Virus genome (UHGV): UHGV-0331123
Source: a virus
DNA length: 12,882 bases
Reading direction: 5' to 3' (one strand)
Shown here: positions 1 through 12,882 of the stretch, in pieces
How the letters are laid out: each line of letters opens with the position of its first letter
Numbering within the stretch: position 1 is the first letter of the stretch
Notes under the pieces: model-generated
Told to the model about the DNA's origin: nothing
Databases searched by the model: none
What the model saw: the letters and a program-made list of their open reading frames with translations, nothing else
Program-made: the position numbers and the translations under genes

Positions 1-378
1 CGCGAAGTGGTGAAACACTCCAGAAGCGGGGAATCTGTTATCAAGGAAGAGTGGGTGAAGGAACTGTGTCAGCATTGTCATGGTAAGGGAGAAGTCAGCA
101 CAGCGTGCAGAGGGTGTAAGGGTAAAGGTATTGTCCTGGATGAAAAAAGAACCCGGCTTCATGGCACGCCTGTTTATAAGGTTTGTGGGCGTTGCAATGG
201 AAACCGGTTTAGCCGTTTACCAACCACACTGGCGCGGCTTCATGTCCAGAAGCTGGTACCAGACCTGACGGATTATCAGTGGTACAAAGGATATGCAGAT
301 GTCATTGATAAACTGGTTACAAAGTGCTGGCAGGAAGAAGCATATGCAGAGATACAATTGAGAAAGGTGACAAGATAA
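1..378 (+). CDS. Late-gene antiterminator Q-like protein, 5'-partial (frame is open to the window edge); carries three CxxCxGxG zinc-finger repeats
   Basis: ORF open from position 1, stop at 376-378. Motifs CQHCHGKGE, CRGCKGKGI and CGRCNGNRF resemble DnaJ-type Cys-rich repeats. Sits immediately upstream of a promoter-like region, a terminator and the lysis cassette, which is the Q position in lambdoid phages. Assignment is positional plus motif, not a recognised sequence match. Confidence 0.45.
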   Translation, partial: REVVKHSRSGESVIKEEWVKELCQHCHGKGEVSTACRGCKGKGIVLDEKRTRLHGTPVYKVCGRCNGNRFSRLPTTLARLHVQKLVPDLTDYQWYKGYADVIDKLVTKCWQEEAYAEIQLRKVTR

Positions 379-409
379 ATGGTTTTCGCCGAAGATGACG
401 ACATGATGC

Positions 410-445
410 TTGCGTTTTTCAAAAAATATGGATAAGATTTTCACA
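410..445 (+). promoter_or_regulatory. Candidate late promoter (pR'-like) downstream of Q
   Basis: TTGCGT at 410-415, 17-bp spacer, TAAGAT at 433-438; lies between the Q stop and the hairpin terminator at 487-509, the lambda pR'/qut/tR' arrangement. The -10 element is weak. Confidence 0.2.
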
Positions 446-486
446 ACGATGGGCTTTGTATGTCTACCGTTGATAAGATTTAAGAA

Positions 487-509
487 CCCGCCACTGAGCG
501 GGTTTTTTT
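487..509 (+). terminator. Rho-independent terminator (tR'-like)
   Basis: Stem CCCGC (487-491) / GCGGG (498-502), 6-nt loop, then seven T (503-509). Confidence 0.6.
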
Positions 510-631
510 GTACCTGTAAACTTGGTGCAGTACAGTAAACACGCTGGTGGTCGTGAATACTGACTTTTTATCTTGCTGGCTTTTTAGACAAGAGTTACTG
601 GTATGTCATGTTAACCAGAAGGGAAAAAGAC

Positions 632-835
632 ATGCTAAAACAGCAAGATATGACAGAAACCGCCGCCGCAGTCCTTCATTTCTTACCTGCTGACAAGTGG
701 GTAACGCCACGCATGATGACGAGAACTACCGGAGTAAGCGAAGCCCGGTGCCAGTTAATACTGACTCAGTTAGTTCTGGCGGGGCTGGCGAAGGATAACG
801 GCGGGTACGGGAATAAATTCAGACGCTGCCAGTAA
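632..835 (+). CDS. Small (67 aa) hypothetical protein, possible winged-helix DNA-binding protein (FaeA/PapI-like architecture)
   Basis: ATG at 632 preceded by AAGGGA; the track start at 608 has no Shine-Dalgarno. The segment VTPRMMTRTTGVSEARCQLILTQLVLAGL looks like a helix-turn-helix with recognition helix; resemblance to PapI/FaeA is from memory of family architecture only. Confidence 0.45.
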   Translation: MLKQQDMTETAAAVLHFLPADKWVTPRMMTRTTGVSEARCQLILTQLVLAGLAKDNGGYGNKFRRCQ

Positions 836-985
836 TGGCGGTTTCCTGCTGTGAAAATGGGCGGCTGGTGGGTGTTGGTAGCACCTGCCAGCCATTCGCT
901 CATGCTTACTGGTCACAAGCGAACCACGGCCCACTGCTTTAGCGCAAAAGCAGAGTGAGCCTACCAGAGTTACGCTTACTGATCC

Positions 986-2038
986 ATGAAAAATACTGTA
1001 AAAATAAACAGTGTTGATTTAATCAACGCTGATTGCCTGCATTTTATTCAGTCCCTGCCTGATGATTCCATTGACCTGATTGTTACCGATCCGCCGTACT
1101 TCAAGGTGAAACCCAACGGCTGGGACAATCAGTGGAAAGGGGACGAAGATTACCTTAAGTGGCTGGACCACTGTCTGGCCCAGTTCTGGCGGGTGTTAAA
1201 GCCTGCCGGAAGCCTTTACCTGTTCTGTGGGCATCGCCTGGCATCTGATATTGAGATCATGATGCGTGAACGTTTCAACGTGCTTAACCATATCATCTGG
1301 GCGAAGCCGTCCGGACGTTGGAATGGGTGTAATAAAGAAAGTCTGCGCGCATATTTTCCTGCCACAGAGCGCGTTCTGTTTGCTGAACATTACCAGGGGC
1401 CATATCGCGGCAAAAGTGACGGCTATGCGGCAAAAGAAAGGGAACTCAAACAGCACATAATGGCACCGCTGATATCGTATTTCAGGGATGCTCGTGCCGA
1501 ACTGGGTATAACGGCAAAACAAATTGCCGAAGCCACAGGTAAGAAAAATATGGTTTCCCACTGGTTTGGTGCCAGTCAGTGGCAGTTGCCGAATGAGGCT
1601 GACTATCGGAAGTTACAGGCACTGTTTTCCCGTATAGCGGCAGAGAAGTTTCAGGAACAACAACTGGAACAACCACACCACCAGCTGGTGGCATCTTATG
1701 ATTCACTGAATCGCAAATATTCTGAATTGCTGGATGAGTTTAAATCTCTCCGGCGCTATTTCTCCGTATCAGTCTCCGTGCCTTATACCGATGTCTGGAT
1801 GCATAAACCCGTTCAGTTCTACCCGGGTAAACATCCGTGTGAGAAACCTGCGGATATGCTCCGGCAAATAATCAATGCCAGTAGTCGACCTGGTGATCTG
1901 GTTGCTGATTTTTTTATGGGATCCGGTTCCACAATAAAAGCAGCAATGGCGCTGGGGCGTCGGGCCTTAGGTGTTGAGCTTGAGTCAGAGCGGTTTAACC
2001 AGACAGTGAAAGAGATAAACGAGCTGGTGGGGAAATAA
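986..2038 (+). CDS. DNA N6-adenine methyltransferase, beta class (N6_N4_Mtase family), phage-borne orphan
   Basis: 350 aa. Motif IV DPPY near the N-terminus (LIVTDPPYF) and motif I FxGxG near the C-terminus (DFFMGSGST); order IV then I defines the beta class. DPPY rather than SPPY favours N6-adenine. No cognate restriction gene is adjacent. Confidence 0.85.
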   Translation: MKNTVKINSVDLINADCLHFIQSLPDDSIDLIVTDPPYFKVKPNGWDNQWKGDEDYLKWLDHCLAQFWRVLKPAGSLYLFCGHRLASDIEIMMRERFNVLNHIIWAKPSGRWNGCNKESLRAYFPATERVLFAEHYQGPYRGKSDGYAAKERELKQHIMAPLISYFRDARAELGITAKQIAEATGKKNMVSHWFGASQWQLPNEADYRKLQALFSRIAAEKFQEQQLEQPHHQLVASYDSLNRKYSELLDEFKSLRRYFSVSVSVPYTDVWMHKPVQFYPGKHPCEKPADMLRQIINASSRPGDLVADFFMGSGSTIKAAMALGRRALGVELESERFNQTVKEINELVGK

Positions 2039-2044
2039 TCTGGT

Positions 2045-2066
2045 GGCCACGTAGGTGGCCTTTTTA
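2045..2066 (+). terminator. Rho-independent terminator between methyltransferase and holin
   Basis: Stem GGCCAC (2045-2050) / GTGGCC (2055-2060), loop GTAG, then TTTTTATTT. Confidence 0.5.
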
Positions 2067-2104
2067 TTTCCATTACACAGCACCCGCATCTGCGAGGTGG
2101 GGTT

Positions 2105-2320
2105 ATGAAATCCATGGATAAGTTAACAACGGGTGTCGCCTATGGCACCTCAGCAGGTAGTGCCGGGTACTGGTTTTTACAGTTGCTCGATAAAGTCACG
2201 CCCTCACAGTGGGCGGCAATAGGTGTGCTGGGTAGTCTGGTATTTGGCTTGCTGACGTATCTGACAAACCTTTATTTCAAGATTAAAGAAGACAAGCGTA
2301 AGGCTGCACGGGGAGAGTAA
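2105..2320 (+). CDS. Pinholin, phage 21 S-type, with dual-start motif (antiholin from Met1, holin from Met4)
   Basis: 71 aa beginning MKSMDK (ATG at 2105 and 2114). Closely matches my memory of phage 21 S21 ([45 protein letters not shown]). Two predicted TM helices; followed by a SAR endolysin, the expected partner. Confidence 0.9.
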
Positions 2321-2324
2321 TTCA

Positions 2325-2669
2325 ATGACTCAAAAATATGAACTGATTGTGAAAGGGATCCGCAATTTTGAGAATAAAGTTACGGTAACTTTAGCGTTAC
2401 GGGACAAAGAACGCTTTGACGGTGAAATTTTTGACCTGGACATCTCGCTGGACCGTGTTGAAGGTGCCGCGCTGGAGTTTTATGAGGCAGCAGCCAGAAG
2501 GAGCATCAGACAGGTCTTCCTGGATGTTGCTGCCGGGTTATGTGAAGGGGATGAGCTGTCGCCGGAAAAGCGCCCCATAATTTTAGAGGCGCAGAATGTG
2601 TGGATAACCTACAAAGGAAAGCTACCGGGAAGAATTACTGGTTCTCTGAAGACTCCGCCGAAATGGTAA
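2325..2669 (+). CDS. Hypothetical protein (114 aa) inserted between holin and endolysin
   Basis: ATG at 2325 with GGAG 9 nt upstream, 4 bp after the holin stop; no motif I recognise. The 3' end overlaps a convergent minus-strand ORF by about 35 bp. Confidence 0.55.
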   Translation: MTQKYELIVKGIRNFENKVTVTLALRDKERFDGEIFDLDISLDRVEGAALEFYEAAARRSIRQVFLDVAAGLCEGDELSPEKRPIILEAQNVWITYKGKLPGRITGSLKTPPKW

Positions 2670-2907
2670 TTTCACCAGCATATTTTTCTTCCAGTAATAC
2701 CGCCAGCCACTTGAAAGAATTTTGTTGTTGCTGGGACCATTTGGGGTTGAGTGATTCAAGCTGGAGCGATGCCAGTGTTGGTTGCATTTGTTCCTTGGGA
2801 ATTGAGAATGCCAGATATGAAAATGCGACAGTAAGGGCATTTACATCATCCCGAAGCTTGGAAATGCAGTCGAGCAACTCCTGTAGAGAAATGGTGCTAT
2901 TGTCCAT
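2635..2907 (-). CDS. Hypothetical protein (90 aa), convergent to the lysis genes
   Basis: ATG at 2907 on the minus strand with GAGAGG 7 nt upstream; the track start at 2913 is a TTG. Balanced, helical-looking composition and lower GC than its surroundings. Confidence 0.5.
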   Translation of the reverse strand: MDNSTISLQELLDCISKLRDDVNALTVAFSYLAFSIPKEQMQPTLASLQLESLNPKWSQQQQNSFKWLAVLLEEKYAGEITISAESSENQ

Positions 2908-3012
2908 AAACAATCCTCTCTATTGTATTTAACTATTCCTTGCCTGATTCAACAGGCCGGGACAGATAAACATATCCAGGGTTCAGAAACCGATAAATCC
3001 TGATAAATATCC

Positions 3013-3555
3013 ATGAACGTAAAAATCAGATACGGCCTGTCGGCTGCCGTTCTGGCACTGATTGCCGTCGGTGCGCCTGCGCCTGATATTCTCGACCAGT
3101 TTCTGAATGAAAAAGAAGGTAACCACACAACGGCATACCGCGATGGTTCCGGCATCTGGACCATCTGTCGGGGTGCCACGGTGGTGGATGGAAAACCCGT
3201 TTTTCCCGGTATGAAACTGTCGAAGGAAAAATGCGACCAGGTTAACGCCATTGAACGGGATAAGGCGCTGGCATGGGTGGAGCGCAATATTAAAGTGCCA
3301 CTGACCGAACCACAGAAAGCGGGTATAGCGTCATTTTGTCCCTATAACATTGGCCCCGGTAAGTGTTTCCCGTCGACGTTTTATAAGCGGCTGAATGCCG
3401 ATGATCGTAAGGGGGCATGCGAGGCGATTCGCTGGTGGATAAAAGATGGTGGGCGTGATTGCCGCCTGACAAAAGGGCAGAAGAATGGCTGTTATGGGCA
3501 GGTCGAGCGGCGCGATCAGGAAAGCGCACTGGCGTGCTGGGGGCTGGAGCAATGA
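3013..3555 (+). CDS. SAR (signal-anchor-release) endolysin, T4-lysozyme-like glycoside hydrolase, phage 21 R-type
   Basis: Gly/Ala-rich weakly hydrophobic N-terminal segment (GLSAAVLALIAVGAPAP) typical of a SAR domain. Catalytic triad at exactly E35, D44, T50 (EGNHTTAYRDGSGIWT), the spacing of R21 and T4 lysozyme. Stop overlaps the Rz start (ATGA). Confidence 0.9.
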   Translation: MNVKIRYGLSAAVLALIAVGAPAPDILDQFLNEKEGNHTTAYRDGSGIWTICRGATVVDGKPVFPGMKLSKEKCDQVNAIERDKALAWVERNIKVPLTEPQKAGIASFCPYNIGPGKCFPSTFYKRLNADDRKGACEAIRWWIKDGGRDCRLTKGQKNGCYGQVERRDQESALACWGLEQ

Positions 3556-4088
3556 AAATTAATCCGGATCTTATAGGCGTTGTCGTTATTGCTGGCCTTT
3601 CGGTCGCTCTCGTCAAGAGTTGCTCTCACGCCAGTAATCTTCAGAGCGATAACGACGTTCTGCGAAGTGACAACTCTATGCTGGGGCAGGTAATCGCCAC
3701 CCAGGCATTCAACTTCAATCGATTCAATCAGGTTGCAGAACATGCCAACAGTCTTAACTCCCTGATCGACACCAGCACCGAAAAAACCGTAATCGAATAC
3801 CGGGAGATTCTCCGCCGTGAAAAAACCTGTGATCTGCCTGTTCCTGCTGATATCGCTGGTGGGTTGCTCGAATACACGTACCGTTTACGTGCCAGCGCCA
3901 TGCACACCGATACCGGCAGACCTAATGAAGCCTATGATCGTACCGCTACCACCAGCTCAATGACCTACTGCCAAGCTGTCTTGTGGATTAAGCCGCTACT
4001 GGCGTTGATAGAAAAAGGAAATAATAATTTTTCGAGTATTCGTGAAATTGATGAGTTGCGTTACAGACCATCTGAGCATGGCCAGTAA
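3552..4088 (+). CDS. Rz-like inner-membrane spanin (i-spanin)
   Basis: ATG at 3552 overlaps the endolysin stop; N-terminal TM helix (LIGVVVIAGLSVALV) then a periplasmic helical domain; contains an embedded +1-frame lipoprotein ORF. The C-terminal roughly 30 codons lie in AT-rich DNA. Confidence 0.8.
   Translation: MKINPDLIGVVVIAGLSVALVKSCSHASNLQSDNDVLRSDNSMLGQVIATQAFNFNRFNQVAEHANSLNSLIDTSTEKTVIEYREILRREKTCDLPVPADIAGGLLEYTYRLRASAMHTDTGRPNEAYDRTATTSSMTYCQAVLWIKPLLALIEKGNNNFSSIREIDELRYRPSEHGQ
3817..3963 (+). CDS. Rz1-like outer-membrane lipoprotein spanin (o-spanin), embedded in the +1 frame of Rz
   Basis: Translation by hand: (GTG)KKPVICLFLLISLVGCSNTRTVYVPAPCTPIPADLMKPMIVPLPPAQ. Signal peptide with lipobox LVGC and a Pro-rich mature part, as in lambda Rz1. 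Start is GTG with GGGAGA upstream. Too short for the ORF track. Confidence 0.65.
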   Translation: MKKPVICLFLLISLVGCSNTRTVYVPAPCTPIPADLMKPMIVPLPPAQ

Positions 4089-4165
4089 GGTTGCAGGAAA
4101 TTTAAAATCTGGCGATGAAATTTAATATTAGAAATTCATTGCCTAGTGAGATTAATAATGGGCAT

Positions 4166-4203
4166 CCCTTTGTGACGATAAGCTTTAACACATTCACAAA
4201 GGG
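4166..4203. terminator. 10-bp perfect hairpin between the Rz stop and the 3' end of the minus-strand moron; possible bidirectional terminator
   Basis: CCCTTTGTGA (4166-4175) and TCACAAAGGG (4194-4203) flank an 18-nt loop and are followed by ATATTTAATAT on the + strand. No clean U-tract on either side, so terminator function is uncertain. Confidence 0.35.
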
Positions 4204-4256
4204 ATATTTAATATAGGGTGGTTAATTCCCACTTGCTGTGGTGTTTAGGGGGTAAT

Positions 4257-4949
4257 TCAAATCTTATCTAACTCATTATAGGCTTCGATAATAAAAATTC
4301 TGATTTTAATAAGGCATGATTCAATGAAAGGAATTACTTCATGGTCATTCCCATGGAATCTTATTTTTTTCTCTTCGGTAATGACTATGTTTAAAGGTAC
4401 ACCATTACCACTTCTTTGTAATTTCCCATTTTCGAAAGTAAAGTCTTCTAATTTTTTGCCATTGATGTGGTTGTTTTTAAAGAGAATTTTTGCTGAGCTT
4501 CCTGCTGTGATTAAACCAAAACCATCTACGCTCACACTTAGGTCTTTAACAGAACTCTCTTCTCTTAAGGGGATTGGTTGTCTGTGCTTTACTTCATTAG
4601 TGAGATTACACATCATTTCCAACCAAGATTCGCCAGTGTGATAATCCTGTATAGAAGTAAAAATTTTATATAATGGAGAAGATGATGGTGGGTTTATTTT
4701 TAGCGTCTTTGAGAAAAATTTATCAATAAACTCTCTTTTTCCGTAAGGGAAATATATTTTGGGGCGCTCATCATTACTGCGTGGAGAAATATATTTATCA
4801 TAGGTATCATTAGCGAGATACTCTAAGGAACTTCGTAAGTTTTCCAAAATAGCTTTGACTTTTACAGGCTTGATATGCTGTGTCTGTCTCATTATGTCAA
4901 GACTTTCTTCAACTTCTTGCAATAAGTCCAACGAGCCTTCTCTAGACAT
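4257..4949 (-). CDS. Hypothetical 230-aa protein on an AT-rich moron at the lambda bor position; candidate lysogenic-conversion or anti-phage gene
   Basis: Minus-strand ORF with strong Shine-Dalgarno (AAGGAG about 10 nt upstream of ATG at 4949). GC is visibly much lower than the flanking phage genes and it runs opposite to the late operon, with AT-rich promoter-like DNA upstream (4950-5100). No catalytic motif I can name. Confidence 0.7.
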   Translation of the reverse strand: MSREGSLDLLQEVEESLDIMRQTQHIKPVKVKAILENLRSSLEYLANDTYDKYISPRSNDERPKIYFPYGKREFIDKFFSKTLKINPPSSSPLYKIFTSIQDYHTGESWLEMMCNLTNEVKHRQPIPLREESSVKDLSVSVDGFGLITAGSSAKILFKNNHINGKKLEDFTFENGKLQRSGNGVPLNIVITEEKKIRFHGNDHEVIPFIESCLIKIRIFIIEAYNELDKI

Positions 4950-5299
4950 ACAGGTAATTCTCCTTTATGAATTTTCAACATGTTATAACTAATAATATAT
5001 TTATCATATAACTGTATGAATAAATTGTGAGATTAGTAATGCAAGTTTCTATCCATAGTGTTCTCTAAGTACCCGCTTCCATCATGTTGTTACGGACGGT
5101 ATGGCTAAAACAAAGCACCTGAAGTTAAACGTTCTGAACTTTATGCTCGTTGAGCATATGAATTATCTGTAACCCGATGCGCTGGTTGTGGTTCACATTG
5201 ATGGTCGTAATCAGCAGCGGTGGTGCCTGATGGCATGCAACTTCTTACTTATAAAACTTCGTATGGAATTGTTGCCATAACGAGCCCAGCTTAGCAGTT

Positions 5300-5400
5300 T
5301 TTAATGGGTCCTCCCGGCAGTGTGTCCTGCCACGGGGCGGGAGCGTCGCGGAAAAAGGCTAGTTTTTGAAATTTCATTCGTCATCACCACTACTGTAATG
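5300..5400. other. cos site (cosQ-cosN-cosB region), lambda-like
   Basis: GGGTCCTCCCGG...CACG|GGGCGGGAGCGT|CGCGG closely parallels remembered lambda cos (…GGGTCCTTTCCGG…TTACG|GGGCGGCGACCT|CGCGGG…). By analogy the 12-nt cohesive end is 5335-5346. The distance to the terS start (about 175 bp) is similar to lambda's, and a TTCGTCAT motif lies downstream as in lambda. Confidence 0.7.
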
Positions 5401-5520
5401 TATTGATATTACGGTTATTTTATTTTTATGGTGTCGATTTTGATTGTTTTTTGTTCACCACTAACACCGTTTGCCTAAAGTTGTTCGCAAGATGCATGTT
5501 TAAAACATTCTGGAGCGGGT

Positions 5521-6015
5521 ATGGATCGAGAGTTAAAAAATCTGACGCTGAATATCAGTCAACTGGCGGCACTGTCAGGTGTACATCGCCAGACTGCTGC
5601 GGCAAGGCTGCAAAATCTACCCGTTGCAGGGGGGCATGAAAGCAACCTCAAGCTTTATCGGGTGGTTGATATTGTGTCGGCATTTCTGGCATTGCCACCG
5701 CCGGTTGCAGAAGGCGAAATGGACGCGCATGAGCGCAAAGCCTGGTATCAGTCTGAACGTGAGCGTCTTAAGTTCGAACAGGAAACGGCACAACTCATTC
5801 CGGCCAGTGATGTCAGACGGGAGTTTGCCATCTGGGCAAAAGCGGTCGTGCAGGTGCTGGAGACATTACCGGATATTCTTGAACGTGACTGCGGTCTGCA
5901 GCCTGCCGCTGTGAGCCGTGTTCAGTCCATTATTGATGATCTGCGCGATCAGATAGCCCTGCGGGTGACTGAAGCAGGTGCGGATGATGAGGAGGAATTA
6001 CAGCAGGAGGAGTAA
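5521..6015 (+). CDS. Terminase small subunit (Nu1-like, N-terminal HTH)
   Basis: GGAG 6 nt upstream of ATG 5521; helix-turn-helix LNISQLAALSGVHRQTAAARL; acidic C-terminus; stop overlaps the terL start (TAATG); directly downstream of cos. Confidence 0.8.
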   Translation: MDRELKNLTLNISQLAALSGVHRQTAAARLQNLPVAGGHESNLKLYRVVDIVSAFLALPPPVAEGEMDAHERKAWYQSERERLKFEQETAQLIPASDVRREFAIWAKAVVQVLETLPDILERDCGLQPAAVSRVQSIIDDLRDQIALRVTEAGADDEEELQQEE

Positions 6016-8117
6016 TGCTGAATCAGGAAACCGCAAAGGCAGCACGAACCGATTCAGGTTATATCCTTCGCGCACCGAGACGAATGCGGGTTGCTGATGC
6101 CGTTGCTCAGTATATGCGGGTGCCCATGGGGGCAGGGAACTCAGTCCCGTGGGATCCGCTGGTGGCACCGTATGTTATTGAGCCGATGAACTGCCTGGCC
6201 TCGCGTGAATACGACGCAGTGATATTTGTTGGTCCGGCACGAACCGGCAAGACTATCGGCCTGATTGACGGCTGGGTGATTTACAACGTGATTTGCGATC
6301 CTGCGGATATGCTGATCATTCAGATGACGGAGGAAAAAGCCCGCGAACACTCCAAAAAACGACTTGCCAGAACGTTTCGCGTCAGCCCGGAAGTGGTCAG
6401 TCGCCTGAGTCCGAACAAAAATGACAACAACGTTTATGACAGAACATTCCTTGCTGGCAACTACCTGAAAATCGGCTGGCCGTCAGTCAATATCATGTCC
6501 TCATCAGATTATAAATGCGTGGCGCTGACGGATTATGACCGTTTTCCGGAAGATATTGATGGCGAGGGGGATGCCTTCTCTCTTGCCTCAAAACGTACCA
6601 CCACATTTATGTCCAGTGGTATGACGCTGGTGGAGAGTTCCCCCGGCAGGGATGTGAAGGATGTGAAATGGCGACGGACTTCACCGCATGAGGCTCCACC
6701 AACCACGGGGATACTGTCGCTCTATAACCGTGGCGATCGCCGTCGCTGGTACTGGCCCTGTCCACACTGTGGTGAGTATTTTCAGCCCTGCGGCGATGTG
6801 GTTGCTGGTTTCCGTGATATTGCCGATCCCGTGCTGGCAAGTGAGGCGGCTTATATTCAGTGTCCTTCCTGTTCAGGACGGATTATGCCTGAACAAAAAC
6901 GTGAGCTGAACGGACGTGGGGTCTGGTTGCGGGATGGTGAATCCATCAATGCGGATGGCAGTCGTTATGGTGATCCCCGACGCTCACGTATTGCGTCATT
7001 CTGGATGGAGGGTCCGGCAGCTGCTTACCAGACACTCTCGCAACTCGTTTACAAACTGCTTACTGCAGAACAGGAATACGAGACAACCGGAAGTGAAGAA
7101 ACACTCAAGACGGTTATCAATACCGACTGGGGATTACCTTATCTTCCCCGCGCCAGCATGGAGCAACGAAAAAGTGAACTGCTTGAGCAGCGGGCAGAGC
7201 CAGTTCCTTCCCACAGTGTGCCGGATGGCGTTAATTTCCTTGTGGCGACAGTGGATGTGCAGGCGGGACGTCATCGCCGTTTTGTGGTTCAGGTAACGGG
7301 CTATGGCAGCCGTGGCGAACGCTGGATTATTGATCGTTACAACATCACGCAGTCATTGCGCGGTGACAGCGACGGGGAGAGCCAGCGAATTGATCCGGCC
7401 AGCTATCCGGAAGACTGGGATGTCCTGCTGACGGATGTTTTTCATAAAAGCTGGCCGCTGGCCTCCGATCCTTCTCAACAAATGCGACTGATGGCAATGG
7501 CGGTGGACTCCGGCGGTGAAGACGGGGTCACTGATAATGCCTATAAATTCTGGCGTCGTTGCCGTCGTGATGGCCTTGGTAAACGTATTTACCTGTTTAA
7601 GGGCGACAGCATCCGGCGCGCAAAACTGATCACTCGTACATTCCCTGATAACACCGGACGAACGGGCCGACGGGCGCAGGCCGCAGGTGATGTGCCGCTC
7701 TGGCTTCTTCAGACGGATGCACTGAAAGACCGGGTGAATAACGCGTTATGGCGTGACTCGCCAGGTCCCGGCTATGTGCATTTCCCTGACTGGCTGGGGA
7801 GCTGGTTTTACGACGAACTGACGTATGAAGAGCGGAGCAGTGACGGGAAATGGAGTAAGCCTGGTCGCGGTGCCAACGAAGCTTTTGACCTGATGGTGTA
7901 TGCCGAGGCTCTGGTCATTCTGCATGGATACGAAAAGATCCGCTGGCCGGATGCACCGGAGTGGGCGAGCCGGGAAACCTGGCTGGAGTGTGTCCAGGAC
8001 AGTACCGAACCGTCATCCTCACCGGAACCGGTATCCACGCCTGTTAAAAAACAAAAACGGAAGAAAACAGTAACTGACGATGTTAACCCCTGGCTGACTT
8101 CCGGAGGATGGTTATGA
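6015..8117 (+). CDS. Terminase large subunit, lambda gpA family
   Basis: 700 aa; P-loop-like VGPARTGKT near the N-terminus; size and position match gpA; translationally coupled to terS and to the gpW-like gene. Contains a CPHC…CPSC Cys4 motif. Confidence 0.88.
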   Translation: MLNQETAKAARTDSGYILRAPRRMRVADAVAQYMRVPMGAGNSVPWDPLVAPYVIEPMNCLASREYDAVIFVGPARTGKTIGLIDGWVIYNVICDPADMLIIQMTEEKAREHSKKRLARTFRVSPEVVSRLSPNKNDNNVYDRTFLAGNYLKIGWPSVNIMSSSDYKCVALTDYDRFPEDIDGEGDAFSLASKRTTTFMSSGMTLVESSPGRDVKDVKWRRTSPHEAPPTTGILSLYNRGDRRRWYWPCPHCGEYFQPCGDVVAGFRDIADPVLASEAAYIQCPSCSGRIMPEQKRELNGRGVWLRDGESINADGSRYGDPRRSRIASFWMEGPAAAYQTLSQLVYKLLTAEQEYETTGSEETLKTVINTDWGLPYLPRASMEQRKSELLEQRAEPVPSHSVPDGVNFLVATVDVQAGRHRRFVVQVTGYGSRGERWIIDRYNITQSLRGDSDGESQRIDPASYPEDWDVLLTDVFHKSWPLASDPSQQMRLMAMAVDSGGEDGVTDNAYKFWRRCRRDGLGKRIYLFKGDSIRRAKLITRTFPDNTGRTGRRAQAAGDVPLWLLQTDALKDRVNNALWRDSPGPGYVHFPDWLGSWFYDELTYEERSSDGKWSKPGRGANEAFDLMVYAEALVILHGYEKIRWPDAPEWASRETWLECVQDSTEPSSSPEPVSTPVKKQKRKKTVTDDVNPWLTSGGWL

Positions 8118-8326
8118 ACCAGAATGATATCGAAGCCATGATTCAGCGTTATATGGAAGCTGAAATGGCGGTGCTGGACGGAAAATCCGTCACCTTTAAT
8201 GGTCAGCAGATGACCATGGAAAACTTATCTGAGATCCGGCAGGGACGGCAGGAGTGGGAGCGCCGCCTTGCGGCTCTGATTACACGACGACGGGGGCATC
8301 CCGGGTACCGGCTGGCGAGGTTCTGA
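8114..8326 (+). CDS. Head-tail joining / head completion protein, lambda gpW-like
   Basis: 70 aa from ATG 8114 (GGAGGA 5 nt upstream, ATGA overlap with the terL stop). C-terminal RRRGHPGY resembles lambda gpW RRRGPAGF; sits between terL and portal as in lambda. Confidence 0.7.
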   Translation: MNQNDIEAMIQRYMEAEMAVLDGKSVTFNGQQMTMENLSEIRQGRQEWERRLAALITRRRGHPGYRLARF

Positions 8327-9834
8327 TGGCAATTCTTGATGATGTGATTGGCGTTTTTTCACCTGGATGGAAAGCGGCAAGGCTGCGTTCCCGTGCGGTG
8401 ATCCAGGCTTATGAAGCCGTAAAAACGACGCGGACACACAAAGCCCGACGGGAGAACCGAACTGCCGACCAGCTAAGCCAGTACGGGGCCGTGTCGTTAC
8501 GTGAGCAGGCCCGTTACCTTGATAACAACCACGATCTGGTTATTGGTGTATTTGACAAGCTGGAAGAACGGGTGGTGGGGAAAAACGGGATTATTGTCGA
8601 GCCACATCCGGTATTACGCAATGGGGCCATTGCCCGTGACCTGGCTGCGGAGATTCGCACCCGATGGAGTGAATGGTCTGTCAGCCCGGAAGTCACCGGG
8701 CAGTTTACCCGTCCGATGCTGGAACGTCTGATGCTGCGTACCTGGCTGCGCGATGGTGAGGTGTTTGCCCAGATGGTTTCCGGGCGCATAAACAGCCTGA
8801 CGCCTTCTGCCGGTGTTCATTTCTGGCTGGAGGCGCTCGAGCCAGACTTTATTCCCATGACCAGTGATGAGAGCAACAGGCTGAATCAGGGCGTGTTTGT
8901 TGATGACTGGGGGCGTCCCGAAAAATATCTGGTGTATAAAAGCCGTCCCGTATCCGGACGGCAGATGGAAACCAAAGAAGTGGATGCAGAGCGAATGCTG
9001 CATCTTAAATTTGTTCGCCGTCTGCACCAGATGCGCGGGACGTCTTTGTTGTCCGGTGTGCTGATCCGCCTCAGTGCCCTGAAAGATTATGAAGATTATG
9101 AGCTGACTGCAGCAAGGATCGCCGCTGCTCTGGGGATGTACATCCGCAAAGGCGACGGGCAGAGCTATGAACCGGATGGTAATGGCAGCAAGGATAAGGA
9201 ACGCGAGCTTACCATTCAGCCAGGCATTATTTACGACGATCTGAAACCCGGCGAAGAAATCGGAATGGTGAAGTCGGATCGCCCCAATCCTAACCTTGAA
9301 ACTTTTCGTAATGGTCAGTTGCGTGCCGTGGCGGCGGGCAGTCGTCTGAGTTTTTCCAGTACAGCGCGCAACTATAACGGCACTTACAGCGCCCAGCGTC
9401 AGGAGCTGGTTGAATCTACTGATGGCTACCTGATCCTGCAGGACTGGTTTATTGGTGCCGTCACCCGCCCGATGTATCGTGCATGGCTGAAACAGGCTGT
9501 GGCATCCGGTGTTATCAGGCTACCCCGCGATCTTGACCGTTCTTCACTGTATACCGCGGTGTATTCCGGACCGGTGATGCCGTGGATTGACCCTGTTAAG
9601 GAGGCTGAGGCCTGGAAAATCCAGATTCGTGGTGGAGCGGCGACAGAATCAGACTGGGTACGTGCTGGTGGTCGTAATCCGGATGATGTCAAACGTCGGC
9701 GCAAGGCCGAAATTGATGAAAACCGCAAGCTGGATCTGGTATTTGATACCGATCCGGCCAGTGATAAAGGAGGCAGCAGTGCCGCAACGAAACGACAGGA
9801 GCCGCAGCACACCGACGACCAGTCCGAAGAATAA
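8326..9834 (+). CDS. Portal protein, lambda gpB-like
   Basis: 502 aa from ATG 8326 (TGATG overlap with the gpW-like stop; the track's upstream extension overlaps gpW in another frame). Size and gene order match gpB; acidic C-terminal tail. Confidence 0.85.
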   Translation: MAILDDVIGVFSPGWKAARLRSRAVIQAYEAVKTTRTHKARRENRTADQLSQYGAVSLREQARYLDNNHDLVIGVFDKLEERVVGKNGIIVEPHPVLRNGAIARDLAAEIRTRWSEWSVSPEVTGQFTRPMLERLMLRTWLRDGEVFAQMVSGRINSLTPSAGVHFWLEALEPDFIPMTSDESNRLNQGVFVDDWGRPEKYLVYKSRPVSGRQMETKEVDAERMLHLKFVRRLHQMRGTSLLSGVLIRLSALKDYEDYELTAARIAAALGMYIRKGDGQSYEPDGNGSKDKERELTIQPGIIYDDLKPGEEIGMVKSDRPNPNLETFRNGQLRAVAAGSRLSFSSTARNYNGTYSAQRQELVESTDGYLILQDWFIGAVTRPMYRAWLKQAVASGVIRLPRDLDRSSLYTAVYSGPVMPWIDPVKEAEAWKIQIRGGAATESDWVRAGGRNPDDVKRRRKAEIDENRKLDLVFDTDPASDKGGSSAATKRQEPQHTDDQSEE

Positions 9835-9847
9835 TTCCTGGTTCAGG

Positions 9848-11806
9848 ATGCAGGCTGGTCACCAGAGTGACGCGGATATTTATATTTATGACGAGATTGG
9901 TTTCTGGGGTGTTACAGCGAAGCAGTTTATCAGTGATCTGAATGCACTGGGCGATATCACCCACATTAATCTCCATATTAATTCACCGGGTGGCGATGTC
10001 TTTGAAGGCATCGCCATTTTTAATGCGCTGAAAACACATGGTGCGTCCATTACCGTTTATGTCGACGGTGTGGCGGCGTCAATGGCGTCGGTCATTGCGA
10101 TGGTGGGAAACCCGGTCATTATGCCGGAAAACACCTTCATGATGATTCATAAACCATTTGGCTTTACGGGCGGTGATGCGGAGGACATGCGCACCTATGC
10201 CGACCTGCTCGATAAGGTTGAGGCGGTTCTGTTACCCGCTTATGCACAGAAAACCGGGAAAACCACCGATGAAATTGCTGCCATGCTGGCGGATGAGACC
10301 TGGATGTCCGGTGCCGAATGTCTGGCACAGGGATTTGCTGATCAGGTGACGCCAGCCGTTAAGGCAATGGCATGTATTCAGTCAAAACGTACAGAGGAAT
10401 TTAAAAAGATGCCGGAATCCATTCGAAACATGATTACTCCGCCACGCAACAGTGCTCCACGCGTACAGGATGATGAACCTGCAGCCTCCCGGACGCCAGT
10501 GCAGGCAGCAGCACCCGTGGTGGATGAAAACAGCATCCGTGCGCAGGTCCTGGCAGAGCAAAAAGCGCGTGTAAACGGTATTAATGATCTGTTTGCCATG
10601 TTTGGCGGGCGTTATCAGGCGCTGCAGGCTCAGTGTCTTGCCGATCCTGAATGTTCGCTGGAGCAGGCCCGCGAAAAGCTGTTGAACGAGATGGGGCGCG
10701 AGTCCACGCCATCCAATAAAAATACCCCGGCTCATATTTATGCCGGTAACGGTAATTTTGTGGGGGACGGGATCCGCCAGGCGCTGATGGCGCGTGCCGG
10801 ATTTGAAAAAACCGAACGTGATAATGTCTACAACGGGATGACCCTGCGTGAATATGCCCGTATGTCACTGACTGAACGGGGTATTGGGGTTTCCAGTTAT
10901 AACCCGATGCAGATGGTCGGTGCGGCGTTCACACACAGTACGTCTGACTTCGGTAATATTCTGCTGGATGTTGCGAACAAAGCCATTCTGCAGGGCTGGG
11001 AAGATGCCCCTGAAACCTATGAACAGTGGACGCGGAAAGGTCAGTTGTCTGATTTTAAAATTGCCCATCGTGTGGGTATGGGGGGCTTCAGTGCTCTGCG
11101 TCAGGTGCGTGAAGGGGCGGAATATAAATACGTCACCACCGGAGATAAACAGGCCACTATTGCACTGGCGACCTATGGCGAGCTGTTCAGTATCACCCGT
11201 CAGGCCATTATCAATGATGATCTGAATATGCTGACCGATGTCCCGATGAAACTGGGCCGTGCGGCGAAATCCACTATTGCCGATCTGGTTTATGCCATTC
11301 TGACGTCTAACCCGAAAATCTCCACAGATAATGTAAGTCTGTTCGATAAAGCGAAACATGCAAACGTACTGGAGAGCGCTGCAATGGACGTGGCATCGCT
11401 GGATAAAGCCCGCCAGTTGATGCGCGTTCAGAAAGAGGGTGAGCGTCATCTGAATATTCGTCCTGCGTTCGTACTGGTACCGACGGCGATGGAGTCTGTT
11501 GCTAACCAGGTCATTCGCTCCTCAAGTGTCAAGGGGGCTGACATTAACGCCGGTATTATTAACCCGGTGAAAGATTTTGCGACCGTTATTGCAGAGCCTC
11601 GTCTTGATGATAACAGCCAGACCACCTTCTACCTGGCTGCGTCCAAAGGCTCCGATACGATTGAAGTGGCTTATCTCAACGGTGTGGATACGCCATATAT
11701 TGATCAGATGGAGGGCTTCAGTGTGGATGGCGTGACAACGAAAGTGCGTATTGACGCTGGTGTCGCGCCAGTTGATCACCGCGGTCTGGTGAAATGTACG
11801 GCGTAA
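9848..11806 (+). CDS. Tripartite capsid gene: ClpP-like (S14) prohead protease + scaffold-like linker + HK97-fold major capsid domain
   Basis: N-terminal region matches ClpP-family hallmarks (INSPGGDV, GVAASMASVIAM with the Ser nucleophile, MMIHKP with His). Middle region is Ala/Gln-rich and helical. C-terminal roughly 350 aa has capsid-like size and composition. Single-ORF protease-scaffold-capsid organisation is described for Salmonella phage Gifsy-2. Start taken as ATG 9848 because the upstream extension overlaps the portal gene. Confidence 0.8.
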   Translation: MQAGHQSDADIYIYDEIGFWGVTAKQFISDLNALGDITHINLHINSPGGDVFEGIAIFNALKTHGASITVYVDGVAASMASVIAMVGNPVIMPENTFMMIHKPFGFTGGDAEDMRTYADLLDKVEAVLLPAYAQKTGKTTDEIAAMLADETWMSGAECLAQGFADQVTPAVKAMACIQSKRTEEFKKMPESIRNMITPPRNSAPRVQDDEPAASRTPVQAAAPVVDENSIRAQVLAEQKARVNGINDLFAMFGGRYQALQAQCLADPECSLEQAREKLLNEMGRESTPSNKNTPAHIYAGNGNFVGDGIRQALMARAGFEKTERDNVYNGMTLREYARMSLTERGIGVSSYNPMQMVGAAFTHSTSDFGNILLDVANKAILQGWEDAPETYEQWTRKGQLSDFKIAHRVGMGGFSALRQVREGAEYKYVTTGDKQATIALATYGELFSITRQAIINDDLNMLTDVPMKLGRAAKSTIADLVYAILTSNPKISTDNVSLFDKAKHANVLESAAMDVASLDKARQLMRVQKEGERHLNIRPAFVLVPTAMESVANQVIRSSSVKGADINAGIINPVKDFATVIAEPRLDDNSQTTFYLAASKGSDTIEVAYLNGVDTPYIDQMEGFSVDGVTTKVRIDAGVAPVDHRGLVKCTA

Positions 11807-11830
11807 TCGTCGCAGATAACAACTCTGATG

Positions 11831-11849
11831 GCCCGTAAGGGCTTTTTTT
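11831..11849 (+). terminator. Compact rho-independent terminator after the capsid gene
   Basis: GCCC (11831-11834), GNRA-type loop GTAA, GGGC (11839-11842), then seven T. The 14-nt tail TTTTTTTGTACCTG is identical to that of the terminator at 487-509. Confidence 0.5.
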
Positions 11850-11889
11850 GTACCTGAAATCAGCCCCTGAACGGGGCTGTGCGGAGACA

Positions 11890-11925
11890 GTTATGGCAAA
11901 GAATTTTGTAGAAGAAGGAAAAACG
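11890..11925. repeat. Left copy of a perfect 36-bp inverted repeat (partner at 12336-12371)
   Basis: GTTATGGCAAAGAATTTTGTAGAAGAAGGAAAAACG covers the start codon and first 11 codons of the decoration gene; its exact reverse complement is at 12336-12371 (checked base by base). Confidence 0.95.
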
Positions 11926-12216
11926 GTGGCGATTGTTGCCAGTGCAGCCATCAGCAGCGGAGATCTGGTGCAGGTGGGTGATATTTTTGCGGTGGCGCTG
12001 ACCGATATTCAACAGGGTGAAACAGGCGACGGCATGACCGAAGGTGTGTTTATGCTGCCTAAGCTGAAAACGGATGACATGAAAACGGGTAAGAAGGTTT
12101 ATCTGAAGTCCGGAAAAGTTCAGCTGACTAACAGCGGCTCTGATCCGCTGGTCGGGGTTGTCTGGGCAGATGCCGGAACCAGTGCAGAAGAAGTGCCGGT
12201 AAAACTCAATGTCTGA
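11893..12216 (+). CDS. Head decoration / DUF2190-family protein
   Basis: 107 aa from ATG 11893 (GGAG 6 nt upstream). Starts MAKNFVEEGKT and contains SGDLVQVG…AVALTDI…GE…G…EGVF.LPK, as I remember DUF2190 proteins that follow major capsid genes. Confidence 0.75.
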   Translation: MAKNFVEEGKTVAIVASAAISSGDLVQVGDIFAVALTDIQQGETGDGMTEGVFMLPKLKTDDMKTGKKVYLKSGKVQLTNSGSDPLVGVVWADAGTSAEEVPVKLNV

Positions 12217-12370
12217 TCCCTTTTCCCGGCTGGCAGCGCGTATGGATGCGATCACGGTCAGAAAGATGGGAAAGACAGCCTCGATTAATGATGTCGATAT
12301 GACTGTGATCCCGGGAGAAACACTGGCAGAGCTGACGTTTTTCCTTCTTCTACAAAATTCTTTGCCATAA
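12209..12370 (+). pseudogene. Probable 5' fragment of the next head or head-tail gene, truncated at the inverted-repeat junction
   Basis: ATG 12209 overlaps the decoration stop (ATGTCTGA), typical late-operon coupling. Encodes MSDPFSRLAARMDAITVRKMGKTASINDVDMTVIPGETLAELT, then reads into the inverted-repeat copy and stops after 10 more codons. The frame is lost at 12336. Confidence 0.4.
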
Positions 12371-12371
12371 C
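12336..12371. repeat. Right copy of the perfect 36-bp inverted repeat; marks a sequence junction
   Basis: Exact reverse complement of 11890-11925. Upstream is phage-like (about 50% GC); immediately downstream the sequence is clearly GC-richer with strong GC3 codon bias. Confidence 0.95.
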
Positions 12372-12372
12372 A

Positions 12373-12882
12373 ATGCCCAAGAACTTCGTCCATGCCCGCA
12401 ATGCCAACGGCCGTGTCGCTATGGGGCTGCACGGCTACCGTATCGGTATCGGCGAATACGGGCATGTGGGACGGTTGGGTATGCCGCCCCCGTTTCTCGG
12501 CTGGACGCCACGCCACCAGTGGGGCTTCCATCTGCGGCGGGTCGGCGGCCAACTGTTCTATCCGGGACCGCCCATTGTCCCTGAACGGTGGGACGGACGC
12601 ATGAAGCCGGGCGAATTGCAGTCGGGCGGCTACGGCTTCTATTACAAATACAAGGCCGGACAACCGGTGCAACCGGCACAACAGGCCGACGTCCTGCAAA
12701 ACCTGCAGACGGTCATCACGCCGCTGGTCAGCCGTCCGCGCAGCACGGAACCGGCCCGTACCTACAAGGAACTGATAAGCTCTCCTGTCTATTTTTCCAA
12801 CGAGAAATGGCAGGAATGTCTTGCCTCCCACGGCCTTATCGTCGATAAGGAGGCACGGACACTGACCGTACAGTCCGAAAAG
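12373..12882 (+). CDS. High-GC ORF of unknown function, 3'-partial (open to the window end, 170 codons), compositionally foreign
   Basis: No stop from ATG 12373 to 12882; strong G/C third-position bias (ccc, aac, ttc, gtc, ggc…); protein-like composition (MPKNFVHARNANGRV…GYGFYYKYKAG…YFSNEKWQECLASHGLIVDKEARTLTVQSEK). No Shine-Dalgarno upstream; the ATG sits 1 nt after the inverted repeat, so the true start is uncertain. Absent from the ORF track because it has no stop. Confidence 0.5.
   Translation, partial: MPKNFVHARNANGRVAMGLHGYRIGIGEYGHVGRLGMPPPFLGWTPRHQWGFHLRRVGGQLFYPGPPIVPERWDGRMKPGELQSGGYGFYYKYKAGQPVQPAQQADVLQNLQTVITPLVSRPRSTEPARTYKELISSPVYFSNEKWQECLASHGLIVDKEARTLTVQSEK

Follow-up and report, generated by a model that had tools for sequence, protein, structure and literature searches.

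Among the described systems, M.EcoGII and M.EcoGI are prophage-encoded, non-specific adenine methyltransferases of E. coli O104:H4 C227-11 (Murray et al. 2018, PMC5778455). Experimentally, M.EcoGII methylates adenine without sequence specificity; the chromosome of the lysogen is unmethylated, expression from a plasmid slows growth, and an anti-restriction role has been proposed for the family (PMC5778455). RNA is also a substrate of M.EcoGII, according to the literature. Non-specific adenine methylation has likewise been demonstrated experimentally for the ancestral reconstruction Anc291 and for SUPREM (PMC11551740), and for PhiOS31_p25 and ARM81ld_p56, which methylate adenine in essentially any context (PMC7556043). 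Enzymes of the M.EcoGII type are widely used for chromatin footprinting, MadID and RNA labelling, and the survival of cells that carry such a promiscuous, toxic methylase has so far been described merely in terms of its being 'transcriptionally silent'.

A small winged-helix partner is known for a second methyltransferase: PNB-2 co-purifies 1:1 with M.EcoPA8orf6770P and switches its non-specific activity to 16S rRNA (PMC10810198; bioRxiv 10.1101/2023.09.20.558713). Phage Mu com-mom, and the Com-linked non-specific methylases of Mu-like prophages (Drozdz et al. 2012, PMC3299994), provide late, host-toxic, broad-spectrum adenine modification that protects the phage DNA. Com-type regulators are the classic translational lock for a toxic DNA-modification gene. 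Cis-antisense locks on harmful genes are represented by symE/symR (an SOS-linked type I toxin-antitoxin pair), sar/ant of P22 and OOP/cII of lambda. LexA is known to be involved at symE, and its involvement at the OOP promoter has been reported.

The late-operon cassette and its two proteins

The window, i.e. the whole 12,882-nt stretch of UHGV virus genome UHGV-0331123 by whose coordinates the features are named here, begins within the gene for an antiterminator Q of the zinc-finger type. The C-terminal part that remains (7-378, plus strand; the gene is truncated by the window start) matches PF03589 (E 1.2e-30) and phrog_127 (E 1e-48) in profile searches, and is 97-100% identical to the Q annotated in phages Ayreon and SfV. 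The stretch that separates the Q stop codon from the terminator (379-481, plus strand) presumably contains pR', the Q-dependent late promoter, together with the site for Q loading. The top candidates for the pR' hexamers are TTGCGT (410-415) and TAAGAT (433-438), which are separated by a 17-nt spacer and agree with the consensus at 7 of 12 positions; the promoter scan did not flag these hexamers (410-438), and the position of the promoter is presumed from its surroundings.

An intrinsic, tR'-like terminator (482-509, plus strand) follows, consisting of a GC-rich hairpin (482-507; -13.9 kcal/mol, z -3.55 on folding) and a run of seven U. The left edge of the mobile cassette is at about 485. Another intrinsic terminator (2045-2066, plus strand), with a hairpin at 2045-2060 (-12.3 kcal/mol on folding) followed by five U, closes the cassette. 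The consensus terminator scan listed 2045-2066 and left 482-509 unlisted, and both are annotated in the Ayreon and SfV records; they lie close to where the original prediction had put them. The first lysis gene, encoding an S21-type holin (2105-2320, plus strand; PF04971, E 2e-35), forms the right border of the cargo site, and the type of holin after the cassette differs between phages. With Q and a terminator, then holin, SAR-type lysozyme and Rz/Rz1, the locus is a lambdoid Q-dependent late operon. The interval from Q to the holin contains a 67-aa ORF, a gap of 150 nt, a gene for a 350-aa methyltransferase and the two bracketing terminators. Because intrinsic terminators bracket the cassette, its expression should require Q read-through, and the Q-dependence claimed in the original prediction is consistent with this anatomy.

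The cassette was found in 1443 of 5426 complete E. coli genomes, or about a quarter. Its position is constant, after the late promoter and before the lysis genes or stx, and a nuclease gene never adjoins it. In Stx2a and Stx2e phages the small gene and the methylase gene lie as a pair directly 5' of tRNA genes and stx2, which confirms the earlier view of the interval between Q and the lysis genes as a cargo site; many Stx2 phages carry the cassette. As judged from annotated contexts, the late-operon placement is kept across lambdoid phages, N15, VHML and Aeromonas phages.

The methyltransferase (986-2038, plus strand; 350 aa) is a beta-class DPPY N6-adenine DNA methyltransferase of the M.EcoGII family. 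It matches PF01555 end to end (E 2.2e-42; 145.9 bits against a cut-off of 26.7), and PADLOC assigns it to MTase_II (E 3e-152). Its motifs are in the beta-class order, with DPPY N-terminal (35-38, within TDPPYF at residues 34-39), the target-recognition region central, and the SAM-binding FxGxG C-terminal (FMGSGST at 322-328, within FFMGSGST at 321-328). The enzyme is 100% identical to the methylase of phage cdtI and, over the full length, 89% identical to Anc291 and 81% to M.EcoGII (349 aligned positions, 2 gap positions), the sequences of the last two having been machine-read from a supplementary PDF with a few reading errors. This homology includes the helical target-recognition domain (M.EcoGII residues 160-237). 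PhiOS31_p25 and ARM81ld_p56 are 64% and 53% identical to the window enzyme, respectively. Because the characterised homologues bracket the protein phylogenetically (53-89% identity), it is predicted to be non-sequence-specific like its family. The original prediction had expected a specific methylated motif; all characterised members of the M.EcoGII family are context-independent.

Neither the window nor any of 80 near-identical viral loci or of the 11 annotated phage contexts inspected has a nuclease gene next to the methylase gene. The description of the enzyme as an orphan beta-class N6-adenine methyltransferase with no restriction endonuclease beside it is thus borne out by the PF01555 match, the motif order and the neighbourhood. 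A type II restriction-modification system was rejected, the neighbours being Q and a terminator on one side and a terminator and the holin on the other (adjacency judged within the window). Protection of progeny DNA from restriction, which had been suggested for the locus, matches the role proposed for the M.EcoGII family (PMC5778455). Neither the methyltransferase nor its place in the late operon is of a new kind; these constitute the ordinary part of the locus, and the new part is the structured element before the gene.

The small ORF upstream has two possible starts, giving 608-835 (75 aa) or 632-835 (67 aa). The start at 632 is supported by the N-terminus MLKQQDMTETA, which is invariant in 22 diverse homologues. 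The 67-aa form is present on at least 1000 contigs, compared with 292 for the 75-aa form, and AAGGGA lies 9-14 nt 5' of the ATG at 632. The original prediction had allowed that this ORF might lack conservation; the gene is real, with an invariant N-terminus and a median dN/dS of 0.30 over 57 pairs, indicative of purifying selection.

The product (632-835, plus strand; 67 aa, PHROG 331, phrog_331 E 3e-26) is a stand-alone winged-helix protein encoded by an optional accessory gene of the cassette. Its AlphaFold (AF2) model has a pLDDT of 86.7 and the topology helix-helix-helix-strand-strand of a winged helix, and the helix-3 segment CQLILT is invariant in the 22 diverse homologues. The family is narrow and phage-only, with 97 representatives among 1.84 billion proteins, and no fusion with the methylase occurs among these 97. 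As regards the likeness to PapI/FaeA regulators that had been drawn for this protein, the winged-helix fold stands and the link to that family does not. The profile search that had been recommended returned from Pfam (E up to 0.1) only MarR_2 (E 0.058; 14 bits against a cut-off of 27), and membership in PapI/FaeA (PF04703) was rejected. A PapI-specific likeness of fold was likewise rejected, since Zalpha, IclR and TrmB-type winged helices outrank the PapI homologue PefI (2jt1; rank 32, TM 0.61, rmsd 3.9 A). No NCBIfam model was matched; TrmBL2 is among the fold matches, and NCBI gives the name 'TrmB family transcriptional regulator' to more distant relatives (~50% identical). In fold, Zalpha of ADAR1 is the best match (1qbj; TM 0.85, rmsd 1.1 A, 64 columns, 16% identity). 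Zalpha domains make their contacts through Asn and Tyr in helix 3 and Pro-Pro-x-Trp in the wing. By inspection, these residues are missing from helix 3 and the wing EARCQLILTQLVLAGLAKDNGGYGNKFRRCQ of the small protein, and membership in the Zalpha (Z-DNA/Z-RNA-binding) domains was rejected.

In phage genomes the small gene is found only ~140-190 nt 5' of this methylase gene (among the listed records carrying both). It is missing from ~20 of the 37 species-level loci that have the element beside the methylase, including some with ~80% identical methylases. As a guess, the small protein would most likely bind the conserved element or the methyltransferase, and so tune expression or the choice of substrate.

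The conserved element before the methylase gene

The seemingly empty spacer between the small ORF and the methylase gene (836-985, 150 nt) was passed over in the original prediction; no other part of the interval is as conserved or as unusual.

Across genera the gap is conserved above both flanking genes. Conservation and covariation define in it a structured non-coding element (852-985; the minus strand being favoured family-wide) that folds into three hairpins. In the window, 863-874 pairs with 882-893, 895-904 with 914-923, and 928-934 with 955-961, the last enclosing an inner helix (935-940/947-952). The element continues into the first 16 codons of the methylase gene (~852-1033, roughly 180 nt). 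In this overlap (986-1033) synonymous variation is suppressed: at positions with the same amino acid, codon identity is 0.80 in codons 1-8 and 0.63 in codons 9-16, compared with 0.43 gene-wide (range 0.26-0.54).

A covariance model finds the element in 37 of 80 species-level loci and in all four distant phages; on the plus strand its 41 matches outside the window all lie next to the methylase gene or to the Com-like ORF preceding it. Compensatory changes occur in 31 of the 36 element pairs, and the covariation score (0.375) compares with at most 0.078 in slid controls and was reached by none of 500 shuffles. The start-codon helix is almost invariant, with few compensatory changes. The distance from the element to the methylase ATG is fixed at 129-131 nt. 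Even with methylase identity down to 53-65%, as in Providencia, Proteus, Yersinia, N15, VHML and Aeromonas, the element is retained. Among 80 E. coli loci the spacer shows 99-100% identity. A strong plus-strand terminator lies 5-12 nt 5' of the element in most loci.

No canonical Shine-Dalgarno sequence was found before the methylase ATG, and a GATC site just 5' of it (981-984) is conserved in most homologues. In relatives from Aeromonas, Pseudaeromonas and Vibrio a Com-like zinc-finger ORF (MNLNELRCGNCSRKLA...CPRCK) separates the element from the methylase gene; a zinc-finger ORF of the Mu Com type (CxxC...CxxC) is absent from the window. Rfam 15 gave no match to 836-1033 of the window on either strand at E up to 1, nor to the element in 11 diverse loci at E up to 0.5. 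Most of the 60 phage records with the element leave it unannotated, the few overlapping features being labelled 'hypothetical protein', and it was not found in the RNA-family library, the genome annotation or the literature searched.

Family-wide, the folding results favour the minus strand, which would make the element antisense to the 5' untranslated region of the methylase. Of 41 sequences, 38 have the lower minimum free energy on the minus strand, and the mean z-score of the element is -4.1 on the minus and -2.9 on the plus strand. Helix P3, which throughout the family reaches 9-10 bp on the minus strand alone, is stabler there in 40 of 41 sequences, and helix P4, in which a conserved A-C mismatch of the plus strand becomes a G-U pair on the minus strand, in 33 of 41. 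From the same mirrored alignment RNAalifold obtains -39.3 kcal/mol and 30 pairs for the minus strand versus -23.0 kcal/mol and 18 pairs for the plus strand. Helix P2 is split, 24 sequences favouring the minus strand and 17 the plus strand, and in E. coli-type sequences it has G-U pairs on the plus strand. The window sequence taken alone folds slightly better on the plus strand (-56.9 kcal/mol, z -3.0) than on the minus strand (-53.6 kcal/mol, z -2.1), and shortened Xenorhabdus spacers favour the plus strand. For 9 sequences RNAalifold also predicts a long-range plus-strand helix between AUGGG (857-861) and a UCCAU that overlaps the start codon. On the minus strand, no canonical sigma-70 promoter was placed. 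The best candidate there is TCAACA-N16-TATTTT (1017-990), but about half of the homologues have a G in place of the critical A of its -10 hexamer, and the U-run at the minus-strand 3' end is weak and poorly conserved.

A LexA-box-like palindrome, TACTGTAAAAATAAACAGTG, is located at 994-1013. Its core, CTGT-N8-ACAG (996-1011), occurs only once in the window, where 0.15 occurrences are expected by chance. The E. coli LexA consensus is TACTGTATATATATACAGTA, that is, TACTGT(AT)4ACAGTA with an AT-rich spacer; the palindrome agrees with it at 16 of 20 positions, as a putative operator. Of 34 diverse loci, 29 retain CTG-N10-CAG. As RNA the palindrome also folds into an 8-bp hairpin (-7.5 kcal/mol, z -3.8). 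Lying in the first codons of the methylase gene, this sequence suggests a link with the SOS response. An antisense promoter repressed by LexA would be inactive in the lysogen, and is therefore a poor fit to a simple role in silencing the lysogen.

Possible modes of control of the methylase

The locus is probably a mobile late-operon cassette built around an M.EcoGII-family core, with late expression gated by Q and a second layer of control. Because the methylase gene lies downstream of the late terminator, it would be transcribed only when Q-modified RNA polymerase reads through, which, judging from the anatomy, would take place late after induction. The methylase would then modify adenines across the replicating phage DNA, and the progeny would be broadly resistant to restriction in the next host; published work proposes this anti-restriction role on the model of Mu Mom and assumes it for these phages.

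The second layer would act on a harmful methylase that has no normal ribosome-binding site and whose start is inside the structured element. The conserved element probably keeps the toxic methylase locked. Most likely it encodes, on the opposite strand, a small RNA whose 5' part is complementary to the translation start of the methylase. Such an antisense RNA would block the translation of stray read-through transcripts until it is swamped by the late transcripts. In its full form the explanation is tentative, and we hold it with somewhat less than even confidence: the spacer may represent a new family of ~150-nt, three-hairpin cis-antisense RNAs, possibly under SOS control and with a winged-helix partner that binds the element or the enzyme. 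These RNAs would serve as a translational lock on the non-specific methylases of the M.EcoGII family, similar to type I toxin-antitoxin systems, in temperate phages of the Enterobacterales, Vibrionaceae and Aeromonadaceae.

It is rather unlikely, albeit far from negligible, that the element acts instead as the plus-strand leader of the late mRNA, occluding a weak methylase start with no antisense RNA involved. This leader would be transcribed within the late mRNA regardless, and might be opened by the winged-helix protein, a Com-like protein, S-adenosylmethionine (SAM), or the ribosome after late transcription. The predicted AUGGG/UCCAU start-codon helix, the slight plus-strand advantage of the window sequence, the G-U pairs in P2 of E. 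coli-type sequences and the preference of the short Xenorhabdus spacers are all in its favour, as are the known sense-strand translational locks (Mu com/mom, and the Com-like ORFs of the Aeromonas and Vibrio relatives). However, the start-codon helix is nearly without compensatory changes, P3 (40 of 41 sequences) and P4 pair better on the minus strand, the consensus fold is clearly better there in both energy and pair count on the same alignment, and no riboswitch family in Rfam is matched.

The small protein could also be a subunit that redirects or restricts the substrate of the methyltransferase, e.g. to rRNA, in a holoenzyme that modulates the host and has no anti-restriction role. The precedent of PNB-2 with M.EcoPA8orf6770P from an Stx phage (PMC10810198; bioRxiv 10.1101/2023.09.20.558713), the action of M.EcoGII on RNA, the invariant helix 3, and the confinement of the small gene in phages to the vicinity of this methylase (in the listed records carrying both) are compatible with this. 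We regard it as quite unlikely nevertheless, given that neither the two small proteins nor the two methylases are similar in sequence, M.EcoGII and its relatives are fully active alone, no fusions of the pair occur, and ~20 of the 37 loci with the element beside the methylase do without the small gene. That same optional status of the small gene counts against the epigenetic switch of the original prediction, in which a sequence-specific orphan methylase works with a PapI/FaeA-like regulator. The winged-helix fold, with PefI among many fold matches, and the conserved GATC (981-984) near the methylase start could be cited for such a switch; but the fold likeness is generic and no FaeA/PapI family match exists, the tested M.EcoGII-family members are all non-specific, and the gene is gated by a terminator and expected to be silent in the lysogen, precisely where a heritable switch must operate. 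The switch thus finds no support and is the least probable of the explanations. Scarcely more probable is that the spacer is conserved merely by hitch-hiking, through the recent horizontal spread of one cassette combined with ordinary constraint on a translation start. The 99-100% identity of the E. coli spacer in 80 loci would agree with recent spread, and the conservation of codons 1-16 could stem from constraints on the protein N-terminus or on initiation, yet the element survives in distant genera at 53-65% methylase identity, its helices are preserved through double changes (31 of 36 pairs, equalled in 0 of 500 shuffles), and its distance to the start codon is constant at 129-131 nt.

Taken together, the structured element, the LexA-like box and the missing ribosome-binding site provide a concrete, testable mechanism for both the silence and the timing of the methylase. 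Should the element prove to be an antisense RNA, phage biology would gain a widespread new RNA family, and the principle behind type I toxin-antitoxin systems and Mu com-mom would apply to beta-class methylases as well.

Comparison with known systems

M.EcoGII resembles the window enzyme in its N-terminal DPPY, central helical target-recognition domain, C-terminal FxGxG and length (349-350 aa), and shares with it the prophage location, the silence in the lysogen and the proposed anti-restriction role. The window enzyme is a different allele, nearer to Anc291 (89%), with a predicted activity, and the published work on M.EcoGII makes no mention of a winged-helix gene, a structured spacer or a LexA-like box.

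The M.EcoPA8orf6770P-PNB-2 pair of an Stx2a phage (Gong et al. 2024, PMC10810198) is similar in having a methyltransferase that is non-specific alone, a small winged-helix gene 5' of it, and a terminator before the pair. In contrast, its proteins are of 208 and 143 aa, compared with 350 and 67 aa here, without BLASTP similarity, and it lies in the early-left region and is reportedly constitutive, whereas the window pair belongs to the Q-dependent late operon. Stand-alone winged-helix domains in general (Zalpha, IclR/TrmB/MarR, PapI/PefI) have the three-helix, two-strand topology and the size of the small protein, but only 10-25% sequence identity to it.

With symE/symR, sar/ant and OOP/cII the locus would share, on the sequence, a small structured RNA opposite the translation start of a harmful gene, in the context of a mobile element or the SOS response. 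The putative RNA would be larger and more structured than SymR, Sar or OOP, and has neither a sequence nor an Rfam relationship to them. Moreover, the LexA-like box would be on the antisense promoter and not on the promoter of the toxic gene.

Mu com-mom differs from the window in that the latter has no Com-like protein and that its methylase is of the beta class, i.e. neither Mom nor one of the alpha-class enzymes of the Mu-like prophages. The element (~150 nt, three hairpins) is also much larger than the Com target and probably acts from the opposite strand. The Com-like ORF between the element and the methylase gene in the Aeromonas and Vibrio relatives nonetheless recalls Mu com-mom, in which translation is locked by an RNA structure at the start codon, as is proposed here.

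The cargo interval and its methyltransferase

ORF calls and profile searches against Pfam and PHROG identify the window as the late region of a lambdoid prophage. The C-terminal part of an antiterminator Q of the zinc-finger type (7-378; PF03589, E 1e-30) is followed by a terminator hairpin (482-507; -13.9 kcal/mol, then U7), a small ORF (608/632-835, the start at 632 giving the 67-aa form), a gap of 150 nt, the gene of a 350-aa methyltransferase (986-2038; PF01555, E 2e-42), a second terminator hairpin (2045-2060; -12.3 kcal/mol, then U5) and an S21-type holin gene (2105-2320). Past the holin lie, in order, a DUF1327 gene, a SAR-type lysozyme gene and Rz/Rz1, then a low-GC island with a 230-aa minus-strand ORF, and then the terminase, portal and protease-capsid genes. 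No tRNA or tmRNA was found in the window. Because the two terminators are genuine hairpins with U-runs, and the records of the closely matching phages Ayreon and SfV annotate both, the anatomy originally described for the interval, a methyltransferase gene and a small upstream gene bracketed by terminators, is confirmed.

At 401-511 a short transcript from the late promoter to the terminator is expected, with weak, attenuator-like matches in Rfam (Trp_leader and Leu_leader, E ~0.03); it would correspond to lambda 6S RNA and to the StxS RNA of Stx phages (PMC7547250). On the other side of the interval, the DUF1327 gene (2325-2669) stands between holin and endolysin, and the ~340 nt at 2670-3012 are without a convincing plus-strand gene and are overlapped by a 92-aa minus-strand ORF (2635-2913). 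The endolysin (3013-3555) has a hydrophobic N-terminus, MNVKIRYGLSAAVLALIAVGAPAP; this feature and the S21-type holin suggest lysis by a pinholin and a SAR endolysin. The low-GC island (4000-5200; 34% versus ~50% in the flanks) separates the lysis genes from the terminase. Its 230-aa ORF (4257-4949, minus strand) matches PHROG 13652, of unknown function (E 4e-159), and has no match in Pfam, NCBIfam or PADLOC; the ORF resembles a moron expressed in the lysogen, with defence or exclusion as a possible role.

Across 380-2110, identity is 96-99% with phages Ayreon, mEp460, cdtI and SfV (orf47/orf48) and ~90% with Stx2c phages, and the cassette (485-2070) is present in 1443 of 5426 complete E. coli genomes. 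A comparison of 80 near-identical viral loci shows the stretch that begins at ~485 and closes with the downstream terminator moving as one block among differing Q genes and holins. The methylase gene heads the late operon in all phages examined: lambdoid phages have it flanked by Q plus terminator on one side and the holin on the other; in Stx2a and Stx2e phages it is followed directly by tRNA genes and stx2AB; and in N15, Serratia OS31, Aeromonas phiARM81ld and Vibrio VHML the lysis genes come shortly after it. This late-operon position and the flanking terminators may be regarded as established.

In the Stx2a phage WGPS2 (locus L083, 3001-6031 in its own coordinates) and the Stx2e phage P27 (L084, 3001-6027), the small gene, the structured spacer and the methylase gene lie directly upstream of the ileZ/argN/argO tRNA genes and stx2AB, and the toxin genes are therefore co-transcribed downstream of the cassette. 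Ayreon (L001, 2629-3312) and likewise mEp460 carry ~680 bp of extra sequence between the late terminator and the small gene, with a 141-aa ORF ('porin' in the mEp460 annotation) and a terminator of its own; this insertion is a second moron stacked at the cassette site.

The methylase has the motif order of the beta class (DPPY at residues 35-38, FMGSGST at 322-328), and over its full length it is 81% identical to M.EcoGII and 89% identical to the reconstructed ancestor Anc291, the comparison sequences having been taken, with a few machine-reading errors, from Supplementary Table S1 of PMC11551740. No solved M.EcoGII structure was found in the PDB, the closest entries by sequence being distant methylases of the beta class. 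Whatever the sequence context, M.EcoGII methylates adenine, and it does so in dsDNA, ssDNA and RNA; its gene is prophage-borne and is not expressed in the lysogen, and its expression from a plasmid slows growth (PMC5778455). Anc291 and SUPREM are likewise non-specific (PMC11551740), as are PhiOS31_p25 and ARM81ld_p56 (PMC7556043), which are 64% and 53% identical to the window methylase, respectively. Thus the family identity, the non-specific activity of the relatives, and the silence of M.EcoGII in the lysogen and its toxicity are established here or in the literature.

Since the window enzyme is bracketed by characterised non-specific relatives, non-specific adenine methylation is the strongly favoured prediction from its sequence. 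The original prediction of a specific methylation motif was wrong in the light of these enzymes. On the other hand, its option of an anti-restriction role was right, in that shielding of phage DNA from restriction has been proposed for M.EcoGII itself (PMC5778455). No nuclease gene neighbours the methylase in any context examined, so that the enzyme is indeed an orphan and not part of a restriction-modification pair. As first described, the finding is largely ordinary, both the enzyme family and its cargo position being known.

The small winged-helix gene

The start at 632 is backed by the invariant N-terminus MLKQQDMTETA and by database counts, and the gene is under purifying selection (median dN/dS 0.30). 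Its product is predicted with confidence as a minimal winged helix (pLDDT 86.7), which bears out the winged-helix-like fold first proposed for it. The recognition-helix core CQLILT is invariant, and helices 1-2 and the wing are variable and recombining. The fold matches are generic (Zalpha, TM 0.85; IclR, TrmBL2 and MarR-type domains), and relatives ~50% identical carry the NCBI name 'TrmB family'.

The proposed likeness to PapI/FaeA was mistaken: no Pfam or NCBIfam model matches the protein at threshold, the fold likeness is generic, and the PapI homologue PefI comes only at rank 32 of the fold search. Assignments to Zalpha and to a defence system likewise did not hold up. The family is narrow, with 97 representatives among 1.84 billion proteins, nearly all of them small and none fused to a methylase. 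Among the phage genomes listed with both genes, it was found only ~140-190 nt upstream of this methylase. Roughly 20 species-level loci have the structured element and the methylase without the 67-aa gene, and Xenorhabdus and Photorhabdus keep the gene with a shortened spacer. The gene is an optional, narrow-family winged-helix accessory; this optional status and the non-specific methylase relatives leave the reading as an epigenetic switch unsupported.

That a phage methylase can have a winged-helix protein as functional partner is known from PNB-2, which gives M.EcoPA8orf6770P its 16S rRNA preference (PMC10810198). Homology of the two pairs is rejected, as no similarity was detected and the proteins are unrelated. 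The DNA at 600-660 (GTATGTCAYGTTAAC...ATGCTAAAACAGCAAGATATGAC), comprising the first 11 winged-helix codons and ~30 nt upstream, is nearly invariant across genera and hints at a second, overlapping nucleotide-level signal. Weak matches to the winged-helix profile are seen in N15 gene 51 (L090, 2006-2233; 75-aa product in the phage record; E 7e-4) and in an N15-like element of Pseudocitrobacter (L142, 2006-2233; E 8e-5). The N15 ORF closely precedes the late promoter and terminator annotated there, and its product, gp51, may be a distant homologue of the 67-aa protein in a different position.

A structured element overlapping the methylase start

The apparent spacer is a widespread structured element with a LexA-like box, described neither in Rfam nor in the examined records or the searched papers. 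Across nine aligned phages, conservation of 852-985 exceeds that of the coding sequence on either side, with the 67-aa protein down to 48% identity and the methylase to 65%, and the distance between the methylase ATG and the invariant block AATGGGCGGCTGG is 129-131 nt throughout. The covariance model derived from these sequences, whose helices include 863-874/882-893 and 895-904/914-923, detects the element in N15, VHML, OS31 and phiARM81ld as well as in 37 of 80 genomic loci at species level. It always abuts the methylase start or, in Aeromonas, Vibrio and Pseudaeromonas, the start of a Com-like ORF. Compensatory double changes occur in 31 of the 36 modelled pairs, pairing cells amount to 89% versus 34-43% with the partner slid, and the covariation score is 0.375 versus ≤ 0.078 in controls; these figures are inflated by the fitting of the alignment to the covariance model, but the margin over the controls is still large. 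Methylase codons 1-16 show reduced synonymous variation (codon identity 0.80 and 0.63 versus 0.43 gene-wide), and the element therefore reaches ~1033. A covarying structured element overlapping the gene start is accordingly established.

Rfam scans of both strands of the window and of 11 diverse loci gave no match at the element, and a known RNA family was therefore rejected. Among 60 phage records with the element, most list no feature there, a few list a 'hypothetical protein', and none an RNA. Literature searches by topic and by sequence string found no description; the one string match, in a phage paper (PMC6328086), was taken from its title to be incidental, probably a primer. A leader peptide was considered, as in some homologues an ORF runs through the element and ends at the methylase-start ATGA. 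In the window this frame contains a TAG (879-881) and has no start codon, and the homologues differ by 1-nt indels; therefore, the frame is not coding. A loose DNA-pattern scan of viral contigs was also discarded, all 80 listed stretches being chance matches under the covariance model.

Two RNA matches lie near the element or the methylase in relatives. In Serratia phage OS31 (L092, 2215-2276) the element is closely preceded by a weak, sub-threshold match to isrK (RF01394, 27 bits, E 0.09), and in Hafnia psychrotolerans (L118, 3782-3928) a Sib type I antitoxin RNA (RF00113, 105 bits) follows the methylase homologue at a distance of ~250 nt. IsrK is a late-promoter-proximal sRNA of Gifsy-1.

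The LexA-like box TACTGTAAAAATAAACAGTG (994-1013) falls within methylase codons 4-9 and matches the E. coli LexA consensus at 16 of 20 positions. CTGT-N8-ACAG occurs only here in the window (0.15 expected by chance), and CTG-N10-CAG is kept, through synonymous positions, in 29 of 34 diverse loci. As RNA, the box forms an 8-bp hairpin. Read on the minus strand of the window, it occupies the spacer of a weak promoter, TCAACA-N16-TATTTT; a LexA box also fills the promoter spacer at recA. By inspection only, no Shine-Dalgarno sequence precedes the methylase start, and the conserved UGAUC at -6 to -2 is complementary to GAUCA of the 16S rRNA 3' end. A GATC (Dam) site (981-984), 2 nt upstream of the ATG and inside the conserved TGATC, is kept in most homologues.

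On the question of strand, the family as a whole and the window sequence by itself point in different directions. The core has the lower minimum free energy on the minus strand, antisense to the methylase, in 38 of 41 sequences (mean gap 6.6 kcal/mol) and on the plus strand in three, and the mean shuffle-normalised z-score is -4.1 on the minus strand (lower in 34 of the 41) versus -2.9 on the plus strand. Among the helices of the structural model, the minus strand is the more stable in 40 of the 41 for P3 (plus in one), in 33 for P4 (plus in eight) and in 24 for P2 (plus in 17). The preference in P3, a 9-10 bp helix on the minus strand only, arises because plus-strand A-C mismatches are minus-strand G-U pairs; the wobble counts in the first model, without P1 (G-U 68 versus A-C 81), were ambiguous overall until split by helix. 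RNAalifold on the same mirrored alignment gives -39.3 kcal/mol and 30 pairs, 26 of them covarying, for the minus strand versus -23.0 kcal/mol and 18 pairs, 14 covarying, for the plus strand, with the same outcome from independent MAFFT alignments.

A sense leader of the methylase transcript is favoured, in contrast, by the window alone (846-1000), which folds to -56.9 kcal/mol (z -3.0) on the plus strand versus -53.6 kcal/mol (z -2.1) on the minus strand, and the short Xenorhabdus spacers also favour the plus strand. Moreover, no conserved sigma-70 promoter and no good U-tract could be placed for a minus-strand RNA: the spacing between TTGATT/TTGACT, which stems from the conserved codons of (I/V)NAD, and possible -10 hexamers is 14 or 20 nt, and the window promoter fits the recA-like layout with a -10 (995-990) that is not conserved. 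On the balance of these mixed tests, the element is probably an antisense RNA, and a sense leader is the less likely reading.

A possible antisense lock and its relation to com-mom

Beyond the original prediction, the analysis adds the M.EcoGII-family identification, the status of the small gene as an optional narrow-family accessory, and the recognition of the spacer as a structured element. Taken together, a mechanism may be proposed in which the methylase would be transcribed late, in dependence on Q, and the progeny DNA would be globally adenine-methylated as an anti-restriction device. The structured element may act as a post-transcriptional lock on stray transcripts of the toxic methylase, probably as an antisense RNA pairing with the methylase translation start. 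Control of the methylase may be tied to the SOS response, and the winged-helix protein may have an accessory binding role.

In relatives from Aeromonas, Pseudaeromonas and Vibrio, a CxxC...CxxC zinc-finger ORF resembling Com of Mu lies between the element and the methylase (L091, 2362-2577; L157, 2275-2547; L141, 2352-2468; L144, 2304-2441). In Aeromonas and Pseudaeromonas this ORF overlaps the beginning of the methylase gene, and in the two Vibrio loci it stops shortly before the part of the methylase that aligns. In all these relatives the end of the element is marked by the start codon of the Com-like ORF, not by that of the methylase. The combination of an M.EcoGII-family enzyme, an optional winged-helix accessory and a structured element with a LexA-like box is a new version of the com-mom and antisense-lock theme.

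Follow-up and report, generated by a model that had tools for sequence, protein, structure and literature searches.

The interval between the pinholin gene (S) and the endolysin gene (R) of the UHGV virus genome UHGV-0331123 probably combines an accessory gene of the late operon, ydfR, with a moron-type insertion carrying a small minus-strand gene, hereafter X, the two genes overlapping only through the site at which the insertion sits. We analyzed the 12,882-nucleotide stretch as a whole, referred to as the window. Judging from genome comparisons, the arrangement is ordinary in Escherichia coli prophages, where it occurs in about a fifth of the complete genomes and is already annotated in RefSeq, and it is not a new lysis-control device.

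Organization of the Lysis Region

The window represents a lambdoid prophage late region, with Rz/Rz1 and then the terminase, portal and head genes lying past the lysozyme gene. The following features bear on the S-R interval:

7..378: Q antiterminator gene, lambdoid prophage late region
986..2038: DNA methyltransferase gene, upstream of the holin gene
2045-2060: terminator-like hairpin between the methyltransferase and holin genes
2105..2320, plus strand: S, S21-type class II holin (pinholin) gene, 71 aa, dual start Met1/Met4; PF04971
2310..2317, plus strand: Shine-Dalgarno-like GGGGAGAG for ydfR within the end of the holin gene, read from the sequence
2325..2669, plus strand: ydfR-family gene (DUF1327), 114 aa; PF07041, phrog_406
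2566..2592, minus strand: candidate intrinsic terminator of X, a 7-bp GC-rich hairpin (2592-2570) followed by UUUU (2569-2566)
2635..2907, minus strand: gene X (phrog_2411), 90 aa, predicted small acidic soluble three-helix bundle
2663..2934, no strand: approximate extent of the indel carrying X, relative to prophages with a 116-aa ydfR followed directly by R
2915..2920, minus strand: Shine-Dalgarno sequence GAGAGG of X, 7 nt before its ATG, read from the sequence
2922..2952, minus strand: weak promoter-like site of X (TTGAAT, 19-nt spacer, TACAAT)
2969..3012, plus strand: conserved A/T-rich endolysin leader without a Shine-Dalgarno sequence, right border of the variable slot
3013..3555, plus strand: R, rrrQ-type lysozyme (endolysin) gene, 180 aa; PF00959, phrog_7

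The holin gene ends with TAA at 2318-2320 and ydfR starts with ATG at 2325, leaving a gap of 4 nt; the ydfR stop codon (TAA) is at 2667-2669. Gene X extends from an ATG at 2907-2905 to a TAA at 2637-2635, and an alternative TTG start at 2913 would give a product of 92 aa. The two genes converge and share 35 nt at their 3' ends (2635-2669), 343 nt separate the end of ydfR from the start of R, and the complete S-R interval measures 692 nt. An earlier note on this DNA had described two convergent ORFs with such an overlap splitting the holin from the endolysin, and all of its coordinates hold.

The holin belongs to PF04971 ('P21 holin S', E = 2e-35) and also matches the holin families phrog_9876 and phrog_20; its DNA matches loci annotated as essD, and an S21-type holin gene is present in 4311 of the 5426 complete E. 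coli genomes. The endolysin carries a Gly/Ala-rich N-terminal hydrophobic segment and matches PF00959 (E = 1e-23) and phrog_7 (endolysin), and its counterparts in related loci are annotated as rrrQ or lysozyme.

The Plus-Strand Gene Belongs to the YdfR Family

The plus-strand ORF matches DUF1327 (PF07041) over positions 1-92 of the 93 in the model (145.1 bits for a cut-off of 25, E = 7.6e-43) and phrog_406 from end to end (1-114 of 114). Based on these family assignments it is a YdfR-family gene, of a kind widespread in prophages: at least 2259 of the 5426 complete E. coli genomes contain the holin-ydfR junction, and the order S-ydfR-R recurs in phages such as mEp460. The 4-nt gap between the S stop codon and the ydfR ATG is annotated alike in all related loci, including those of K-12 Qin, mEp460, BL21 and UTI89. 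The succession of S directly by R, which the earlier note had given as the norm for phage 21-type cassettes, is thus one arrangement only; S and R do adjoin each other elsewhere, as it had suggested checking, in DLP12 (essD-rrrD) and not in Qin.

The closest well-known counterpart is the essQ-ydfR-rrrQ-rzpQ cluster of Qin in E. coli K-12, in which ydfR likewise follows an S21-type, class II holin gene at 4 nt and precedes an rrrQ-type lysozyme gene, and in which residues 1-74 of YdfR are 82% identical to those encoded in the window. It differs from the window in that its YdfR has 103 aa and another tail, its ydfR stop codon overlaps the rrrQ ATG and X is absent, whereas the window has 343 nt and X in between. 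The cassettes of phage 21 and DLP12 share a homologous holin (PF04971) and the same general S-R-Rz/Rz1 layout, but there the holin and lysozyme genes abut and the lysozyme is of the 165-aa R21 type, as opposed to the rrrQ type of 177-180 aa, which ydfR and X precede in the window.

In the AF2 model, YdfR forms a beta3-alpha domain (residues 1-73; strands 5-14, 18-27 and 34-43, helix 50-73), followed by a tail (residues 74-114) with pLDDT below 50. Known YdfR alleles of 103, 104, 114, 116, 176, 183 and 329 aa have a common core and divergent tails, and the tail would thus be the variable and probably disordered part of the protein. Hydropathy analysis detected no membrane segment (highest 19-residue Kyte-Doolittle mean 0.69), and the protein is predicted to be soluble.

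The literature on ydfR held one informative paper, a 2026 study of RNase E interactors (PMC13232886). There, residues 1-72 of K-12 YdfR bound the catalytic N-terminal half of RNase E in two-hybrid and co-purification experiments, the purified protein carried RNA, and its overproduction altered few transcripts and was not reported to be toxic, unlike that of YegJ in the same study (PMC13232886). We propose that ydfR is read from the late transcript just past the holin gene, from a Shine-Dalgarno sequence inside S and across the 4-nt gap, and that it would be a regular member of such late operons. Since its domain resembles the K-12 RNase E and RNA binder, we infer that the YdfR of the window may bind RNA or RNase E in the late phase of infection, with an effect on RNA decay. 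We do not think that it takes part in lysis of the membrane or the cell wall.

Phage-encoded proteins that target RNase E exist elsewhere, such as the T7 gp0.7 kinase and phiKZ Dip. The YdfR of the window would be another phage-encoded binder of RNase E, if it behaves like its K-12 relative.

The Minus-Strand ORF Is a Real Gene

Gene X matches phrog_2411 over its whole length (1-90 of 90, E = 2.2e-59), and PGAP annotation lists its product as hypothetical in BL21-AI, UTI89 and other genomes; BL21, UTI89 and ATCC 8739 are among the strains with this allele. To this family also belong relatives with 30-63% identity in Citrobacter, Serratia, Sodalis, Chania, Gibbsiella, Chimaeribacter and Acerihabitans, which were retrieved in two steps, by profile from 1.8 billion representative proteins and then by a second homology search; the motifs AFSYLAF and LESxN are conserved among them, and the Citrobacter and Serratia homologs match phrog_2411 as well.

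We compared the window with seven related loci (eight in all, DNA identity to the window 82-99%), across which a block of 926 nt aligns without gaps. The X reading frame is open and free of indels in all eight, and in the part of X outside the overlap the variable sites fall 16/11/33 on the first, second and third codon positions, with a pN/pS of 0.31. This comparison indicates that X is a real gene under purifying selection, against the possibility, raised in the earlier note, of a non-coding minus-strand ORF. Some genomes carry frameshifted X alleles.

A chance antisense ORF was the obvious other explanation, as antisense strands often contain long ORFs, the scans gave no strong promoter, and a plus-strand ORF at 2600..2932 has its third positions in register with those of X, so that periodicity alone cannot separate the two frames. 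Yet it is X that stays intact in the eight diverged loci, whereas the plus-strand ORF is interrupted by stop codons in five of them; homologs with 30-40% identity and conserved motifs exist in genera that have no ydfR at that place, and AF2 is confident of a three-helix fold. We regard this explanation as already refuted by the comparative data and give it next to no weight.

The AF2 model of the X product (pLDDT 78) comprises helices 8-34, 38-52 and 59-77, and residues 80-90 are disordered. The 10.2-kDa protein is acidic (pI 4.3) and predicted to be soluble, its top 19-residue Kyte-Doolittle mean being 0.88, and hydropathy gave no transmembrane segment. It would accordingly be a soluble acidic three-helix protein, which most likely binds to some host protein and in this way serves as a small regulator or adaptor.

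Of the homology and structure searches that the earlier note had envisaged, those for a family succeeded for both proteins (DUF1327 and phrog_2411), and those for a match that would assign a function to X did not. There was no meaningful match of X in Pfam, NCBIfam or PADLOC; Foldseek against PDB and BFVD returned nothing at E ≤0.001 for its fold, and the X profile against PDB sequences gave only hits with E >0.5. No homology was detected by hhalign or BLASTP between X and BssS or the 86-aa and 79-aa proteins encoded at the same site in other prophages (see below), a literature search on X or 'ybl58' found nothing, and Rfam had no match across the whole window. As the earlier note had stated, neither protein is a canonical lysis protein: Pfam and NCBIfam gave no lysis family for X or YdfR, and the PHROG matches all fall under 'unknown function'.

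A toxin-antitoxin or defence module was considered and rejected, Pfam, NCBIfam and PADLOC being negative and hydropathy flat. For type II toxin-antitoxin systems, these three databases gave no family match, and the two genes are independently distributed and convergent rather than co-directional; for type I, Kyte-Doolittle profiles of X and YdfR showed no membrane-active hydrophobic peptide. PADLOC-DB v2 contained no family matching YdfR, X or the 230-aa ORF at E ≤1.

X Lies in a Polymorphic Slot Upstream of the Endolysin Gene

In prophages with a 116-aa YdfR, R starts 63 nt downstream of ydfR. Alignment of the window with one of these (L011), which represents the empty slot type, leaves a gap of 272 nt between conserved flanks (approximately 2663-2934), corresponding to X and its upstream region, and record spans of 477 as against 751 nt recur across many genomes. 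The 9 final codons of X and the ~11 final codons of ydfR fall in sequence that alleles lacking X also possess; the 35-nt overlap encodes X residues 80-90 and YdfR residues 104-114, in the tails that AF2 predicts to be disordered in both proteins. The convergent overlap of the two genes can therefore be understood as a by-product of where the insertion sits.

In addition to the forms with X and with the 116-aa YdfR, the slot takes the following forms:

176- or 183-aa YdfR and an unrelated 86-aa minus-strand gene, phrog_2572 (L004 and L012)
104-aa YdfR and an unrelated 79-aa minus-strand gene, phrog_21218 (LF82)
329-aa YdfR filling the slot (O55:H7)
the mEp460 type
the K-12 type, in which the ydfR stop codon overlaps the rrrQ ATG (ATGA)

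At least six alleles exist, three of them with unrelated small minus-strand genes, and in a spread sample of genomes the slot classes appear as distinct spans. In phiSTEC1575-Stx2k, the block S-ydfR-X is followed by different lysis genes, the homology ending at the R start.

The best reading of these comparisons is that X came as a moron-type insertion of ~272 bp into the slot that separates the ydfR core from the start codon of R, a place prone to recombination, and the earlier note's idea of extra cargo inside the cassette is borne out, with X on an indel of about this size and ydfR as an accessory gene. The moron concept of the lambdoid phages reportedly goes back to Hendrix/Juhala, and bor of phage lambda, a neighbour of the lysis genes on the other strand, is one example. 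Like such morons, X is an extra gene that relatives lack, placed in the late region against the direction of late transcription and provided with its own translation signals, and unrelated genes occupy its site in sister prophages; its presence or absence between conserved flanks is polymorphic among related phages. Classic morons often stand out in G+C. The base composition of X is not distinct from that of the surrounding DNA (41-47% G+C over X versus 46-54% in the flanks, and 32-36% over 4000-5200), and X further differs from morons in that its promoter and terminator are weak candidates and its 3' end overlaps the neighbouring gene; its predicted product is cytoplasmic and soluble rather than a lipoprotein.

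ydfR and X Are Inherited Independently

The two-ORF arrangement with X was detected in 1129 of the 5426 complete E. coli genomes (1038 with a longer query). ydfR occurs in about twice as many genomes as X, mostly without it. A RefSeq genome contains this very two-ORF sequence at 100% identity, and phage Chlobot, isolated as a plaque from puddle water, has the same arrangement at 98.8% identity, which shows that it is compatible with lytic growth.

Conversely, X homologs occur apart from ydfR. A Citrobacter prophage carries one upstream of the holin gene and facing away from it, without ydfR, and another prophage has one upstream of the terminase genes, again facing away. In Serratia, Sodalis and Chimaeribacter, the homolog is chromosomal, in the order rne-pyrC-dinI-X-bssS-solA, and forms a separate unit past the dinI terminator. 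This stand-alone gene has the same length as X, is 30-40% identical to it and contains the AFSYLAF and LESxN motifs, but it differs in its conserved non-prophage position and in its C-terminal tails. Based on these distributions, ydfR and X are not a co-inherited unit.

The Citrobacter X homolog overlaps a convergent 63-aa ORF that ends in ...KITGSLRAPIKL, reminiscent of the YdfR tail ...RITGSLKTPPKW. This likeness (ITGS) is explained by homology, between the two species, of the DNA at the 3' end of the X unit.

Expression Signals of X

A standard scan found no promoter in 1950-3200, and no canonical sigma-70 promoter is present upstream of X. A separate scan produced a sole candidate on the minus strand, TTGAAT-19-TACAAT (2952-2922), which is weak, has a 19-nt spacer and implies a start site inside the Shine-Dalgarno sequence. 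All eight loci retain its -10 element (TACAAT or GACAAT) and the Shine-Dalgarno sequence (AGAGG or GAGG); the X homologs elsewhere have no common upstream promoter motif. SOS control was considered for X and rejected: a LexA box lies upstream of dinI, and not consistently upstream of X.

The candidate terminator lies 42 nt past the X stop codon. As minus-strand RNA it folds with -13.0 kcal/mol (z = -2.5), against -8.8 kcal/mol (z = -0.7) for the same stretch as plus-strand RNA; a consensus terminator scanner missed it because of its 9-nt loop and only four U. A stronger version of this hairpin is found in mEp460, which lacks X. The promoter candidate with its 19-nt spacer, the four-U terminator, the mEp460 hairpin without X and the ordinary G+C are points against reading X as a moron, and so are the frameshifted X alleles of some genomes.

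In three prophage contexts X or its homolog is oriented against the late genes, from which we infer that it may be expressed independently, mainly in the lysogen. The resident prophage would then be the most likely source of a separate X transcript.

The Endolysin Leader

The 25 nt that precede the R start (ccgataaatcctgataaatatcc) are A/T-rich and contain no GGAG-like motif. This agrees with the earlier note as to the missing Shine-Dalgarno sequence; its suggestion that translation of R might depend on the insert does not stand, as the leader is conserved in most slot variants, including the empty one. The leader (~44 nt) is conserved over its full stretch with the empty slot type and with the type encoding the 183-aa YdfR, over the last ~16 nt with mEp460, and over the last ~12 nt only with K-12 Qin. 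Being common to most of the slot variants compared, the leader without a Shine-Dalgarno sequence is not due to the X insert, and judging from these alignments such a start is a general property of rrrQ-type genes. No upstream plus-strand ORF ends at the R start in the window, so that R is not translationally coupled here.

Alternative Explanations

Could the convergent pair nonetheless be one module, in which X would act as an antisense RNA over the 3' end of ydfR, or YdfR and X would interact, to tune lysis or to form a toxin-antitoxin-like switch? The 35-nt overlap is free of indels in all eight loci, the Citrobacter X homolog likewise overlaps a convergent small ORF with a YdfR-like tail, and other slot alleles too have minus-strand genes overlapping the end of ydfR. 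However, ydfR is found mostly without X, and other prophages as well as some chromosomes have X and no ydfR; the ITGS likeness is accounted for by DNA homology at the X 3' end, and the overlap encodes predicted disordered tails. Neither a toxin or antitoxin match (Pfam, NCBIfam, PADLOC) nor a hydrophobic peptide was found, and overproduced K-12 YdfR, unlike YegJ, was not reported to be toxic (PMC13232886). We consider such a module very unlikely, and the two suggestions of the earlier note that come closest to it have lost ground: a toxin-antitoxin-like pair has no family matches and each gene occurs alone, and the search for a lysis-timing regulator found no lysis-regulator signature. A related explanation, that YdfR by itself is a cytoplasmic regulator of pinholin timing, in the manner of P1 LydB acting on LydA, and not a binder of RNase E or RNA, draws on the position of ydfR directly past S in tight translational linkage, on the overlap of its stop codon with the R start (ATGA) in K-12 Qin, which ties its translation to both lysis genes, and on an envelope-integrity screen, cited in PMC13232886, that picked up ydfR. 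We found it improbable, slightly less so than the module: YdfR has no likeness to known antiholin or lysis-regulator families, an S21-type holin gene abuts the endolysin gene without ydfR in DLP12, and the only experiments available implicate RNase E and RNA (PMC13232886).

In phage 21 the S and R genes lie side by side and bring about lysis, a further point against a timing role of YdfR. Of the other explanations, the one we would give most room, while still holding it unlikely, is that X is defence-related cargo, either for superinfection exclusion or another anti-phage activity or as a small acidic inhibitor of host defence, and that the ydfR-R junction is an exchange hotspot. In its favour, the slot is polymorphic, with three of its at least six alleles carrying unrelated small minus-strand genes, and the orientation of X against the late operon suits expression in the lysogen. 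X is moreover small and acidic (pI 4.3), as is typical of many phage inhibitor proteins. But PADLOC gave no match and known inhibitors no structural match, and the X family is syntenic and single-copy near dinI/bssS in several genera, which points to a housekeeping or stress role rather than to phage-host conflict. For defence or anti-defence cargo, which the earlier note had listed among its options, no positive support was found in the case of X, though X may have a role in host physiology or phage exclusion. A more elaborate and somewhat less probable conjecture holds that the boundary of the ydfR core with the R start is a dedicated exchange site for antisense small genes expressed in the lysogen (X/phrog_2411, phrog_2572 and phrog_21218); X would then be either an effector on host physiology or phage susceptibility, or its antisense RNA over the ydfR tail would, together with an RNase E-binding YdfR, control processing of the S-ydfR-R mRNA and hence lysis timing. 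The reading that we prefer is still that of a late-operon accessory gene next to a moron-type insertion.

Significance

What looked like an odd insertion in a phage 21-type cassette is among the commonest E. coli prophage arrangements, and our results are mainly a clarification that bears on no long-standing open question. They single out a polymorphic site just upstream of the endolysin gene that recurrently houses unrelated small genes facing against late transcription. The family of X is also represented by a conserved chromosomal gene near dinI/bssS in Serratia and relatives. Finally, a great many prophages have a late-operon gene for YdfR, a protein recently reported to bind RNase E, which hints that late phage expression and RNA decay in the host may be connected in a way that can be tested.

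The slot between ydfR and the endolysin gene

In other E. coli prophages, the variable stretch between the ydfR core and the start of the endolysin gene R, which in the window holds the 90-aa minus-strand gene X (phrog_2411), carries small minus-strand genes that are unrelated:

L004 2732..2992, minus strand, 86-aa gene, phrog_2572
L012 2265..2525, minus strand, 86-aa gene, phrog_2572
L031 (strain LF82) 1037..1276, minus strand, 79-aa gene, phrog_21218

All three are convergent with ydfR, whose 3' end is overlapped in L004 and L031, and the presence of unrelated genes in the same place suggests that this slot is a recurrent exchange site. In E. coli O55:H7 (L013) the entire slot is occupied by a 329-aa YdfR-family ORF (1764..2753) with a long C-terminal extension (phrog_1085), a gene flagged as incomplete by PGAP. 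The 176- and 183-aa YdfR alleles (L004, L012) look like truncated relatives of this form.

Homologs and decay of X

In several genera of Enterobacterales (L014 5001..5282, also L019-L022 and L029; Serratia, Chimaeribacter, Sodalis), homologs of X occur as a conserved chromosomal gene, present in single copy and flanked by dinI and bssS. This chromosomal gene lies approximately 2-3 kb downstream of rne and falls in no Pfam family. A minority of X alleles carry a frameshift after about residue 58, giving 94-aa products (P0044, P0046, P0049, P0051 and P0058 in alignment A5 of the X alleles), and X is thus decaying in some lineages. Strain S931B carries ISEc52, an element of the IS3 family, in the stretch separating X from the endolysin gene (L009 2950..4119), so disruption of the X-R intergenic region is tolerated in resident prophages.

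Flanking genes and a low-G+C island

Downstream of the endolysin gene, the usual spanin arrangement is found, an Rz-like gene with an embedded Rz1-like ORF:

3552..4088, Rz-like gene, its start overlapping the endolysin stop (ATGA)
3817..3963, Rz1-like lipoprotein ORF (MKKPVICLFLLISLVGCSN...), in a different frame

In the interval that separates Rz/Rz1 from the gene for the terminase small subunit, G+C drops to 32-36% (4000-5200), versus ∼50% elsewhere. This island contains a minus-strand 230-aa ORF (4257..4949, phrog_13652) preceded by promoter-like sites at 5031-4992; it had no match in Pfam, NCBIfam or PADLOC, nor by tblastn against the phage collection. In its composition, this ORF resembles a classic moron more closely than X does.

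The methyltransferase and holin genes are separated by a terminator-like hairpin (2045-2060, GGCCACGTAGGTGGCC with a T-run after it), within the expected Q-antiterminated late transcript.

Endolysin start

In the Qin prophage of K-12 (L024), the start codon of rrrQ is overlapped by the stop codon of ydfR (ATGA, 3555..3558), which suggests that the two genes are translationally coupled. This coupling is broken in the window (R start at 3013) and in most other alleles, and the leader lacking a Shine-Dalgarno sequence is retained. Coupling of ydfR and rrrQ would account for the missing Shine-Dalgarno sequence of rrrQ-type endolysin genes.

Follow-up and report, generated by a model that had tools for sequence, protein, structure and literature searches.

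What is the AT-rich gene that lies between the spanin genes and cos of this virus, reading against the late operon, and what does it do for the phage or for its host? The locus belongs to the virus genome UHGV-0331123, of which we analysed a window (the whole stretch of DNA considered here) of 12,882 nucleotides. An initial annotation had described the gene as a foreign insertion, possibly with a function in lysogenic conversion or in defence against phages.

A low-GC island between the spanin genes and cos

The island and its neighbours are as follows.

3552..4088, plus strand: Rz (i-spanin, 178 aa; matched to PHROG 214, Rz-like spanin, with E 2.8e-54), flanking the island on the left
3817-3963, embedded in Rz: Rz1 lipoprotein
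about 4055..5305 (~1.25 kb): low-GC cargo island, delimited by GC contrast and missing from relatives sharing both flanks
4164..4205: inverted repeat, perfect over 12 bp, with a loop of 18 nt, located where Rz and the cargo gene converge
5076..5305: segment of no assigned role, 230 bp, GC 0.43, without ORF
5335-5346, plus strand: cosN-like cohesive-end sequence GGGCGGGAGCGT, resembling lambda cosN, right neighbour of the island
5521-6015, right of cos: small-terminase-like DUF1441 gene (Pfam DUF1441 match, 2.7e-41)
6015-8117, after the DUF1441 gene: TerL

The GC content of the island was 0.355 compared to 0.517 in the remainder of the window. Homology with a related locus that has the same flanks and lacks the island (L002) stopped at 3555 and restarted at 5306, which is also where homology with sequenced phages begins.

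At the left border, the GC content was said to fall within the 3' end of Rz, and this fall is present in the last ~90 nt of the gene (0.32 at 4002-4061). The further suggestion that the insertion had replaced the native C-terminus of Rz did not hold, however. Residues 1-170 of the 178 match by tblastn the Rz proteins of the island-free phages mEp237, HK225, LLS and Flotzy, and replacement is thus ruled out beyond at most the last ~8-10 codons. The AT-rich tail is native, since such tails are common to the Rz genes of phages without the island. In the alignment with mEp237 the nucleotide identity fades near 4050-4060, and there, judging from the sequence, is the true left breakpoint.

On the right side, the position next to cos was corroborated. 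The record of phage cdtI begins exactly at the first base of GGGCGGGAGCGT and the record of mEp460_4F5 begins 5 nt earlier. Thirteen of the first 17 bases match lambda cos.

The inverted repeat had been noted as a 10-bp hairpin past the 3' end of the gene; its arms (4164-4175 and 4194-4205) are longer, 12 nt each, and 100% complementary. The RNA fold had z = -3.0, with none of 200 shuffled sequences folding equally well. Because it lacks a proper T-tract, the hairpin does not qualify as a canonical intrinsic terminator; it may mark the end of a transcript or stabilise it. A search of Rfam with positions 3800-5700 returned only a chance miRNA-like match, on the hairpin.

At the other end of the island, the segment 5076-5305 had no match among sequenced phages, and in E. 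coli it was found specifically with the island. The longer segment 4950-5305 was present in only 98 of the 5426 E. coli genomes, with the cargo gene beside it in practically every case. Small ORFs and repeats were sought in it, and none was convincing.

The cargo gene and its expression signals

The gene and its upstream elements are listed below.

4257..4949, minus strand: cargo gene, 230 aa, ATG start (WP_000085744.1, PHROG 13652)
4960-4965, minus strand: Shine-Dalgarno sequence AAGGAG, 10 nt 5' of the ATG, read from the sequence
4992..5075, minus strand: 5' region travelling with the cargo gene, with candidate promoters and conserved upstream blocks

The cargo gene is a real gene. The probability of an ORF of 230 aa arising by chance in DNA of such composition is ~2e-8, and full-length homologs were found in more than 1000 clusters. 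The gene is as AT-rich as had been described, with GC 0.339 and GC3 0.307, compared to GC3 of 0.50-0.57 in the neighbouring genes. The encoded protein has a mass of 26.6 kDa and is predicted to be cytoplasmic.

Of the expression signals in the initial annotation, the strong Shine-Dalgarno sequence was confirmed and the promoter-like upstream DNA stood in part. The minus strand has two sigma-70-like sites with 9 of 12 matches 5' of the gene (5031->5003 and 5020->4992); candidate promoter 1 has the -35 element CTCACA at 5026-5031 and the -10 element TATGAT at 5003-5008. The Enterobacter copy of the locus keeps this -35 element and a block 5' of it, and the alignment with this copy showed the conserved blocks TGCATTACTAATCTCACA at 5026-5043 and CGGGTAC at 5069-5075. 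On the other hand, the promoter scan overall produced 8 sites versus 5.5 +/- 2.9 expected, a number not above chance. The gene would be expressed in the lysogen.

Mobility of the gene and turnover of its slot

The island was found in 97 of 5426 complete E. coli genomes (~1.8%) at 95-100% identity, paired with two different terminase modules. Homologs with 57-83% identity fill this slot in prophages of Enterobacter and Citrobacter, likewise on the opposite strand; those with 57-70% identity sit between the spanin and HNH/terS/TerL in prophages with GH19 endolysins and HK97-type terminases. The lysis and packaging modules of these host prophages are unrelated. At the nucleotide level, only the gene and ~125 bp of its 5' region (4264-5075) are shared with the Enterobacter locus L048. 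Among 23 independent viral contigs, the neighbours included four small-terminase, three large-terminase and three endolysin types.

We conclude that the cargo gene is compositionally foreign and moves independently of its neighbours. The distinct composition, presence or absence between homologous phages and movement independent of the flanks are the marks of a moron. A foreign gene on the opposite strand at the site equivalent to that of bor, as first proposed, is what the lack of the island in L002 and in other prophages that share its flanks, and the unrelated backgrounds of the gene, argue for. In lambda, bor lies between Rz/Rz1 and cos, on the opposite strand and with its own expression signals. 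The cargo gene has the slot and orientation of bor and of cos-proximal morons, but Bor is a small outer-membrane lipoprotein, unrelated to the 230-aa cargo protein.

The slot between the spanin genes and cos is a cargo hot-spot. A check of cargo turnover across related prophages, proposed in the initial annotation, showed that further E. coli prophages hold different cargo at this site, for example a minus-strand gene for an LPS heptose(II)-phosphate phosphatase. The allele in the window differs from that in locus L003 by 5 synonymous and 8 non-synonymous codons, too few to infer selection. The E. coli lineages with the cargo protein include common ones, with ST131 records among them; ECC-1470 and ACN001 are examples of natural lysogens.

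A widespread family of standalone proteins

The family of the cargo protein has 1033 representatives (clusters at 50% identity), which are standalone proteins of ~230 aa from bacteria and archaea. Members are present in environmental bacteria, archaea and CPR, and many are encoded on chromosomes in neighbourhoods free of phage genes.

The initial annotation recognised no motif in the protein, and indeed none of the libraries searched has a name for it. We ran hmmscan against Pfam, NCBIfam and PADLOC with the cargo protein and 63 diverse relatives and observed no match above chance level; in PADLOC-DB v2.0.0, the cargo protein had zero families at E <= 10 and the 63 members had two chance-level matches. 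The sole library match of the cargo protein was PHROG 13652, labelled 'unknown function'. Sequence searches of the PDB (phmmer and profile hmmsearch) produced chance matches only. Remote homology, which had been suggested as a check, was not seen in profile comparison either: hhalign of the family profile with LsoA and RnlA from E. coli records gave a probability of <1%. Across Pfam, NCBIfam, PADLOC, PDB profile and hhalign searches there was thus no profile-level sequence tie to a recognised HEPN family. The cargo protein is absent from the DefensePredictor supplementary tables, and a literature search under WP_000085744 or phrog_13652 found nothing.

Predicted fold and conserved site

The structural comparison gave a different picture from the profile searches. 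We took the criteria of membership in the HEPN superfamily from Anantharaman et al. 2013 (PMC3710099). The AF2 model of the cargo protein (mean pLDDT 89.5) is a four-helix up-down bundle of two α-hairpins resembling solved HEPN domains, with helices at residues 3-23, 28-53, 92-119 (kinked) and 205-229. As expected of a HEPN domain, there is an insert between helices 2 and 3 (residues 54-91), made of a loop with a near-invariant Y-F-P-Y-G (66-70) and a short helix (72-82). Foldseek against the PDB found no significant whole-chain match. HEPN-superfamily entries made up 11 of the top 20 and ~16 of the top 60 structure matches of the model, including 1ylm, 1wwp and 2hsb, which are named as HEPN in the literature (PMC3710099). 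The test for a HEPN fold, one of those that the initial annotation had listed, was thus positive at the level of the fold, and by the model the family probably belongs to the HEPN superfamily.

Conservation was determined in 212 sequences. The strongest positions were H122 (100%), K121 (99%), Q101 (99%), R39 (97%) and N118 (95%). Helix 2 carries E36 (90%) and E/D43 (98%) on either side of R39, with the spacing E-x2-R and R-x3-E compared to E-x3-[KR] in typical HEPN domains. In the model, T117-N118-x2-K121-H122 closes the helix 109-119, which places the conserved residues where the canonical motif lies, with N118 where a polar residue is expected after the HEPN arginine. Directly after H122 follows a variable β insert of ~80 residues (124-202); Csx1 likewise has a β insert right after its HEPN motif (PMC3710099). 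The conserved core consists of helix 2 and the motif helix (~51% identity), and identity is lowest, 18%, in the β insert.

The R-x4-6-H motif itself was absent, with no Arg or Lys 5-7 residues upstream of H122 in the 212 sequences; Thr stands at position H-5 in 78% of the family members and Leu at H-6 in 62%. The missing arginine makes canonical membership less probable and does not exclude HEPN, because the HEPN families Parep1/8 keep the histidine without the arginine (PMC3710099).

The same absence is an argument for the strongest rival explanation of the protein, namely a HEPN-like bundle that is no nuclease and that serves ligand, nucleotide or protein binding, or regulation, in host or phage physiology unrelated to the killing of infected cells. 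HEPN domains without the motif are non-catalytic, substrate-binding modules (PMC3710099). Those fused to nucleotidyltransferases, their catalytic motif lost, are of this kind. Yet an invariant His with a 99% Lys and a 95% Asn at the catalytic position, together with the conserved R39, E36 and E43 on helix 2, resembles an active site and not a binding surface. We regard a role without nuclease activity as rather unlikely, though the best placed of the alternatives; that the protein is a catalytic nuclease is, from the model, an even question.

Genomic context of the family

No neighbour cluster was common to 39 loci of the family, syntenic Neisseria genomes apart. A two-gene toxin-antitoxin module is ruled out by this lack of a conserved adjacent partner. 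HEPN toxins commonly need an antitoxin or another partner, a point in favour of a protein with no nuclease activity; still, solo HEPN nucleases free of antitoxins exist, such as HepS (PMC13043305).

Validated defence genes were found close to several members. In a Bacillus prophage, a PifA-like gene (7e-44) adjoins the family member; in C. perfringens, PD-Lambda-1 (3e-163) or PDC-S04 Fic lies two genes away; and in other distant lineages AriAB, DRT UG29, BrxH, DpdF and PsyrT are nearby. Most chromosomal neighbourhoods of the family are not defence islands. The Neisseria copies lie within an ABC-transporter operon, which does not fit a defence function, and housekeeping-like contexts of this kind also speak for a non-nuclease protein.

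Comparison with known systems

A HEPN protein that acts solo in abortive infection and is carried by a prophage has a precedent in HepS (9OIK), an anticodon nuclease of the Gifsy-1 prophage with demonstrated activity and trigger (PMC13043305). HepS has the canonical motif R100-x4-H105, compared to T-N-x2-K-H in the cargo family, and is without the ~80-residue β insert; there was no detectable sequence similarity between the two (PDB phmmer, hmmsearch).

RnlA and LsoA, the RNase LS HEPN toxins of E. coli (5hy3, 7aex, 6y2r), differ from the cargo protein in being larger and multi-domain, with the canonical R-x4-H and the antitoxins RnlB and LsoB, and the low hhalign probability given above sets them apart in sequence. 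The MNT-associated HEPN toxins, or HEPN-T (4nqf, 1jog, 7ae2, 8xdj, 5yep, 1wwp, 1ylm, 2hsb), are proteins of ~120-150 aa with R-x4-H-x-Y and a nucleotidyltransferase antitoxin, whereas the cargo family is standalone, has long inserts and lacks the arginine. The lactococcal proteins AbiD/AbiF, AbiU2 and AbiV share the working model in which one HEPN protein leads to abortive infection, and AbiV has a non-canonical active-site arrangement within HEPN (PMC3710099). No PADLOC or Pfam model of this group matched the 63 members of the cargo family, and the motif and the insert differ.

Proposed function and alternatives

The HEPN-like fold makes an anti-phage role plausible. Our preferred explanation is that the cargo protein, of a non-canonical HEPN-like type, acts as a single-gene system of abortive infection or exclusion and is carried as a mobile prophage moron; we hold it with slightly less than even confidence, and an anti-phage or exclusion role as such, taken by itself, comes similarly close to an even chance. 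We infer the RNase activity, the trigger and the defence phenotype. Against the explanation count the missing arginine, the lack of sequence ties to HEPN families, the Foldseek result, the contexts outside defence islands, and the absence of homologs from the 50,697 sequenced phage genomes and of the protein from the DefensePredictor tables.

The mechanism is proposed by analogy with the solo HEPN abortive-infection proteins HepS, AbiD/F, AbiU2, AbiV and RnlA/LsoA. The island is a horizontally mobile prophage moron that brings a single gene and a putative 5' control region, inserted in reverse orientation immediately before cos. A lysogen would make the cargo protein constitutively from its own promoter and keep it inactive. 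A component of a superinfecting phage, sensed via the variable β module, would switch the protein on, with H122 as the general base and K121 and/or R39 in place of the missing HEPN arginine. RNA would then be cut without metal and translation halted, so that the infection is aborted. During lytic growth of the prophage itself, convergent late transcription would oppose the cargo gene.

A more far-reaching version is tentative, and we consider it unlikely. The protein would be the founding example of an unrecognised and widespread HEPN clade, with at least 1000 clusters at 50% identity in bacteria and archaea and with no Pfam or defence-database entry. In this clade, a Lys-His dyad (T-N-x2-K-H) would replace the arginine and a hypervariable β-sandwich would act as a built-in phage sensor; the lone sensor-effector abortive-infection RNase would be shuttled by unrelated temperate phages in the last cargo slot before cos.

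The gene may instead benefit the phage, by counter-defence (an anti-immune function) or through a role in induction, lysis or packaging, which would be the reason for its retention next to cos. Counter-defence genes are frequent among the accessory genes found at junctions of modules, and the tie of the cargo gene to the lysis-packaging junction is tight across many prophage types. However, the gene is transcribed against the late operon and so would be poorly placed for late expression. Also, the many chromosomal members without phage genes, archaeal and CPR ones among them, do not suit this explanation, and no homolog was found among 50,697 sequenced phage genomes. We consider a benefit to the phage improbable.

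A little less probable still is a role of the gene in stabilising the prophage as a selfish toxin or addiction element, whose antidote, an unannotated small RNA or peptide, would be encoded in the 356-bp upstream segment or at the hairpin. HEPN proteins are typical toxins (PMC3710099), and in the E. coli island 356 bp of upstream DNA lack an explanation and the hairpin is strong. But neither the upstream DNA beyond ~125 bp nor the hairpin is kept in the Enterobacter and Citrobacter copies, and in Citrobacter the gene is only 5 nt from the stop codon of the spanin. Neither a conserved small ORF or repeat array nor, across the 39 loci, a partner was found.

Finally, a Bor-like lysogenic-conversion factor altering the cell surface, serum resistance or adhesion would suit the bor-like slot and orientation and the LPS phosphatase found in the same slot, but it is very improbable and a surface protein of this type is ruled out, because the cargo protein lacks a signal peptide, a lipobox and any membrane segment; its N-terminus is acidic and hydrophilic, it is predicted to be a soluble helical bundle, and members of its family occur widely in environmental bacteria and archaea.

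Significance

The proposal of an abortive-infection or exclusion protein is cheap to test, since it concerns a small standalone protein that common E. coli lineages carry. If the cargo gene has no anti-phage activity, then a fold resemblance and a hot-spot location are insufficient evidence for defence. If the proposal is true, a widely distributed single-gene immune protein has been missed by PADLOC, Pfam and NCBIfam, and the family would be a natural test of HEPN RNase function without the signature arginine. In lambdoid and HK97-like prophages, the slot next to cos would then be a site to mine for further defence cargo, as was done with the P2 and P4 hotspots.

The cargo gene and its signals

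The window covers the late region of a lambdoid prophage of E. coli, with the genes arranged as listed.

Genes of the late region (window coordinates; strand where recorded)
7-378, Q-type antiterminator, C-terminal part
986-2038, plus strand, N6/N4 DNA methyltransferase (PF01555, 2.2e-42), between the Q antiterminator and the holin
2105-2320, S21-type holin
2325-2669, DUF1327/YdfR gene
3013-3555, lysozyme
3552-4088, Rz, with Rz1 embedded at 3817-3963
4257-4949, minus strand, 230-aa cargo ORF, after Rz/Rz1 and before the DUF1441 gene
5521-6015, DUF1441 small-terminase-like gene
6015-8117, lambda-type large terminase
after the large terminase, portal, ClpP-protease/capsid fusion and cement protein

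Checks of the ORF, composition, Shine-Dalgarno sequence, hairpin and cos showed that the anatomy given in the initial annotation was correct. The chance of a 230-codon open frame at the island composition is about 2e-8. The gene has a GC content of 0.339 and a GC3 of 0.307, compared to a GC3 of 0.50-0.57 in the surrounding genes, and the island (4055-5305) has a GC content of 0.355 compared to 0.517 in the remaining window. The gene has its own Shine-Dalgarno sequence, AAGGAG (4960-4965, minus strand), 10 nt upstream of the ATG. The hairpin, described earlier as 10 bp long, turned out to be stronger, with perfect 12-nt arms (4164-4175 and 4194-4205), an 18-nt loop and a z-score of -3.0; no T-tract follows it on either strand. 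The proximity to cos was also seen: GGGCGGGAGCGT, a cohesive-end sequence resembling that of lambda, lies at 5335-5346, and the phage cdtI record starts at its first base.

The description of the upstream DNA as promoter-like held in part. The promoter scan found two sigma-70-like sites upstream of the gene on the minus strand, but its total (8 found versus 5.5 +/- 2.9 expected) was not above the shuffled expectation. In the alignment, a -35-like CTCACA and an adjoining block of the 5' region were conserved with the Enterobacter copy. We also observed that the upstream blocks TGCATTACTAATCTCACA and CGGGTAC (window 5026-5075, minus strand) are kept in the E. coli and Enterobacter copies, with a coding identity of only ~71%; they may be an operator or UP-like element of the cargo-gene promoter.

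Several other features of the region were recorded. The ClpP-like prohead protease and the major capsid protein are fused in one long ORF (9587-11806, plus strand; PF00574 plus PF25209), a fusion protein in the RefSeq annotation as well. The methyltransferase is a further accessory gene of the late region, conserved in related prophages with other cos-proximal cargo. Within the lysis cassette, a 92-aa ORF (2635-2913, minus strand; WP_000370545.1, hypothetical in RefSeq) lies antisense to the DUF1327/YdfR 3' end; it had no Pfam match and may be a second opposite-strand cargo gene. E. coli strain 210221272 carries a stretch identical to the window, except for an extra IS3-family element (7592-8805 of its locus, L001; window ~3750) that landed in Rz and left it as two pseudogene fragments.

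Island boundaries

One related E. coli prophage (L002) shares with the window the lysozyme to 3555 and everything from 5306 on, and has another spanin and no 230-aa gene. A second (L003) has the same Rz and island up to 5377, followed by a different DUF1441/terminase pair. The GC drop does fall within the last ~90 nt of Rz, as was noted initially. However, Rz residues 1-170 of 178 are matched at 72-85% identity by the island-free phages mEp237, HK225, LLS and Flotzy, and the mEp237 nucleotide alignment is good across the AT-rich Rz stretch, being lost only around 4050-4060. The AT-rich tail is therefore native, and the proposal that the insertion replaced the Rz C-terminus did not survive: the exchanged part is the last 8-10 codons at most, with the island proper spanning about 4055 to 5305.

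The 230 bp between the cargo-gene 5' region and cos (5076-5305, GC 0.43) contain no ORF, had no match among sequenced phages and, in E. coli, were found only together with this island; in one genome, NZ_CP085638.1, no more than 5109-5305 is present.

Protein family and predicted fold

The product, WP_000085744.1, is a "hypothetical protein" in every source containing it and matches PHROG 13652 (unknown function) over its whole length. Just as no motif had been recognized by eye, no match was found in Pfam, NCBIfam, PADLOC or the PDB sequence set, and 63 diverse family members gave none beyond chance in Pfam and PADLOC. The protein is absent from the DefensePredictor tables consulted, and none of the papers searched mentions it or its PHROG. 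The family is unnamed. At E <= 0.001 an exhaustive profile search brought up 1033 representatives, of which 503 reached E <= 1e-10; almost all are standalone proteins of 220-250 aa matched over the full length. Family loci range over Proteobacteria, Bacteroidota, Deinococcota, Firmicutes, Planctomycetota, CPR and archaea.

The AlphaFold2 model, made with a 29-sequence alignment, was confident (mean pLDDT 89.5).

Elements of the AlphaFold2 model (residues of the 230-aa protein)
3-23 and 28-53, helices
54-91, loop-and-helix insert
92-119, kinked helix
124-202, β-rich module
205-229, final helix

Over 212 family sequences, H122 is invariant, with P68 at 100%, K121 and Q101 at 99%, R39 at 97% and N118 at 95%. 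According to PMC3710099, HEPN domains have a polar residue, often Asn, directly after the motif Arg; helix 2 contains a conserved acidic residue, and inserts are frequent between it and helix 3. In the family, T117-N118-x2-K121-H122 falls at exactly the HEPN motif position, the Asn being in register; E36, R39 and E/D43 are found in helix 2, and an insert separates helices 2 and 3. This residue pattern lends independent weight to a HEPN assignment. On the other hand, the R position, 5-7 residues before H122, holds no basic residue. HEPN, one of the folds that the initial annotation had proposed to look for, was found at the fold level but without the arginine of R-x4-6-H, and we do not class the protein as a canonical R-x4-6-H RNase. 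Precedents exist: in Parep1/8 the His is retained and the Arg missing, with other basic residues conserved, and Csx1 has a β hairpin inserted immediately after the motif (PMC3710099). Given the fold, the motif position and these precedents, the family quite probably belongs, at the fold level, to the HEPN superfamily, as a non-canonical variant.

Among 159 non-redundant members, conservation is centred on helix 2 and the motif helix, a core with about 51% identity to the query, and variation and gaps are greatest in the β module (18%). A constant putative catalytic core with a fast-evolving module beside the predicted catalytic His is what would be expected of a built-in sensor or gate. We know of no described HEPN defence protein with a β module spliced after the catalytic His. 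A HEPN-like binding or regulatory protein without catalysis would share the fold, but the conserved His-centred site speaks against it, and we regard it as unlikely.

Mobility and genomic context

The island was present in 97 of 5426 complete E. coli genomes, and the 356 bp upstream of the gene in 98, essentially only with the gene. Homologs in Enterobacter and Citrobacter (57-70% identity) have the same place and orientation, between the spanin gene and HNH/Terminase_4/HK97-type TerL, in prophages with GH19 endolysins, other holins and spanins unrelated to the window Rz. Nucleotide similarity to the Enterobacter locus is confined to 4264-5075, which takes in the gene and ~125 bp of its 5' region. 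Across 23 independent contigs from IMG/VR, opposite-strand genes typically lie on both sides of the gene, and among its neighbours are small terminases of four kinds, large terminases of three, HNH, and endolysins of three kinds. In other E. coli prophages the slot is occupied by a DUF6979 gene, by a minus-strand gene for an LPS heptose(II)-phosphate phosphatase, or by nothing more than a 50-aa ORF; mEp237 has four small ORFs there. Cargo turnover, for which the initial annotation had proposed a comparison of related prophages, was seen, with differing slot contents and the 230-aa gene in unrelated backgrounds. The gene is a mobile unit in a cargo hot-spot, and the pattern looks like that of a moron at a recombination-permissive junction.

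The phosphatase gene of E. coli ETEC4079 (L073 2717-3292, minus strand), at the cos-proximal slot on the opposite strand, is a lysogenic-conversion type of cargo. In several Enterobacter-type prophages a 485-aa ORF lies divergently upstream of the homolog (L048 3455-4912, minus strand; L096 1075-2532; L099 3448-4905; L103 3304-4761). Pfam and PADLOC gave no match for this ORF, and the E. coli island lacks it; it could be a second piece of cargo or a partner particular to that lineage.

Chromosomal neighbourhoods of family members were mostly heterogeneous. Several had bona fide defence genes at most two ORFs away (fused AriAB/PARIS, UG29 DRT, BrxH, DpdF, PsyrT, type II methyltransferases). The Clostridium perfringens homolog is part of a variable island; two genes away from it, PD-Lambda-1 (3e-163) alternates with a PDC-S04 Fic protein. 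In a Bacillus cereus prophage the homolog is just upstream of the packaging genes and adjoins a PifA-like KAP NTPase, an arrangement that points to a small cluster of defence genes in this Gram-positive prophage; the NTPase gene (L062 4372-5796, plus strand; PADLOC PifA 6.7e-44) is immediately upstream of the homolog. Two observations count against a defence role. No relative was found in 50,697 sequenced phage genomes, and the Neisseria homologs (L055 5001-5720, L065 6001-6714) have a context unlike a defence island: they are embedded, in the same orientation, in an ABC-transporter operon, with the permease genes on one side and the ATPase gene on the other. The stop overlaps the ATPase start by 4 nt (L055) or lies 2 nt before it (L065), and some strains have an AMP-binding enzyme gene inserted at this point as well.

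A gene of benefit to the phage, or a counter-defence gene, is improbable given the opposite-strand orientation and the family contexts outside phages. No conserved neighbouring gene was found across 39 loci, so the protein acts without a partner of its own. An addiction toxin whose antidote is hidden is very improbable, since the flanking elements are not conserved. With no signal peptide or membrane segment the protein is cytoplasmic, and a Bor-like conversion factor is hardly credible.

Proposed mechanism

The closest published analogue of the 230-aa protein is HepS, the solo HEPN protein of the Gifsy-1 prophage (PMC13043305). HepS is made constitutively, is inactive as a tetramer, is triggered by the tail-tip protein J of infecting siphoviruses and, once on, cleaves tRNA anticodon loops (PMC13043305). 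Following this logic, we propose that the cargo gene would be expressed from its own promoter in the lysogen and its product would rest in an inactive state until the β module senses a component of the incoming phage. RNA would then be cleaved with H122 as the general base and K121 and/or R39 replacing the missing arginine, and the outcome would be abortive infection or exclusion. The chances for nuclease activity appear about even, an anti-phage role is a tentative but serious possibility, and the HEPN fold, nuclease activity and anti-phage role holding all together is doubtful.

A prophage moron with a HEPN-type effector is a familiar kind of thing; what sets this case apart is the unnamed family, the non-canonical motif and the β module after the predicted catalytic His. 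Rather than a demonstrated system, the cargo gene is a well-defined and cheaply testable candidate.

Follow-up and report, generated by a model that had tools for sequence, protein, structure and literature searches.

In FoSTeS/MMBIR, the hallmark is a short inverted insertion that was templated by nearby sequence and lies at a breakpoint joining unrelated DNA. These events typically use microhomology, and they are shown by independent recurrence or by clonal inheritance. Inverted orientation also characterizes the chimeras formed in MDA. In an analysis limited to chimeras mapping to two genomic segments, 85% were inverted, most joined segments less than 10 kb apart, intermolecular joins were rarer, and at least two bases of complementarity were found at about 77% of the junctions (Lasken & Stockwell 2007; PMC1855051). 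Artefacts of fragmentation, sonication or enzymatic, and the end repair that follows it produce library molecules with a short nearby stretch of the opposite strand (PMC10908179; bioRxiv 10.1101/2020.01.30.927491), and the end-repair models require natural inverted microhomology (PMC10908179).

The viral DNA studied here, the whole stretch of 12,882 nucleotides that we call the window, ends in a joint that shares features with each of these systems. Three pieces follow one another: phage sequence in plus orientation up to position 12335, the reverse complement of phage positions 11925-11890, and foreign DNA entered at codon 88 of a gene. Our comparison of each piece with its natural relatives suggests that the right-hand 547 bases are probably an artefactual three-piece chimera at a contig end, made during library preparation or assembly.

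Positions 1-12335 are an ordinary lambdoid E. coli prophage segment of the mEp460-like type, in plus orientation. Its nearest relative is E. coli strain 210221272 (NZ_CP016404), which is collinear at 99.7% except for an IS3 in that strain. The phages PhiR55_1, vB_EcoS-569R4, phi458 and mEp460 are collinear at 98-99%. The segment contains genes for the Q antiterminator and a methyltransferase, the lysis genes, a low-GC moron, the terminase, portal and protease/capsid fusion genes, a decoration gene and the start of a head-tail gene. With the whole window as the query, 5,213 of the 5,426 complete E. coli genomes match it somewhere, and a query with the local region matched 2,037 genomes. All of the E. 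coli and phage matches listed end at query position 12335. Coordinate 1 of the mEp460 and Ayreon genomes aligns at about position 5496. A cos site or genome end thus lies inside the window, which suggests that the DNA came from a prophage, a circle or a concatemer and not from the end of a virion.

Several other features of the prophage part were noted. A low-GC island (4050-5250, 32-37% GC) separates the lysis genes from the small terminase gene and contains an ORF of 230 aa on the minus strand (4257..4949), which is annotated in E. coli as hypothetical protein WP_000085744.1 and has no match in Pfam or PADLOC. The island looks like a genuine moron with no assigned function. An ORF of 209 aa after the lysozyme gene (3459-4088) is intact and belongs to no Pfam family; its counterpart in NZ_CP016404 is broken by the IS3 (locus L001, 3240-5089). 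Downstream of the Q antiterminator gene, a DNA methyltransferase of 350 aa (986-2038) matches the Type II MTase models of PADLOC with E = 3e-152. It looks like an orphan methylase, as the window encodes no partner nuclease.

The phage genes next to the joint are a head decoration gene and a head-tail gene. The decoration or cement gene (11893..12216, plus strand) is intact, encodes 107 aa and matches the DUF2190/Phage_cement_2 model (PF09956, E = 7e-21), and its product is annotated in E. coli as a DUF2190 family protein. The head-tail or minor tail gene (phrog_153, Pfam Gifsy-2; plus strand) starts with the ATG at 12209 and is native to 12335, which amounts to 42 codons and 1 nt of a gene for 91 aa. 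The phrog_153 profile is covered from 1 to 43 of its 91 positions in this gene, versus 1 to 91 in the native E. coli copy. In the base-by-base alignment, the window is 100% identical to strain 210221272 through ...GGCAGAGCTGA, up to 12335, and the two are unrelated from 12336 on. The native phage sequence past ...GAGCTGA, where the window breaks, continues as ATGCTCTGTCC... and then into the tail genes. In the annotated relative, this gene, of 276 bp, is uninterrupted and is followed by U, the major tail protein gene, G/T, the tape measure protein gene, L, J and lom. These results bear out the sequence-only reading of this DNA, which had the gene cut after about 42 native codons. It had also proposed that related prophages be compared and had taken contiguous head-tail genes after 12336, with no inverted repeat, as a sign of an artefact or chimera; this is the arrangement that the related prophages have.

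The piece that follows the break is an exact inverted copy of the start of the decoration gene. A repeat search of the window found two arms of 36 nt, at 11890-11925 and 12336-12371, that are 100% complementary and separated by 410 nt, as had been reported from the sequence. With up to three mismatches allowed, the 36-mer has two sites in the window, namely the two arms. None of 200 dinucleotide-preserving shuffles gave a 36-mer match, and the chance expectation is 0. The repeat does not extend beyond 36 nt on either flank, imperfect pairing included. The left arm (11890..11925, plus strand) is native, and many E. coli phages and plasmids have an identical 36-mer in this place. It had been described as the first 36 nt of the decoration gene. 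The location is right and the extent is not, as the arm is composed of 3 nt upstream of the gene and its first 11 codons. The right arm (12336..12371, minus orientation) is filler between two junctions, and its flanks are unlike both the phage and the foreign contexts.

Translation of the head-tail gene into the inverted copy gives a chimeric ORF of 53 aa (12209..12370, plus strand), with 42 native residues and 11 (TFFLLLQNSLP) read from the copy. Its TAA is located within the copy, 2 nt ahead of the foreign ATG at 12373. On the opposite strand, a frame of at least 340 codons (window 11860-12882) stays open from the decoration gene through the two junctions into the foreign fragment, and no recorded sequence matches it. 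This frame is an antisense shadow of the GC-rich coding frames, and a gene caller might call it.

The third piece (12373..12882, plus strand) is an open frame of 170 codons, from the ATG at 12373 to the end of the window. Its nearest relative is in a 95.8-kb gut metagenome contig (ENA ERZ504587 NODE_6, 99.2% identity). Human faecal scaffolds labeled ‘Bacteriophage sp.’ match it at 98.2% (MT836995), 90% (MT835677) and, for others, 80, 76, 73 and 66%, and plasmids of Bacteroides finegoldii, Parabacteroides distasonis and Phocaeicola massiliensis match it at 73-78%. In all five relatives examined (78-99% identity) the match starts at exactly 12373. Together with the end of the phage matches at 12335, this confirms the abrupt junction and the foreign DNA that had been noticed from the letters. 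However, the ATG is not the gene start that the 170-codon ORF had been given. It is the internal Met88 of a conserved ORF of 522-524 aa, and the native residues upstream of it, ...TSIVGKDFY (DNA ...GGGAAAGACTTTTAT), are absent here. The piece is thus only part of a gene and is still open where the window ends; it consists of codons 88-257 of an uncharacterised gene for about 524 aa from a Bacteroidota conjugative element or plasmid, and not the foreign cargo gene that had been suggested. No promoter-like site was found ahead of it.

In the relatives, this gene is always located between a DUF4099 gene and a Toprim_2 gene (5870-7444 in locus L002, 5740-7308 in L004, 10001-11542 in L005). Genes nearby in the source element encode M23 peptidases, a bPH_2 protein, an ArdC-N/MPTase-PolyVal protein and a SusC-like TonB-dependent receptor. 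From this gene neighborhood and the plasmid matches, the source is assigned to a Bacteroidota conjugative element or plasmid. The gut data contain 283 homologues of the family of about 520 aa, and those that are named are from Bacteroides. The protein and profile searches that had been proposed for the 170-aa product thus led to a Bacteroidota element family, which no model in Pfam, PHROG, NCBIfam or PADLOC matches. Several of the nearest database copies of the gene are frameshifted or truncated. A sensitive blastn search of the 5,426 complete E. coli genomes gave no match to the foreign sequence.

The composition of the fragment stands out as described earlier, with 60.8% GC and 71.8% GC3 versus 48-55% GC and 50-57% GC3 in the phage genes. 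The donor is not the high-GC organism that had been deduced from it. The source elements have 48-52% GC overall, whereas the gene in MT836995 has 58% GC and 72% GC3. Since the donor elements are close to 50% GC and the gene is locally GC-rich, the jump in composition belongs to the gene and does not point to a donor of high GC. Between the fragment and MT836995 there are 9 nucleotide differences but only 2 in amino acids, which indicates a natural allele and is compatible with every scenario considered below.

The joint contains two junctions 37 nt apart, and comparison with the native continuations found 0 shared bases at each. Positions 12325-12335 have no complementarity to 11926-11936, and the first junction is not at a natural inverted repeat or palindrome. 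Between the inverted copy and the foreign ATG is an orphan base, A at 12372. The reverse complement of the phage would give T at this position, and T precedes the ATG in all five foreign relatives. No adapter or vector sequence is recognisable in 12336-12372, which is pure phage sequence plus this one base. The joint breaks the structure of both genes, as the head-tail gene stops being native in codon 43 of its 91 and the foreign gene is picked up at codon 88 of 524. Only 510 bases remain between the joint and the end of the window, and the mis-joined tail makes up the last 547 bases.

The second junction has one further peculiarity. Here the beginning of the decoration gene pairs with the point where the foreign DNA is entered, in the only quasi-palindrome of the joint, ACAAAATTCTTTGCCAT-AACA-ATGCCCAAGAACTTCGT, in which 13 of 17 nucleotides are complementary around a 4-nt loop. 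This is the basis of a resemblance that the sequence-only reading had pointed out, M-P-K-N-F-V in the foreign frame and M-A-K-N-F-V in the decoration protein. The resemblance is real at the nucleotide level but is not a homology of gene starts, as the motif is internal to the foreign protein. The foreign ORF was also considered as a diverged DUF2190 homologue, and this was rejected because there is no profile match and MPKNFV lies inside a protein of 524 aa. In 20,000 simulated random joins of phage and foreign DNA, 0.18% reached a pairing of 13/17 (p about 0.002), with a generous search space. The predicted hairpin (-3.6 kcal/mol, z = -0.09) is no more stable than shuffled sequence. No single priming or annealing model that gives the observed orientation from the quasi-palindrome could be built. 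It is either an unexplained coincidence at the level of about 0.2%, or it hints at an annealing-dependent step.

We searched for the joint elsewhere. Exact patterns across either junction had 0 matches in IMG/VR, the JGI metagenomes and the GTDB genomes (one per species), and in the phage and plasmid collections the 36-mer and the foreign sequence never occur in one record. Three ORFs that involve the joint (the chimeric one of 53 aa, the partial one of 170 aa and the minus-strand one of 340 aa) are absent from a collection of 15 billion proteins and from the gene-position index, and the exact 53-aa chimeric product is absent among the 15 billion proteins.

Compared to MDA chimeras, the first junction has the expected geometry, with the second segment inverted and from the same molecule, since the sequence passes from 12335 directly to 11925 on the other strand, at a distance of 410 nt. 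Unlike the majority of those chimeras, neither junction has complementary bases (0 at both, where at least 2 are usual), and the second carries the orphan A. In addition, there are three pieces here, with a middle piece of 36 nt and a jump to another genome. The ‘dual-strand’ or strand-split artefacts share with this joint the short nearby stretch of opposite strand, and an added A would be expected from A-tailing chemistry. However, these artefacts are found at natural inverted repeats or palindromes, of which there is none at 12335/11926, and by themselves they leave the attached Bacteroidota DNA unaccounted for. The likeness to FoSTeS/MMBIR is in the 36-nt inverted insertion, the nearby template and the unrelated DNA beyond it; the difference is that neither microhomology nor recurrence or clonal inheritance is seen. 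Like lambdoid morons, the fragment brings DNA of foreign composition into the late operon, and the island at 4050-5250 is a likely genuine example in the same window. Morons are complete genes with their own signals, located between intact phage genes, whereas here an essential gene is truncated and followed by a promoterless internal fragment. A moron or cargo gene was rejected for this locus on the grounds that the fragment lacks 87 N-terminal codons and disrupts an essential gene.

Consistent with a chimera, each piece has a distinct natural source and a sharp break, with the phage ending at 12335, the foreign DNA starting at 12373 and the phage’s own inverted 36-mer between them. The joint does not recur in independent genomes or samples, among the collections searched and the 5,426 E. 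coli genomes. It ignores gene structure and creates no functional unit. Its position, with 510 bases between the joint and the end of the contig, is as expected of a rare chimeric path. A cell could in principle have made the same joint. Replication of the prophage would have stalled in the head-tail gene of an E. coli cell that held Bacteroidales conjugative-element DNA, and serial template switching of the MMBIR/FoSTeS kind would have followed, first onto the opposite strand, where 36 nt were copied from a site 410 bp back, and next onto the foreign DNA, leaving a defective prophage with a captured fragment. The inverted insertion from nearby is what replicative template switching is generally known to leave, the sequence is clean on both sides of the joint, and the conjugation-associated genes of the foreign element (ArdC-N/MPTase-PolyVal, Toprim) make its entry into E. 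coli conceivable. The quasi-palindrome, improbable by chance, would also agree with a step that depends on annealing. We nevertheless consider capture in vivo unlikely. The foreign gene has left no trace in the complete E. coli genomes, neither junction was found in the other collections searched, and both lack the microhomology that MMBIR normally uses. An internal gene fragment would have no selective value and the phage would be non-viable, and the sequence stops soon after the joint, like a rare chimeric path. If the joint had formed in vivo, it would preserve physical evidence that DNA had passed between phyla in the gut and entered a prophage, by a replication-based and homology-independent route. 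It would then be a rare documented capture from Bacteroidota to Enterobacteriaceae by template switching, of moderate interest, yet in a dead prophage and with a gene fragment.

The length of the inverted piece, exactly 36 nt and thus that of an oligonucleotide element between unrelated sequences, also recalls an engineered construct or an in-silico splice. The piece begins 3 nt ahead of a start codon, the foreign part begins exactly at an ATG with a TAA 2 nt before it, and the window is absent from all collections searched. An engineered origin is nonetheless very improbable in our view, as vector, adapter, restriction-site, selectable-marker and scar sequences are all lacking. As an insert, the foreign part would be an implausible choice, since its ATG is internal to a gene with no annotated function, and no purpose of a design is evident. 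The fragment is moreover a natural allele, 99.2% identical to a gut contig. Two perfect inverted arms around a 410-nt segment could instead be functional, either as recombination sites of an invertible segment or as the terminal inverted repeat of a mobile element in the head-tail gene. This has next to no probability, as thousands of relatives have the left arm as the normal beginning of their decoration gene, all of them without the right arm, and the collinear region contains no invertase or transposase gene. The end of a transposon would not equal 36 nt of its target’s neighbor, and what follows the arm is internal coding sequence of a gene and not the end of an element. A Gin/Hin-type invertible segment was rejected because the relatives hold the left arm only and there is no recombinase gene in the collinear annotated region. 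Insertion of a transposable element was rejected because the ‘terminal repeat’ is the phage’s own sequence with a conserved coding interior beyond it.

The artefactual chimera is favored, and its formation can be proposed as follows. The three pieces would never have been contiguous in a living genome and would have been joined in one molecule or one assembly path. During amplification or library preparation, a strand switch of the polymerase or an end-repair event may have attached the nearby opposite-strand DNA. A non-templated A would then have been added, and the orphan A at 12372 may reflect such 3’ addition. A further switch or a blunt ligation may have linked the product to an unrelated molecule, Bacteroidota conjugative-element DNA from the same gut-type sample, which was entered in the middle of a gene. 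The assembler would finally have followed this rare chimera when it extended the contig at its end. A mis-join at the shared 36-mer in a de Bruijn graph was considered and rejected, as both flanks of the copy differ from the phage context. For the same reason, k-mers or reads spanning the junctions must have existed. DNA of different phyla from one gut sample is joined easily in the test tube but only with difficulty inside a cell. The fit is not complete, as two switches within 37 nt combined with a jump between genomes are a rare combination, and the lack of microhomology at both junctions is unlike the usual models. Of the options in the sequence-only reading, a chimera is thus the best supported, but it is not the simple fold-back that had been envisaged, as it has three pieces and two junctions. 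Overall, the observation made on the sequence was confirmed, its interpretation is partly supported, and the joint is most likely not a real genomic feature.

These results have implications for how such contigs are read. In this reading nothing in the joined tail functions; the joint has destroyed the head-tail gene, and the foreign fragment is promoterless and lacks its first 87 codons. As biology the joint is unimportant; it holds neither a cargo gene nor a new recombination site, and it does not point to a high-GC donor. Its value is in quality control. When the very end of a contig is DNA of another phylum, reached through a short and perfect inverted copy of sequence close by, it bears the recognisable signature of a chimeric molecule, and horizontal transfer into a phage should not be claimed from it.
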